From contig OZ244042.1 in the NCBI GenBank assembly GCA_965215015.1, positions 2,784,001-2,848,000 on the forward strand: DNA of 64,000 bases. The letters are read 5' to 3'. Below, in pieces: positions 1 through 64,000 of the stretch (its first letter is position 1; each line of letters opens with the position of its first letter). This stretch comes from Candidatus Poribacteria bacterium. Its GTDB lineage: Bacteria > Poribacteria > WGA-4E > PCPOR2b. The notes beneath the pieces were generated by a model. The model made no database searches and was not told where the DNA came from. It worked only from the letters and a program-made list of their open reading frames with translations. The translations under genes were made by a program, and so were the position numbers.

Positions 1-699
1 TTCGTACTCGTCTTTGGATTTATTCGTCCCTTTGTCGTTGAAGCGTTCAAAATTCCATCCGGTTCAATGGAAGAGACCTTGCTTATTGGAGATCGTATCC
101 TCGTCTGCAAATTTATCTATGGTATCAACATCCCGGGAACGAAAGTTAAACTGTTTGACTTCCATAAACCTGCAAGAGGCGATGTTTTTGTATTTGTTCC
201 CCCTCACGAGCGAACCAAGAACTTTATCAAACGGATTGTTGCAGTCGGAGGCGACACGATTGAGACGAAAGGGGATACACTCTACGTCAACGGGGTAGTC
301 ATTGAAGATGCTGCCTATACAAAACATGTCCCTCATGTCATTGGTCATCGGTACGATTTCCCGCCCTTCCGCAAGCCCTATCATTTGCCCAGTGACAACG
401 CCTTTTCGCCTTATAAACTCTCACCGAATCAGTTCCGCATGAGGTTTCCAGATGGTAGACCGTTTGAAGTGCCAGAAGGGTATGTTTTTGCAATGGGGGA
501 TAATCGGGATCAGAGTAGCGACAGCCGCACATGGGGACCTGTATCAGTGAACGATATTAAGGGACAAGCCTTTATGGTCTATTGGTCTTACGACGCATTC
601 AATCGGAAAAAACCCTGGGAGATTTGGAAAGTTATCAATGGCATTCGGTTTTCCCGAATTGGGAGCTTGATTCGATCCGAGTTTGATGGTAAGCATTGA
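1..699 (+). CDS. lepB: Signal peptidase I (5' end lies outside the window)
   Basis: Frame is open from base 1 (FVLVFGFIRPFVVEAFKIPSGSM). Carries catalytic SGSM, FIKRIV (Lys) and GDNRDQSSDSRTWG boxes. Confidence 0.95.
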   Translation, partial: FVLVFGFIRPFVVEAFKIPSGSMEETLLIGDRILVCKFIYGINIPGTKVKLFDFHKPARGDVFVFVPPHERTKNFIKRIVAVGGDTIETKGDTLYVNGVVIEDAAYTKHVPHVIGHRYDFPPFRKPYHLPSDNAFSPYKLSPNQFRMRFPDGRPFEVPEGYVFAMGDNRDQSSDSRTWGPVSVNDIKGQAFMVYWSYDAFNRKKPWEIWKVINGIRFSRIGSLIRSEFDGKH

Positions 700-745
700 G
701 AAAACCGTTAGTTTGTGGCATCAACAAAGAGGAGGAAGCTGACTA

Positions 746-1861
746 TTGTCCGTCGAAGTCCGTTTAAACCATATCGTAAAAGCCTTTGATACTACGATCG
801 CTGTGAATGATGTCAACCTTGAGATTAAAGAGGGAGAGCTGTTTTTTCTCCTCGGTCCATCGGGGTGTGGAAAGACCACCTGCCTACGCATCCTCGCGGG
901 ATTTTACGAACCGGATAGCGGGAAATTAATGTTTGGCGATCGGGAGATGAGTAGAATCCCACCGCATAAGCGGAATACCGGGATGGTGTTCCAGAATTAC
1001 GCGCTTTGGCCCCATATGACTGTCTTTGAGAATGTCGAATACGGTTTGTCGCTTCGCAAGATTGATAAGGCTATCCGAAAAGAGAAGGTCCACGAAGTCT
1101 TGGAGGTCGTGCAGATGCCAGAGTACGCCGATCGCCCTGTCAATAAGTTATCCGGCGGGCAGCAGCAGCGCATCGCTTTGGCACGTGCCCTCGTCGTAGA
1201 ACCGGATGTGCTACTCCTCGACGAACCGTTAAGCAACCTTGACGCGAAGCTACGGCTTGAAATGCGGCAGGAAATTAAGCGCATTCACTCACAAGCCGGT
1301 GCCACCGCCGTTTATGTCACGCACGATCAGCAAGAGGCGATTCATCTCGCAGACCGAATGGCGGTCATGAAAGAAGGCTCAATCATCCAAGTGGGCACCC
1401 CGCGTGAAATTTATCGGTTCCCTACCAATCCGTTTGTTGCTAGTTTTATCGGCGAAACCAATTTTATCAGCGGTAAGATCCAATCTCTATCTAACGGAAC
1501 GGCTGAGATTGAAACGGAAATCGGGATGTTGCGCTCAACGACAATCTATCACGATTTCACAAACGGTGAAGTGGTGACTTGCTGCATCCGTCCGGAGTCA
1601 ATACATCTCAAAGAAGCGATTGCTGAAGGGGAGCCAAACCAACTGAGTGCAAAGGTTCTCAACGCGACCTATCTGGGACGTATTGAGGAATATCACCTAG
1701 CACTCGCCGAAAAATTGACAGCGAAAGCGGTGCTATACAATCCAAGAACCCACGGCAGAAATGTCGGTGATACGCTTTCCATATCCGTTAGCACAGAAGA
1801 TGTAATCCCTTTACCAGCGGAAACACCTTACAGCGATGAGGAAGAGCGCGAGGTATCGTGA
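746..1861 (+). CDS. ABC transporter ATP-binding subunit (PotA/FbpC-like, C-terminal TOBE)
   Basis: Walker A GPSGCGKT, LSGGQQQR signature, LLLDEPLSNLD Walker B/D-loop, VTHDQ switch. Confidence 0.93.
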   Translation: MSVEVRLNHIVKAFDTTIAVNDVNLEIKEGELFFLLGPSGCGKTTCLRILAGFYEPDSGKLMFGDREMSRIPPHKRNTGMVFQNYALWPHMTVFENVEYGLSLRKIDKAIRKEKVHEVLEVVQMPEYADRPVNKLSGGQQQRIALARALVVEPDVLLLDEPLSNLDAKLRLEMRQEIKRIHSQAGATAVYVTHDQQEAIHLADRMAVMKEGSIIQVGTPREIYRFPTNPFVASFIGETNFISGKIQSLSNGTAEIETEIGMLRSTTIYHDFTNGEVVTCCIRPESIHLKEAIAEGEPNQLSAKVLNATYLGRIEEYHLALAEKLTAKAVLYNPRTHGRNVGDTLSISVSTEDVIPLPAETPYSDEEEREVS

Positions 1862-2580
1862 ATCCACTGAAAATCATGAAAGTTAAAATATTACTCCTCG
1901 CCGCAGCTGTCTTCCTACTCCTGTTTTTCGCTATCCCTCCTTTTCACGATTGGCTCGTGAGTATCTTTGAACTCTTCAGGGACCCACAGGCGATGCGGGA
2001 ATACATCGCCGCTTATGGTCCGCTCGCCCCGGTAATCTCTGCACTCCTGATGGTACTTCAGAGTGTTGCCGCCCCGTTGCCTGCTTTCCTCATAACTTTC
2101 GCCAACGGGCTGCTGTTCGGTGTATGGTGGGGTGCTGCATTGTCATGGAGCAGTGCTATGTTGGGTGCCGCACTCTGTTTTTTCATCGCCCGGTACTTTG
2201 GGCGCCCTGTTGTCGTCAAGCTGGTGAGTGAGTCAGCCGTTGCCTCTTCCGATCGGTTTTTTGACCGCTACGGCAAATATGCGGTGCTCATTGCGCGTTT
2301 AGTCCCTGTTGTTTCATTCGATGTAATTAGCTACGGATCGGGGTTGACCGGTATGAGGTTTATCGGGTTCTGGGCCGCCACCGGAATCGGGCAACTGCCC
2401 GCAACGATTTTATACTCCTATCTTGGAGATGAAGCAACTGGTACAATCAAAATTCTGTTCTGGGCTTTCGGGATTGTCATTGCAATCTCCATTGGGACTG
2501 TCTTGATTAAGCGTCGATCGGGTGGTATCACGCCATCATTTGGAAAAGGGAACGCACCAAGGGAAACGCCCTTTCTTTAA
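1858..2580 (+). CDS. TVP38/TMEM64 (VTT/DedA superfamily) membrane protein
   Basis: Hydrophobic protein with APLPAFLITFANGLLFG and RLVPVVSFDVISYGSGLT motifs. Confidence 0.88.
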   Translation: MNPLKIMKVKILLLAAAVFLLLFFAIPPFHDWLVSIFELFRDPQAMREYIAAYGPLAPVISALLMVLQSVAAPLPAFLITFANGLLFGVWWGAALSWSSAMLGAALCFFIARYFGRPVVVKLVSESAVASSDRFFDRYGKYAVLIARLVPVVSFDVISYGSGLTGMRFIGFWAATGIGQLPATILYSYLGDEATGTIKILFWAFGIVIAISIGTVLIKRRSGGITPSFGKGNAPRETPFL

Positions 2581-2702
2581 CGGATACTTCGGATGTTCAG
2601 CCCTGTGATGCGTTGGTTGCGAGTTGATTAAATCAGTAGACAAAATGAAACGACCTTTTTTGGTGGATCGAATATAGTGATAACGATTGTTTGGAGGAAT
2701 CC

Positions 2703-3923
2703 ATGGAAATTCGTGGCATCCGTGAATCAGAATTGGCGGAAATGATTGACTTGCAATGCCGGGTTTTTCGACCGGATGGGCATGAACGGTACTGGCAATA
2801 CGTTCGCACCGATCCAAGCTATCGGTACGACCAATCTCGTGTCGTGGTAGTGAACGGGCGAATTGTTTCGACCCTCCGTGTCTGGGAACGCGAAATGCGG
2901 ATTGGCTCTGTCGCTGTGCCGATGGGAGGAATTGGAGGGGTAGGCACACACCCGGACCATCAAGGTGCTGGTTATGCCACAGCGTTGATGAAAAACACGG
3001 TTTCCTACATGCGGACAGGGGGCTATGACGTTGGGGTGCTTTTTTCGGCTATCCCATGTGCCTTTTATAGGAAGTTGGGGTGGGCGAGTGTACCGTTGGC
3101 AGGTTTTCGAGTGACCCGAAGGCAAAGAATCGGGGTTGAAGAAACAGAATGGAGTGTTGAGCCTTTCGATGAAGAGCGTGATCTGGAGCCGTCCATCGCG
3201 CTTTACGATGAGTACAACGCCGAGCAGAGCGGATCGCTTGTGCGCACACGATCCTATTGGGGTAGCGGTCCCGCACGGCTACGGGATATTTTGCCGACAG
3301 TGGTCGCTCGACATGGGGACAGGCTTGGAGGCTATCTCAACTTTCAGGTTGATAGCAAAAGTGCAAACATCCTCGAAGTTGCACATGACCGAACACAACC
3401 GCAAGCCTTAACGGCGTTGGTGGGTCATCTGCTGCAAATCTGTGACCGAGAAGGAGTAGAGGAACTTCACAGCGATATTCCGCATCGACATCCAATGGTC
3501 GATCTGCTTGCTGAAGGGACAGCGGGAGATACCTTCTTAACCGGTAACTCCGCTATGATGCTATATCCTGTAAATCTCCCCGCCTTGCTCCGGCGACTCC
3601 TGCCTGAACTACAAGTGCGGCTCGATGCAGCGAATCAAAAATTCGCCGCCCTCTCGATCTGCTTTGCCGTGAGCGGCCAAGAGGCAGGGCTGCGCCTACA
3701 CGACGATGGAACGCTTCAAACCACCGACTCGGATGAGGGGGCGATTCATCTGGCGTTGCCGGGACATCTCTTTTGGCGGGCACTGCTCGGCGAATCTAGT
3801 TGGAGCCAGCTGGAGCCGACCTTGCATCAAAGAGGGATTTCGGTGGAAATGGAGATCGCAGCCCTGTTGTCAATCCTGTTTCCACAACGGGAGGTTATCT
3901 TCTGGGGACCAGACCATTATTGA
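2703..3923 (+). CDS. Eis-like GNAT acetyltransferase with C-terminal SCP2-like domain
   Basis: IGGVGTHPDHQGAGYATALM acetyl-CoA motif, FYRKLGW, about 400 aa. GGAGG RBS precedes ATG 2703. Confidence 0.8.
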   Translation: MEIRGIRESELAEMIDLQCRVFRPDGHERYWQYVRTDPSYRYDQSRVVVVNGRIVSTLRVWEREMRIGSVAVPMGGIGGVGTHPDHQGAGYATALMKNTVSYMRTGGYDVGVLFSAIPCAFYRKLGWASVPLAGFRVTRRQRIGVEETEWSVEPFDEERDLEPSIALYDEYNAEQSGSLVRTRSYWGSGPARLRDILPTVVARHGDRLGGYLNFQVDSKSANILEVAHDRTQPQALTALVGHLLQICDREGVEELHSDIPHRHPMVDLLAEGTAGDTFLTGNSAMMLYPVNLPALLRRLLPELQVRLDAANQKFAALSICFAVSGQEAGLRLHDDGTLQTTDSDEGAIHLALPGHLFWRALLGESSWSQLEPTLHQRGISVEMEIAALLSILFPQREVIFWGPDHY

Positions 3924-3926
3924 GTC

Positions 3927-3954
3927 GTAGGGAAAACCGATCGGTGTTCCTTAC
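3927..3954. repeat. GTAG-type REP-like palindrome
   Basis: GTAGGGAAAACCGATCGGTGTTCCTTAC, an imperfect palindrome right after a stop codon. Confidence 0.6.
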
Positions 3955-3972
3955 TACAAACTGGAGGCAAAC

Positions 3973-4764
3973 ATGAAAATCGGTGTCACACAAATCATTC
4001 TTGGAACAATGTCGCTGGACGACACGCTTAACCTCTGTCACGATGCGGGTTATGAAGCAGTTGAGTTGACATTCCGAGACGGAAAAGATCTGAATGCGGA
4101 CATGAGCACATCAGAAATTGAGAACGTCGGTGAAAAGTGCAGAGAGGCAGGGGTTGAAATTGGTAGTGTCATTGCTAGCTATGCAGATCGTGGAAATCTG
4201 CTCAGTCCAGACGCGGGAGAGCGGGAGAGCGGCGTCAAATCCCTCGTCCGCAACCTTGAAATCGCAGGTATACTCGGTGTGGACGGAATCCTCCTGCACC
4301 CCGGACAGCTCACCGTTTCTGAGACCTACCAATCGGTTTGGGATAACCTGATCGGTATTCTGAAAGAGGTTGCTCCGATCGCCGCACGAAACAGCGCCGC
4401 GGTTGGGATTGAAAATGTTTGGAACAAATTCCTGCTGAGTCCGAAAGAGATGCGCGAATTTATTGATGAGGTTGAGAGCGAATGGGTGGGAGTCTACCTC
4501 GACACCGCCAATATGATGGCTTACGGCTATCCTGAACACTGGATTCGTGAATTAGGGACTCGGATTCGGCGCGTTCATTTTAAGGACTTTGATCGACAAG
4601 CGCATCAATTCGTCAATTTGCTCGATGGGGACACCGATTGGCGCACGGTGGTTCATGAACTCCGCGCCATTGGATACGATGGTCCTGTCATCCACGAGGT
4701 TGGCGGCGACCATGCCGCTCAGGTTGACCTCGCTGAACGGATGCGGAAGATTGTTTCAATGTAA
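3973..4764 (+). CDS. Sugar phosphate isomerase/epimerase (AP endonuclease 2 TIM barrel)
   Basis: IENVWNKFLLSP, YLDTAN, VHFKDF and HE metal-ligand pattern. Confidence 0.88.
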   Translation: MKIGVTQIILGTMSLDDTLNLCHDAGYEAVELTFRDGKDLNADMSTSEIENVGEKCREAGVEIGSVIASYADRGNLLSPDAGERESGVKSLVRNLEIAGILGVDGILLHPGQLTVSETYQSVWDNLIGILKEVAPIAARNSAAVGIENVWNKFLLSPKEMREFIDEVESEWVGVYLDTANMMAYGYPEHWIRELGTRIRRVHFKDFDRQAHQFVNLLDGDTDWRTVVHELRAIGYDGPVIHEVGGDHAAQVDLAERMRKIVSM

Positions 4765-4787
4765 TCCAATTCCGTTCATTGGATAGT

Positions 4788-5687
4788 TCAATCTTCCAGG
4801 TTCACTGGGCAGACACGGAACTCTGCTTCAAAGGCACGCCAGATTTCGGGCGGGACGTTTGCGGTTGCCGCTTCGTATGCTTCCTCAACCTGTGTTGTAT
4901 TAGCGGGGCCCACCATCACTATACCGTCTATGGGCGCAGCCAAGCAGAATTGAAGCGCGAGGTGGCGGATGTTTACCCCGTGTTTTTGGCACCACTGCCA
5001 CATCATGTGCGCCCTCGGCTTGGCACCGGGGTGGCGATGCTGCTCAGTCTCCACGTCCGGCTCCACACCGGTCAGTGATCCCATACCCAAAGGGCTTGCG
5101 AGAATAATGCCCACATCATATTCACGGGCTAACGGCAGCGTTGTTTGGGCAACTGATTGGTCGAGCAGATTGTAGTCCAGAAATGTCAGAACAACCTCGA
5201 TGTTGCCGGTTTCAATCGCGACTCGATGGAACTCGTGCGAGCGTACGCCGAGTCCGATATGTAGAACAAGCCCCTCCTCCTTCATTTTTAGTAACTCGTC
5301 CAGCGCACGACCTGGTCCCAAGGGATCTTCAATCGTAATCGGATCGTGAATAAGGACTGAATCTAAGTAATCGGTCCTGAGTTGCTTGAGACTGTTCTCT
5401 ACGCTCCGACGTGTGGTATTGTCGGAGAAGTCTTTATTTGGACCTGGAGGACTGACCTTGGCTTGCAGATAGATTTTTTCCCGCAGACCACCGGCAAGTG
5501 CCTTACCCCAACGCTCCTCTGCATGACCGGGATAAGTGTCCAGATAATTGATACCTAATTCAATCGCGCGATGGATAGCATCAATCGTTTCAGTTTCGGA
5601 TCCTTGCGCCAACCAAGCAGCACCCAAGCCGAGTGACTTTGGTCGCATCTCAGTGCGTCCCATCCGTCGGGTTTCCAGTTCTGCCAT
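4788..5687 (-). CDS. Aldo/keto reductase
   Basis: GINYLDTY, SLKQLRTDYLDSVLIHD, LALQFCL. Confidence 0.9.
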   Translation of the reverse strand: MAELETRRMGRTEMRPKSLGLGAAWLAQGSETETIDAIHRAIELGINYLDTYPGHAEERWGKALAGGLREKIYLQAKVSPPGPNKDFSDNTTRRSVENSLKQLRTDYLDSVLIHDPITIEDPLGPGRALDELLKMKEEGLVLHIGLGVRSHEFHRVAIETGNIEVVLTFLDYNLLDQSVAQTTLPLAREYDVGIILASPLGMGSLTGVEPDVETEQHRHPGAKPRAHMMWQWCQKHGVNIRHLALQFCLAAPIDGIVMVGPANTTQVEEAYEAATANVPPEIWRAFEAEFRVCPVNLED

Positions 5688-5933
5688 TATCTCTCCTTAT
5701 ATCTTTGAGGGTTGCTCATAATAAAGGCTGCCAACTTCTGAGAAATGTGCCCCCTCCGCTGGCACGATTTTACGAAGCTGAAATCTTGGAGCCGTTCAAA
5801 CGAAAACGTGATATAATAGTCACTGTCAGGATAGCACATGTGAGAATCCTTCCTTTCTTAGAGGTTTGATAAGATTATAACCGTTATCCTGACTCAAGTC
5901 TACCTATAAGTACCCCTCAACTAATGAACCCCA

Positions 5934-7094
5934 ATGGTTCTCACGTTTCACATTTCACGCTGTGTAATCTTAATGCATATCAAATCAACCCAGATCCTTT
6001 TTCCAATCCTCATCACCTTTTTAGCACTCCTCATCAACGCCCTGATTATGCTCGCGTGCGGGTACCAACCGATCAAGGCATTTGTCGCTATGTATCAAGG
6101 CGCATTGGGAGGAATGCGGGAGGTGACCGAGACGTTTGTAAAAACCTGCCCGCTACTACTAACTGGATTGGCTGTAGCGTTTGCATTTCGGTGTGGTGTC
6201 TGGAACATCGGTGCCGAAGGGCAATACCTCATCGGCACGCTGGTCATCACATGGATTGGCACATCAATTACCACCCTGCCTCCATTTCTGTTTATCCCTC
6301 TGATTCTTGGATTTGGATTTGCCGCCGGCGGCCTCTGGGGGATAATCGCCGGACTTCTCAAAGCCTATCGCGGTGTGCAGGAGGTAATCAGCACAATCAT
6401 GCTCAACTTCATCGCGCTTGAGCTGGTTCGTTACTCTATAGACGGTGGGCCGTTACAAGAGGCAACGAAGGCATATCAGCAGAGCGAAAGAATTGTAGCA
6501 AACGCCGTCCTGCCCCGTTTACTTCCGAAGGAGTGGATTCCATACAACCGATTCCACTTGGGGATTATCCTTGCACTTATGCTTGCGGCCCTCTTATATT
6601 GGATCCTGTTTCGCACGGTTCTCGGTTATCAAATCCGCGCGGTTGGACAAAACCAAGTTGCCGCAAGGGTCGCAGGAATTAACGTTTCTCGAAATATCAT
6701 CGTCGCTATGTTAATCAGCGGGGGGTTAGCGGGATTAGCAGGCACAATTGAATTAATAGGGTTGAGTCCCCATCGACTCTATCAGAATACCCCCGGATAC
6801 GGCTATACAGCTATTGCTGTGGCCCTGCTTGGGCGGCTTCATCCAATTGGCGTTATCTTTTCGGCGTTGCTCTTTGGTATGCTACAAGCTGGATCCGAGC
6901 AGATGCAGATAGAGGCCCAAGTGCCCTCAAAATTAACGTGGGTGACGCAAGCCACTGTTCTCCTCCTTGTCTTAGGTTTTAGCATGTATGAGACAGCACA
7001 GACTAACAAGCAAGCAATCCGAGATAGCTCGTTTTATACAAGAGTCAAATCTGTGCTTTCTAACGTCTTAAAAATGAACTTAAAAATGAAGTAG
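5934..7094 (+). CDS. ABC transporter permease, nucleoside/BPD_transp_2 type (true start may be ATG 5973)
   Basis: WNIGAEGQY, EVISTIMLNFIA, GYQIRAVGQN, AIAVALLGRLHP. Confidence 0.9.
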   Translation: MVLTFHISRCVILMHIKSTQILFPILITFLALLINALIMLACGYQPIKAFVAMYQGALGGMREVTETFVKTCPLLLTGLAVAFAFRCGVWNIGAEGQYLIGTLVITWIGTSITTLPPFLFIPLILGFGFAAGGLWGIIAGLLKAYRGVQEVISTIMLNFIALELVRYSIDGGPLQEATKAYQQSERIVANAVLPRLLPKEWIPYNRFHLGIILALMLAALLYWILFRTVLGYQIRAVGQNQVAARVAGINVSRNIIVAMLISGGLAGLAGTIELIGLSPHRLYQNTPGYGYTAIAVALLGRLHPIGVIFSALLFGMLQAGSEQMQIEAQVPSKLTWVTQATVLLLVLGFSMYETAQTNKQAIRDSSFYTRVKSVLSNVLKMNLKMK

Positions 7095-7246
7095 AGTAGG
7101 TATAAAAACGGAATTTTTGTCAAAAACTCCGTTCCTCTTCGCGCTCTGATCTTTCTTTTAATATAAGCCTTTTTTCATCTTGATCCAGCGTCCGTTTTCC
7201 ACTACGCTATCCCTCAAATTCGATACCACAATTCAAGGAGAAAACG

Positions 7247-9181
7247 ATGACCCAACCACAGGTGGCCCCCTATGGCTCATGGGAATCGCCAATCAGCGCA
7301 GATCTGATTTCAACCGAAGGACGTAGAATAATAGAAGCCGTAGCCGATGGAGAAGATATCTATTGGATTCAGATGCGTCCGGCTGAGAGCGGGCGGTATG
7401 TCATTGTTCGACGCACCCCGGACGGACAAACGACCGATGTAACACCAGCCCCTTTCAACGCGCGTACACGCGTCCATGAGTACGGCGGCGCGGCGTTCAG
7501 CGTCAATGACGGTACCGTCTACTTTTCAAACTTTGAGGATCAGCGTCTCTACCGTCAAGCCGCTGGATCAGATCCACAGCCGATTACACCCGAAGCGGGG
7601 CTGCGTTATGCGGATGGGGCTGTTGATGCCAAACGAAACCGTCTCATCTGTGTTTGCGAAGACCATACCGATGCCGAGCGCGAAGCTGTCAACGCATTGG
7701 TGGGTATCAGGCTAAATGGAACAGAGGAGAGACAGGTGCTTGTCAGCGGCAACGATTTCTATTCTTCACCTCGCCTGAGTCCCTCTGGCACGCATTTGGC
7801 GTGGATGACTTGGAACCACCCGAATATGCCCTGGGATGGTGCTGAACTTTGGGTCGGTGAGATCGACACAGATGAATCGATTAATCATACCGAGTACGTG
7901 GCAGGGGGTGCAGATGAATCAATCTTTCAGCCCGAATGGTCGCCTGATGGTACGTTATATTTCGTCTCCGATCGAACGAATTGGTGGAATCTCTATCGCT
8001 ATCAGGCTGGAACCGTCGAACCGGTATGTGAAATGGAGGCGGAGTTGGGGAGACCGCAGTGGATATTTGGTATGTCTACCTATCAATTTGTCTCTCCCAA
8101 TCAGATTATCTGCACTTACACACAAGATGGTGTCTGGCATCTAGCAAGTTTAGACACCGTAACACGAAAACTCGATCGGATTGAGACTCCTTACACATCA
8201 ATTGCCAATCTACAGACTATTCCCGGAGGAGTCCTTTTCAATGCCGGTTCATCGACGGAATCGGCGTCAATTGTTCGCCTTGACCTCGCCACAAAACAAT
8301 TTGAGGTTGTGTACCGTTCAAGCGAGATAGAGATTGATGCCGGATATTTCTCAACCCCACAAGCAATTGAATTTCCAACCACAAACAATCTGAGTGCCCA
8401 CGCCTTCTTCTATCCGCCACAAAACCGCGACTACACCCCACCTGTCGATGATTTACCTCCACTGATTGTCATTAGCCATGGAGGTCCAACTTCAGCGACT
8501 TCCACTGCGCTCAACCTAGAGATTCAATACTGGACAAGCCGCGGCATTGCTGTCCTCGATGTGAACTATGGAGGCAGCAGCGGCTATGGTCGCGCCTATC
8601 GACAAAGACTCAATGGTCAGTGGGGTGTTGTTGACGTTGATGATTGTGTGAACGGGGCGCGATACCTCGCCGAGCAGGGCTATGTGGACGCCAATCGGTT
8701 GGCGATTCGGGGTGGCAGTGCGGGCGGCTACACGACCCTTTCGGCACTGACCTTTCGTGATGTCTTCAAAGCGGGTGCCAGTTACTACGGGATCAGCGAC
8801 CTTGAAGCGATGACAAGGGATACCCACAAATTTGAATCCCGCTATCTGGACAGCCTGATTGGCCCCTATCCTGAAAGACGTAATCTCTACCGGGCACGCT
8901 CGCCGATCCATTTTACAGATCGCCTTTCATGCCCATTGATTCTCTTTCAGGGGCTCGAAGATAAAGTTGTTCCCCCCAATCAAGCTGAGATGATGGTTGA
9001 AGCATTGCGGGCGAAAGGGTTACCTGTCGCTTATGTCCCGTTTGAAGGCGAACAGCACGGATTTCGACGCAGTGAGAATATCCGGCACTCACTTGAAGCG
9101 GAACTCTATTTTTATGCACAGGTCTTTAATTTTGTGCCTGCGGATATTGTGGAGCCAGTGATGATCGAGAATCTTTCATAG
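7247..9181 (+). CDS. S9 family (prolyl oligopeptidase/acylaminoacyl peptidase) serine peptidase
   Basis: APYGSWESPI N-terminus, HGGPT, GGSAGG nucleophile, DKVVPP, EQHGF. Confidence 0.95.
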   Translation: MTQPQVAPYGSWESPISADLISTEGRRIIEAVADGEDIYWIQMRPAESGRYVIVRRTPDGQTTDVTPAPFNARTRVHEYGGAAFSVNDGTVYFSNFEDQRLYRQAAGSDPQPITPEAGLRYADGAVDAKRNRLICVCEDHTDAEREAVNALVGIRLNGTEERQVLVSGNDFYSSPRLSPSGTHLAWMTWNHPNMPWDGAELWVGEIDTDESINHTEYVAGGADESIFQPEWSPDGTLYFVSDRTNWWNLYRYQAGTVEPVCEMEAELGRPQWIFGMSTYQFVSPNQIICTYTQDGVWHLASLDTVTRKLDRIETPYTSIANLQTIPGGVLFNAGSSTESASIVRLDLATKQFEVVYRSSEIEIDAGYFSTPQAIEFPTTNNLSAHAFFYPPQNRDYTPPVDDLPPLIVISHGGPTSATSTALNLEIQYWTSRGIAVLDVNYGGSSGYGRAYRQRLNGQWGVVDVDDCVNGARYLAEQGYVDANRLAIRGGSAGGYTTLSALTFRDVFKAGASYYGISDLEAMTRDTHKFESRYLDSLIGPYPERRNLYRARSPIHFTDRLSCPLILFQGLEDKVVPPNQAEMMVEALRAKGLPVAYVPFEGEQHGFRRSENIRHSLEAELYFYAQVFNFVPADIVEPVMIENLS

Positions 9182-9223
9182 CGGCACAGACAATTCAATA
9201 TTAAAACAATTGTTGGTTTTCAC

Positions 9224-9253
9224 TTGCCTTTGTGTGGGTGTATATGCTAAAAT
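9224..9253 (+). promoter_or_regulatory. Sigma70-type promoter for the leader/thrC-like transcript
   Basis: TTGCCT (9224-9229), 18-nt spacer containing TG, TAAAAT (9248-9253), i.e. an extended -10. Confidence 0.6.
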
Positions 9254-9298
9254 TAAATGATTTTGTAATTAAACAACATAGGTAAGCCAATTAGAAAG

Positions 9299-9436
9299 AT
9301 GCGGCAATCTCACTTCAATTTTTCTCCAATTCGCCACTTTGTCCCCTTCGCAAATACGACCATGTACATGCCTAGCATGGGCATTGCTGTTGCGGTGTCC
9401 ATGCGTGCGGAGCAAAGTGAAAATAGGCAACTTTAG
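9299..9436 (+). CDS. Putative Met-rich attenuator leader peptide (45 aa)
   Basis: MRQSHFNFSPIRHFVPFANTTMYMPSMGIAVAVSMRAEQSENRQL*. Four internal Met codons plus a Thr-Thr pair; its 3' end overlaps the antiterminator strand. Confidence 0.7.
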   Translation: MRQSHFNFSPIRHFVPFANTTMYMPSMGIAVAVSMRAEQSENRQL

Positions 9437-9491
9437 GTATGAATCGGGATTGTTTTTAATATATATGCTCTACAGAATTGCCTATTATCAC
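9417..9491 (+). promoter_or_regulatory. Antiterminator pairing
   Basis: GTGAAAATAGGCAACT (9417-9432) is complementary at 14/16 positions to 9476-9491, which includes the 5' arm of the terminator. Confidence 0.75.
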
Positions 9492-9513
9492 GGCCGTGAT
9501 AATAGGCTTTTTT
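9480..9513 (+). terminator. Intrinsic terminator in the 5' leader (attenuator)
   Basis: Perfect 12-bp stem GCCTATTATCAC-GGCC-GTGATAATAGGC followed by T6, about 110 nt before the ATG at 9621. Confidence 0.85.
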
Positions 9514-9620
9514 ATTGTCCACATCTTTTTTAACGAAACGGTCAGTCAATATGGTCTGGAAAAATTGACAGACTATTTGCTAACAGAGTTTTCTTATATT
9601 TTGATCCAACGGAGACGAAT

Positions 9621-10853
9621 ATGACAGAAAAAGTACTGGGATTGAAATGTCGTGAATGTGGGAGGCAGTATCCTAAGGAACCTCTCCATGTGTGTGAATT
9701 TTGTTTTGGCCCACTTGAGGTAGATTACAACTACGAAGTCATCCAGAAATCAATTTCACGAGAATCCATTGAACGAGGCCCCGAAAGCCTCTGGCGCTAT
9801 GCCGACCTACTGCCAATCGATGGTGAGCCGACCGATGGATTTAATTCAGGGTTTACCCCTTTAATCCGCGCCAAAAATCTGGAAGCGGTGCTCGGTGTGG
9901 AGGCACTTTATATCAAAGATGATTCGGTGTGTCACCCGACCCTCTCTTTCAAAGATCGTGTTGTGGCGGTTGCGCTGAGTAAGGCAAAGGAGTTTGGGTT
10001 TGATACCGTTTCGTGTGCTTCAACCGGCAACTTAGCCAATTCGGTCGCAGCAAATGCAGCCATTGCGAATCTCAACTGCTTCATCTTTATTCCTGCCGAT
10101 TTAGAGATGGGGAAAGTGGTGGCTTCGCTCGTTTACGCCCCGACGGTGGTCGGAATCGCAGGCAATTACGACGATGTCAACCGATTATGCAGCGAGATTG
10201 CCGGTGTTTACCCTTGGGCGTTTGCCAACATCAATATCCGGCCGTTTTACGCAGAAGGCTCCAAAACCTTCACCTATGAGATTATCGAACAACTCGGTTG
10301 GGAAGCACCAGATCATATTGTTGTGCCTGCAGCGGGCGGTTCGCTTATCACAAAAGTGGGCAAGGCGTTGAAAGAGTTCCATACATTGGGACTGATTGAC
10401 AAGCCACAAACACACATCCATGTTGCACAGGCTGAAGGTTGTGGGCCAATTGCCACAACAGTCAAGGAGGGCAGCGATTTTGTCAAGCCCGTTAAACCGG
10501 ACACCATTGCTAAATCCCTTGCAATCGGCAACCCTGCCGACGGAATCTATGCCGCTGCAACGGTGCGGGATTCAGGGGGGTACGGGGAACATGCAAACGA
10601 TGAGGAAATTGTCGAAGCAATCAAACTCCTTGCCGCGACAGAAGGCATCTTCACTGAAACGGCAGGAGGTGTCACGCTTGCCGCAGCGAGAAAGCTAATC
10701 GAAAGCGGACGCATCAACCGAGATGAGCGAATTGTTGTCAGCATCACCGGCAACGGACTGAAGACCATCGAAGCACTTGAAGGACGAGTGCCCGAACCCC
10801 ATGTGATTCAACCACAACTGAACGCATTCCGAAAATTGATGACGATGCTTTAG
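9621..10853 (+). CDS. Threonine synthase-like PLP enzyme with N-terminal Zn ribbon (ThrC or O-phosphohomoserine sulfhydrylase type)
   Basis: CRECG...CEFC, PTLSFKDR (PLP Lys), ASTGNLA, EGSKT, ITGNGLK. Confidence 0.88.
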   Translation: MTEKVLGLKCRECGRQYPKEPLHVCEFCFGPLEVDYNYEVIQKSISRESIERGPESLWRYADLLPIDGEPTDGFNSGFTPLIRAKNLEAVLGVEALYIKDDSVCHPTLSFKDRVVAVALSKAKEFGFDTVSCASTGNLANSVAANAAIANLNCFIFIPADLEMGKVVASLVYAPTVVGIAGNYDDVNRLCSEIAGVYPWAFANINIRPFYAEGSKTFTYEIIEQLGWEAPDHIVVPAAGGSLITKVGKALKEFHTLGLIDKPQTHIHVAQAEGCGPIATTVKEGSDFVKPVKPDTIAKSLAIGNPADGIYAAATVRDSGGYGEHANDEEIVEAIKLLAATEGIFTETAGGVTLAAARKLIESGRINRDERIVVSITGNGLKTIEALEGRVPEPHVIQPQLNAFRKLMTML

Positions 10854-10925
10854 GGAACGCCATTCCTAAGTGTCCACCTGTTTACCATTTCGGTTAAAAC
10901 TATGAAAACTGAGGAGCATAAAGCC

Positions 10926-12105
10926 ATGAATTTTTTCGACACAATAGAAATGGCCCCCCCCCGACCCCATCTTGGGACTTAACGCGGCCTTCAAGGCGGA
11001 TCCGCGGCCCAACAAAGTGAACCTGAGCATTGGTGCTTACAAAACCGATGACCTCCAGCCACTTGTGCTTGCAGCGGTCAGGAAAGCAGAGCAGCAAATC
11101 ATCACAGAGGGTATGGATAAGGAGTACCTCTCTCAAGATGGGGACCCAGAATACGTGAAGCATTCCATCAGACTGGTATTCGACACAGAGCAAGATAATA
11201 TCTTTGGGGCACAGGCACCCGGGGGGACAGCCGGTATAAGACTCGCCGGGGAGTTTCTCGCTCAAATTGGAAGTCAAGTCATCTACCTCCCGGACCCGAC
11301 GTGGGCAAACCACAACCAAGTGTTTACAAGAGCAGGATTGCAGGTTGAATCATATCCGTACTATGATGCGGAGCGCAGGGAATTTACCAAGTCGCGTATG
11401 GTAGAAGCGATTAAGTCCATCCCTAGTGGAAGCCCAATTCTGCTTCACGCCTGCTGTCACAACCCAACCGGGCTCGACCCCACACCAACAGATTGGAAAG
11501 AACTTTCAACAGCCATCAAGACACGGGGGCTGCTGCCGGTGTTTGACTTTGCCTACCAAGGTTTTGGGCAAGGTATTGATGAAGATGCAATGGCAGTCCG
11601 TTATTTCCTGGCTGAGGGCCATCAGATGCTTGTTGCAAATTCCTATTCCAAAAACTTTGGACTTTACGGAGAGCGGACGGGCGGATTCTATGTTGTTACA
11701 GCCGATGCGGACTCTGCTGAAAGGGTCAAATCTCAAATTATGCGAATTATCCGTGCCAACTACTCGAACCCACCTCTGCACGGTTCACGTATCATTGCAA
11801 CGGTGCTCGCTTCCGACACACTCAGGCAGGAATGGGAAACCGAACTGGCGGCCATGCGGGAGCGAATCTCCGGGATGCGCCAGGCGTTGGCTGAAGGCTT
11901 AAAGGCTGGCGGTAATTCAGTTGATTTTAGCTTTATGTACAAGCAGAACGGGATGTTCTCTTATTCCGGGCTCTCCAAAGCCGCCGTGGATCGACTGAAG
12001 GAAGAATATGCTATCTACATGCCGACAAACGGTCGCCTGAATGTGGCAGGATTGTCGCCTAAGAACTTGAATTACGTTGTAGAAGCAATCTTGGCGGTGC
12101 TGTAA
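10926..12105 (+). CDS. aspC: Aspartate/aromatic aminotransferase class I, with a +1 frameshift in a C9 run at 10954-10962
   Basis: GAGGAG RBS, then MNFFDTIEMAPP/DPILGL joined only if the run is C8. Contains CCHNPTG, DFAYQGF, SYSKNFGLYGER. Confidence 0.85.
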
Positions 12106-12121
12106 GCGAAAGGATTTTATT

Positions 12122-13474
12122 ATGACCAAACAAGTTGAAATACGCTATGAAGTCATTGAACATCAATTGGCGAACGGCTTGAAGGTATTGACGAAAGAAG
12201 TTCACGCCGCCCCGGTCGCCAGCAGTTATATTTGGTACAAGGTCGGTTCACGCAATGAACGCCCCGGACTCACTGGTGTTTCCCATTGGGTCGAACACAT
12301 GCTTTTCAAAGGCACGCCCAAATTCTCCAAAGAGGAGCTAGGACGCTTTATCGAAGGCAACGGCGGCAGATGGAATGCGTTCACGAGCAACGATTATACC
12401 GCATATTACGAAACCCTGCCCGCGGACAAAATTTCGGTCGCACTCGCCTTGGAGTCAGATCGGATGCAGAACAGTGTTTTTGATCCGGAGGAGGTCGAAG
12501 CAGAACGCACGGTAATCCTTTCGGAGCGCGAAGGGTATGAGAATACACCCCAATTCGTATTGAGGGAGGAGGTACAGGCGACCGCGTACAAAGCCCACCC
12601 GTATCAATGGGGTATCATCGGCTGGCCCTCAGACCTCAAAACAATGACCCGCGATGACCTCTACAACTACTACCGTCAACGTTACGTTCCGAACAATGCA
12701 ACCCTCGTCCTCGTTGGGGACTTCGATACCCCTGAGCTAATGAAACAGGTTGAGACCCACTTTGGGCCGCTTGCTAGCGGAGAATCGATCGTAGGTCCAT
12801 CGACGGTTGAACCCGAACAGCGCGGCGAAAGACGGGTTACAGTTCGTAAAGAGGGAACGCTCGCTTATGCTGCCATCGTCTATCATATCCCCGCGGCTGG
12901 GCATCCAGATTTCTATCCACTAGAAGTGATTAGTACCGTGCTTAGTATGGGCAAAACTTCACGGTTCTACCGTGCCTTGGTTGATAAACAGTTGGCAACC
13001 TCCGCCTATTTTTATCCCGATTTTTCCAAAGACGCCGGACTTGCTTGGATATTCGCAGAGGCACAAGTGGGTGTTGATCCAGCCACGCTTGAAAAGGCAC
13101 TATTAGAACAGATAGACCGTATCCAGAATGAAGTGCTCACAGAGGCCGAACTAGAAAAGGCAATCAACCAAACGGAGGCACATTTCATCTTCGCCCTCGA
13201 TAGCGTCTCAAATCAAGCGGCGCAAATCGGCTACTACGAAACCGTTTACGATTACAAATACCTCGATACCTATCTCGACAACATTCGGTCAGTCACCCGC
13301 GAGCAAACTCGCGAAGCTGCTCAGAAGTACCTCACCGAAGATAACCGCACGGTTGGATATTTTCAACCAATGTCACCGGGGAATGGCGGCACATCTGGCG
13401 AACCTGCTGCACCCGCTCTGCATCACATGAGACAACCCACCTTATTTCAAATTCAGGGAGGGATTGAAAGATGA
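12122..13474 (+). CDS. M16 (pitrilysin) zinc peptidase, catalytic subunit
   Basis: HWVEH inverted zinc motif, NAFTS.DYT.Y, YVPNNATLVLVGD. Confidence 0.93.
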   Translation: MTKQVEIRYEVIEHQLANGLKVLTKEVHAAPVASSYIWYKVGSRNERPGLTGVSHWVEHMLFKGTPKFSKEELGRFIEGNGGRWNAFTSNDYTAYYETLPADKISVALALESDRMQNSVFDPEEVEAERTVILSEREGYENTPQFVLREEVQATAYKAHPYQWGIIGWPSDLKTMTRDDLYNYYRQRYVPNNATLVLVGDFDTPELMKQVETHFGPLASGESIVGPSTVEPEQRGERRVTVRKEGTLAYAAIVYHIPAAGHPDFYPLEVISTVLSMGKTSRFYRALVDKQLATSAYFYPDFSKDAGLAWIFAEAQVGVDPATLEKALLEQIDRIQNEVLTEAELEKAINQTEAHFIFALDSVSNQAAQIGYYETVYDYKYLDTYLDNIRSVTREQTREAAQKYLTEDNRTVGYFQPMSPGNGGTSGEPAAPALHHMRQPTLFQIQGGIER

Positions 13475-14745
13475 GTAACCATCAAGCACCATCTACGCGC
13501 CACGTCTTTGACAACGGTCTGACACTGCTCATCCAAGAGAACCGTTTCAATCAAACCGTTGCAATCAGTGGACGGTTGAAGGCAGGCAGCATGTATGATT
13601 ATGAAGGTTTCTACGGGCTCTCGGATAGCGTTGCCAACATGCTGACGAGGGGCACCGAGGACCGGACATGGGAAGAAATCGCCGAGACGACCGAATCTGT
13701 CGGCGCAAATATAAGCGTTGGGGGGAATACCGAGACGGTCGGCGTTGAGGGACGCCTGCTGTCGAAGGATTTCGATCGTGTGCTTGACGTGCTCAACGAC
13801 ATCCTACGGGCACCCAACTTTCCACAAGAAGAGATTGAAAAACACCGGCATCAGGTTTATAGTTGGCTGAAGGCGTGGGAGGATGAAACGGATGATGTCG
13901 CGGATCGTCTGCTGCGAGAATCTGTTTACTCCAGTGAACACCCTTACTATTGGCGTGTGCAGGGGACGGCAGAATCGGTCAAACGGATACAGAGGGACGC
14001 ATTGGTTGATTTTCATGCGGCTTATTATCGACCCGATTCACTCATTCTGGCGATTGTCGGCGATGTGGAAACACAGGTGATTATTGAAAAAATTGACGCT
14101 GCAATGGGCGATTGGACGGCAAATGGTGAACAACCCTCTTTCACTATACCGGCGGTGGAATATGGTAAAAAGCAGGTTGTGGTCCGGTCCATGATGGACA
14201 AATCACAAGTGAATATTGAGTTGGGGCATAAAGGGATTGCACGGACAAACCCAGATTTTTACACTGTCAATCTCATGAATGCTGTCTTGGGTGGAAGTGC
14301 AGGAATTGCGCGATTGTTCGGGCGTGTGCGTGATGTGCAAGGACTCGCATACAGCGTCTGGAGTTCATTCACTCCATCAATCGGCGAAGGACTTTTCCAT
14401 GCAAGCGCGGGGGTCAACCCAACCAACGTGGACAAAGCTATTCACAGTATCCTCCACGAAATCGAATTGATGAAATCCGATGGTATCACAGAAGAAGAAT
14501 TGTCGGATGTGCAGAACCTAATTGTCGGAAATTTCGCGCTAGCCCTCGAAACGAACAGGGGCCTCGCCGCAGTGCTGCTAACTGCGGAGTTGTACGGTTT
14601 GGGACTCGACTATCTTGAGCGGCATGAATCAATTTACCGGGGTATCACCCGTGCACAGGTGAACGCGGCTGCCCGGAAATACCTACATCCAGATTTGTGT
14701 AGTATCGCAATTGCGGGACCGTATCAAGGCGAAACGATTGCATAG
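13471..14745 (+). CDS. M16 peptidase partner subunit (lacks HxxEH)
   Basis: Overlaps the previous stop (ATGA). Has YRPDSLILAIVGD and RLF.RVR..GLAY motifs. Confidence 0.9.
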   Translation: MSNHQAPSTRHVFDNGLTLLIQENRFNQTVAISGRLKAGSMYDYEGFYGLSDSVANMLTRGTEDRTWEEIAETTESVGANISVGGNTETVGVEGRLLSKDFDRVLDVLNDILRAPNFPQEEIEKHRHQVYSWLKAWEDETDDVADRLLRESVYSSEHPYYWRVQGTAESVKRIQRDALVDFHAAYYRPDSLILAIVGDVETQVIIEKIDAAMGDWTANGEQPSFTIPAVEYGKKQVVVRSMMDKSQVNIELGHKGIARTNPDFYTVNLMNAVLGGSAGIARLFGRVRDVQGLAYSVWSSFTPSIGEGLFHASAGVNPTNVDKAIHSILHEIELMKSDGITEEELSDVQNLIVGNFALALETNRGLAAVLLTAELYGLGLDYLERHESIYRGITRAQVNAAARKYLHPDLCSIAIAGPYQGETIA

Positions 14746-14782
14746 AAAATGCTTATCCAATAAAATAGGGATTAGTAAGGCA

Positions 14783-15073
14783 ATGCAAGAAGAAATAAAT
14801 AGCTGGACAGATGAAAATGAAAAGCAGTGGAAACAGCAGATTCGTCAGCTCTTCGATGCTAAGCTTGAGCAAGTTCTTCAAACCTATGGTTCTCCACCTG
14901 AGGTTGGCAATCAATTGGGGGACGTGCTTCGCGAATTAGAGGTGGAAGCCGCGAAACTTGTTGTGCCTCGGTCAGTTCGGAAGCATGTATCATCAGAGAA
15001 CCTGTTGAGGTGGGAAGATTTGTTGAGGGATGAGGAGATGTTGCTTGACCTACATTCTACTAGGAGAAAATAG
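14783..15073 (+). CDS. Small helical hypothetical protein upstream of HNH nuclease
   Basis: ATG 14783, 96 aa. Stop lies 4 nt before the HNH start; the region is visibly AT-richer. Confidence 0.5.
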   Translation: MQEEINSWTDENEKQWKQQIRQLFDAKLEQVLQTYGSPPEVGNQLGDVLRELEVEAAKLVVPRSVRKHVSSENLLRWEDLLRDEEMLLDLHSTRRK

Positions 15074-15077
15074 TTTG

Positions 15078-16181
15078 ATGAATCGAAAACCAACTTCCAA
15101 CAATCGTGCTAAGTTTGTATGCTATCCAATGGTTGGCAGTATTGAACAACAAGCGTTTAATTTGCTAAAGACGCTAAAATGGATTCATAATTCGCGGCCC
15201 TCTAAGGGAAGTGAAGTTTGGAAATGGCTACGGACAGCGTTTCGTTCCCGTAAGCCTTTGGTTGATAAATATGCCCAAAACATCTACTCTGTTCTTCTGA
15301 GCGGGCCGGGTTTAGTAGAAGTCGAAAACGGCAAGTGTCGGCTTACCCGTGACGGTTACATCGTACTCCATTCATCCTCGTATGATTGCCTATTGGAGGT
15401 TTTTGCGAAAAACTTTGTTGGATTGATAGAGATAATGGAAATTTTACAGAACCGAGCTGAACTGCCAACGGAGGTTTTGCTGTTAGAATGGTTTGCAACC
15501 ACAAGTAGTCGTTTTCATCGAATGCGTTGCTGGGGAGAACGCCACATCTCCAATCAATTTCGTATCCGTGTGGACTGGCTACGTGCATTCGGCGTTATTG
15601 AGGTTGAAAACGGCAAATTTCGGCTTACCGCTGAAGGGCAACAATTTATAGACGAACACCCACCTGAATCTCTACTCTTGAGCTCAGACGAAATTCAGGC
15701 GGAGGAAAAAATCATTCGCGCACAAATTGACACTCCTTTCACGGTCTTCGATAAGACGGTTGCACAGACAAAGTCGTCGCGTCAAGCCTACGTCCGCAGT
15801 CGCGTATTCCGCAATATTGTTGTCAAACAGTATAACTATGCCTGTGCAGTTTGTAACTTTCGTCTTAGTACACCTGATAACGTGTATGAGATTCAAGCTG
15901 CACATATCATCCCACGCAGTAAGCGAGGAGCTGACGATCCGCGGAATGGGATTGGACTGTGTGGTATCCATCATTGGATGTTTGATAAAGGTGTAATTTC
16001 AGTTCTCCCCTCCGATTTAACAATCCGAGTTGCAGCTTATATCAAGGCACACAGCGCAGATCCATCAGGGGCTCAGGTAGCTCAGTATGCTGAACAACCT
16101 ATTCGTTCCACCGTTAATCCAGAGTATGCACCGGCAACACTAGCCTTAGAGTGGCATAACGAGAATGTCTTTATTGGTTGA
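15078..16181 (+). CDS. HNH endonuclease with two N-terminal winged-helix-like repeats (putative type IV restriction enzyme)
   Basis: FRNIV..Y...CAVC, AAHIIP, D..NGIGLC..HH.MFD.G (HNH_2). Repeats GLVEVENGKCRLTRDG and GVIEVENGKFRLTAEG. AGGAG RBS. Confidence 0.8.
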   Translation: MNRKPTSNNRAKFVCYPMVGSIEQQAFNLLKTLKWIHNSRPSKGSEVWKWLRTAFRSRKPLVDKYAQNIYSVLLSGPGLVEVENGKCRLTRDGYIVLHSSSYDCLLEVFAKNFVGLIEIMEILQNRAELPTEVLLLEWFATTSSRFHRMRCWGERHISNQFRIRVDWLRAFGVIEVENGKFRLTAEGQQFIDEHPPESLLLSSDEIQAEEKIIRAQIDTPFTVFDKTVAQTKSSRQAYVRSRVFRNIVVKQYNYACAVCNFRLSTPDNVYEIQAAHIIPRSKRGADDPRNGIGLCGIHHWMFDKGVISVLPSDLTIRVAAYIKAHSADPSGAQVAQYAEQPIRSTVNPEYAPATLALEWHNENVFIG

Positions 16182-16389
16182 GAATAAATGAAGTGAACCA
16201 TGACGGGCAGCAAATTATTGAAAAAACTGCAGCAGAAAGTAGAAACGATCTGGAGGGTTGTCAGGAACAACACTTAACTTTGCCGCTGTCTATCTGGGAC
16301 AACGCTCCCGCTTCAGTTCTACTTGGACTGCTATTGGCAGAAGATGCACTCGTTCAAATTCAAGGTATACAAAGTAGGCGATTGAGCAA

Positions 16390-17076
16390 CTAGGGGCACC
16401 TACGCCCAGCTGCGATTAATAGATCTGGACGATTCGAGCCAATGGCGTCAACCCCCAGATCGATGGCACGCTGTATATCTTGAACCGTGTCGGGGTTCCA
16501 TGCACGAATTTTGAGGCCGTGTGTGTGTGCTTCCCGGACAAGCTGAGGATCAATATTCTGATGTTGGATATGTATTGCTTCCGCTTCCATATTGATTGCC
16601 TGTTCACACGCATCATCCGGCGGATCCGCCCACAACGCGCCTAGCCGCAAGTTCGGATTAAGCTGACGTGCTTCGCGCAGCCGTTCATGGACAAACGAGG
16701 TCAGAAGCACCTCGCTTTCCATCCTATTTCGCTCAACCGCACGGACAACCGGCTCAGCGGTGTCTGGCCCTTTCAGTTCAATCTGGAGAATTACCTGCCC
16801 GCGCACCAGATCCATCACTTCCTGTAGTGTTGGAATGCGCTCTCCTTTGCCGGCGTCCAACCGCCTCACTTCGACTAACGTGAAGTCGGCAATTGCGCCC
16901 TGTCCGTCGGTTGTCCGATCTACAGTGGTATCGTGGATAACTACCAGATGCTGATCGCGCGTCAGATGCACATCAATCTCAACCTGATCAACGCCGAGAT
17001 CTATCGCTTTTTGAATGGATAGCAACGTATTTTCTGGTTCAAGTTTTGCCGCGCCCCGGTGTCCTGTAAAAATCAT
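16390..17076 (-). CDS. Glycerophosphodiester phosphodiesterase
   Basis: GHRGAA..PENT, EIDVHLT.D, HD.TVDRTT, IELKG. Confidence 0.93.
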   Translation of the reverse strand: MIFTGHRGAAKLEPENTLLSIQKAIDLGVDQVEIDVHLTRDQHLVVIHDTTVDRTTDGQGAIADFTLVEVRRLDAGKGERIPTLQEVMDLVRGQVILQIELKGPDTAEPVVRAVERNRMESEVLLTSFVHERLREARQLNPNLRLGALWADPPDDACEQAINMEAEAIHIQHQNIDPQLVREAHTHGLKIRAWNPDTVQDIQRAIDLGVDAIGSNRPDLLIAAGRRCP

Positions 17077-17089
17077 TTGGTTCCTCTCT

Positions 17090-17587
17090 TTAGTTGTTGG
17101 TATCTTGAAGCCCTTTCAAGGCTGTGATGATATTCTCATGTTTAGCGAGATCCAACTGGTGTGAGCCAATATACATGAACCGGATAATTAAATCCTTATC
17201 AATCACAAATGTCGCAGGACGAGCGATGTTATACGCATCAAGCCCCAGCCAATGGTACACGCCATAGCTTTTAATCACCTGTCGATCCTTATCCGTGAGC
17301 AACGGAAAGGTGATAGCGTGTCTTTCGGCGTATCGACGCACTTCACGGGGCCATTGACCAACGATGCTAAGTACCGTAGCACCCAAGTCTGCGTATTCGT
17401 TGCTGACGCGCTGGAGATCTCCTAACTGGCGACGGCTATTCGGTCACCATGTCCCCCGAAAGAAGACTAGGATGACAGATTGTTGGCCGAGATAGGATTC
17501 AAGGCTCACGGTTTGACGCTGAACAGAGGTCAATGTGAATAACGGTGCCTTATCACCGATGTTAAGAATCCTGTTTTTTCGTGGCAT
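17090..17587 (-). CDS. AhpC/TSA (peroxiredoxin-like) selenoprotein; in-frame UGA at codon 48
   Basis: ATG 17587 gives MPRKNRILNIGDKAPLFTL...VILVFFRGTW-UGA-PNSRRQL and continues in frame into the 17090-17386 ORF (FPLLTD, ARPATFVID). TGA is at 17444-17446. Confidence 0.85.
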
Positions 17588-17659
17588 AATTCATCGTGAT
17601 TTTAAGGACTATCCTGTTAATCCTTTGGTGCGAGTTGGTGAGGCTATCGTTTCCACGTT

Positions 17660-18880
17660 TCAATCTTGTTCCAATTCTTGACGAATTCTTTCGGCGAGCG
17701 TTTCGGTGTTGCTGTCGTTCAAGTGAAGTGGATTAATCAGCAGTTTTCCTTCTCGAAGACCGCCGTGGCTGACATAAATCGGAGGGACCCCCCTCCGGAG
17801 ACTTTGGCAAATTTCCATCGCCCCTCGACCAATGGCTTCTTCATCGATCGCAATTTGCAACAGTGGAAGACTTTGACCGTCCCCTTTATCACGAATGCTG
17901 CATTGTATGGGAGAGCCGTTCAGTTTTCCCACTATCCGACTGAGGCGTGCGTGTGCTTTGGGGACCGCTTCATCATAGGCACCGGAGGTGAAAAGCTGCA
18001 ATGCCACAAGTAGAGCGATAATCTCTTCCTTGGAGACCTTAAAACCGCGCCCGATTCCGTGGCGTGGAATGCCACGGAATTTTGTCTTATCGATGAGTGA
18101 TGCCGGTGGATTCCAAAGTTCCAAGTAGTCATCCATATCCAACAATTGCGCGACGGCAGGTCCTATAAGGTCTCGACGACCACAGAGAATCCCTGTTGAT
18201 TGGGGACCTCGAATGGATTTGCCACCGCTGAACGCTACCAAATCGGCACCCGTTGCCGCAATGGATTCGAGGTTGCTACGCGGCGGAAGTTCACCCGCTG
18301 CATCTACTAATACAGGAAGTTGATGCCGATGTGCAACAGCAACTACCTCTTCAAGTGGAGGTCGGGAGGTCGGGCTGTATACATAAAACACGCCCGCAGT
18401 ATTCGGTCCAAAGGCAGCTTCGTACTCCCACGCTTCAGTTCGCCGTACTCCCGCATTTGCAACGATTTCGTTGAAACCGACCTCCATAAGCCGGGCCCCT
18501 GCGGCTCTTACGGCGTGATCGTAACCACTTCGCTGCTCTCGGGCGACGACGAGTTCGTTGGGAAATCCGTCGCAATGCGGCAACCGCTCCATCAATCCCA
18601 AGTCGTAGCCTGTCAAGATTGCAGCGGCTCCTAAGGTTAGAGCGGATGCAGCACCAGCGGAAATCAAACCCGCTTCCGTTGCGGTAGCATCCGCAATAAC
18701 TTTGGAGGCGGCTGCCTGAAGTTGTTCGAGCGGCACCGATGCGCGAGCAGCTTCATTAAACGCATCCAGTACCGCATCGGGCATTGGTGCCCCCCCGAGA
18801 CGGGTCACCGATCCGGAGGCGTTGATAATCGGTGTAACTCCAAATTGTTCGTAAATTCCCATAGATATTTCCAATCTCAT
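17660..18880 (-). CDS. SelA/DgaE-like PLP-dependent enzyme
   Basis: IINASGSVTRLGG, VDAAGE, FSGGKSIRGPQSTG, IGRGFKVSKEE. Confidence 0.82.
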   Translation of the reverse strand: MRLEISMGIYEQFGVTPIINASGSVTRLGGAPMPDAVLDAFNEAARASVPLEQLQAAASKVIADATATEAGLISAGAASALTLGAAAILTGYDLGLMERLPHCDGFPNELVVAREQRSGYDHAVRAAGARLMEVGFNEIVANAGVRRTEAWEYEAAFGPNTAGVFYVYSPTSRPPLEEVVAVAHRHQLPVLVDAAGELPPRSNLESIAATGADLVAFSGGKSIRGPQSTGILCGRRDLIGPAVAQLLDMDDYLELWNPPASLIDKTKFRGIPRHGIGRGFKVSKEEIIALLVALQLFTSGAYDEAVPKAHARLSRIVGKLNGSPIQCSIRDKGDGQSLPLLQIAIDEEAIGRGAMEICQSLRRGVPPIYVSHGGLREGKLLINPLHLNDSNTETLAERIRQELEQD

Positions 18881-18965
18881 CAGTTACTATGGCTCATGTT
18901 AAAAAATCGTGCAACAGAACCCCGCCAGGGACTACTTGAGGGGTAACAACTGAACTGAGGTTATT

Positions 18966-19715
18966 ATGGCTAATATGACAACACTACACACACGCGAAAC
19001 ACTCACACATGACCTGAAAAACTTGGGCGTTGAGCGAGGGGATACGCTCTTTATTCACTCCTCCTTTAAGAGCCTCGGCCCCGTTGAAGGTGGGGCAGGA
19101 ACGGTGGTCAGCGCACTGGAGGACGCCGCTGGACGAGAGGGACTCATCTTGATGCCCTCGTTCAACCTCGTAGAAGGAAGAGAGATGCGGGTGAAAACAT
19201 GGAACCTCGAAACCACACCATCCACAGTCGGATGGCTCACCGAGTTCTTCCGCCAAATGCCTGGTACTTACCGATCCGACCACTATTCCCATTCGGTCGC
19301 TGCACGGGGCAAGGGGGCAAAGAAGTTTGTAGATACCCATCTCAGTCGCGAGGGGTATAAATCACCGTGGGACCGTGAGCCGTGGGGTAACACTTACGGC
19401 ACACACTCCCCAATGCAGAAGGTTTATCAGACCGATGGAAAGCTTCTCATGCTTGGCGTGGACTACAACACTTCGACGTATATCCATTTTGTGGAAGTCC
19501 TCTATTGGCATGAGTTGCGTGAACAGAACCCGGAAGCACCGTATCCCGCGCTGGATAGACCGATGCTTGGGGCGTTCTGGGACGAAGTCGGGAGCTTGAA
19601 CCGGGGATTGCTCGGAAATTCTAGCTGTCGCCTCTTTCGTATTCAGCCATATATCCATACCCTCTTACGTGAGGTCAAGCACAATCCCACCCCCTATCTG
19701 AGGATACGCGCCTAA
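18966..19715 (+). CDS. AAC(3) family N-acetyltransferase-like protein
   Basis: LGV..GD.LFIHSSFKSLG, G.LTE.FR, RS.H.SHSVAA.G, T.IH..E. Confidence 0.85.
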   Translation: MANMTTLHTRETLTHDLKNLGVERGDTLFIHSSFKSLGPVEGGAGTVVSALEDAAGREGLILMPSFNLVEGREMRVKTWNLETTPSTVGWLTEFFRQMPGTYRSDHYSHSVAARGKGAKKFVDTHLSREGYKSPWDREPWGNTYGTHSPMQKVYQTDGKLLMLGVDYNTSTYIHFVEVLYWHELREQNPEAPYPALDRPMLGAFWDEVGSLNRGLLGNSSCRLFRIQPYIHTLLREVKHNPTPYLRIRA

Positions 19716-19729
19716 ATGCCTTGAACTGA

Positions 19730-20551
19730 TTAATCTCTTAGTGGGGGTTTAATCTCTTTATTGAGAGCCCAGTTGGGATAGTAGTTATACACTTCGGCGC
19801 CGGGATATGGGTTGCCAAGCGGCTGCGGCGGTGCATAAAACGGTCCGGGCATTCCTATCATGACCGACATAATGAATTGCATTCCCACCGATCGGAGCGT
19901 GCGAGCAGAGCGTATATTCCAAGGTGCGGTTGAAGCAAAGATGAACCGGTTGTTTTCCAATATCCAACGCCCCGCTGCGCTCACGACAGCACGCCCCAGT
20001 CCACGTCCTTTGGCTTCCGGTGCAGTATCAATGCCTATTTCCCAAACGTGGTCATCTTCAGAGCGAACTGCTGCAAGGGACGCTAATTTGCCATCCTCAA
20101 AGATGCCGAAGCCGGTCATCGCTTCATCTTCAAAGCAATGCCAGAAAATACGATAGTCAACGGCTTCAGCTAATTCCGCCGCGGACAGCTGCACAGGACA
20201 GTGATCCCCTACCTCGCGAAAACTATCCTCGTCACCGATATAGAACCAGCTTGGTCCCCACACTCCATAGCCATCAGGCAGCAATACACGCGCAAGCTCA
20301 TACCCACCAAATGTGGAGAACAGTTCTTCCAGGGTCAGATTTTGAACGATCGGTTTAAGTTGTTCTAACCACTGCTTTTGCGTTGTGACAAGGCCACGTT
20401 CACCAATCCTCGCTGCAAATAGCGCGCTTGAAGATTGCTCTTCAGTTTCGTATACCGGTATCGGATCCAAACCTAATAGATCCAGCCGCGCTCCAATCTT
20501 TGCCTCCAACCATGGACGAAGAGTCTCAATAAGGTTTGATGCGTTCATCAC
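19730..20551 (-). CDS. GNAT family acetyltransferase
   Basis: EIGIDTAPEAKGRGLG, NIRSARTLRSVG. Confidence 0.8.
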   Translation of the reverse strand: MMNASNLIETLRPWLEAKIGARLDLLGLDPIPVYETEEQSSSALFAARIGERGLVTTQKQWLEQLKPIVQNLTLEELFSTFGGYELARVLLPDGYGVWGPSWFYIGDEDSFREVGDHCPVQLSAAELAEAVDYRIFWHCFEDEAMTGFGIFEDGKLASLAAVRSEDDHVWEIGIDTAPEAKGRGLGRAVVSAAGRWILENNRFIFASTAPWNIRSARTLRSVGMQFIMSVMIGMPGPFYAPPQPLGNPYPGAEVYNYYPNWALNKEIKPPLRD

Positions 20552-20708
20552 TATTACCCTCCCTTCGGAGCATTTCCAGATTTTGTTTCGGTGCCTGTGT
20601 GCAGTATGCCTAAGCGTTACCGATTCCTATTCCGTTAGACACATTTGATCTTTAAATCTTCAGGGATGATAGGTGATTGTGAGGAAATAATCAAGGAGAA
20701 AATACGGG

Positions 20709-22044
20709 TCACTTACCCCCATTTTTTTTGCTGTGTAATGTTGGTTGTTTTAGCGCGGTCTAGATGTGAGCAAGGGTTGTCATATATGGTAAAATACCTC
20801 CCTGTATAAAATAACCATTGTTTTAAACAAGGAGGTATTATGAAAGGCACCCACCGCCATAAGGGGGTGAATCCCAGTTCTATGATAACCACTCTGACCG
20901 AGATTTTCAACCCCGTATTGAAAAAACCGGCGTTAAAAAACCGGATACTCACGATCCTAGCCATTGTGTTGGCCCAGAAGTTTCGGATAAACGAAATTGC
21001 TTCCCGCTTGCCAATAGCCGTCAAACATCAAAAGACGAAACAGAAACGCCTGCTGCGATTCTTAGCTCGTCGCTTTCCTATTGACGCGGTGATGGGGTGC
21101 TGGTTGGGCTTTGTGCTCCGCCGGGTCTGTGAACCTCACGCCGGACGCCGGTTGATTTTAGTGGATGAAACCCAGGTGTTTGGCCATTTCAAAGCGATTG
21201 TTGCCGCGGTGCCGTTCCGCCGCCGGGCGGTTCCTATCTACTGGCACCTCTACACCGATGCTGAGATTCAACAGTTGACCTATACCAGCCATAATGAGAT
21301 TATCCAACGCTTTTGTCTCACACTGTATCAAAAGACAGAAGCGATTTTACCGCCCCCGTGTGAAGCCACGTTGATATTCGATAGAGGCTTCGCTCGTGCT
21401 AAATATGTGATAAAGTTTCTCAAGACACAACGGATTCCGTTTATCATCCGCGTGTGTCGTAACGCGCGCATGACCGTCTGGGGCACTGTTAAAAAGGCAG
21501 AACAGTTGCAGGAAACGGGGTTCTATCCACAGATTCTCTATCACTTAACCGAGCAGATTCGCCTCAACCTGTATGTCGTCAGACAGGCGCGGTTGGCTGA
21601 ACCGATGTATCTGATTTCAAGTCATCTGACGGGGCGTCACATATACCACTATTATAAGCGAAGAATGCAGATTGAACACGGATTTCGGGACATCAAGACC
21701 GGTTTTGGCTTTGGCAGCTTGAGACTCAAAAAACCGTCAAAAGCCCGCATCAACCTGTTATGGCTCTTAGCTTGTATCAGTTATGGCTTACTGTTTATCA
21801 CCTATCAAAAGTCAGGCGATCGATGGGCAAAAACATTCAACACACGGACTAAAATATACTCACTCATTACCGTGATAAAGCGAGTGGTGGCTGAGGCGTG
21901 GAGCGGGTGGTGTCTCAATCCATGGTTCACACTCCCACTGTGCAGGGGAGATACATGCAAACACCCTTAATGACAGGTATTCTCACTATCCTAAATCATA
22001 AAAATATCTCAAATCTATAACCAAAAAAAAATGGGGGTAAATGA
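20709..22044 (+). mobile_element. IS4-superfamily insertion sequence
   Basis: Terminal inverted repeats TCACTTACCCCCATTTTTTTT (20709-20729) and AAAAAAAATGGGGGTAAATGA (22024-22044) bracket a DDE transposase. No clear target duplication. Confidence 0.85.
20840..21970 (+). CDS. DDE transposase (IS4-like)
   Basis: LVDET, IFDRGF, Y.RRMQIE.GFRDIK (YREK motif). GGAGG RBS. Confidence 0.92.
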   Translation: MKGTHRHKGVNPSSMITTLTEIFNPVLKKPALKNRILTILAIVLAQKFRINEIASRLPIAVKHQKTKQKRLLRFLARRFPIDAVMGCWLGFVLRRVCEPHAGRRLILVDETQVFGHFKAIVAAVPFRRRAVPIYWHLYTDAEIQQLTYTSHNEIIQRFCLTLYQKTEAILPPPCEATLIFDRGFARAKYVIKFLKTQRIPFIIRVCRNARMTVWGTVKKAEQLQETGFYPQILYHLTEQIRLNLYVVRQARLAEPMYLISSHLTGRHIYHYYKRRMQIEHGFRDIKTGFGFGSLRLKKPSKARINLLWLLACISYGLLFITYQKSGDRWAKTFNTRTKIYSLITVIKRVVAEAWSGWCLNPWFTLPLCRGDTCKHP

Positions 22045-22330
22045 AGTATTTACCGCTTTCCACATTCGGGTCATTTAATTCTCCTGTAGGTTAAAGAGTC
22101 GCGGAACGGAGAGGGATTTCCGAATCCTGACACACATCGCCGTAGAGAGGAGCTCCAAATCCCGACCTCCTACTCAGGCAGGAAGAAAACCGAAAACTAA
22201 ATAGCCCTAATGTCCGGCATATTGCAATTGATTATTTTTGCCATAGTATGATATACTGAATTTTGCCCTATTCTTATCTTTTCCTCCCTTATCTTTTCCT
22301 CCGTTGATAGGGGGACACAGAGGAGTCAAC

Positions 22331-22873
22331 TTGGTGAATAGAAAATTATGTTTCGCGATTGGGCTTGCAATGCTGATCTGTTTAACGTTCTCGGCGTATT
22401 TGGCGTACTCTCACGATGCGTTTTACCCGCATCACCGCGAGGATCTCCGCAAAGAGGAAGGACGACTGACTGTGGTGTTCATTACAGCTGGGTTTGTCGT
22501 TCTGTTGGGTGCGGTTTTCTATATGGTGTTACGCAACGAAAAACGAGAGGGTGAGCGGACGCGTGAATCGGAGCAGGACCGCTTAGCGGGTGCAGTAAAC
22601 GAAGCCGCGCATGTTGGGCGCACTACCCTTTTTGAGGGGGAAACTGCTGAAGCGACAATCCATGCCACTTTGGCAGCTTACGCCAAACGCTTAAAGGTTG
22701 CATGGAATCCAACTTCTGTACTGGTGGTTGGGAACGCCATCCGATGTCAGATCGGAGGGGATGTAATCGTTGTTAGAATCTTTCATCAGGCGGATCAATA
22801 TAAAATTGAGGTCAAAGCCTCTCGAGATGAGGTGAGCGCAGGATCTGTGCTGGAAGTGGTGCGTGACGATTGA
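22331..22873 (+). CDS. Hypothetical membrane protein (signal peptide, His-rich N-terminus, TM helix)
   Basis: GAGGAG RBS before TTG/GTG, hydrophobic leader, HDAFYPHH, second hydrophobic segment. Confidence 0.6.
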   Translation: MVNRKLCFAIGLAMLICLTFSAYLAYSHDAFYPHHREDLRKEEGRLTVVFITAGFVVLLGAVFYMVLRNEKREGERTRESEQDRLAGAVNEAAHVGRTTLFEGETAEATIHATLAAYAKRLKVAWNPTSVLVVGNAIRCQIGGDVIVVRIFHQADQYKIEVKASRDEVSAGSVLEVVRDD

Positions 22874-23026
22874 TGCGTCGTCCTTCACGGAAACGTTTCG
22901 CTCCCTGTGGATTGACAAATCCACAGTCCATCATTGCGAGCCCACTTGGATTGGGCAATCCAAGCAGAGCTGTAATAGAAACGCTTCGACCGTCCCCGGC
23001 ATCTGCATCTATCGACGAGGTAAGCC

Positions 23027-24592
23027 ATGAACATAGGTAAATTACTGACAAAGTCTGCTCGAACTTTTCCCGAAAACCTCGCAATTGCATACGGTTCTAA
23101 GAAATTGACGTATGCCGAATTTAACACGCGAGCCAACTGCCTGGCATACGGGCTTAACAGACTTGGTGTCCGGCAGGGGGATAACGTGGCGGTATTGATG
23201 TATAACTGTCCTGAGATGTTGGAGTCAATGTTTGCTTGCTTCAAGGCGGGGTGCGGCGTCATACCCATTAATTTCCGGCTACACCCCAAAGAGTTTGCCT
23301 TTATCATCAGCCATTCTGAAGCCAAAGTGGTGATTATCTCGTCTGAATTCAACGAGGCAATTGTCGACATCTGCGCCGACATTCCACAAGTCAGTTATAT
23401 TATCAGCGTATCTAGGGCGCAAGAGCCATTTCTGGATTACGAAACCGTGCTATCCACCGAGTCGAATCAGTTTGAAGATGTAGATGTCGCTCCTGATGAC
23501 GTGGCGTGGCTCTTTTATACCTCCGGGACAACAGGTCAGCCCAAGGGCGCGATGTTGACGCACCGTAACTTACTCGGCATGACGATGAACTTCTACGCGG
23601 ACATGTGCCCGGGATTTGGCCCCAACGATGTCGCGCTCCACGCCGCCCCTTTATCACATGGAAGCGGGTGCTATGCACTGCCCAACGTTGGCAAGGCAGC
23701 AGCTAACGTTATTCTGGAAGCAAAATCCTTTGACCCGGAACAGGTGTTAAAAACGATTGAAGCGTACCGCGTGACAAATATGTTTGCTGCACCGACCATG
23801 ATCAAACTGTTGATAGATTGCCCGGCGATAGCCCAATACGACCACAGTTCATTGAGGGTGTTAAACTACGGCGGCGCACCGATGTTGGTCGAGGACCTGA
23901 TGCAAGCGATGGCAAAACTGGGGCCCTGCCTTGTCCAACTTTACGGGCAGGCGGAATCTCCCATGACCATTACCTATCTCTCCCATGATGACCATATCCT
24001 CGACGGAGCTCCGGATCAGATGAAGCGACTCGCATCAGCAGGCATCCCGCGCACCGATGTAGAAGTAAAAATTGTCGATTCCGATGATAATGAACTCCCT
24101 CCCGGGGAGATGGGAGAGATTGTTACACGCTCAGATCTGGTGATGAAGGGGTACTGGCGAGATCCGGCAGCCACTGCTGAAACCTTGCGGAATGGGTGGC
24201 TGCATACCGGAGATATCGGCTACATTGATGAATACGGCTACCTTTTTTTGATGGATCGGTCAAAGGATCTGATTATCAGCGGGGGAGAAAACATCTATCC
24301 CCGAGAAATCGAGGAGGTAATTGTCCAACATCCCGCGGTTCGAGAGGTCGCTGTGATCGGGATTCCGGACCTAACATGGGGTGAGTCGATCAAAGCGGTC
24401 GTCTCGCTTTTACCTGAGAGAGATGTCACAGAGACAGAACTGATTAATTTTTGCACAGACCATATAGCCCGCTACAAACGGCCCAAATCGATCGATTTTG
24501 TCGAAGAACTGCCCAAGAATAACTACGGAAAAATTCTCAAGCGGGAGTTGAGAGCAAAGTATTGGGAAGGAAAAGCCAGTCAAGTAATATAG
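23027..24592 (+). CDS. Acyl-CoA synthetase (AMP-binding, long-chain fatty acid-CoA ligase family)
   Basis: YTSGTTGQPKG, YGQAE, HTGD, DRSKD.IISGGENIYP, PKN..GKILKR. Confidence 0.95.
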   Translation: MNIGKLLTKSARTFPENLAIAYGSKKLTYAEFNTRANCLAYGLNRLGVRQGDNVAVLMYNCPEMLESMFACFKAGCGVIPINFRLHPKEFAFIISHSEAKVVIISSEFNEAIVDICADIPQVSYIISVSRAQEPFLDYETVLSTESNQFEDVDVAPDDVAWLFYTSGTTGQPKGAMLTHRNLLGMTMNFYADMCPGFGPNDVALHAAPLSHGSGCYALPNVGKAAANVILEAKSFDPEQVLKTIEAYRVTNMFAAPTMIKLLIDCPAIAQYDHSSLRVLNYGGAPMLVEDLMQAMAKLGPCLVQLYGQAESPMTITYLSHDDHILDGAPDQMKRLASAGIPRTDVEVKIVDSDDNELPPGEMGEIVTRSDLVMKGYWRDPAATAETLRNGWLHTGDIGYIDEYGYLFLMDRSKDLIISGGENIYPREIEEVIVQHPAVREVAVIGIPDLTWGESIKAVVSLLPERDVTETELINFCTDHIARYKRPKSIDFVEELPKNNYGKILKRELRAKYWEGKASQVI

Positions 24593-24597
24593 TTGCT

Positions 24598-24716
24598 AGT
24601 AGTAGGCATACGCCGTATCCCGTACCCCTCGCTTGCGGGGGATTCGAGGGGGGGACAGCACGGCGGATCGTACCTACTACTGCCGGATTAACTGTAGCCG
24701 CCCGATTCATCGAGGC
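24598..24716. repeat. Nested REP-like palindromes
   Basis: AGTAGTAGG..CGCCGT...ACGGCG..CCTACTACT outer stem enclosing CCCCTCGCTTGCGGGG, followed by GTAGCCGCCCGATTCATCGAGG. Confidence 0.65.
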
Positions 24717-24828
24717 ATCTTCACAGGCGATTTATCACCAAGGATACCATGACTATTGCGTGCCCTTTGCTGGTGTTGGCACCGAAGGTTCAACTGCGTA
24801 AGTCCTATAATGTAAAAAGGAGATTGAC

Positions 24829-26094
24829 ATGAATAAGCAGCGAAAGTTGGGACGCGGCGTCGCGATGGTCGGCGCGGGGATGTCAGGGTTCAATATGTTC
24901 AAGGATCGGGACTCAAAGGATTTGTTTACCGAAGCCTTCGTTGAAATGAGCGCATCCGTGGATAAGGGGCTCGATCCGGCTGACATTGACGCGCTGTACA
25001 TTGGCAATTTCACAAACGACTTTTTTGCCCATCAGTCGCATTGGGGCGCAATTCTTTCGGATTCCCTTGGACTCGTTCCCAAACCGGCGACACGGATTGA
25101 AGGTGCTTGCGCTTCAAGCGCGCTCGCTTTTCGGGAGGGAGTTTTTGCCATCGCATCCGGTTTCTACGATGTGGTCTTGGTCGGTGGCGTCGAGGATATG
25201 TCGAAAGAGAGCACCGAAACGATCGCCGAGGGCTTGGCTCTGGCGGCAATCCCTTATGAACGGAAGGCAGGCTTTACGTTCCCCGGGGTTTTCGGGGCGA
25301 TTGCGACCGCATATTTTGAGAAATATGGTGCTTCCCGCGAACACCTAATGGATATTACCATCAAGAGCCACGACAACGCGCCGTTGAACCCGAAAGCGCA
25401 GTATAAAGCTACGATTCGCGATATTATGCTGTCGAAAATCAAACGGTCGAAAGAAAAAGGGGGCGCAGTACCAGATTGGAACGATGAGAAGGATTTTCTG
25501 CGTGACCCAATCGTCAATCCCGCAATTGCTTGGCCCATGCACCTTTTTGATTGCTGTCCAATCAGCGACGGTGCGGCGTGCATTCTCTTGGTTGGGGCGG
25601 AGATTGCCAAACACTTTACCGATGACCCACTATATCTCGCTGGCATTGGTCAAGCAAGTGGGCGGGGGCTCAACGCCGCCGATGATCTGACATACTTTGA
25701 AGCAACGCGGCACGCCGCTAACGAGGCTTACGAAATGTCCGGGTTGACGCCCGCAGATATTCAGTTTGCAGAGGTGCACGACTGCTTCTCGATTGCAGAA
25801 CTCCTGCATATTGAAGACCTCGGATTTTTTAAGCCGGGCGAGGGTTACAAAGCGGTGGCAGATGGTTTAACAAAATTAGATGGCGAGAAGCCGATTAACA
25901 CGTCCGGAGGGCTCAAGTGTAAGGGACATCCGGTCGGGGCAACGGGTGCAGCGCAGTTAATAGAAGTATGGGAGCAGTTGAGGAACCAGGCGGGGGATAG
26001 AAACGTACCAATTGAAGACCTGCGCATCGGTGCCGCGCACAATTTGGGTGGGACCGGCGGCACCTGCACGTTTACCATTCTAGAAAGGAGATAA
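24829..26094 (+). CDS. Thiolase, SCP-x/archaeal type
   Basis: EGACASS (catalytic Cys), DCCPISDGAA, EVHDCF, KGHPVGATG, HNLGG. Confidence 0.92.
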   Translation: MNKQRKLGRGVAMVGAGMSGFNMFKDRDSKDLFTEAFVEMSASVDKGLDPADIDALYIGNFTNDFFAHQSHWGAILSDSLGLVPKPATRIEGACASSALAFREGVFAIASGFYDVVLVGGVEDMSKESTETIAEGLALAAIPYERKAGFTFPGVFGAIATAYFEKYGASREHLMDITIKSHDNAPLNPKAQYKATIRDIMLSKIKRSKEKGGAVPDWNDEKDFLRDPIVNPAIAWPMHLFDCCPISDGAACILLVGAEIAKHFTDDPLYLAGIGQASGRGLNAADDLTYFEATRHAANEAYEMSGLTPADIQFAEVHDCFSIAELLHIEDLGFFKPGEGYKAVADGLTKLDGEKPINTSGGLKCKGHPVGATGAAQLIEVWEQLRNQAGDRNVPIEDLRIGAAHNLGGTGGTCTFTILERR

Positions 26095-26096
26095 CT

Positions 26097-26522
26097 GTGG
26101 CGGATAGACCGATAAGTGATTACCAGTTTGAACGGTTTCTGGAGGAAGGGAAACTAATGGGTGCTCAGTGCGTCGGATGCGGTGCCCTTTTTGTGCCGCC
26201 ACGTGCTATCTGTATCAAATGCCACGGCTCGGAGATGGAATGGGTGGAAACAAGAGGAGAGGGGCACTTAGTCGCCTTTACCTGTATCTCGATTGGACCC
26301 CCTGCGATGATTGCGGAGGGGTATGACAGGAACAACCCGTACTGTTCAGGAGCGGTCGAGTTGGTGGAGGGCCCGCGGGTGGTCGCACGGATTGAAGGCG
26401 TTGACACGCTTCATCCTGAAACGATAAAGGTTGGAACGCCGATGAAAGCGGCGTTTCTGCGTCGAGGGGCAGATGAGGACCGGAAAACCGTCTTGGGGTT
26501 CACACCGGTTGACGAAAATTAA
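26097..26522 (+). CDS. Zn-ribbon/OB-fold protein (DUF35/ChsH2-like), thiolase partner
   Basis: C..CG....PPR..C..C, then OB-fold V.L.EG.RV.A. Confidence 0.9.
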   Translation: MADRPISDYQFERFLEEGKLMGAQCVGCGALFVPPRAICIKCHGSEMEWVETRGEGHLVAFTCISIGPPAMIAEGYDRNNPYCSGAVELVEGPRVVARIEGVDTLHPETIKVGTPMKAAFLRRGADEDRKTVLGFTPVDEN

Positions 26523-26593
26523 AACGCAATGCGTTTCGTTATGCCTTTTTCGTATCGTTGGCACTTTCAGCAGAAGCAGTTTAGTTAATCGTT

Positions 26594-26883
26594 TAGCAGG
26601 TCAAGATTGATATCTCGACAAAACGCCCGGACTATAGTGCAATAATCCGGGCGGATTGAGCCTAGATTATTGCACAATGTTCGATGTATTTTCGATTTTA
26701 GAAAATTGACCTACTAGAGCTGACGCAGGTTGTGGGTAGGCCAGGCATCCTACCTCTTTCCGTAATCCAACATCGGTTTTGTGGGTAGGCAGGGGCAGGA
26801 GGCCATTAACCGTGGGGCGGTTTAGTAGGTCGAGATTCATATCTCGACGCCCAAATGTCGATTTTAGAAAATCGACCTACTAG
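26594..26883. repeat. Two REP doublets (REPIN-like)
   Basis: TAGTAGGTCGAGATTCATATCTCGAC...GTCGATTTTAGAAAATCGACCTACTAG at 26823-26883. A degenerate copy at 26594-26717 carries an inserted inverted repeat. Confidence 0.75.
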
Positions 26884-26897
26884 AAAGGTAGGTCGTT

Positions 26898-28713
26898 GTG
26901 AGTTCATTTCGCCGAATTTCCTTTGCGTTTCACATTTTGCTCTTTCTATTTCTGTCCCCGCTCGCAATTGGCAATTCAGATCAACACGCTCTCCCCTCCT
27001 CCGATAACGCCGAAAAGCCTTACCTGATTCGTCAGATTATCTTTGAAGGGGTTGAACACCTGAACCAGAAGCAGCTGTCTAAGCTGGTCGATATTGATCC
27101 AGGACAGCCTTACCTGCCAGCAGAGATGGTTGTCGGACTCAATCGGGTGCTGGAAAAGTACCGTGAAAGCGGATTTGTATTTGCCTCAATCGAACCCGAA
27201 GTGACAACCCTCCCCCCCGATCAGGTGCAGGTCCGCCTCCACATCCACGAGGGGCCGCGGGTTCGTACAGGCGAGATTACGATTGAAGGGAATCATCTGT
27301 TTTCGACCGGCGACATCCGTCGTGAGCTCGGTTTGCAGAAAGGGACGCCTTTCAGTCAGACCGCCTTTGAACAAGGGATCGACAAGCTCTTAGCCCTCTA
27401 CAGCGAGCGCGGCTATCCCAAGGCGGAAATTGAACCGACGGACTTCCATCTGTCAGAGGAAGGGGGAAAGGTTGACTTGCACCTCCAAATTCGTGAGGGA
27501 AGTCAGGTTCGGATCGAAGCGGTGAAGCTGACCGGTCTACAGAAAACGAAGCCTGAAGTGGTCCTCCGCGAGTTACCGATTCAAACGGGCGATGTTTTTG
27601 ATCAGCGCAAAATCGATCAGAGTTTCCACCGCCTGGTAAACCTAGGCTACTTTTACGAGGTCAGTCCATCCCTGCTTCAGGAGGGTGGGACACCGGAGGA
27701 GATTATCTTTAACGCGAAGGTAACGGAAGCGCGGACTGGTGCGGTCAGCGGTGTCATTGGCTATGCTCCGCCAACTACGGAGTTTGAGGGCGCGCCACAA
27801 TTGACAGGCGTGATTGAAGCGACGGAGACGAATCTTTTGGGGACAGGACGGGGGGCAAATTTTCTTTGGAAATCTGGCTTACTTCGGATGTTAAAAATTG
27901 GTTACACCGAACCGTGGGCGTTTGGAAAGCCGCTTAAAATCGGTGTCGAGTATTCGCAGGTGAGACAGAGAAACCAGTTCACCGATGCTGAGTCAAATGA
28001 GCGTGCTGCATCCGTGACTATTGGGGCCCGCTTCCGACGATTATTTGAGGGTTTGCTGGGGGTTTCCTATAAACGGATTGGGCTTCTCACCGACGCCCCC
28101 CCCCCTCGCTACTACCTCCCCGTCCCGCCACTCGTCAATTACAGATGTGACAGATTCAGCAGCGCAAAGCGGTGTGAAGTACGGTGTGACCTTGGGACTG
28201 ACCCGCGATAGTAGAGATTACTTTCTGAACCCAACCCGCGGCCGCCTTGACCACGTGGCGTGTGAGTTTTCAACAGGGGATTTCAAGCTGCGCAAACTGT
28301 GGGTAGATCTGCGGGGTTACTTCCCGACATGGCGAAGGCAGGTGATCGCCATCGGTTTACACGGTGCGGCGGCGTGGGGAGACAACATTCCACCGACGGA
28401 GCTCTTTTATCTGGGTGGGGCAAACACTTTGCGCGGTTACGACGAAGATTGGTTTTTTGGAGCCCGCCGCGTCTATGCGAACCTCGAATATCGGTTGTTG
28501 GTCGGACGCACATCGCAGTTCTTTGTATTCACCGATTTGGGGACAGTTACCCAAGTAAATCAGCCCACCGTCTTTGACCCGCTCCGTGTCGGTTACGGGT
28601 TCGGTATGCGGCTTGAATCAAAGGGCGGGTTGCTGCGGATGGATTACGGTCTTGCCGAAGGACGCTCTGCTTTGGAGGGAAAAATTCATGTCAATCTCGG
28701 AACAGCGTTCTAA
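26898..28713 (+). CDS. Omp85/BamA-TamA family outer membrane protein with POTRA domains; +1 frameshift in a C10 run at 28096-28105
   Basis: POTRA repeats in 26898-28211, barrel with FYLGGANTLRGY and terminal Phe in 28021-28713. The frames join if the run is C9. Confidence 0.85.
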
Positions 28714-29689
28714 ACAATCTAGCAGGAAATTCGACCTCGATCAGATCCGGCGCATCTTGATCCTCCGCATGGGCCCCCTCGGCGAGACACTCTTAACGAC
28801 CCCTGTAATCCGAGCACTGCGGTGCCGTTTTCCAGAGGCATACATCGCTTACATGATTGCCCCGGGACGCGAAGATCTCGTTTCCGAAAACCCGAATCTG
28901 GACGAGGTGATTACTTACAGCGTGTCGATTCCCAAGCTAATTTATCAGATGGCGAAAAGGTCATTCCATATGGTAGTAATCCTTCAACCGACGTTTCGCC
29001 TTGTGTTCCACACATTTCTCGCACGTATCCCATTTCGAATTGGTTTTGAGACCAACTCTGGCCAGGAACGCTTGCTTCATGTCGCCGTTCCCAATAACAT
29101 TGACCAGCACGAGGCTGCTAGATATCTTGACGTTGTGCGTGGTATTGGGATTGAGCCGGATAACGAGGAGCCTGAGATGTTTGTGAACGCAGCGGCACAG
29201 GGGTGGGCGGACAATTTCCTCGCTGGTGCTAGCGTCCGCTTGGATCGCCCCCTAATCGGGTTGAATCCTGGGTCGGGATCTGAATCCCGTCGCTGGTCAA
29301 AGGCAGGATTTGCACAAGTAGGAGACCGGCTATATCAGAAGTGGGATGCCCAGATTTTTATCACCGCCGGCGATGCGGAAGGGTCGCTGCCTCACGAAGT
29401 GGCGGATCTGATGTCCTGCTCGCCAATTATCCTCACAGGAATAACTCCGATGCAGCTCGGGGCGATGCTCCAAAAATGTCGGCTCTATATCAGCAACGAT
29501 ACAGGTCCCATGCACATGAGCACAGCGATCAAAACTCCAACGATTGCGTTATTTGGTGCATCGAATCCGCGGCAGTGGGGCCCCCATTGGCATCCACACA
29601 CGGTGATTGCCCGTGAAAGCATGGAAGATATTACCGTCGAAGATGTATTGGGGGCGGCAGATCTGTCGCTATCCGGCTCCTATCTATAA
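28688..29689 (+). CDS. Glycosyltransferase family 9 (ADP-heptose:LPS heptosyltransferase-like)
   Basis: GPLGETLLTTP.I.ALR..FP.A.I, ISNDTGPMH, TIALFG. GGAGG RBS before ATG 28688. Confidence 0.9.
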   Translation: MSISEQRSKQSSRKFDLDQIRRILILRMGPLGETLLTTPVIRALRCRFPEAYIAYMIAPGREDLVSENPNLDEVITYSVSIPKLIYQMAKRSFHMVVILQPTFRLVFHTFLARIPFRIGFETNSGQERLLHVAVPNNIDQHEAARYLDVVRGIGIEPDNEEPEMFVNAAAQGWADNFLAGASVRLDRPLIGLNPGSGSESRRWSKAGFAQVGDRLYQKWDAQIFITAGDAEGSLPHEVADLMSCSPIILTGITPMQLGAMLQKCRLYISNDTGPMHMSTAIKTPTIALFGASNPRQWGPHWHPHTVIARESMEDITVEDVLGAADLSLSGSYL

Positions 29690-29753
29690 GGAGCAGTAAG
29701 GGTAGAGATTCACAAACGGTTGGATTCAGGGACTCAAAAATTCATCGCACACC

Positions 29754-30587
29754 ATGCTTTACGTATTACGCATTACGTATTATGCATCACGTTACACGCT
29801 CATCGGGCTATTCCTCGCTGCGGCCCCTGCCTACCCCGCAGCGTTTCCATTTGAGGAACCGCGTCCGCTCTACGTTGGAGCGCGAGCTTTGGGTATGGGC
29901 AATGCGTTTACTGCCGTCGCTGATGACGCCACGGCAGGATTCTGGAATCCCGCTGGGTTGATTCAGTGGCAGGGCGTAAAGCTTTTTGGCGTTAATAAGT
30001 TCCACAATCGATCGGACTACGGTTTCGATCCGAAAGGGATCGGATATGTCTATCGTGGATATGGTCTATTCTGGGGAAACAAGATTGCACTCGGTGCTGA
30101 GTCCGGGACACCGGATTTCAACTACTATTCCCTCGCACGCCAGATTCGTCCGCATATTGCAATTGGCGCGAGTCTGAAATTCAAACGGAAACACCCCAGC
30201 GATTATTACCAGTTTTTCGGTCATTCTCCATCCTACGATCTTGCCTTGCTCGTCAAACCGGGTACCAATCTCAAATTCGGACTACTTGCGGGGCATCTGC
30301 CGCGCGAGCGTGGGATTCGCTGGCTGACGCTCGGCACTGCATATCAGTGGAAAAATCTGTTGTTTGCGATCGATCTCGTGGTGCCACGGGGCTCCCTTAA
30401 TGAAACCGGGCTTTACTACGGTATTGAGTGGAAGGCGCAGCACTTTATTTGTGTGCGAGGTGGACGGTCAGATCAGTGGTGGACGTTAGGGGTGGGATTC
30501 GATTGGCGGTGGCTGCGAATGGACTATGCCCGCATCTATGAGCGCGATTTCGCGTCGGATTTTATCTCGGCGGAATTACGATTTTGA
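29754..30587 (+). CDS. PorV/FadL-like (UPF0164-type) outer membrane beta-barrel
   Basis: GARALGMGNAFTAVADDATAGFWNPAGL hatch motif, amphipathic strands, terminal Phe. Confidence 0.75.
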   Translation: MLYVLRITYYASRYTLIGLFLAAAPAYPAAFPFEEPRPLYVGARALGMGNAFTAVADDATAGFWNPAGLIQWQGVKLFGVNKFHNRSDYGFDPKGIGYVYRGYGLFWGNKIALGAESGTPDFNYYSLARQIRPHIAIGASLKFKRKHPSDYYQFFGHSPSYDLALLVKPGTNLKFGLLAGHLPRERGIRWLTLGTAYQWKNLLFAIDLVVPRGSLNETGLYYGIEWKAQHFICVRGGRSDQWWTLGVGFDWRWLRMDYARIYERDFASDFISAELRF

Positions 30588-30689
30588 AGGGAGATTTCCT
30601 AAAGGATTACCGACATTGTAGGTCAATTTTCCAAAATCGACCGACTAGAATCATTTGCAGATTTCCAAGGTCATTCCACGGAGTTCACC

Positions 30690-31823
30690 ATGAAAAAGTT
30701 AAAAATAGCTGTAGTCGGCACGGGGGGGCGAGCAGGAGCGCACCTGAGCACCATCCCCAAGCTAGAATCGGTTTATCAATTGGCTGGTGTGTGTGACCTC
30801 GACAAAGAACGCGCCACGGAGGTAGCTCAACGGATGTCAGTTTCTGGCTATACAGACGTTGAATCGTTGATCGAGGGGGAGTCGCCAGATCTAATCCTAA
30901 TCACGGTGCCTCCCGACGGACACCACGTCATCACAGAGGTTGCGGCGTCACACGGCGTCCATGTCATCACAGAGACGCCGATTTCAACAACCCTTCCCTG
31001 TGCAGATCGAATGATTGATGCCGCCGCACAATATGGCGTCAAGTTAGAGGTCGCTGAAAATCTCTGGCACTGGCCCCATGAACGGCTCAAACGGAAGATT
31101 GTCAATGCAGGACTGATTGGCGAGATTACCCACGCACATCTCTGGTATACCTCCGGATCGTATCACGGCATGAATGCCATTCGGACGCTTGTGGGTAGTG
31201 AAGCTGTGCGCGTCGTTGGGCACGCCAAAGAGATTGGCGGTAGCTCATGGGAGGTTGGCATTGTCGAATTTGAGAACGGAGTCTCCCTCGTCTATGAACT
31301 GCCAACACGACGCCGTGGCAACTATTGGGAGATTGATGGCACCAAGGGATCAATCGTCGGTAACGAATTGCAGCTCTACCGAGAGACGGGGACAGAGACC
31401 TATCCGATTCGGACCGTTACGACGGAGGTGGACGGTGTAGCGGTGGTCGATCATGCTCGCGTTGACACCGATCCGCCGGTGATCTGGGAAAATCCGCTCA
31501 AAGCGTTTGGACTGGCGGATGCAGACGATGTTGCACGGGGGGCGGAACTATACAGTATTTATCAAGCAGTTGTCGAAGGAGTTGAACCGGAGTATGGGGC
31601 GGTCAATGGACGCGCCGACCAAGAAATTCTTATTGCGATCCGCGAATCTGCGCTGAACGGTGGAGAACCGATTGGCCTGCCGCTGACCGAAATCACAGGA
31701 CACGAAGAAAATCTGCACCGAGAATACCGCGAAAGATACGGCGTGCACCCGTTTGACGCCATTGAGAGACAGAAAAGTATCCTGTTCCCACAGCGCGGCG
31801 TTGTGTGGGCAGCAAGACGATAG
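30690..31823 (+). CDS. Gfo/Idh/MocA oxidoreductase
   Basis: IAVVGTGGR, ETP in place of the EKP motif, G.IGEI. Confidence 0.9.
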   Translation: MKKLKIAVVGTGGRAGAHLSTIPKLESVYQLAGVCDLDKERATEVAQRMSVSGYTDVESLIEGESPDLILITVPPDGHHVITEVAASHGVHVITETPISTTLPCADRMIDAAAQYGVKLEVAENLWHWPHERLKRKIVNAGLIGEITHAHLWYTSGSYHGMNAIRTLVGSEAVRVVGHAKEIGGSSWEVGIVEFENGVSLVYELPTRRRGNYWEIDGTKGSIVGNELQLYRETGTETYPIRTVTTEVDGVAVVDHARVDTDPPVIWENPLKAFGLADADDVARGAELYSIYQAVVEGVEPEYGAVNGRADQEILIAIRESALNGGEPIGLPLTEITGHEENLHREYRERYGVHPFDAIERQKSILFPQRGVVWAARR

Positions 31824-31968
31824 AGAAGATACTGAGTTCATTAGTTCATTAATGAGTCTGTGCACCAATGAACCAATAAACAAGCTACGGTCTTTGGCCA
31901 TCGTTCAACCCAACCTACTGAACCATATTCTCAAAGAATTATCGCCATCCGATGTCAAGGAGATTATT

Positions 31969-33102
31969 ATGAGTTGGCAAGTTGTAGACCGTATAACAAT
32001 ATATCACGAATCGGGCATGTATGCCCTAAGCCCCACTGTGACACGTACGCCTTCTGGGAACCTGTTGGTAACATTCCAAAGAGCGACACATTTGGGGTAT
32101 TCCCATCATGAACACCCGCTGTTCAATGTGCAGGCGTGCCGGTCCGAGGACGAGGGACAGACTTGGAGCGGCCCCCACCTCGTAACTGTTGACCCCCGCG
32201 GAGGAGTCATGGATCGCGGCGTCCACACCCTGCCAGACGGGAGTATCTTTCTACACTCATCCTGCACCGAGTTGGTCCCCGCGGCGGATGCGGTAGAACA
32301 TGGAGGGAGCTGGATTGTACAACATGGCAAACCTTTCTGGGTGCGGTCACGCGACGATGGGCATACTTGGAGTGCTCCCAAACGCTTTCCGCCTCTACCC
32401 GACGCGGTTTGGGGACACCCCGCACAGCATTCAGGGGTCAGTCGGAGCGGCTTGCTTGTCCTGCCAGATGGACGCCTACTCATGCCGAGCAAGGCAACCG
32501 ACCTCACCACCGGCGAGTTTCGTTACTTTGGCATGTTACGGGTGTCGAAGGACATGGGGGAGACGTGGGAATATGGCGGCCGGATTGCGGAAGATCCAGT
32601 TGCCCACTTCAGTGAGCCAACGATCCACAGGACTCCTAGCGGCCGTATTTTGGTGCTGTTTCGCTGTCATCCGGGACGATTGGGACCCGACATCGTTCGA
32701 GATCAAGGATTCAAGGGTCCCTTCACAGAAGATCCGCAGTTCGTTGGCCGTCTCATCGTACTAGTCTACTCTGACGACGACGGGGAGACATGGTCGCCAT
32801 GGCGACCAACCATGGTTCACGGCAGTCCAGGGCACATGCTAGGGTTGAGGGATGGACGCATTTTTCTCACAATAGGCACTCGGTGGGAAGGACAGCGAGG
32901 CTGCGTCGCTAGGGTGTTAGATCCGGAAGGAAGCGATTTAGATACCGCGCCTGAGTTTGTGATAGAGGACAACGCATTGAGCGCAGACTGTGGCTATCCT
33001 TGGTCGGTGGAGCTCAACGATGGACGGGTTCTGGTCGCCTATTGGCACCATTATCCGGACAATCACAGGGGCATCGAAGGTGCAATCCTCGAAGAGGTTT
33101 AG
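31969..33102 (+). CDS. BNR/Asp-box sialidase-like beta-propeller hydrolase
   Basis: Four Asp boxes (SEDEGQTWS, SRDDGHTWS, SKDMGETWE, SDDDGETWS), DCGYP. AAGGAG RBS before ATG 31969. Confidence 0.85.
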   Translation: MSWQVVDRITIYHESGMYALSPTVTRTPSGNLLVTFQRATHLGYSHHEHPLFNVQACRSEDEGQTWSGPHLVTVDPRGGVMDRGVHTLPDGSIFLHSSCTELVPAADAVEHGGSWIVQHGKPFWVRSRDDGHTWSAPKRFPPLPDAVWGHPAQHSGVSRSGLLVLPDGRLLMPSKATDLTTGEFRYFGMLRVSKDMGETWEYGGRIAEDPVAHFSEPTIHRTPSGRILVLFRCHPGRLGPDIVRDQGFKGPFTEDPQFVGRLIVLVYSDDDGETWSPWRPTMVHGSPGHMLGLRDGRIFLTIGTRWEGQRGCVARVLDPEGSDLDTAPEFVIEDNALSADCGYPWSVELNDGRVLVAYWHHYPDNHRGIEGAILEEV

Positions 33103-33285
33103 TCAGCTGAGTCAAGTTATAATAACCAATGGTGGTAGTTTGCAACTGTTGATACGTTCCTAATTTAGTGCATTGGTTCATTACTGAACGAATGTACTAA
33201 TACCCATGAACTCAATATTCTCACCAGCTAGTACCAAAGGTTAATAAGAGAGGCATCAGCACCACGATAGGCAGAAGGAGTTGCT

Positions 33286-33721
33286 TCAAGGGTTGCCGCG
33301 TTTGACCCAGCAATGCAATGCTTGAAAATCTCTCTTCTCCTCAAATCCTAGCTTGCGGGCAAGGGCATTGAACGCAAAATTTTCCGGGCTACAGTGCCAC
33401 ACAGAGGTTACGCCTTTCGCAGCGCAGCTTGTCAATAAAAGCGGCGGTGACCAGCGTTGCGAAGCCGCGCTTACTGAATGCTTCTGCTGTTGTAACTGAA
33501 ATATCGCATATTCCATTGCCGGAAATGAGTGAACACCAAATACTAACGACTTTATCCTCCCGAGGGTGCTGGAGTAGCAAGATCGCTGCTCGGAAAAACT
33601 TTCCAACTGCCAGACTGGATGGCAAACCATCGCCTTGTTGGACCGATGCCAGCGAAACAGTGGCATGTTGACGGTAGGTCTGGATTTGAGCGACTAGGTC
33701 GGGCAATCTTGCCCAACCCAT
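33286..33721 (-). pseudogene. Frameshifted GNAT acetyltransferase
   Basis: ISVTTAEAFSKRGFATLVTAAFID in one frame continues as CAAKGVTSVWHC..EN....ALARKLGF in another; shift near 33428. Confidence 0.7.
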
Positions 33722-33725
33722 AGCC

Positions 33726-35213
33726 TCAAAGAGGTGAGAGGTGTGTTTGAGGTACTTCCTCGGCGGCGTTTACCCCAGCGATGCGCCCGAAAACTGTGCC
33801 AGCCATCATCCCTGCCCCGGATGGGTAATTTCCATGCCAAAGTCCGCCTACCATCTCGCCTGCAGCGTAGAGTCCGGGGATAGGGTAACCCATGGTGTGG
33901 ACCACCCGCGCTTCAGGCGTGACTCGTAGACCGCCAAAGGTAAACGTCATCCCACATACCACCGGAAAGCCCTCAAAGGGAGGCGTGTCTATAGGGAGTG
34001 CCCAGTTGCTTCGGGATGGGGTAATACCTATAGTCTTTTTTCCGTCCAACCGAAAGGGGTTAAATTCGCCCTGCTGGACAGCGGCGTTAAATTCGCTCAC
34101 AGTATGGATGAATGCCGCAATATTAGGGATGCCCAACTGTTGTGCTAGATTTTCTAGGGTGTTTGCCTTGAACCCGGTAGCTTTCTCGTATCCCCGGATG
34201 ACCTCTAACTGCCGATGCTTATGGTCAAAAATCTGGAACGCTATGCCTTGTGGTTGGGCGAGAATGGCTCTCCCAATCTTTGCATAGGTGAGCCCTCGCC
34301 AAGTTTCACCCTCGTCTATGAATCGATGCCCGTTAAGGTTGATCATAATCCCAAAGGGATAGGAATAACGACTCCAAAAATCTCCTCTGATATCAGGGCC
34401 CGGAACATCGAAGGGCGGACGATTCAGGTCTTGAGGTGAGGCATGGCAACTCGACCAACTCCCGTAGGGCAACGCCCCCCGCTCCACCGCCATAGCGAGC
34501 CCGTCACCGGTATTGTAGGGGACTCCCCGTAGCTTGACAGCTTCCCACTCAGGACCGAGGTGCCGGGCGCGCATTTCCGGGTTGGACTCGAAGCTGCCAC
34601 AAGCCAAGACCACCGCTCTGCCGTAGAAGTTACAGTAACCCTGAGACGTTTTTGTTCGCACCCCTGTTACCTTGCCCTGTAAATCCTGAAATAAGCCGAT
34701 TACGCTGGTGTTGTAGTGCACGGATACGCCTAGCTTCTCAACCGTTCTGAACCACTGTTCTTGGAGGCCATAGCCGCCACCGTTGAATGATACTGCGTTG
34801 GCAGAAACCGGGTTCGCGTAGGTCGGGATCCAGGTATGTCCGTGGGAACTCATCCACCGGACGGTTGGCGCAGCTTGAGTGACCAAAACCTCCGCGAGTT
34901 CCGGATTGCTCTTGCCTTCCGTCACGGTCATAATATCGTCATAGTAGTCAGCGGAGGTGTACCTACCGATCCTGTCAGCCATGCGACAGAGGTCCGCCGA
35001 GGGTGCACCGGACAGCAGCGGTGTCAACTCATCCATGCTGTCATAAGGAAACCGCATGTGCACGGTCAGCGCGCTGTTTCCGCCTCGGTGCTGACGTGTT
35101 GCCTTCTCTAGAACGACGACCTCCGCTCCACCCTCTCGTGCGGCTACCGCTGCTGAAAGAGCGGCGTTGCCAGCCCCAACGACGATGACCTGTGTCCACA
35201 CTTCTGCATCCAT
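33726..35213 (-). CDS. tcuA: FAD-dependent tricarballylate dehydrogenase-like flavoprotein
   Basis: VVGAGNAA, GSFESNPEMR.RHLGP.W, RGVPYNTGDG, TFTFGGL, NYPSG.G. Confidence 0.82.
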   Translation of the reverse strand: MDAEVWTQVIVVGAGNAALSAAVAAREGGAEVVVLEKATRQHRGGNSALTVHMRFPYDSMDELTPLLSGAPSADLCRMADRIGRYTSADYYDDIMTVTEGKSNPELAEVLVTQAAPTVRWMSSHGHTWIPTYANPVSANAVSFNGGGYGLQEQWFRTVEKLGVSVHYNTSVIGLFQDLQGKVTGVRTKTSQGYCNFYGRAVVLACGSFESNPEMRARHLGPEWEAVKLRGVPYNTGDGLAMAVERGALPYGSWSSCHASPQDLNRPPFDVPGPDIRGDFWSRYSYPFGIMINLNGHRFIDEGETWRGLTYAKIGRAILAQPQGIAFQIFDHKHRQLEVIRGYEKATGFKANTLENLAQQLGIPNIAAFIHTVSEFNAAVQQGEFNPFRLDGKKTIGITPSRSNWALPIDTPPFEGFPVVCGMTFTFGGLRVTPEARVVHTMGYPIPGLYAAGEMVGGLWHGNYPSGAGMMAGTVFGRIAGVNAAEEVPQTHLSPL

Positions 35214-35239
35214 GATATCTTCCTTGGGAACGTTCCTGA

Positions 35240-35510
35240 AACGGGACCGATTTCATCACGCAGCCGCATGAGCTTGGCTGGCGTGTGAATGATGTCAAGG
35301 ATTTGCATCTCAAAGCACAATGTTACGCCGTGATCCGCAGCAATCTTCCCATGCTCTTTCCAGTACGGAATTAACCTTTTTTCCCACTGCCATTCCAGTG
35401 CTTCAGGAAAACCCTCCTTATCGGTGTTGACAATCCAGTTCGGAGACTTGTCCCCTTCCGCGCCCTCCGGCACCCCAGCGACTACGACCAAACGGGTGAC
35501 GCCAATCTTT
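35240..35510 (-). pseudogene. Internal fragment of a sugar phosphate isomerase/epimerase
   Basis: KIGVTRLVVVAGVP......PNW......LEWQW...IPYW......A.DHGV.LCFEM. No N-terminus (cut at the repeat boundary 35511); the C-terminus runs into the tcuA RBS. Confidence 0.75.
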
Positions 35511-38500
35511 TAAACTATGAAAATGTACAAAAGCTTTACGCTGTATATTTTTAATATCTCGGATGTTATCACAAATGCAGGTGGGACGCTATGAAAAACT
35601 TCAAGGACGATATGGCAGTGGGTTGTCACTGGTTTATCATTTGTACAAAAAAATAGCTGTTGAATGTCTCATTGGGAAGAGGCATTCAACAGCTATATCT
35701 AAGTCGGGAAGATGCCCCCCCTACGAATGGCTTGGTAGGAGAGGCATCAGCAGGGTTACTTCAGAATCAGCATCTTACGGGTTGCCGAGAATTCTCCTGC
35801 ACTGAGGCTGTAGAAGTAGATGCCACTGGCAACCTGTTCACCGAAACGGTTTCGCCCGTCCCAGTAGATGGCTTTGGCTCTCGACTCATAGACAGCCGCT
35901 GTCTGATGCCCCATATCGAGGGTTCGCACTACCTGACCGGTGCTATCGTAGATGGTCAAGACGACGTCCGCATCTGATGCTAACCGATACGGTATCCACG
36001 TTTCGGGGTTGAATGGATTGGGATAGTTGCGCAGCAGCTCCGTCTCTGACGGAATCTCATAGGCGATGAGGTCTGCCAACTCAATCCGAGTGGCTTTCAC
36101 ATCGTCAACCGTAACGATATGACGCACCGGCTGGACACCGATTAACGGACTGGGTGAATCTGCTGAAATCTCCAGGACATCTCCAACCTGTGCCGCATGA
36201 CCCACCTTCAGGTCAACAAAGGTCATGTTGTAACCTGTTGCTGTCTCAGTAGAGGTCACCCGGTTGAGTGCGGCTTTGGTGGACAGATTCTTCACCTTGA
36301 CCCGGAATCCGTCCTGCACCACTCCGGTGGTCTCATCAACGACCGAACCGTTGACATCGAGGACGGGGGTTTGACCGGCAACCTGATGGCTAACCAACGC
36401 GATAGGGGCAGCCGCCGCCGTGTCGTGACTCCAACCTGTTCCGATAAGTGCAGCGGTTGCATCGGTGGTGGCTGTGACCAGATAGGCAGCATCGCCCATG
36501 ACCGGGCCATCGCCTGAATCGCCTGCCGCTGCAACGGACTTGTATCCATCCGCCGTTGAAACAACGACACTCGCGACAACGCCGGTAGCAAATAGCGCGG
36601 CAATGTCGCTGACATTGTTCAGTCTCGCATCATTAACGGGTAGACCAATGAGGTTAGAACCGGCGGTGAGATTGATGGTTGATGCACCGTCGTCCCACGC
36701 ATACCCTGTGAAAGTCACCGTCGCTTCAGCACTCATCGAAACGAGGATACCCAGGTCTGCGGTAATCGGCACATCGTCGCTACGACTATTCCATAAGTCG
36801 TTGGCACTATCATAGACGATGAGCAGATTGGCGTCGCTGCCGAGCATCTCTCGGAGGTCTCCTACCGTGTTGAGCCCCTCAACTGCCAACGGGATGTGGA
36901 ACAGGCTCGTACCCGCCGGTATCTGCGAGGTATAGGACAGTTTGTTGTCCAACGTAACCATCGCCGTGCCGCTGCCGCTGTTGCCTGCGGCGTCGATAGC
37001 GGTTACAGTGATGGTTTTGGCCCCGTTGAGGGTTGTGTTAGCTTCACTGACAACGACTGAGGCACTGTAAGCACCATCGGCCCCCATCGTCAGACTGATC
37101 ATATCGGTTTGAGTGGTGTCTAACATGGAGACATCCGCCATCACGGAGGTGATGCTGCTCGCGTCCGAGACGGTCGCAGAGATTACCACCGGCTCACCGT
37201 TGGCCACGGTCTCAGGAGACGCCATCGCCATCACGGTCGGCATTGTGCTATCAAGTGTCAACGCATTGGACACCATCGCACCTTGACCATTCAGACTGAC
37301 AGACACATCATACATCCCATCGGCGTGCTGATCTGCGACGACGGTAAACGACCCGCTGTAGGCACCGCTCGATACTTCTGCCATCGACCGGTCGGTGACA
37401 ATGGAACCGACGGAGAACATCACGGTTCGACCGGCTGTCCCCATCGCGCTAACGGTGACGGTATCGCCCGCCATAGCCAGTGCCGGTTCAATCGTGACGC
37501 TGCCTTCGGTAATGGCTATCACAGAGGTGGTGACCGTGACCGGATGGCTCGCCATCGTCAGTCCCGGTGCTGTTGCGGTAATCGTTGCGATACCGGGGGT
37601 CGCATCTTGATAGTAGACCATCGCTGAGACCTCGCCGCCTGCAACGGTCACGGTGATGCTCTCGGTTCCCGTCCCTTCAGCGAGCTCAGAGAAGGTGCCC
37701 GCGGAGCTGGAGGTCAGGGTGACCGACACATCGGAGCCCATCGCCACCTCATGCCCATCGGCATCTCTCAACCCGACGGTGATACCTAACGGCATCGCGC
37801 CGTCGTCGGCAGAAACCGTGCCGGCACTGCTCAGTATGAGTTGGGTCGGCGTCGAGTCTTGGACGCGCACCGACACATTGGAATCTACCGGTCGACCATC
37901 AAAAAGCATGACGAAGTTAGAGACCTCACGGTTGGCAGGGGCGTCGGCATTGTGGTAGTTGAAGCTGATTTCATCACCCGCTTCGACCTCAAGCCCGCCC
38001 AATTTCACACGCGCAACCATGTCTCGGGCGACCGGTGCCAGTTTCTCGACACTCACCGTCGTCGCAACTCCCATATGCCGGTGCACCACGGTGTAGGTTC
38101 CCTTATTTTCAGGGTCCATCGCCGCACTGCTCGGTGCCGTCCAACCGGCGGGCACCTGCACCCGGAATTCCCGCGGCGCGCTGATGATGCCGACGGCGGT
38201 GTAGGTAAAGGTCAGGTTCACACCCGTCGCCCCGGCGTCTACAATCCTCGGCGCAACCTCACCGGAACCGGCACCCTGTCTCGCCTCGCCGACGTCGACG
38301 GTCAGCATGGTCTCATCGCCGGAGACATTTGCAAACGAATCGGCTGCATCGCCCCCGTGCACTCCAACCGCAAAGGCGACACCGGTGCCCACGTTGGGCT
38401 GCACATCACCTGTATAGACAAAGGTCACGGTCCCGTTGGCACTCAAGTTGACCCCTTCGACGATAGCCATTTGACCACTAAAGGTGGGTGGGATTGCTGG

Positions 38501-41500
38501 TGTAATTTCCACCGTATCCGCCGTCGGTGCAGACCAATCGGCGGGAACCTCGAGCCGCACCTTGCCACCTATCATTTGACCGGCTGCCGTGTAGGTGACG
38601 GTCAGCTCCCTGCCGGTATCACCGGTATGAAGTGTACCCTCCCCATCGGTCACAGCAATGACGGCTTTGCCTTTACCACTGGCTTGTGGGTTGACTGTGA
38701 CGGTCGGCTGCGTTTGAATCGGTGCGAGGTTACCGCCTTCACCGCCCCGAACGGCAAACCGAAACGCATCCACCCCGGTCGTGGCAGCAGCGACCGCACG
38801 CCCTGCCTCGGTCGCACCGTAGGTAATCGTTATATCATTGGCTTTGTCAAGCGAAAAGATAGGAACGGTCACAGAGAATTTATCATCGTCCGTGACGCTG
38901 CCAAGTCCCACGCCCTCCACCTCGGTATACCCCGGTAGACTGACCTCTTCGACCTGCGGTTGACTCCAGCTCGACGGAACGGTGAATCTCAGCATACCAT
39001 CTTCAATCGTCTGACTCGGTTTGTAGGTAAACACCAATTTCACATCGTCGGACGCCGCACGGACTGAGGGGGTATCCAATGTAACCGTTCCCGTCCCGTC
39101 CAATGCGCTGGTCACTTTGACTTGTAAGATACCGGGGGCATCTTTATAAATCCTCTGGGTCTTGTCCGGGTTCTTTATCTTCTCCCGGCCGGTGTGTTCC
39201 AAGTCGCTGGTAAGGACGTCGAAAACGCCGTCGCCATCCCCATCGGATCTAATCACGAACTGGGCGGTGCCAACATTGTCCTGAACCTCTGCACCGACAG
39301 CGGCACCGGTGCCACCTCCATAGATAAATCGGAAACTCCCTCCTTTGGCAAGCGTATCGATGGTCGCTATCGCATAGCGATCGTTTATATCATCAGGATC
39401 CAAGGAGACCCCCGCGCCGCGCGTCGTCACATAATTCCGCTGGGTCGGGTCATTCTGCATCGACCCCCAACCGTCTGGAATTTCAAGGCTTACAGCACCA
39501 CCGTCCATCGTGCCGGCTGCGGTGAACACGACCTCAATCGCCCGATTGCTACTACCCGCCTCAATCGTCCCCGGCGATAGCACGGCTGCCCCCATACCGT
39601 CTTCGACGTTGCTCAGCGTGACGGTGGCGGTCCCAGCGGTCCGGGTGCTGGCACCCGATGACGTTCTAAAGGTGCCGGACACTTGGACTGCACCGGCGGC
39701 ATGATGTAAGACGGCTCGACTATCATCGGCAGCACCATACGTAATCGTGACGGAGCCCCCGACATCGAGCTGACCGATTGCAACGGTGATGGTGCGCCCG
39801 GAGATGGTTATCTGATCCGCACCAATCGCCCCGGCATTCCTGCTCTTTTGTGCCTCGCCGGAGACGGATACCTCACCGGCGGTCGCGTCTGCCTTGGTCG
39901 GAGGACTGCCCAAAGTGGACGGGATGGTCAACCGCACCTCGCCGTCCCGTATGGGGGTCGAATCCGCTATAAACTTGAAATTGATAGTCTGTTCACTTCC
40001 GGCGGAGAAAGTGGCCTCGCCGTCGACTTCAAATCGAACCGCATCGCCTGAGGTCTTCACAACCGAGAGGATGGAACGATCATCAATGTCGGTCGCCTGG
40101 CCCTCCTCAAGTGGCTTACCATCAACGTTCACCTCCCAGAGATACTCGTCGGCTTCTGCGAGGATATTGACCCTGCGGATTCTGGCGGTCACGGTTTTCC
40201 CTTTTTCAAGGTCGAGACTTGACCACTCAATCATATTTCCATCAGCATTTACCACTAACCCTTCAGAACCCGAAACATAACCATAGTCCGTCGAGGTATC
40301 GGTTTGGAGTTTCTGATCATCATCGATAACAATGCCATCCGGCTCAATCGTTATAGTTGCACCCTCAAGATCGGTGTAGGCGGTATACGTCAGGGTGATA
40401 TCCCTCCGTTGAGAACCCGCCTCTACAGACGATGGCTCCAAGTCCAACTTACCAGAACCCGCCTTAGCAACCCACTCCCCACCACTGACGTCGGCCTCGG
40501 GTATAGGGGCGGTCGTAGAACCGACAGTGGTCTCCGCGGTGATATCGGCATCAGCACTGTCACCAATCCCCTCCTCACGAGTATACGAAACAATAATTTG
40601 CTGACCCTTATCAAGCGTCTCAATGGGGATAGTTAGCTTCGCGGGGGTCGGGGGGTTCGCGGGATCCGGGGGGTCCGGGGCCATACCGGCCGTAACAGTC
40701 CAAGGAGTAGTGGGGTCTGTGGAGTAGTCTAATTTTGCCCCGCCCCTGGTGTCCACATTAAAATTCTCAGCCACGGGGGTGTTCTGTGGCCCTAAATGTG
40801 CCATATCTAGGCCTGGGGGGCCAAATGATAAATCTAGGGAACTACCGTGCATCGGCCCAGGGGCTGTGAAGGTGAGAGTGAATTCGGTATTTTCCTCACC
40901 CGAAAATACCCGCCCCGGTTCAATTGTCAGCTTTCTTTTGAGAGGGTCACGGTCGGTACCCCCTCCTATAATATTGCCAACTCTGACAGCGGGCCGATCG
41001 AACAGACCAAGCACATCGTTCCGGGTACTCTCACTGCATAGGAATTCATAGATCTCATACGGAGCACCCCGGTTGTCCGTATGAGACAGACGAGAAGGAA
41101 TCGGAGCCGTTACATCACCCAGTAGGATGAGGAGTTCTCTATCACGCCGCTGGGGACCCCACGCCGAATCGAAGGCGACGGTTATCCGCTTGTCCGCTTC
41201 AAAGTCCACCCTATCCGTATCACTATCTGCTAAGACGGTGCCAGCTCCATCCGTGCTGTATAACCCTATTACCGTACTATCATCACCCACCTCCCTCTCT
41301 ATGATCGATATAAACTTGTTAGACACCTTCCAACCGGATGGAAACGCTATCCGAAAGCGACCACCAGACAGGTTATCAGTCGTTGGTGTGTAGGTAAATT
41401 TCAGAACGTTCCGAAGACTGCCAGCAGCAAGCGGAAGCGTGTTGTCAGTAGCAACAGTAATATCTGGAAGCTCATCATCAGCCGCTTCTCGGAAACCCCA

Positions 41501-41510
41501 ACCTACCTCT
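35511..41510 (+). repeat. Large direct repeat copy A (3' flank plus C-terminal ~80% of giant gene)
   Basis: Aligns by eye with 57055-~63160 from TAAACTATGAAAATGTACAAAAGC up to the VGWGFRE motif. Confidence 0.9.
35647..35696 (-). terminator. Intrinsic terminator of giant gene A
   Basis: ATAGCTGTTGAATGTCTC...GAGGCATTCAACAGCTAT hairpin with an adjacent A-run (U-tract on the minus strand). Confidence 0.8.
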
Positions 41511-42685
41511 ACCTCTGCGGCTCCTTGGACGCGCAGATAAAAGTTGGCGTCGGACTCTGCTCTAGGCTCGTCGGCGGGTACTCCGGGGTCGCCTAATCGT
41601 TGTCTTCTGTTGTGAATACTTGGATCATGAGTAACTCCATAGAGTGGAGCTGGTAACAGTATTCCATGTCTGTCAAAATTAGGGGCTCCGTGACTTCCAT
41701 ATATGGGGCTCCTGTCATTCGGTACATGTACAGCCACCGCGTAAGCACTCCGAACGTCACCTGTAAGTACGTGGTGCAGGGGTCCAGTCAGGGTGTTGTC
41801 CGTTGTCCAGTACGCCATCGCCGGATAACCCCCACCGCTATGGAACTTTGACGGGAGATTACCGTATCCCGTTATGGAGAGGAGGCCGTCAGTGTTGCTG
41901 TTGGGGTCTACTGTTACGATGGATGTTGTGTCCATCTCCCTCCAATTGTCGCTTGATGTGTCGCCTGGGGCATTGACCCTGTACGTAAATTTATAGGTCT
42001 CGGCGGTGGATTTGGTAGGGAAACGTATTTGGCAGTAGAGTAGATAGGTAATTCTCACTACAGGTTCGTCGTTTCTATTTCTGGCCGCTAGGGGCGGGTC
42101 CATCGCTGCTCTATCGGCATCGTCCAAATCGTACAAATCGCTAGCTGATTGTCTGATTGTTATCTGATTCCCGTCATAGTATACACCCTTATCACCCCAA
42201 TTTCCTCCGCCTATACCCTCATGAAAATTCATCTTATGAGTAAAGGGGCTCTCGGTAAACGACGAATGATAGGGTGGATTGCGGAAAACCATTCCATCAG
42301 ACCTGAAGGGCCCGGCTATTGAGGTGCCTCGTATAAAACGGCTGCCTGGTATAAGAGCACGCACCCGGACGTGTATGGAACCAGGTATCAATTCGATCCC
42401 CTCTGGGATCGTCACCCGGAACCCCTCCTTATTATCGGTGTTGTGCGATGTATAGTAAACTCTCAGATTGTAAGCATTGCCATGCCGAATGTCCTTCATC
42501 GCAATAAGATCACCGGATCTAACAGCGTGTTGACTCCCATACGGGAGGATTTGGAAACCTACCAAGTCTGAAAATACCACGCCCTGCGGCGCGGCCTCGT
42601 TAATAAACAACCCCACAAACAAAATCAAACTGAGGATAAAAAACACACTTAATTTCCGAAAATTTACATTTTTTGGTTTAACCAT
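35756..42685 (-). CDS. Giant secreted surface protein A (2309 aa): Ig-like repeats and C-terminal FlgD-Ig/T9SS-type-A-like sorting domain
   Basis: N-terminal signal peptide, about 8 repeats with consensus L.FTY.A......G.V.L.VP..W..P, a DGDGDG motif, terminal NYPNPFNPETWIPY...TRKMLILK. Confidence 0.88.
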   Translation of the reverse strand: MVKPKNVNFRKLSVFFILSLILFVGLFINEAAPQGVVFSDLVGFQILPYGSQHAVRSGDLIAMKDIRHGNAYNLRVYYTSHNTDNKEGFRVTIPEGIELIPGSIHVRVRALIPGSRFIRGTSIAGPFRSDGMVFRNPPYHSSFTESPFTHKMNFHEGIGGGNWGDKGVYYDGNQITIRQSASDLYDLDDADRAAMDPPLAARNRNDEPVVRITYLLYCQIRFPTKSTAETYKFTYRVNAPGDTSSDNWREMDTTSIVTVDPNSNTDGLLSITGYGNLPSKFHSGGGYPAMAYWTTDNTLTGPLHHVLTGDVRSAYAVAVHVPNDRSPIYGSHGAPNFDRHGILLPAPLYGVTHDPSIHNRRQRLGDPGVPADEPRAESDANFYLRVQGAAEVEVGWGFREAADDELPDITVATDNTLPLAAGSLRNVLKFTYTPTTDNLSGGRFRIAFPSGWKVSNKFISIIEREVGDDSTVIGLYSTDGAGTVLADSDTDRVDFEADKRITVAFDSAWGPQRRDRELLILLGDVTAPIPSRLSHTDNRGAPYEIYEFLCSESTRNDVLGLFDRPAVRVGNIIGGGTDRDPLKRKLTIEPGRVFSGEENTEFTLTFTAPGPMHGSSLDLSFGPPGLDMAHLGPQNTPVAENFNVDTRGGAKLDYSTDPTTPWTVTAGMAPDPPDPANPPTPAKLTIPIETLDKGQQIIVSYTREEGIGDSADADITAETTVGSTTAPIPEADVSGGEWVAKAGSGKLDLEPSSVEAGSQRRDITLTYTAYTDLEGATITIEPDGIVIDDDQKLQTDTSTDYGYVSGSEGLVVNADGNMIEWSSLDLEKGKTVTARIRRVNILAEADEYLWEVNVDGKPLEEGQATDIDDRSILSVVKTSGDAVRFEVDGEATFSAGSEQTINFKFIADSTPIRDGEVRLTIPSTLGSPPTKADATAGEVSVSGEAQKSRNAGAIGADQITISGRTITVAIGQLDVGGSVTITYGAADDSRAVLHHAAGAVQVSGTFRTSSGASTRTAGTATVTLSNVEDGMGAAVLSPGTIEAGSSNRAIEVVFTAAGTMDGGAVSLEIPDGWGSMQNDPTQRNYVTTRGAGVSLDPDDINDRYAIATIDTLAKGGSFRFIYGGGTGAAVGAEVQDNVGTAQFVIRSDGDGDGVFDVLTSDLEHTGREKIKNPDKTQRIYKDAPGILQVKVTSALDGTGTVTLDTPSVRAASDDVKLVFTYKPSQTIEDGMLRFTVPSSWSQPQVEEVSLPGYTEVEGVGLGSVTDDDKFSVTVPIFSLDKANDITITYGATEAGRAVAAATTGVDAFRFAVRGGEGGNLAPIQTQPTVTVNPQASGKGKAVIAVTDGEGTLHTGDTGRELTVTYTAAGQMIGGKVRLEVPADWSAPTADTVEITPAIPPTFSGQMAIVEGVNLSANGTVTFVYTGDVQPNVGTGVAFAVGVHGGDAADSFANVSGDETMLTVDVGEARQGAGSGEVAPRIVDAGATGVNLTFTYTAVGIISAPREFRVQVPAGWTAPSSAAMDPENKGTYTVVHRHMGVATTVSVEKLAPVARDMVARVKLGGLEVEAGDEISFNYHNADAPANREVSNFVMLFDGRPVDSNVSVRVQDSTPTQLILSSAGTVSADDGAMPLGITVGLRDADGHEVAMGSDVSVTLTSSSAGTFSELAEGTGTESITVTVAGGEVSAMVYYQDATPGIATITATAPGLTMASHPVTVTTSVIAITEGSVTIEPALAMAGDTVTVSAMGTAGRTVMFSVGSIVTDRSMAEVSSGAYSGSFTVVADQHADGMYDVSVSLNGQGAMVSNALTLDSTMPTVMAMASPETVANGEPVVISATVSDASSITSVMADVSMLDTTQTDMISLTMGADGAYSASVVVSEANTTLNGAKTITVTAIDAAGNSGSGTAMVTLDNKLSYTSQIPAGTSLFHIPLAVEGLNTVGDLREMLGSDANLLIVYDSANDLWNSRSDDVPITADLGILVSMSAEATVTFTGYAWDDGASTINLTAGSNLIGLPVNDARLNNVSDIAALFATGVVASVVVSTADGYKSVAAAGDSGDGPVMGDAAYLVTATTDATAALIGTGWSHDTAAAAPIALVSHQVAGQTPVLDVNGSVVDETTGVVQDGFRVKVKNLSTKAALNRVTSTETATGYNMTFVDLKVGHAAQVGDVLEISADSPSPLIGVQPVRHIVTVDDVKATRIELADLIAYEIPSETELLRNYPNPFNPETWIPYRLASDADVVLTIYDSTGQVVRTLDMGHQTAAVYESRAKAIYWDGRNRFGEQVASGIYFYSLSAGEFSATRKMLILK

Positions 42686-43294
42686 AATAAAATCCTTTCG
42701 TGGGAAAATTTAATTTCAGATTAACTCAATAACAATAGTACCCTTTCCACGTCTTACAACCCCTACTGCAAAAGATAACGTTCTGCCTATTGCTCCTCTT
42801 GTCATTGATTAGGTCAATTATGCACCAAAACGTTGTTGAAAACAGAAAAAGCTAATGGTAAAGTAAAGGGTTTTGAATACACAGTTCTATAATACAATCG
42901 ATCAAATTATACAATCGATCGAAAGATTTGTCGATCGCTTATTAGAATCTTCCGCTCTAAAACCCCGTCTTTTAAGACGGGTATACAGATTGGCAAAGGG
43001 TATTCAGTCAAACAACGGTTGAAATTGTCTGATTGTTAGGCTCTTGAATCCATCAGGCTATCAAGTCTCTAACAATCGCAAAATGGGGTCAATCGCAAAA
43101 TGGGGTATACCTGTTTTGTCTTTGGTGAGGGGTTTTCAGTCCGCAGGGAGCGTAAAGCACCGAAGTTGCTGCCCCCTAATTTTTTTTTCAAAAAATCTCG
43201 TCTTTTTCCATGTCTTAGCTGTCTATATGGTTAAACGGATCGAAATCATTATCCAACCTTCTTATCCAAATTACTAGCCAGTTTAGAGGTAAGC

Positions 43295-43885
43295 ATGGAA
43301 AAATCAGATGAGGCTTTGATGCACCAACTCCAGACAGGTGATTTGCGTTCGTTTGATACATTGGTCAAACGGTGGGAGACGCCGCTATTGAACTACTGCT
43401 ACCGAATGGTCAATGACATCGCGTTGGCGGAAGATCTGCGGCAGGAAGTTTTTCTCCGTATCTATCGTTCTGCCAAGACGTTTCGTGCAACGGCAAAATT
43501 CTCCACATGGATGTACCGAATTGCGACAAATCTCTGCATCAATACACTTGCTAAACCAGGGCACCGAAAAGAGATACCAATGGGGCCCGATCTGAAGTTA
43601 GAGGGTGAAGGTTTCGACGACAGGCTCATCGATCCATCGGACACGCCTGATGTCGTTGTAATAAAGAAAGAGCTCGAAAGCCGAGTACGCTCGGCATTGG
43701 TGTGTTTACCACAAAATCTGCGAGTCGTAGTCATTATGCGCCATTACCACGACATGAAATTTCGAGAGATTGCCCAAGTTTTGGAGTGTCCTATTAGTAC
43801 GGTTAAGTCACGGATGGCAGCTGGAATGACACGCCTCAGTCAAATGTTGTCGAAGCAAGAAAAATGTCTCAGCGTTCGCCGCTGA
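43295..43885 (+). CDS. ECF sigma-70 factor
   Basis: AEDLRQEVFL, FSTWMYRIATN, EIAQVL...STVKSR. Confidence 0.93.
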   Translation: MEKSDEALMHQLQTGDLRSFDTLVKRWETPLLNYCYRMVNDIALAEDLRQEVFLRIYRSAKTFRATAKFSTWMYRIATNLCINTLAKPGHRKEIPMGPDLKLEGEGFDDRLIDPSDTPDVVVIKKELESRVRSALVCLPQNLRVVVIMRHYHDMKFREIAQVLECPISTVKSRMAAGMTRLSQMLSKQEKCLSVRR

Positions 43886-43910
43886 TTCACCTACGAAGGA
43901 GGGATTTGCA

Positions 43911-44618
43911 TTGGATTGCAGATTGTTTAGAGAACAGATTGTGGTTGAGAGCTACAATGAATTGGACGCAGGGGCGAAAAAATCGCTGGAAGCCCACTTG
44001 CAAATTTGTCGGGCGTGTGAGCAATTTCAAGCCGCTCTAAACGAGACACGACAAGCCCTCGACCAATGGCAAGAGGTAGATTGTCCAATCGATATTGAGG
44101 CATTGCATGGGGCGATACAGCCTGAATCTTCGTCGTGGTGGTCCCAATTACCCGCATGGCGATGGTTCTCCTGGGGAATGGCGACCTGCTTGACTTTGGT
44201 CTTCGGTCTTTCTGCGCTCGCATGGGTCGGCGTTGACCTTAAGTGGGAGGACCGTGGTTTGACGCTTAGGATTGGAGCAGAGGCGGCCCCGGAGATTACA
44301 GAGCAGGAACTGGTACGATTGCTGCAGGCGGAACGTCACGCCACCCAAGTGGAGATTGTAAAACAGCTTCAAGGAGCGTTGGATGAATTCAGCGAACAAC
44401 TCCAAGTCCATCTGGATGAACGGCAGAAACAGGCGAATACACAACTGGCGTTAATCTACCAGGAATTGCAATCACAACGGGTACAGGATTTGGAACTCAT
44501 CCGTCAAGAGCTGCAGCACCTCGCCGGCGCGACTGAAGCCGAGTTTCTTGAGACGCAACGGGCCTTTGAGTTCATCCTTGCTTCGCATGTGTCTGGGATA
44601 CAAAAGAATCTGAAATGA
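43911..44618 (+). CDS. Zinc-binding (ZAS) transmembrane anti-sigma factor
   Basis: HLQICRAC (HxxxCxxC), one TM helix, coiled-coil C-terminus. Follows the sigma gene. Confidence 0.85.
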   Translation: MDCRLFREQIVVESYNELDAGAKKSLEAHLQICRACEQFQAALNETRQALDQWQEVDCPIDIEALHGAIQPESSSWWSQLPAWRWFSWGMATCLTLVFGLSALAWVGVDLKWEDRGLTLRIGAEAAPEITEQELVRLLQAERHATQVEIVKQLQGALDEFSEQLQVHLDERQKQANTQLALIYQELQSQRVQDLELIRQELQHLAGATEAEFLETQRAFEFILASHVSGIQKNLK

Positions 44619-44698
44619 CATCGTATCGATTATCAACTGTGTGTTGCGTAAAACGTGAACACAAAACCGAAGAAGAGATATTAAAGGAGAAGACAATT

Positions 44699-45670
44699 AT
44701 GAGATGCTATATGAACCTTATCATAGCTATGCTTGGTGTCGGTTTGGTTGCCAGCACTGTATTTGCACAAGATGAAATTAACTATACCGAGATGGTCGAA
44801 GATCTTAAGGTAATGTGTCGAATCATTGATGAAACAATGGACGAGACATTTGAGAAGGATTATCTCAAGGGGGGATTTTTCCGTAGGGGCTGCCAACACC
44901 TATATCTCACAGGCTATGGCCCTGTGTTCCTGCTTGATGTACAATTTCCTGTTTCCGAGAAAGAGATGAGGGTTGTTAAGACCGAAAAGGAAACGAACCT
45001 GTGGGAAAAATATGAGCGAGAGGTTCGGCATCAAGGTCAACCGGAAGAGGCGGTATGGGTAGTCGGTAAAAACGAATCGTATAGTAGGGAGAAGGTTGAT
45101 AAACTCAAGGAGCAGCTCGCTTATCTCGCCGGTGAGTATGGCTCCCGTATCGGTCAATTGGGGTTTGATGATACAATCTCATTTGTGGTTTTTGGGTATT
45201 CTGATTACGCCGTTGACCTTGATGTAGGTTTGGATTTTGAAGTGCTTAATGAACACGTCAAAGTGCTTAATGAACACGTCAAAGCGAAGCGGGAGAGCCT
45301 TAAAAAGCTAAAAGAGACTGCGGAAAAATTGGGAGAAGAACTACAGGGAGAAGAACTGCAGGAGAAGATCGCAGCGCAGGAGGGCCGAGAGGCTGACAAA
45401 AAGGTTATCATCCAGCGGGATGAAACAATAATCATCGAGGAAGAGAAAGATGAAGAAATGGAAGATTCACAACCAAAAAAGGGCAAACAGCTTCGTGTGC
45501 TTATTCGTCCGACTCCACCAACCCCTCCGACTCCACCAAGCTTTCCCCACAGGTTCCATGGTAAGCCAGCAACGACGTTGATTCTGACCTTCAAACGGAG
45601 TCAGCTTGAGGGCAAAAAGGGAACGGATTGGGAAACTTTATTAGCAGCGGCAGAGGTTGTGGAGTATTGA
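44699..45670 (+). CDS. Exported hypothetical protein of the ECF operon
   Basis: AAGGAG RBS, signal peptide ending VFA-QD, YL.GYG.VF motif, charged and Pro-rich C-terminal part. Confidence 0.75.
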   Translation: MRCYMNLIIAMLGVGLVASTVFAQDEINYTEMVEDLKVMCRIIDETMDETFEKDYLKGGFFRRGCQHLYLTGYGPVFLLDVQFPVSEKEMRVVKTEKETNLWEKYEREVRHQGQPEEAVWVVGKNESYSREKVDKLKEQLAYLAGEYGSRIGQLGFDDTISFVVFGYSDYAVDLDVGLDFEVLNEHVKVLNEHVKAKRESLKKLKETAEKLGEELQGEELQEKIAAQEGREADKKVIIQRDETIIIEEEKDEEMEDSQPKKGKQLRVLIRPTPPTPPTPPSFPHRFHGKPATTLILTFKRSQLEGKKGTDWETLLAAAEVVEY

Positions 45671-45675
45671 ACCAT

Positions 45676-46245
45676 TCAACCAAAGACGGTAAATCCAACA
45701 TACATGAGCACCGAAATGAGATTTATAACGACCAAGGCACCCTTCATAAGCCGGGATGGTAGGCGGGGAAAGAGATAGACCGATGCCCCAATTGTGACCA
45801 ATATTTCGATAGCGGAAACAATCCTGCCGTGATGTCTAGGGTCCCAGTAGGAGATTGGGCTATAAAAGCGGAATTGGAGGAGGGGGAAGAAGTGCCTATG
45901 CCCGTCATCGTGGTGGAGGAAAAAATCGCCGGCAGCGTGTAACAGCAGGCTCAGGGAGCAAACAATGACAGCGTTGGATTGACGCCAGTAGCCAATTCCA
46001 AGGAGGAGGAGAAACAACGGGATGGAGTTGAAGATATCAAAGAGGTTTTGCCACTCCGGGAGGAAATACCGCTCCCCCCAGATGAGGCTTTGCGGGTGCT
46101 TAAGGATAAATGCCTCAACCAGAAAAAAGAAAAACATCGGTACGTCCGGCAATACAGCACCGATGAGCGCGTAACGGTGGAGGTGTGGCACTGCTTTCCG
46201 ACTCAGGAGTGCGACGTTAATAATGGCGTGGGTTTGGGTATTCAT
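45676..46245 (-). CDS. Membrane-bound metal-dependent hydrolase (YdjM-like)
   Basis: T.TH, GAVLPD, LLH...D...HHDD...HF.P, SYWD..H.G. Confidence 0.75.
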   Translation of the reverse strand: MNTQTHAIINVALLSRKAVPHLHRYALIGAVLPDVPMFFFFLVEAFILKHPQSLIWGERYFLPEWQNLFDIFNSIPLFLLLLGIGYWRQSNAVIVCSLSLLLHAAGDFFLHHDDGHRHFFPLLQFRFYSPISYWDPRHHGRIVSAIEILVTIGASVYLFPRLPSRLMKGALVVINLISVLMYVGFTVFG

Positions 46246-46674
46246 CGGTTCATTAGTTCGCTAGCTCATTCATGAATCAGCACATCAATGAATTAACTGA
46301 GGGGCACTCATAATAATTGTCTAAATCACGGATTAAACAGATGACTCAGATAACACGGATTGAGAAACGATTGAACGTTCGGAAAAATTTATTAGCGCGT
46401 GTGAATAGCAGTTGGCGAAGATTCGCGTGGACTCATGGTTGAAAAATGCCTCTGCAAATCTCCGCCAATTGACACGAATGAAAAAAGTGTTGGGTCTCGG
46501 CTTTAGCGGAGGACGCGGATAGGGACAAACGCGCAATGAATTGCGCTACTACGAACAGGGTTATGTATTTGAGAAGTGCTCATTATTCAATGCGTGTCAT
46601 CGCTCGCTTCGGCAAGATCGCTTTGGCCAATTGTAGGAGCTTGGTTCCCAAGGCCAACGGGTTGGGAGACCCAA

Positions 46675-47196
46675 CCCCATCCGTTGAGGGCTATCGAGAG
46701 GTATACACATTAGGTTCTATTTATGAGGACTCCTCAATTAACTGAGGGGTGCTTATAAGTCCAATGACCGAAATAGTAGTCAGATATGTTGTGTTTCTGA
46801 AAAGTTGTCAGCCTTGGAAAGTAAATGATGCGCGCTTCTCGGCAGACTTTCCTTGTCCTTTCGGTGTCAACTTGAGTCCCCTAATCCTTCAATCTGGGAA
46901 ATCCTGATTCAGACAAGAATAATGCACCCCCCCTCAACTAACTTAGGCTCCCCACCCGTTGAGGGCTATCGAGAGGTATACACATTAGGTTCTATTTATG
47001 AGGACTCCTCAATTAACTGAGGGGTGCTCATAAGTCCAATGACCGAAATAGTAATCAGATATGTTGTGTTTCTGAGAAGTTGTCAGCCTTGGAAAGTAAA
47101 TGATGCACGTTTCTCGGCGGCCCTTTCTTGTCCCTTCGGTGTCAACTTGAGTCCCCTAATCCTTCAATCTGGGAAATCCTGATTCAGACAAGAATA
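46675..47196 (+). repeat. Tandem ~247-bp direct repeat (46675-46921 and 46950-47196)
   Basis: Offset 275 bp, about 11 substitutions counted by eye. Confidence 0.92.
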
Positions 47197-48216
47197 TGGG
47201 CTCGTGTACCTGATTATTCCCTCCTCCAGCATGGTCAGCAGCGCAGAGTCGTCTACATCAAGCGGCAGGGTAATCTTCGCACGACGGCGGCTTGACTCGT
47301 AGGTCGAAAAGATGAGCTCTGTGGTCTGGATTGCCTTTCGGCCGCTGAGCTCTGGCTCGCGCCCCGTTTTGACGCAATCGATAAGGTCGAGCACGGAGAG
47401 GACGGTATCTCCGCCGGGCAGAACAATACCGTCAAGGTTTGGTGCTTCCCAATCAGCTCTCCCGTGTCGGAGGACGCGCACCGGTGGCTTATCTCGCCCG
47501 CCGACTTCAATGATGCCGTTTGTTCCGATGATACGATTCTGTACTCCAGCCAGCGCAGCCGCGCCTGTTGTGAGTAGACCTTCTACCCCGTTTTTATAGC
47601 GGATCCATGAGACGCCGCTCGTCTCTACCGGCACACCAAAAACGAGATGTTCTTCAACCACATCAATTTGACCCATCACCCATTCTGCCGGTTCGTCGTT
47701 GTTATAGAAGAAGAACATGTCGAACCAGTGCGTTCCCCAGTCAATCATATTGGGACAGGCTCCTTCAAAGCGGTAGACTTGACCGATTGTGCCATCGTTT
47801 GCCAACTCCTTCGCTTTGACAAAGCTCGCACCGAAGCGACGCTGGTGGCAGAAGCTAATCATCACATCGTTGTCCACACACGCTTGATAGAGTGCTTTGG
47901 CGTCGCCCCATGTCGGTGCCATCGGTTTCTCGGCGTGGATGGCTTTAATCCCACTATTCGCTGCTGCGATAACCATCTCTTTGTGCAGCCCAATCCACGT
48001 GCAGACGCTGACAAAGTCGAGCGATTCTTTATCTAGCATTTCGCGATAATCCTCATAAGTTTTCGCAACTCCGAACTGTTCCGCGAAATTCCCCCGCGCT
48101 TCTTCGACCGGATCCGCACATGCGATGATCTCTACCTCCGGCGATGCTTGATAACCTTCCGCATGACCCCGGCCGCGTCCACCACAACCGATGATACCTG
48201 CTTTGAATAATGCCAT
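47164..48216 (-). CDS. Gfo/Idh/MocA oxidoreductase
   Basis: GIIGCGGRG, AEKPMA, HQRRF, DWGTH.FD. Confidence 0.92.
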   Translation of the reverse strand: MALFKAGIIGCGGRGRGHAEGYQASPEVEIIACADPVEEARGNFAEQFGVAKTYEDYREMLDKESLDFVSVCTWIGLHKEMVIAAANSGIKAIHAEKPMAPTWGDAKALYQACVDNDVMISFCHQRRFGASFVKAKELANDGTIGQVYRFEGACPNMIDWGTHWFDMFFFYNNDEPAEWVMGQIDVVEEHLVFGVPVETSGVSWIRYKNGVEGLLTTGAAALAGVQNRIIGTNGIIEVGGRDKPPVRVLRHGRADWEAPNLDGIVLPGGDTVLSVLDLIDCVKTGREPELSGRKAIQTTELIFSTYESSRRRAKITLPLDVDDSALLTMLEEGIIRYTSPYSCLNQDFPD

Positions 48217-48784
48217 AAAGTTCTCCTTCTCAGAATTAAAAATTGTATAAACTCAATAGGTCATACCCTGGCAGGAATACCTCCAACAAACAGCATTAAC
48301 ACCGTAATCTTACGTTTTACATAGGCTTCCGCGCCGTTATGATACCCGAGCCATCCGGCAACGTATCCCGCTTAAAGTCCACAAAAAATTTGAGAGTGTT
48401 GATTCGTTTTTACTTATTGTAGCATCAAGGCATCTATGTGTCAACGTAGGGGAATTGCATCCGTTATAGAAATTACGCAGCGGCGATCACAGGTTAGGCA
48501 CCCCCGATGAATCGAGGATAAGTTGCGGCGCAGCGGCAATCCTGATCCATTGGGGCTCTGTAGCGACGAGAGGGTACGCCCTCCCCCTGCCTACGTTCTT
48601 TCCCCACCGTTTGCGGGGGTAGGGGGGATTGGGCCACGATTGTAGTGTGACACTATTGTGTCGAGGTATGAATCTCGACCGACGAATTCTGTTGACTCTA
48701 ACGGAAATCCCATGGATATTCAACTAGCAACTTACCTTAAAATAGCCCAAGTTGCTAGGCATTGAAAGTTTATGCCCGCGATAA

Positions 48785-49426
48785 ATGAATAAATCAATTT
48801 CACATTTCATGTCTCACCTTTGTAGTCCTCAACTGAAGCATTGGATTAACCTAATTTTGATACTTTGTCTGATGGTAGCCTGCGGCTGCTCAGACAACCC
48901 AGAAATTGATTCCGCAACTGTCCAAAAAGAACACGACGAGGGCTGGGCAGCCTATCATAAAGGAGATTTTTCCACCGCACTGCTGCATTTTGAGCGCGTG
49001 ATTGAGTTGGACACAACCTTTGCCGACGCACACAACGGCTTAGGCTGGACCCATCTCAGTATTTCACATCAGCCCGCAACACGCCCTGAGACTCTCGCCA
49101 AGGCACAAAAGGCATTTGAGGCCGCCATCCGCTCGGACCCTTCCAATGCGGATGCGTGGGTCGGGTTAGCCAATACGCTCTTTCTCCGCCGTGAGGGTGC
49201 TGCGGATTTTCAAACCGCGCTCCGTGCTATCGACAACGCCTTGCAGGCGGATTCCCGCACCCTCTTTCGACATGACTATGAGTCGGTGGCAGCGCTCTAC
49301 GCGCTCCGTGCTGCCTGCTACTACTATGTTGGTCAAACGGAACTTGCTCTATCGATTCTTGAGGGGGCACTTCACCTGGAGCCCTCAAACCCGACTGTGT
49401 TATCACTGCAACAATTATTAAAATAA
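48785..49426 (+). CDS. TPR-repeat (lipo)protein
   Basis: Lipobox-like VACGC; TPR motifs ADAHNGLGW and ADAWVGLA. Confidence 0.75.
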   Translation: MNKSISHFMSHLCSPQLKHWINLILILCLMVACGCSDNPEIDSATVQKEHDEGWAAYHKGDFSTALLHFERVIELDTTFADAHNGLGWTHLSISHQPATRPETLAKAQKAFEAAIRSDPSNADAWVGLANTLFLRREGAADFQTALRAIDNALQADSRTLFRHDYESVAALYALRAACYYYVGQTELALSILEGALHLEPSNPTVLSLQQLLK

Positions 49427-49468
49427 AGTCAATTCTTTCGTTTACCCCTTTGGTGAGGCTTCGTCCGA

Positions 49469-50911
49469 TTAAATAATAAACATCACCATAAATTCATTGA
49501 CCGGCGTGGCTTCCAGTCTCCCCCCATCCAAGCAAAGCTCCATAATTGCCTTCGCCTGCTTCATAGGAAAACGGGTCGCTAGATTATTGGCAAACTTTTC
49601 CTCCAGTAACGGGATACCTTCCGCACGACGACGCCGATGGCCAATCGGATATTCTACCTCAACCTTGTCAGTAGTTGAGCCATCCTTGAAACGAATTTGG
49701 AGCGCATTGGCGATTGAGCGTTTGTTTGGATCGAGGTAATCTTTGCTATACTGCGAATCTTCTACGACGGTCATCTTTTCGCGCAAGGTATCAATGCGCG
49801 GATCCGCCGCAACCTCATCCTCATAGTGGTCGGCGGTGAGTGTTCCGTAAATCAGTCCAATCGCCGCCATATATTGGAGGCAGTGATCGCGATCCGCGGG
49901 ATTGTATAACGGCCCTGTTTTTGAAATGATACGAATCGCGGATTCATGCGTCGTGATTGTAATTTCATCAATTTCATCTAATCGATCTTTCACCCTCCCA
50001 TGCAGCTCGAAAGCACATTCCACGGCTGTCTGGGCGTGAAATTCCGCCGGGAACGCAATCTTGAACAGAATATTTTCCATCACGTAAGTGCCATAAGGCT
50101 GCCGCCGGACGAATGACTTTCCTTTGAACAGTACATCGCAAAATCCCCACCCATCAGCGGAGAGTACCGACGGATAGCCCATTTCTCCCTTCATTGCCAT
50201 CAACGCTAGCCATACTGCCCGACTTGTCGCATCACCCGCCGCCCACGATTTCCGTGAACCGGTGTTCGGTGCTTGCCGATAGACCCGTAGACTGCCCCCA
50301 TCAGCAAAAGCGTTGGAAACGGCATCAATAATCTCTGCCTCACCGCCCCCTAGCATCCTTGCTATAACCGCAGTTGATGCAATTTTCACAAAGTGTACGT
50401 GGTCCAGGCCAACGCGATTCAAGCTGTTTTCCAGCGCGAGGACACCCTGAATCTCATGCGCTTTGATCATCGCAGTGAGGAGGTCACGTACCAAAAGTGG
50501 TGAATTGCCAGCTGCCAGATTCTTGCGGCTCAAGTGGTCTGCGGTCGCAAGGAGGCCGCCCAGATTATCGGACGGATGGCCCCACTCTGCCGCGAGCCAT
50601 GTGTCGTTGTAGTCCAGCCAGCGAATCAGACAGCCGATATTGTAGGCTGCCTGCACTGGATCTAGTTCAAACTGTGTCCCCGGAACGCGAGCACCATGGG
50701 GGACCTGCGTCCCCGGAACCGTTGGTCCCAGATGTTTCGTACATTCGGGATAACGCAATGCCAGCAACGCGCAGCCGATCGAGTCCATCAAGCAGTAGCG
50801 CGCTGTCTCATAAGCGAGATCGCTGTCAATAACGCTTTGTGACACGTACGCGGCAATGTCAGCAAGGATTGGGTCAGGATCAGGGCGAGTGTTCGAGATG
50901 TGTGATACCAT
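49469..50911 (-). CDS. prpD: 2-methylcitrate dehydratase
   Basis: [53 protein letters not shown]. Likely start MVSHISN at 50911. Confidence 0.96.
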
Positions 50912-50960
50912 AAAAAACACCTTCTTTTTTATAGATTGGATTGGACATTTTTGTAGAATT

Positions 50961-52898
50961 TCAATACCATGTCCCCCCATTCAAATAGATCATATAGACC
51001 TGCTGATTTGTCAAAACACCGTAGACCATCCAGAGCCCACCTGTGATGAAATCCCCCAAAATCAAGCCGAAGAAGAACGGAATGGCGCGTTGATACCCCC
51101 TAACTTTGCCATACTTCAGGATAACCGCCTTGAATGCCCAACTGATAAAAAAGGTAAACCAGAAATAGTCGATTGAGGAACTGACAGCGAGCGGATAGCC
51201 GGCGGGGTGAAGGGGCCACCAAAAGAAACGCATTCGCAAGATGAACAGAATCAGAGTTAGCACCATCCCACCTCCCATAAACGCCATACGCAGCGAATCA
51301 ACGGGCATCGGATGATACATCCAGTTTTCCAATCGTCGGAATGCTGTATTAGCGACCCAAATCTTAAAGAATGATACCCGCGCAATTGCCCCGTCGCGGT
51401 ACATCATGTCTAGATTGGTCCACATCCCCACAATGAGTGCGACAACAGACCCAAGCATCATCGCCCAAACCAATCGACGGCTGTTGATGTGGGCGACCTC
51501 AGCCATCTTGAGGGGCTCAAACTGATTTGGATTGGCGTGCGAACGATAGCTCCGGTTAAACCACTGATAGAAGCTCATCACGGTTAAGTTACGTCCACCC
51601 CAAGCGAGTGTTCCAAAACAGGTTACCATTACGTCCATGGGATTATTGGATATCCTGTGGGGGGCACCAAATTCTGCCCGTAGACGGGTGATAACAATGG
51701 CAATAGCAAAATAGAGGGCGAAAAAGATTGGAATAGCGACGATTGACATGCCAGCTTGAGCGGAGAAAATAGCCATAAACAGAAATCCACCTGCCAATCC
51801 AATCAATGCGGTCCTATACCGCATCGGCTCATCCGCATCAGTCAATGAGGTTGCCGAAAATGCGGTACGAAACACAAAAGCCAAATGCTTCCGCGTTGCC
51901 CATATCGCAATAAAAAATAGACAGAACCAACCGCCGCCGGATTGTTCGTGAAAGTACGGGAAGCCGGGGAGATGTGTAAGTCCCAAATAAGTGACCAACA
52001 CACTAATTAGCCGCCGCAGCACATAGAAGAACCAACAGGTAAAGGAGAGATCGAGCGGCAGGAAAAATCCGAGTCCAATCATGAATGGATAGAAAGAGAG
52101 CCGTATGCCCGCCATCGCACTCCACGGCTTCTCGGCGAAATATTGACTGATAGAGGTCAACTTAAGGTGGAGATATGGAACGGATGGGAAAAGGACGTGT
52201 AAGCCGTTCATGAGATCCAAAGCGGCGGGGATAGCGAAACCGAGCCATAGAAAACCGTTCCGAAGGAAACGTGATGATTGCACCATCGCCACAGGCAATT
52301 GGATAATTGGAAACGCCAGTCGTTCGGTTTGTACCCACTGCCGACGCACGAGGGTGTTCATGCAGTGGAGCATAAATAGCAACACCAGGGTGAAGACTGT
52401 CCAGACCAATAGGGGTCTTATCCACGCGTTAAGATGCTTTGCTTTATAAAGCGTCGAATCTCCCTCGTAGTATTCGGCGAGTATATCATGGGGTGTATTA
52501 GCGGTGAACCAAGGGGGGATGTAATGAAAGAAAAGTTCCTGCCACTCATTTTCTGGCGAGGCGAATTGGTAGGGGTGAAGGAAGAACGCGAACAGATCTT
52601 GCAACATCCCATACGACGCAATTGAGGTCGAAATCACGAGCATGGAATAAATGGTAAGCAGTTCCCCAGCGGATAAACAAATCCGCTGCCACACCTTCGA
52701 TAGGCAGTTGTTGAAAACAACAAGGCAGAACAGAATAAAAATAGGGTAGATGAATATCGGCAAGGCGGTCGCCTCTGCACGGTACTTCATCTCTACAACT
52801 GTCACCCAATAGACGTTGACGGGGACTAATAACAGACCGATTTGTATTGCGCGCGCCGTTGCGCCGTTATATTTCCTGCGTTCGGGAGTCTCTTGCAA
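50961..52898 (-). CDS. Multi-pass membrane protein, OPT-like peptide transporter family (DUF6785/DUF6784-like)
   Basis: RRQW...[32 protein letters not shown]; many TM helices. Confidence 0.75.
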
Positions 52899-53101
52899 TT
52901 AAGCACTCCATTATCCTCAAGCCAATTTGAGTTGGTGTTTCACTACTATACTTATGGTACTCCCCATTACTGAATGAGTGTAGCACCAAGCACATCTATT
53001 GTCAAGAGGGGTTGAAGGATTAAGCCAATCTATGGTACTATATCTTACACTTTGACCTGAAATTGACCTGAGAGATTGCGCTCAGAAAGTGAGGCAAAAA
53101 A

Positions 53102-54250
53102 ATGGCATCCGTCCAAAACAATCCCGGTTCTTATCTCACCGCAGCGCGTGAACTCGCAGCCCGTGTTGCCGCGGTCACCGATCATATCGATCGCGACCGG
53201 GAACTGCCTGAAGAACTTTTTACAGAGCTCGCGGACAAGGGGTTCTTCCGCCTCCTTGTACCTCGGTCCCTCGGCGGCGGGGAGATCGACTATCTGGAGC
53301 ATCTGTCCATCGTTCAGACCTTCGCTGAAGTCGACGCTAGCACCGCATGGTGTATCAACCAAAATAATGTCTTTGCAACCGTCTCTGCAAAGATGCCTGA
53401 GTCGTTAGCGCAAGAGATTTGGGGTGCTCCGCGAGCGGTAGTCGCAAATGGTCCCTCGACAAATGCCTCTGCCATTCCGGTTAGCGGTGGATACCGTCTC
53501 ACAGGGCGATGGAATTTTAGCAGTGGCTGCCGCCATGCCACTTGGATGGCAGCGGTTGCCCCCGTCACAAAGCCATCAAGAAACAAGGGGGAGGATCGGA
53601 TGCTGATCATGCCAAAAGAGCAGGTGACCCTCGTCGATGTGTGGCAGGTCAACGGGCTTCGGGGAACTGGAACTTTTAGCTTTGAGGTTAAGGAGACCTT
53701 CGTCCCCAGGGATCGGACGTTCAATCCGGCCGCTACTCCGCGTGAACAGGGAGCATTGTATGTGATGCCGATGTTGTTGCTGTTCGCTTCGGGATTTGCC
53801 TGTACTGCGCTCGGCGTAGCCCGTTCGGCGTTGGATGCTGCCATTGAGTTGGCGGGTGGTAAGCGTCCGCGCTTGGATCGAGATGTGTTGAGAGATAAAC
53901 CTATTGTCCAACGGGAAATCGGCAGAGCCGAGGCAATCTGGGGGGCGGCGCGTGCGTTTCTGCTTGAAACTGCAGCCACAGCGTGGGAGAGTGCCTGCAC
54001 GGTTCAGGTCCTGACGCTTGAGGAACGCATCCGACTACGATTGGCTTCAACGCACGCTATCCGCATGGCAGCGGCGGTGGTTGATATTGCTTATGAGGTG
54101 TGCGGTTCCGATGCCATTTTCGAGCACAAGCCAATTCAACGCCGGTTTCAGGACGCGCATGTTATCACGCAGCAGATACAGGGACGTATGGCGCATTATG
54201 ACACGGCAGGTCAGTTTTTCTTAGGTCTGGAGCCGGAGGGCATGTTCTAG
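53102..54250 (+). CDS. Acyl-CoA dehydrogenase-fold flavin monooxygenase (HsaA/PigA-like)
   Basis: G.WNFSSGC.HA.W, W...GLRGTG, QRRF.D. Confidence 0.85.
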   Translation: MASVQNNPGSYLTAARELAARVAAVTDHIDRDRELPEELFTELADKGFFRLLVPRSLGGGEIDYLEHLSIVQTFAEVDASTAWCINQNNVFATVSAKMPESLAQEIWGAPRAVVANGPSTNASAIPVSGGYRLTGRWNFSSGCRHATWMAAVAPVTKPSRNKGEDRMLIMPKEQVTLVDVWQVNGLRGTGTFSFEVKETFVPRDRTFNPAATPREQGALYVMPMLLLFASGFACTALGVARSALDAAIELAGGKRPRLDRDVLRDKPIVQREIGRAEAIWGAARAFLLETAATAWESACTVQVLTLEERIRLRLASTHAIRMAAAVVDIAYEVCGSDAIFEHKPIQRRFQDAHVITQQIQGRMAHYDTAGQFFLGLEPEGMF

Positions 54251-54279
54251 CGGTTGCCTTTAGCGTTTTGCACTTTCTT

Positions 54280-55938
54280 TTAACACGGGCCGCTCACCTT
54301 TCCTCTCGCTTCTAAGACCTTTGAAACGACCATTTCGACGTCGGCTTCATCAACAAACGGGGATAGGATGAATGACTTTAATGCAACAATCGGTTCACCG
54401 TATTGAGTTCGCCGATAGCAATCTGTTAGAGAAATCATAACCCCTCTACCCTCCATCGCTTCTGAATGTACGTATTGCGAGATTTCTCGATTGTAGTCGT
54501 TGTGTGCAAGCAAACTATCGCGGTAGCTGGCATCCTCAAATTCATGTCTCTTGATTGAGAAGGTATCAACACCGATTGGATAAGCGCGGAAAAGTGTAAC
54601 CGTTCCGAAATTTTCTCGGTTCAGTAAGGTGGTGCCTTCGTGTCCTTCCAGATGTTCACGCAGGAGTTGTGTCATTTCAACGATGTGACCGAGGATGACT
54701 TGTAATCCCTGTTCTCCGAACAACCGAAAATTGGCGAGGGCAGCAAGGGGCCCTGTCCCGGCTCTCGAGGTTTCAAGCGTATACATCCCGGGACGATACT
54801 CTCCAAACTGATAGAGGTAGGGCATCTGCCCCGGGGGACGTTTTATCAGTTCCAAGTCCGCTTGATTTTTGACGAGAACGAGGCTGGAGATATAAGGCGT
54901 AAAGCCGGTTTTGTGAAAGTCAATGCCAACGGAATCTGCTAGGGATAAATGCTGGATGCGCCGGAATGCACCAGCCAAGGCACGGACGGTACGCGGGCGA
55001 AACCCAAGGGGGTTATTTTCAAAATCGTAGTCGTTGAACACAGACCAAGCCCACCCAATAGCTGCATCCGCGTGGATGTGTGGGCGATAGTCAAGTTGGA
55101 ATTCATCGACGAGTCTGTCTCGTAATGCCGCAATGCGCTCTAAATCGTCCAACCCAAACGCATCGGTGGTGCCTAACGTCGCAATGATGGTGGCAATTTT
55201 TTTTCCACACTCCAGTGTTGTCCGTGCTTCCTGCTCAAGTTGTACGAGATCTATTTCGTTTTCGGTTGTTGTTGGAATCATGATTAGATTGTTCGTTCCT
55301 ATTCCGAGCCAACCGACAATGTTAGCGGCACAGTAGTGTCCCGCGTCTGACACGAACACGACAGCATCTCCAGGCACACCGTTGTGTAGCGTCCCCGGAC
55401 AAGCCTTTTCAAGACCCAATTTCACCCCGTAGAGTGTCGTTGCGGTACCGCCAAAGGTAAACACACCACTCGCCTGTTCCGGATGGTATCCAATCAATTG
55501 TGATGCCATAGCGACTGCCTCGACCTCAGCCAACGCCACCAAGCGACTGTATTCATCCCAAGCCATATTTGGATTATACAGCGAAGCGAGGAGTACCCCA
55601 ATCAGACTTGGAATCGTGGGTGGAGGGACAACATTCTGTTGCGTCCGGGGATGCCCAAAGATGGTCATCCCTTGAAGATAACTCACCAGTTCAGCTGTGA
55701 CCTCCTCAACTGAAGCTATAGTATCCGGCAACGTCGCTTCTCTGGCTTTCTCGAAATCACCGATGACGATGGCACCGAGCATTGGTAGATGTGTTTTCAG
55801 GTCATCAACCTGATCCAAGGCGCGCATAATGGAATGCACAAAGTACGAGTCATGGATAGCATCGGATACAGGTTGGGGAAAGGCAAGTCGAATCTTTTCT
55901 AAGATGTCACGGTAAGCCATGTTGTTTCTCCGATTCAT
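54280..55938 (-). CDS. Group II PLP-dependent decarboxylase
   Basis: FTFGGT, GTTDAFG.D, HADAA.G, DS..IDFHK (PLP Lys). Confidence 0.88.
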   Translation of the reverse strand: MNRRNNMAYRDILEKIRLAFPQPVSDAIHDSYFVHSIMRALDQVDDLKTHLPMLGAIVIGDFEKAREATLPDTIASVEEVTAELVSYLQGMTIFGHPRTQQNVVPPPTIPSLIGVLLASLYNPNMAWDEYSRLVALAEVEAVAMASQLIGYHPEQASGVFTFGGTATTLYGVKLGLEKACPGTLHNGVPGDAVVFVSDAGHYCAANIVGWLGIGTNNLIMIPTTTENEIDLVQLEQEARTTLECGKKIATIIATLGTTDAFGLDDLERIAALRDRLVDEFQLDYRPHIHADAAIGWAWSVFNDYDFENNPLGFRPRTVRALAGAFRRIQHLSLADSVGIDFHKTGFTPYISSLVLVKNQADLELIKRPPGQMPYLYQFGEYRPGMYTLETSRAGTGPLAALANFRLFGEQGLQVILGHIVEMTQLLREHLEGHEGTTLLNRENFGTVTLFRAYPIGVDTFSIKRHEFEDASYRDSLLAHNDYNREISQYVHSEAMEGRGVMISLTDCYRRTQYGEPIVALKSFILSPFVDEADVEMVVSKVLEARGKVSGPC

Positions 55939-55977
55939 GGTTGCTTGGCATCGGGAGGTTAATTAAAGTTACAAGTT

Positions 55978-57036
55978 TTACACGTGAAACACATACAAAT
56001 CCCGATTCTGCATCGGCAAGTCTACCCAGCGACCACCCTGCCGATGGCTCTCCGCCACGGCGATACACGCCGCTGTTATTGGGTGTGTCACCTCAATATT
56101 GCCCAGGGATGGGCGTCCCGACTCATACGCGTTTACCAAGTCCTCTAGGCAAGAGACCACTGTGCTGACCGACGTCTCTTCTGGAAATGATTCTCCTTCC
56201 CATTCTAGGGGCCAGCCATCAGTGTCATTCAGCCTCCGGTAAGTCACAGCTGCGCCATCCCACATCGATCGGATAGTCCCTTCCGTCCCGACTATCTCAT
56301 ACTCTCGTCCCCCATTCGGGATGGAGTACGCTTCGATTCCGTTGGCGAAAACAAGTTGAAAAATTGCCTGCGGGTCCTCCTCAAGGCGGTTGTCCTTAAC
56401 CTTTATATTTCTAGGCAGCAAATCCCCCCGGACCGCTGCGATCCCCGGGTCTCCCAGTAGGTAGGAAACGGTATCCATCCAGTGGATGTGCACGTGCATC
56501 AGGCTAGCAGCCCCATAGACCACAGCCGCTTGCGGTTCACCGATATCCCCTCGCGCAACCATCTGCCGTATCCGCTTGTACCGTTCACTGAACCGTCTTA
56601 ATACACCGGTATTGAACGCGGTGCCGTGTGTGCGGCAGGCTTCGAGCACTTCATCAGCCTTTTGCACAGAGCAAGAGATTGCCTTTTCGACAAAGAGCAT
56701 CGGCACACCAGCATTCGCCGCATAGATTGCCATATCTGCGTGTGCATCGTCCCGAAAGGCAGTTGATGGGGCGCGACTGCCCGGTTTGGGCAAACCGGTC
56801 GCTGTTGTACACACCGCTACTATATCGGGCTGTTCATTTTCGATCATCTCTTGATAATCTTCGTAAGCTGTTTCTATGCCCCATTTCTCTTGGAATGCTG
56901 TCCGCCGCTCTGGAATCGTCTCTGCCCCTGCCACTATTTGAAGCCGTTTACTCACATGGGAAGCCGACGCGATCGATTGGTCAAGTGTACTGCCCATACG
57001 CCCTAGTCCTACAATCGCCACCCGGTAGGTCTTCAT
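55978..57036 (-). CDS. Gfo/Idh/MocA oxidoreductase
   Basis: AAGGAG RBS before ATG 57036, AIVGLGRMG, VEKA, GDIGE. Confidence 0.88.
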   Translation of the reverse strand: MKTYRVAIVGLGRMGSTLDQSIASASHVSKRLQIVAGAETIPERRTAFQEKWGIETAYEDYQEMIENEQPDIVAVCTTATGLPKPGSRAPSTAFRDDAHADMAIYAANAGVPMLFVEKAISCSVQKADEVLEACRTHGTAFNTGVLRRFSERYKRIRQMVARGDIGEPQAAVVYGAASLMHVHIHWMDTVSYLLGDPGIAAVRGDLLPRNIKVKDNRLEEDPQAIFQLVFANGIEAYSIPNGGREYEIVGTEGTIRSMWDGAAVTYRRLNDTDGWPLEWEGESFPEETSVSTVVSCLEDLVNAYESGRPSLGNIEVTHPITAACIAVAESHRQGGRWVDLPMQNRDLYVFHV

Positions 57037-57054
57037 TGTATTCTCCTTCACATA

Positions 57055-60000
57055 TAAACTATGAAAATGTACAAAAGCTTTACGCGGTATATTTTTAATA
57101 TCTCGGATGTTATCACAAATGCAGGTAAGACGCTATGAAAAACTTCAGGGACGATATGGTAGTGGATTGTCACAGGTTTATCTAAAGGAGAAACCCCGTA
57201 GGTCAAGATTCATACAACGGGGTTTATCATTCGTACAAAAAAAAGCTGCTAAATGCCTCGGTGTGAGACATTTAGCAGCTATGTTAAGTGAATGTATAGC
57301 CCGGACGCTACTTCAGAATCAGCATCTTACGGGTTGCAGAGAAGTCTCCTGCACTCAGGCTGTAGAAGTAGATGCCACTGGCTACCTGTTCCCCGAAACG
57401 GTTTCGCCCGTCCCAGTAGATGGCTTTGGCTCTCGACTCATAGACCGCCGCGGTCTGATGCCCCATATCAAGGGTTCGCACCACCTGACCCGCGGTATCA
57501 TAAATCGTCAAGACGACATCCGCATCTGATGCCAACCGATACGGTATCCACGTCTCTGGGTTGAACGGATTCGGATAGTTTCGCAGCAGCTCCGTCTCTG
57601 ACGGAATCTCATAGGCGATGAGGTCTGCCAACTCAATACGAGTGGCTTTCACATCGTCAACCGTAACGATATGACGCACCGGCTGGACACCGATTAACGG
57701 ACTCGGTGAATCGGCTGAAATCTCCAGGACATCCCCAACCTGTGCCGCATGACCGATTTTCAGGTCAACAAAGGTCATGTTGTAGCCTGTTGCTGTCTCT
57801 GCGGAGGTCACCCGGTTGAGTGCGGCTTTGGTGGAGAGATTCTTCACCTTGACCCGGAATCCGTCCTGCGCCACTCCGGTGCTCTCATCAACGACTGAAC
57901 CGTTGACATCCAGGACGGGGGTTTGACCGGCAACCTGATGGCTAACCAACGCGATAGGTGCAGCCGCCGCAGTGTCGTTGCTCCAACCTGTTCCGATAAG
58001 TGCAGCGGTTGCATCGGTGGTCGCTGTGACCAGATAGGCAGCATCGCCCATGACCGGTCCATCATTTACATCGCCTGCTGCTGCAACGGACTTGTATCCA
58101 TCCGCCGTTGAAACAACGACACTGGCGACAACGCCGGTAGCAAAGAGCGCGGCAATGTCGCTGACATTGGTCAGTCTCGCATCGTTAACGGGTAGACCGA
58201 TGAGGTTAGAACCGGCGGTGAGATTAATGGTTGATGCGCCGTCGTCCCAGGCATAACCTGTGAAAGTCACCGTCGCTTCGGCACTCATAGAAACGAGGAT
58301 ACCCAGGTCTGCGGTAATCGGTACATCGTCGCTCCGGCTATTCCATAAATCGGTCGCCCTATCATAGACAATGAGCAGATTGGCGCCGCTGCCGAGCATC
58401 TCTCGGAGGTCGCCTACTGTGTTGAGCCCCTCAACAGCCAACGGGACGTGGAACAGGCTCGTACCCGCCGGTATCGTTGAGGTGTAGGACAGCATGTTGT
58501 CCAACGTAACCATCGCCGTGCCGCTGCCGCTGTTGCCGGCGGCGTCGATAGCGGTTACAGTGATGGTTTTGGACCCGTTAATGGCTGTGTTAGCTTCACT
58601 GACAACGACCGAGGCACTATACGAACCATCGGCACCCATCGTCAGAGCGACCCCATCGGTTTGGGTGGTGTCTAACGTAGAGACGTCCGCCGTCACGGAG
58701 ATAATGCTGCTCGCGTCGGAGACGGTCGCAGAGATTTCCACCGGCTCACCGTCGGCCACGGTCTCAGGAGACGCCATCGCCATCACGGTCGGCATGGTGC
58801 TGTCAAGTGTCAACGCATTGGACACCATCACACTTTGACCATTCAGACTGACAGAGACATCATACATACCATCGGCGTGCTGATCTGCCACGACGGTAAA
58901 CGAACCGCTGTAGGTGCCGCTCGCTACTTCTGTCATCGAGTGGTCGGTGACAATCGACCCGACGGAGAACATGACGGTTCGACCCGCCGTGCCCATGGCA
59001 CTGACGGTGACAGTCTCACCCGCCATCGCGAGTGCAGGTTCAATCGTGACGCTGCCTTCGGTAATGGCTATCACAGAGGTTGTGACCGTGACCGGCTGGC
59101 TCGCCATCGTCAGTCCCGGTGCTGTCGCGGTAATCGTTGCGATACCGGGGGTCGAATCCTGATAGTATACCATCGCTGAGACCTCGCCGCCTGCAACGGT
59201 TACGGTGATGCTTTCGGTTCCCGTCCCTTCAGCGAGCTCGGAGAACGTGCCTGCGGAGCTGGAGGTCAGGGTGACCGACACATCGGAGGCCATCGCCACC
59301 TCATGCCCATCGGCATCTCTCAACCCGACGGTGATACCTAACGGCATCGCCCCCTCGTCGGCTGAAACGGTGCCAGCACTGCTCAGTGTGAGTTGGCTCG
59401 GCGTCGAGTCTTGGACGCGCACCGAAACATTGGAGTCTACCCGTTGACCATCAAACAGCATGACGAATTCAGAGACCTCACGGTTGGCTGGGGCGTCGGC
59501 ATTTTGGTAGGTGAAGATAATTTCATCACCCGCTTCGACCTCAAGCCCACCTAATTTCACACGCGCCACCATGTCTCGACCGACCGGTGTCAGTTTCTCG
59601 ACACTCACCGTCGTCGCAACCCCCATCTGCCGGTGCACCACGGTGTAGGTTCCCTTATTTTCAGGGTCCATCGCCGCACTGCTCGGCGTAGTCCAACCGG
59701 GGGGCACCTGCACCCGGAATTCCCGTGGCGCGTTGACGAGGCCGACAGCAGTGTAGGTAAAGGTCAGGTTCACACCTGTCGCCCCGGCGTCTACAATCCT
59801 CGGGGCGACCTCACCGGAACCGGCACCCCGTCTCGCCTCGTCGACGTCGACGGTCAGCATGGTCTCATCGCCGGAGACATCGTCAAAATCATCGGCTGCA
59901 TCGCCCCCGTGGACTCCAACCGCAAAGGCGACACCGGTGCCCACGTTGGGCTGCACATCACCTGTATAGACAAAGGTCACCGTCCCGTTGGCACTCAAGT

Positions 60001-63000
60001 TGACCCCTTCGACGATAGCCATTTGACCACTAAAGGTGGGTGCGATTGCTGGTGTAATTTCCACCGTATCCGCCGTCGGTGCAGACCAACCGGCGGGTAC
60101 CTCGAGGCGGACCTTGCCACCTACCATTTGACCGGCTGCCGTGTAGGTCACGGTCAGCTCCCTGCCGGTATCACCGGTATGAAGCGACCCCTCCCCATCG
60201 GTCACGGCAATGACGGCTTTGCCTTTACCACTGGCTTGTGGGTTGACTGTGACGGTCGGCTGCGTTCGAATCGGTGCGAGATTACCGTCTTCACCGCCCC
60301 GAACGGCAAACCGAAACGCATCAACCCCTGTCGTGGCTGAAGCTACCGCGCGCCCTGCCTCGGTCGCACCGTAGGTAATCGTTATCCCATCGGCTTCTTT
60401 GTCAAGCGAGAAGATAGGCACGGTCACAGAGAATTTATCATCGTCCGTGACGCTGCCAAGCCCCACGCCATCCACCTCAGTATACCCCGGTAGACTGACC
60501 TCTTCCACCTGCGGTTGACTCCAGCTCGACGGGACGGTGAATTTCAGCTCCCCATCTTCAATCGTCTGACTCGGTTTGTAGGTAAACACCAATACCACAT
60601 CGTCGGACGCCGCACGGACCGAGGCGGTATCCAATGTAACCGTTCCTGTCCCGTCCAACGCGCTGGTCACTTTGATTTGTAAGACACCGGGGGCATCTTC
60701 ATAAATCCACTGCGTCTTGTCCGGGTTTCTTATCTTCTCCCGGCCGGTGTGTTCCAAGTCGCTGGTAAGGAAGTCGAAAACGCCGTCGCCATCCCCATCG
60801 GATTTAATCACGAACTGGGCGGTGCCAACATTGTCCTGAACCTCCGCACCGACGTCAGAATCAGAACCGGTGCCACCCCCGTAGATAAATCGGAAACTCC
60901 CCCCTTCGGCAAGCGTATCGATGGTTGCTATCGCGTGGCGATCGTTTATATCATCAGGAAGCAAGGAGACCCCTGCCCCTCTGACCGTCACATAATTCCG
61001 CTTGGTCGGATCCTCCTGCAGTGCCCCCCAACCGTCTGGAATTTCAAGGGTCACGGCACCGCCATCCATCGTGCCGGCTGCGGTGAACACCACCTCAATC
61101 GCCTGATTGCTACTCCCTGCCTCAATCGACCCCGGCGACAGCCGTGCTGTCCCCGTACCGTCTTCGACGTTGCTCAGCGTGACGGTGGCGGTCCCAGCGG
61201 TCCGGGTGCTGGCACCCGATGACGTTCTAAAGGTGCCGGACACTTCGACCGTACCGGCGACATGATGTAAGACTGCTTTACTATCAGCCTCAGCACCATA
61301 CGTAATCGTGACGGACTCCCCGACATCAAGCCGCCCGATTGCAACGGTGATGGTGCGCCCGGAGACGGTTATCTGATCCGCACCAATACCCCCGGCACCC
61401 CCGCTCTTTTTCGCATCGCCGGAGACGGACACCTCACCGGCGGTTGCGTCTGCCTTGGTCGGTGGACTGCCCAAAGTGGCCGGGATAGTCAACCGCACCT
61501 CACCGTCCCGTATGGGGGTCGAATCTGCTATAAACTTGAAATTGATAGTCGCTTTACTTCCGGCGCGGAAGGTGTCGGTGCCGTCGACTTCAAATCGAAC
61601 TGCATCGCCTGAGGTCTTCACAACCGAGAGGATGGGTTCCTCATTAATATCGGTGGTGGTAGGATCGTCTGTAAGTTCCTTAGCAGCATCCGCACCAATC
61701 GCCATCGTCACACCCCATTTATACTCGTCGGCTTCTGCGAGGATATTGACCCTACGGATTCTGGCGGTCACAGTTTTCCCTTTTTCAAGGTCGAGACTTG
61801 ACCACTCAAGGGTATCCCCGTCGTTTACCACTAACCCCTCAGAACCCGAAACATACCCGTAGTCCGTCGAGGTGTCGGTTTGGAGTTTCTGGGTATCATC
61901 GAGAACAATACCCTCCGGCTTAATCGTTAGCGTGGCATCCTCAAGATCGGTGTAGGCGGTATAGGTCAGGGCAATATCTCTCCGTTGAGAACCCGCCTCC
62001 ACAGACGCTGGCTCCAAGACCAACTTACCAGAACCCGCCACATCAACCCACTCCCCACCAGTGACTGCTACATCGGCAGGCATAGAAGAACCGACAGTGG
62101 TCTTCGCGGTGATACTCGGGGCGATAAAATCATCACCGGTACCCGTCCCGATACCAATCCCGTCCTCACGAGTATACGAAACAATAACTTGCTGACCCCT
62201 ATTAAGCGTCATAATGAGGATATGTAGCTTCGCGGGTTCCATGGCCGTACCGGGCGTAAAAACCCAACTAAGTGCGGCTGGCGCACCTGCGACTTTCCTA
62301 CCCGCCAGTTTCACCTTCCTCCCTAAAAAATCCTCACCCAAAAAATCCTCACCCACGAGGGCGTTCCGTGGACCTAAATGTGCCATATCTACGCCTGCGG
62401 GGCCAAATGATATATCTAGGGAACTGGAACTCCCGTATTGCCGTATTTCGGGGATGTATTTCGGGGAACTCCCGTATATCGGCCCAGGGGCCGTGAAGGT
62501 GAGAGTGAATTCGGTATCTGTCTCACCCGGAAATACCCGCCCCGGTTCAATTGTCAGCTTTCTTTCGAGAGGGTCACGGTCGGTACCCCCTCCTATGATA
62601 TTGCCAACCCTGACAACCGGATAACTGGATGGGGGTAACAGGCCAAGCACATCATTCCGGGTACTCTCACTACATAGGAATTCATCGGTAGCATACGCAA
62701 TATCATCATCGGCATCATCAGTAGTACCCCGGTTGTCCGTATTAGGCAGATGAGAAGGAATCGGAGCCGTTACATCACCCAATTGGATGATGAGGGCTCT
62801 ATTACCCCGCTGGGGCCCCCACGCTGAATCGAGAGCGACGGTTATCCGCTTGGCCGCTTCAAAGTCCACCCTATCCGTGGCAGTACCTGAGACGGTGCCA
62901 TCCTTATCCGTTTTGTATATTTCTGTGTCACCATCCATGACCGATAGAAACTTGTTAGACACCTCCCAACCGGCTGGAAACGCTATCCGAAAGCGACCAC

Positions 63001-63160
63001 CAGACATGTTATCAGCTGTTGGTCTGTAGGTAAATTTCAGAACGTTCCGAAGACTGCCAGCAGCAAGCGGAAGCGTGCTTCCAGTGATATTCACATCAGT
63101 AGCATCAACAATCTCTGGAGGCTCAGCATCAGCCTCTTCTCGGAAACCCCAACCTACTTG
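57055..63160 (+). repeat. Large direct repeat copy B
   Basis: Same orientation as 35511-~41510; offset 21544 bp at the left boundary. Confidence 0.9.
57237..57280 (-). terminator. Intrinsic terminator of giant gene B
   Basis: AGCTGCTAAATGCCTC-GGTGT-GAGACATTTAGCAGCT hairpin plus A8 run. Confidence 0.8.
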
Positions 63161-64000
63161 TACTACACTTGCACTGCCCGGAACTGTTACATAAAAGTGG
63201 TCGGGACTGTCGGTGCCTGTTTGTCTGTTGGTTTCAATATTTTGGTGAACACTAAGACCAGCGGGCAAGTTATCCCCGCCATGAGTTCCATAGACGGGCG
63301 CATGGGTCGGGGGCTGAAATATCGTGCGTCCCGGCGGGTTGCCTCGCTCGTTGCCTCCCGGTGTTGCAGTAACAACAGTAAAGCCGTCATCCTGGTGGCG
63401 CTGCGGGAGATCGCTTACTAATAGGGAATCCGTGTTCAGCCTCCTCCAGTTATCTGCGCCTGATTCTCCTGGGGCGTTGACCTCGTACTCGAATCTATAG
63501 GTAGACTCAATGGGCTTGACAGGGAAACGTACCCTACAGGTGATTAGGTAGTTAAGTCTTACTACCGGAGCATCCGCTTTATGTGCATCAGTTCTGCGCC
63601 TGTTCATTGGAACCACAGTTTCAAAATCGTCAGCTGAGTATCTGATTGTTATCCGATTTCCTTTAACGAATACACCTGTATCACCCCAAGATCCTTCAGA
63701 CCCCTCAGTAAAACTTATCGTATGTGGCGAGCCTGGATTGCCGTAAAACACCCCGTCGTTTTCTGCATACGGGGGACCGTCGGCGTGCCACCTGGCCAGG
63801 GTGTAGGTGGTGAGATTGGAAGTGTTGTTAACTCGCCAACCATCATCTGGATCTGCAGCATCGGGTACATGTGGAGCATCAGTTATACGTGTGCTATAAG
63901 CTGTGTGGAAAGCACGCAGCCGGATGTACATCAAGTCTCTCGGGTTCACCAACTCAAGCTCGGGTGGGATGTCCAACCGAAACCCTGCCTTCTTGTCTTT
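57308..64000 (-). CDS. Giant secreted surface protein B, paralog of A (5' end outside the window)
   Basis: Frame is open to base 64000 (KDKKAGFRLDIPPELEL aligns with DNKEGFRVTIPEGIEL of A). Same repeats and C-terminal sorting domain. Confidence 0.88.
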   Translation of the reverse strand, partial: KDKKAGFRLDIPPELELVNPRDLMYIRLRAFHTAYSTRITDAPHVPDAADPDDGWRVNNTSNLTTYTLARWHADGPPYAENDGVFYGNPGSPHTISFTEGSEGSWGDTGVFVKGNRITIRYSADDFETVVPMNRRRTDAHKADAPVVRLNYLITCRVRFPVKPIESTYRFEYEVNAPGESGADNWRRLNTDSLLVSDLPQRHQDDGFTVVTATPGGNERGNPPGRTIFQPPTHAPVYGTHGGDNLPAGLSVHQNIETNRQTGTDSPDHFYVTVPGSASVVQVGWGFREEADAEPPEIVDATDVNITGSTLPLAAGSLRNVLKFTYRPTADNMSGGRFRIAFPAGWEVSNKFLSVMDGDTEIYKTDKDGTVSGTATDRVDFEAAKRITVALDSAWGPQRGNRALIIQLGDVTAPIPSHLPNTDNRGTTDDADDDIAYATDEFLCSESTRNDVLGLLPPSSYPVVRVGNIIGGGTDRDPLERKLTIEPGRVFPGETDTEFTLTFTAPGPIYGSSPKYIPEIRQYGSSSSLDISFGPAGVDMAHLGPRNALVGEDFLGEDFLGRKVKLAGRKVAGAPAALSWVFTPGTAMEPAKLHILIMTLNRGQQVIVSYTREDGIGIGTGTGDDFIAPSITAKTTVGSSMPADVAVTGGEWVDVAGSGKLVLEPASVEAGSQRRDIALTYTAYTDLEDATLTIKPEGIVLDDTQKLQTDTSTDYGYVSGSEGLVVNDGDTLEWSSLDLEKGKTVTARIRRVNILAEADEYKWGVTMAIGADAAKELTDDPTTTDINEEPILSVVKTSGDAVRFEVDGTDTFRAGSKATINFKFIADSTPIRDGEVRLTIPATLGSPPTKADATAGEVSVSGDAKKSGGAGGIGADQITVSGRTITVAIGRLDVGESVTITYGAEADSKAVLHHVAGTVEVSGTFRTSSGASTRTAGTATVTLSNVEDGTGTARLSPGSIEAGSSNQAIEVVFTAAGTMDGGAVTLEIPDGWGALQEDPTKRNYVTVRGAGVSLLPDDINDRHAIATIDTLAEGGSFRFIYGGGTGSDSDVGAEVQDNVGTAQFVIKSDGDGDGVFDFLTSDLEHTGREKIRNPDKTQWIYEDAPGVLQIKVTSALDGTGTVTLDTASVRAASDDVVLVFTYKPSQTIEDGELKFTVPSSWSQPQVEEVSLPGYTEVDGVGLGSVTDDDKFSVTVPIFSLDKEADGITITYGATEAGRAVASATTGVDAFRFAVRGGEDGNLAPIRTQPTVTVNPQASGKGKAVIAVTDGEGSLHTGDTGRELTVTYTAAGQMVGGKVRLEVPAGWSAPTADTVEITPAIAPTFSGQMAIVEGVNLSANGTVTFVYTGDVQPNVGTGVAFAVGVHGGDAADDFDDVSGDETMLTVDVDEARRGAGSGEVAPRIVDAGATGVNLTFTYTAVGLVNAPREFRVQVPPGWTTPSSAAMDPENKGTYTVVHRQMGVATTVSVEKLTPVGRDMVARVKLGGLEVEAGDEIIFTYQNADAPANREVSEFVMLFDGQRVDSNVSVRVQDSTPSQLTLSSAGTVSADEGAMPLGITVGLRDADGHEVAMASDVSVTLTSSSAGTFSELAEGTGTESITVTVAGGEVSAMVYYQDSTPGIATITATAPGLTMASQPVTVTTSVIAITEGSVTIEPALAMAGETVTVSAMGTAGRTVMFSVGSIVTDHSMTEVASGTYSGSFTVVADQHADGMYDVSVSLNGQSVMVSNALTLDSTMPTVMAMASPETVADGEPVEISATVSDASSIISVTADVSTLDTTQTDGVALTMGADGSYSASVVVSEANTAINGSKTITVTAIDAAGNSGSGTAMVTLDNMLSYTSTIPAGTSLFHVPLAVEGLNTVGDLREMLGSGANLLIVYDRATDLWNSRSDDVPITADLGILVSMSAEATVTFTGYAWDDGASTINLTAGSNLIGLPVNDARLTNVSDIAALFATGVVASVVVSTADGYKSVAAAGDVNDGPVMGDAAYLVTATTDATAALIGTGWSNDTAAAAPIALVSHQVAGQTPVLDVNGSVVDESTGVAQDGFRVKVKNLSTKAALNRVTSAETATGYNMTFVDLKIGHAAQVGDVLEISADSPSPLIGVQPVRHIVTVDDVKATRIELADLIAYEIPSETELLRNYPNPFNPETWIPYRLASDADVVLTIYDTAGQVVRTLDMGHQTAAVYESRAKAIYWDGRNRFGEQVASGIYFYSLSAGDFSATRKMLILK

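Follow-up and report, generated by a model that had tools for sequence, protein, structure and literature searches.

A probable methionine-codon leader attenuator before a MetM-like gene in Poribacteria

The window, which is the whole stretch of 64,000 nucleotides of Candidatus Poribacteria DNA that was analysed, very probably carries a ribosome-mediated transcription attenuator that would sense charged elongator Met-tRNA and control the gene for a MetM-type homocysteine synthase (here called metM). The proposal was reached by sequence comparison, from the conservation of a short leader ORF, its enrichment in Met, its helices and the gene context. From these we infer that the leader is translated and that stalling of the ribosome is coupled to transcription. 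The features are as follows.

9224..9253, + strand: promoter-like site, sigma70-type, with a TG-extended -10 (TTGCCT-18-TAAAAT; 9 of 12)
9299..9436, + strand: leader ORF of 45 codons, MRQSHFNFSPIRHFVPFANTTMYMPSMGIAVAVSMRAEQSENRQL, with an A-rich 5' flank and without a Shine-Dalgarno sequence; stop codon at 9434-9436
9304..9317, + strand: segment A, the 5' strand of long-range helix P1, leader codons 2-7 (RNAalifold)
9335..9341, + strand: CACTTTG strand, pairs with 9413-9419; a minor, genus-level helix
9362..9403, + strand: control region, M-x-M-x-x-M...M, with ATG codons at 9362, 9368, 9377 and 9401
9375..9404, + strand: hairpin B, 13 bp, in which Met27 pairs with Met35; a candidate for pausing or slowing the ribosome
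9417..9432, + strand: segment C, the antiterminator strand, spanning the final codons of the leader; 14 of its 16 positions pair with 9476-9491
9440..9453, + strand: segment D, the 3' strand of P1, directly 3' of the leader stop codon (RNAalifold)
9480..9513, + strand: intrinsic terminator, with a 12-bp stem (9480-9507), a 4-nt loop and T6 (9508-9513); -17.1 kcal/mol
9621..10853, + strand: ThrC-family PLP enzyme with an N-terminal CxxC...CxxC; scores above the TIGR00260 cut-off and starts 107 nt 3' of the terminator

As the original prediction had claimed, the sequence contains the ORF with its Met codons, the terminator, and a 16-nt segment that is complementary to the terminator arm at 14 positions. 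Hairpin B and the covarying helix P1 had been missed.

On the basis of these features, we hypothesise that when Met is plentiful the ribosome would pass the four AUG codons, reach the stop codon at 9434-9436 and cover segment C (9417-9432). The terminator would then form, and the gene 107 nt downstream would be left untranscribed. When Met is scarce, the ribosome would stall within 9362-9403 and leave segment C free, its first nucleotide being 13 nt past the last Met codon. Free C could pair with the 5' arm of the terminator, and RNA polymerase would continue into metM. If the leader is not translated at all, P1, acting as a protector, would most likely favour termination.

The leader ORF across Poribacteria

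Four internal Met codons are found in the 45-codon frame, in the list of ORFs and on reading the sequence. In 12 representative leaders (one per genus with a recognisable ORF, picked by the analyst), Met makes up 55 of 439 residues, which is 6.5-fold the proteome rate, compared with 2.5-fold for Cys, 2.0-fold for Arg and 1.2-fold for Thr; related genomes are not independent, and these enrichments and the conservation counts given below are therefore descriptive and are not P values. Thr is missing from one leader of f8, which belongs to another order. The original prediction was of a leader sensing Met, or possibly Met and Thr together. Met, which is both enriched and conserved in frame, would thus appear to be the signal, and Thr would not. 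A rough genome scan found 27 short ORFs before terminators, among which the window leader alone has more than one internal Met. The window's genome has three tRNAs with a CAU anticodon, one of them with initiator-like features. The literature search located no paper on the relative charging of CAU-anticodon tRNAs under Met starvation.

The gene downstream of the leader is present in 61 of the 61 genomes of the first search, and the upstream DNA of all 61 was read. The closest orthologs are 92-97% identical. In the window's family (f1), 25 of 29 genomes, from six genera, have a frame with at least four internal Met codons. The 24 f1 leaders that were aligned have 129 ATG codons in frame, counting the starts, against 3 out of frame. 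The length from the start to the last Met codon is a multiple of three in every one of the 24, the indels being of 3, 9, 12 and 3 nt, while indels between the stop codon and the terminator, where the length is 36-46 nt, are not bound to the frame. Extra Met codons have been gained at new, unpaired positions, giving MTMYM, MLMSM and MLMDM.

The f8 proteins are 70-73% identical. At all six f8 loci for which there is upstream DNA, the leader has 5-6 internal Met codons, one example being MNCRHSVPQIDRMAMPSGMRAMRMPHDGHGGGRCR (a seventh contig begins inside the gene and was left out, and L104 and L165 have the same leader, which was counted once). The M-x-M-x-x-M pattern is common to the window leader and the f8 leaders (MAMPSGM/MVMRRGM). 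A covariance model built from the window's family detected 0 of 8 f8 leaders, and so Met has outlasted nucleotide similarity. Terminators are found at four of the six f8 loci and not at the other two.

At L161 and L162 a Met-rich leader without a terminator lies about 140 nt upstream of the gene. A 10-nt stretch of this leader pairs across the ribosome-binding site and start of the gene, which suggests that these two leaders may act by translational attenuation.

The metM leader of four g5 genomes keeps segment C and the terminator and has lost the Met codons and the frame. In f3 the terminator is kept in 11 of 11 leaders and a shorter ORF is found in 10, nine of which have Met at codon 8 or 10; nine of the ten have only one or two internal Met codons, and one has none. 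One f3 leader reads through the terminator and one lacks segment C. No leader was found before the gene in f2 (0 of the 17 loci that were read and 0 of 98 searched with the model), in f4 (0 of 7) or in f7 (0 of 1). A scan of 53 ortholog loci for a Met-rich short ORF with a terminator gave one, in Poribacteria, and none in other phyla.

The six family genera shown have an A-rich stretch before the leader and no Shine-Dalgarno sequence; purine-rich stretches precede some f8 leaders. The promoter that had been proposed at 9224-9253 gains nothing from the scan of the window alone, which is not above chance (2 found against 3.0 expected), but its TG-extended motif occurs upstream of the leader in 19 of 20 genomes of the genus, against 1 of 19 other leader-bearing genomes tested. 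In four members of the genus (L002, L010, L015 and L016), 55-170 nt are inserted between the promoter and the leader, which is itself intact. At L165 the leader ATG is 8 nt 3' of the -10 hexamer, and this leader may therefore be leaderless.

RNA pairing and modelled ribosome positions

RNAalifold, run on the 24 leaders, predicts the terminator, hairpin B and P1. The leader RNA (9290-9515) folds more stably than all 200 dinucleotide shuffles, with z = -4.1. All 12 pairs of the terminator stem are formed in every one of the 24 aligned leaders. The 14-nt core of segment C makes 13 of 14 pairs with the terminator arm in the window, and the antiterminator is 92% paired across the 24 family leaders; this pairing of C with the arm was matched by 0 of 300 leader shuffles. 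No compensatory change in the antiterminator was found within the family. Between the orders, the antiterminator and the terminator arm have changed together, being ATAGGC/GCCTAT in the window and GTGGGC/GCCCAC or GTGGGT/ACCCAC in f8, where the 3' arm of the terminator has changed as well, alongside C and the 5' arm. The comparison of orthologs thus bears out the original prediction, which had looked to them for Met-rich upstream ORFs and covarying alternative stems.

P1 (9304-9317 with 9440-9453) is 95.5% paired, with 7 cells changed on both sides, and was matched by 0 of 500 shuffles. In the window's family it lies about 15 codons 5' of the stall site. Hairpin B is 99.4% paired, with one double change, and was matched by 25 of 500 shuffles; it pairs Met27 with Met35, and so constraint on the RNA contributes to the conservation of both. 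The helix between CACTTTG and CAAAGTG, to which the original prediction had given a part, does exist in the window but is the weakest of the elements, with 85% of its cells paired and 1-5 of its 7 pairs formed in four other genera. The protector would instead be P1. A CATGTACATG palindrome was considered as a repressor site and rejected, because it is broken in two genera that keep both Met codons.

Both of the originally proposed states were folded, and the outcome depends on the RNA allowed to fold. With only the RNA 3' of the ribosome folded, a ribosome at the first or the last Met codon leads to capture of the terminator arm in all 24 leaders (median P 0.87-0.88). A ribosome at the stop codon leads to weak capture (median 0.37-0.41), with pairings of 0 to -4.9 kcal/mol, whereas the terminator itself has about -15 to -17. 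The picture is mixed when the upstream RNA is free to fold too: the antiterminator is often lost at stalls, its probability at Met27 being close to 0 in roughly half of the loci, and with the ribosome at the stop codon other pairings take the terminator arm (P 0.5-0.8). This arises because nested folding does not allow P1 and the antiterminator together, although the two could coexist as a pseudoknot. When the start region is blocked, the antiterminator is restored in 22 of 24 leaders, compared with 10 of 24 for naked RNA. The exclusion and the rescue together mean that P1 is best read as a protector. In the g11 leaders of f3 (L023-L060), the start region can pair either 3' of the antiterminator strand or with the base and top of the terminator. 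Single-sequence folds of the four f8 leaders that have a terminator pair the 5' part of the ORF with the RNA after the stop codon or with C.

The effect of the block implies that occupancy of the start site matters in the model. It would also be expected of a translated leader that reports something other than elongator Met-tRNA, be it failure of initiation with fMet-tRNA, the general rate of translation or arrest by the nascent peptide, and the few internal Met codons of f3 and two g5 metM leaders with an AUG just 5' of C would fit such a leader too. However, the peptide is not conserved between orders except for Met, and it is the internal Met codons that are enriched 6.5-fold. Arrest of the plant CGS1 type, which is caused by an excess of SAM, would have the wrong sign, because here a stall gives read-through. 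A signal of this kind is therefore very unlikely, and charged elongator Met-tRNA remains the preferred one.

The strength of the RNA helices might argue for a switch made of RNA only, either an uncatalogued riboswitch for SAM or Met or a leader that binds a protein, with P1, hairpin B and the antiterminator doing the work and the AUG codons as by-products of self-pairing CAUG words. P1 covaries, Met27 and Met35 are paired in hairpin B, the ORF has no Shine-Dalgarno sequence, in g5 the Met codons are gone from leaders that retain C and the terminator, and the actinomycete metM is controlled by a SAM riboswitch. Such a switch is nevertheless highly improbable, since it does not account for indels that preserve the frame or for new Met codons at unpaired positions, and since the diverged leaders retain Met and share no aptamer-like core. 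Rfam gave only sub-threshold terminator-hairpin matches at the leader in the window, none of them at the gathering score or with a meaningful E-value. It also gave no match at the gathering score in 40 ortholog loci outside the family or in 14 leader loci, which agrees with the exclusion of SAM and T-box elements foreseen in the original prediction. The same search does detect a SAM-I riboswitch before the actinomycete homolog, and it found none in the window's genome.

The sister leaders bear on the same question. The terminator pattern occurs three times in the window's genome: before metM, ileS and the DAHP synthase gene. The ileS leader (G000:C1:3255203-3255403, L155) has a Shine-Dalgarno sequence, an Ile run, GIISIIIIIP, and a terminator of the same family as that of metM. 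The DAHP synthase leader (G000:C1:1801110-1801310, minus strand, L156) is rich in Tyr, Leu and Phe (LYFLYLYLFLLYL), and its terminator is of the same family too. A Shine-Dalgarno sequence is present before the ileS and aroF leaders, unlike the Met leader. The control codon in these leaders changes with the pathway of the regulated gene, which fits leader-peptide attenuation and is not predicted by an aptamer.

A second copy of the Met leader was detected by the covariance model before the methionyl-tRNA synthetase gene (metG) in 4 of 4 g5 genomes (L199-L202), and this copy keeps the Met codons, P1, C and the terminator. In two of these metG leaders the original start is ACG, and a later ATG opens a frame of 15-17 codons. 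Among 30 metG loci read, five have a Met leader and a terminator, four of them in g5 and one in an f4 genome (L224:1238-1400). The f4 leader, MSLELTTFTLAFLICQRVSAIIMIFMMVELNGG, looks unrelated, and this genome has no leader before metM. Neither nhmmer nor the covariance model found a second copy in the window's genome, where metG has no leader.

Relation to known systems

Among the amino acids sensed by leader peptides methionine is a gap: its usual sensors are SAM riboswitches, T-boxes or repressors, and the translation of a Met leader cannot even start without Met. The classical leader-peptide attenuators are trpL, hisL, thrL, leuL, pheL and ilvL. The Met leader resembles them in having a short ORF rich in the amino acid of the pathway, an antiterminator over the end of the ORF and a terminator before the gene, and also in being placed before aminoacyl-tRNA synthetase genes. 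It differs from them in that its control codon, AUG, also starts translation, and in that the leader has no Shine-Dalgarno sequence. Its putative protector strand is about 15 codons 5' of the control codons and pairs 3' of the stop codon, in place of a local 1:2 hairpin, and the leader matches no Rfam leader family. Vitreschak et al. reportedly predicted in 2004 that a thrA leader of Pasteurellales responds to Thr, Ile and Met. That would be a mixed signal acting on a shared upstream step, whereas here the signal would be Met only, and it would act on a step specific to Met and on metG. The classical attenuators are summarised in the available parts of PMC8079986 and PMC2965389, and no Met leader is mentioned in the available part of the latter.

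The original prediction regarded the regulatory type as undescribed. This holds in so far as no tested Met-only leader attenuator was found in the literature searched, which was mostly outside subscription journals. It does not hold entirely, since the accessible text of PMC8079986 contains a proposal that the metL leader of Streptomyces lividans (MSTTSDRTPATEATTTPGARCMCRRMCAF), before metNIQ, is Met-dependent, without a terminator. That leader holds two internal Met codons in a peptide with many Thr and Cys residues and bears no evident sequence resemblance to the window leader; the text gives no comparative or functional test of it. What would be new here is a Met version of classical leader-peptide attenuation, the terminator-less metL proposal being the only one of its kind located in the literature searched. 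In the Actinobacteria, the methionine operons have no conserved RNA element upstream, according to the available part of PMC1262725.

A wider reading is put forward tentatively, and it may well not survive in full. It is that Poribacteria have a portable family of Met-only leader attenuators, which would replace SAM riboswitches on metM, would have been copied to metG and would get round the difficulty that Met is also the amino acid of initiation. Only a ribosome at the start region would open P1, and read-through would then require both continued initiation and a stall at the internal AUG codons, which amounts to a two-ribosome test for a shortage of elongator Met-tRNA. In one lineage the leader would appear to have become a translational switch, by which the ribosome-binding site of the gene is hidden. 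A Met-only leader is conserved in two orders, before a biosynthetic gene and before metG, and the window's genome has sister leaders for Ile and for aromatic amino acids. It offers a compact construct for asking whether internal AUG codons stall ribosomes while initiation goes on.

The regulated gene

The gene was originally described as threonine-synthase-like. Judged by sequence, its product is most likely MetM, a homocysteine synthase that depends on a sulfur carrier, and for such a gene Met makes sense as the signal. The presumed activity is suggested first by gene context. A gene for a MoaD-type carrier ending in AGG lies directly 3' in 43 of 45 orthologs outside Poribacteria (47 outside orthologs were examined, of which 45 had enough downstream DNA). 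In the window's genome the carrier, 55-68% identical to the outside carriers, lies about 200 kb from metM with a JAB-type gene beside it, and hom, thrC and lysC form a cluster of their own, in which thrC, between hom and the aspartate kinase gene, scores higher as threonine synthase.

The pathway around the enzyme was also searched. No match to the MetX or MetA models was found in the window's genome, which is 98% complete. It has one PLP enzyme of Cys/Met metabolism, with its best score as methionine gamma-lyase, and matches to MetH in four separate pieces, as in a split methionine synthase (G000:C1:381126-390464 and 525191-526048). The cysK-like, cysH-like, MoaD-type carrier and JAB-type genes lie in a row (G000:C1:2996691-2999652; L062, L157). 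This carrier (G000:C1:2997229-2997510) has a short tail past GG that needs trimming, and the adjoining JAB-type gene scores below the curated cut-off.

An actinomycete homolog with 51% identity sits between a SAM-I riboswitch and the same carrier, compared with 32-34% for the other paralogs in the genome. The tree node joining the window protein with the actinomycete protein has support of only 84/84, and the window protein may be an ortholog of the characterised MetM of S. albulus (UniProt A0A059WBP2). Complex prediction for the enzyme with the carrier of its genome gave 0.36, against 0.00 for the best control, a weak pass that lends weak support (among solved pairs 116 of 157 reach the mark, among mismatches 2 of 215; at least 50% of contacts agree between runs, and the pLDDT of the partner is at least 79). 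No close solved structure was found, and the PDB entries that match best are ordinary threonine synthases, which lack the first 55 residues.

In S. albulus, MetM and MetO make homocysteine by a thiocarboxylate route (Hasebe et al. 2024, as given in the available parts of PMC13759103 and PMC12172450), and metM there has a SAM riboswitch-enzyme-carrier arrangement (PMC12172450, available part). The likeness to the window's genome extends to the ThrC-like PLP enzyme, the MoaD-type carrier, a putative carrier-maturing protease of the JAB type in the genome and regulation of the enzyme gene by the Met pathway. They differ in that S. albulus has a SAM riboswitch and an adjacent metO, whereas the window's genome has a Met-codon leader and its carrier about 200 kb away, after the cysK-like and cysH-like genes.

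A joint Met and Thr attenuator of a true threonine synthase is extremely unlikely: two Thr codons do precede MYM in the window leader, the TIGR00260 thrC cut-off is passed, and threonine synthase and deaminase activity is on record for a cyanobacterial homolog (PMC12172450, available part), but Thr is at 1.2-fold and missing from one f8 leader, a higher-scoring thrC lies with hom and lysC, the carrier is linked in 43 of 45 orthologs, and MetM is frequently misannotated as threonine synthase (GapMind 2026, in the available part of PMC13759103).

With MetM as the preferred assignment, the leader provides regulatory evidence that a large clade of 'threonine synthases' is MetM, and that an uncultured lineage without a match to MetA or MetX makes homocysteine by means of a protein sulfur carrier.

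Downstream of metM (window 10929-12105) is an aspartate/aromatic aminotransferase that lacks the first 13 residues of the model. An ATG lies in a different frame at about 10927, and there may be a frameshift or an assembly error near 10960.
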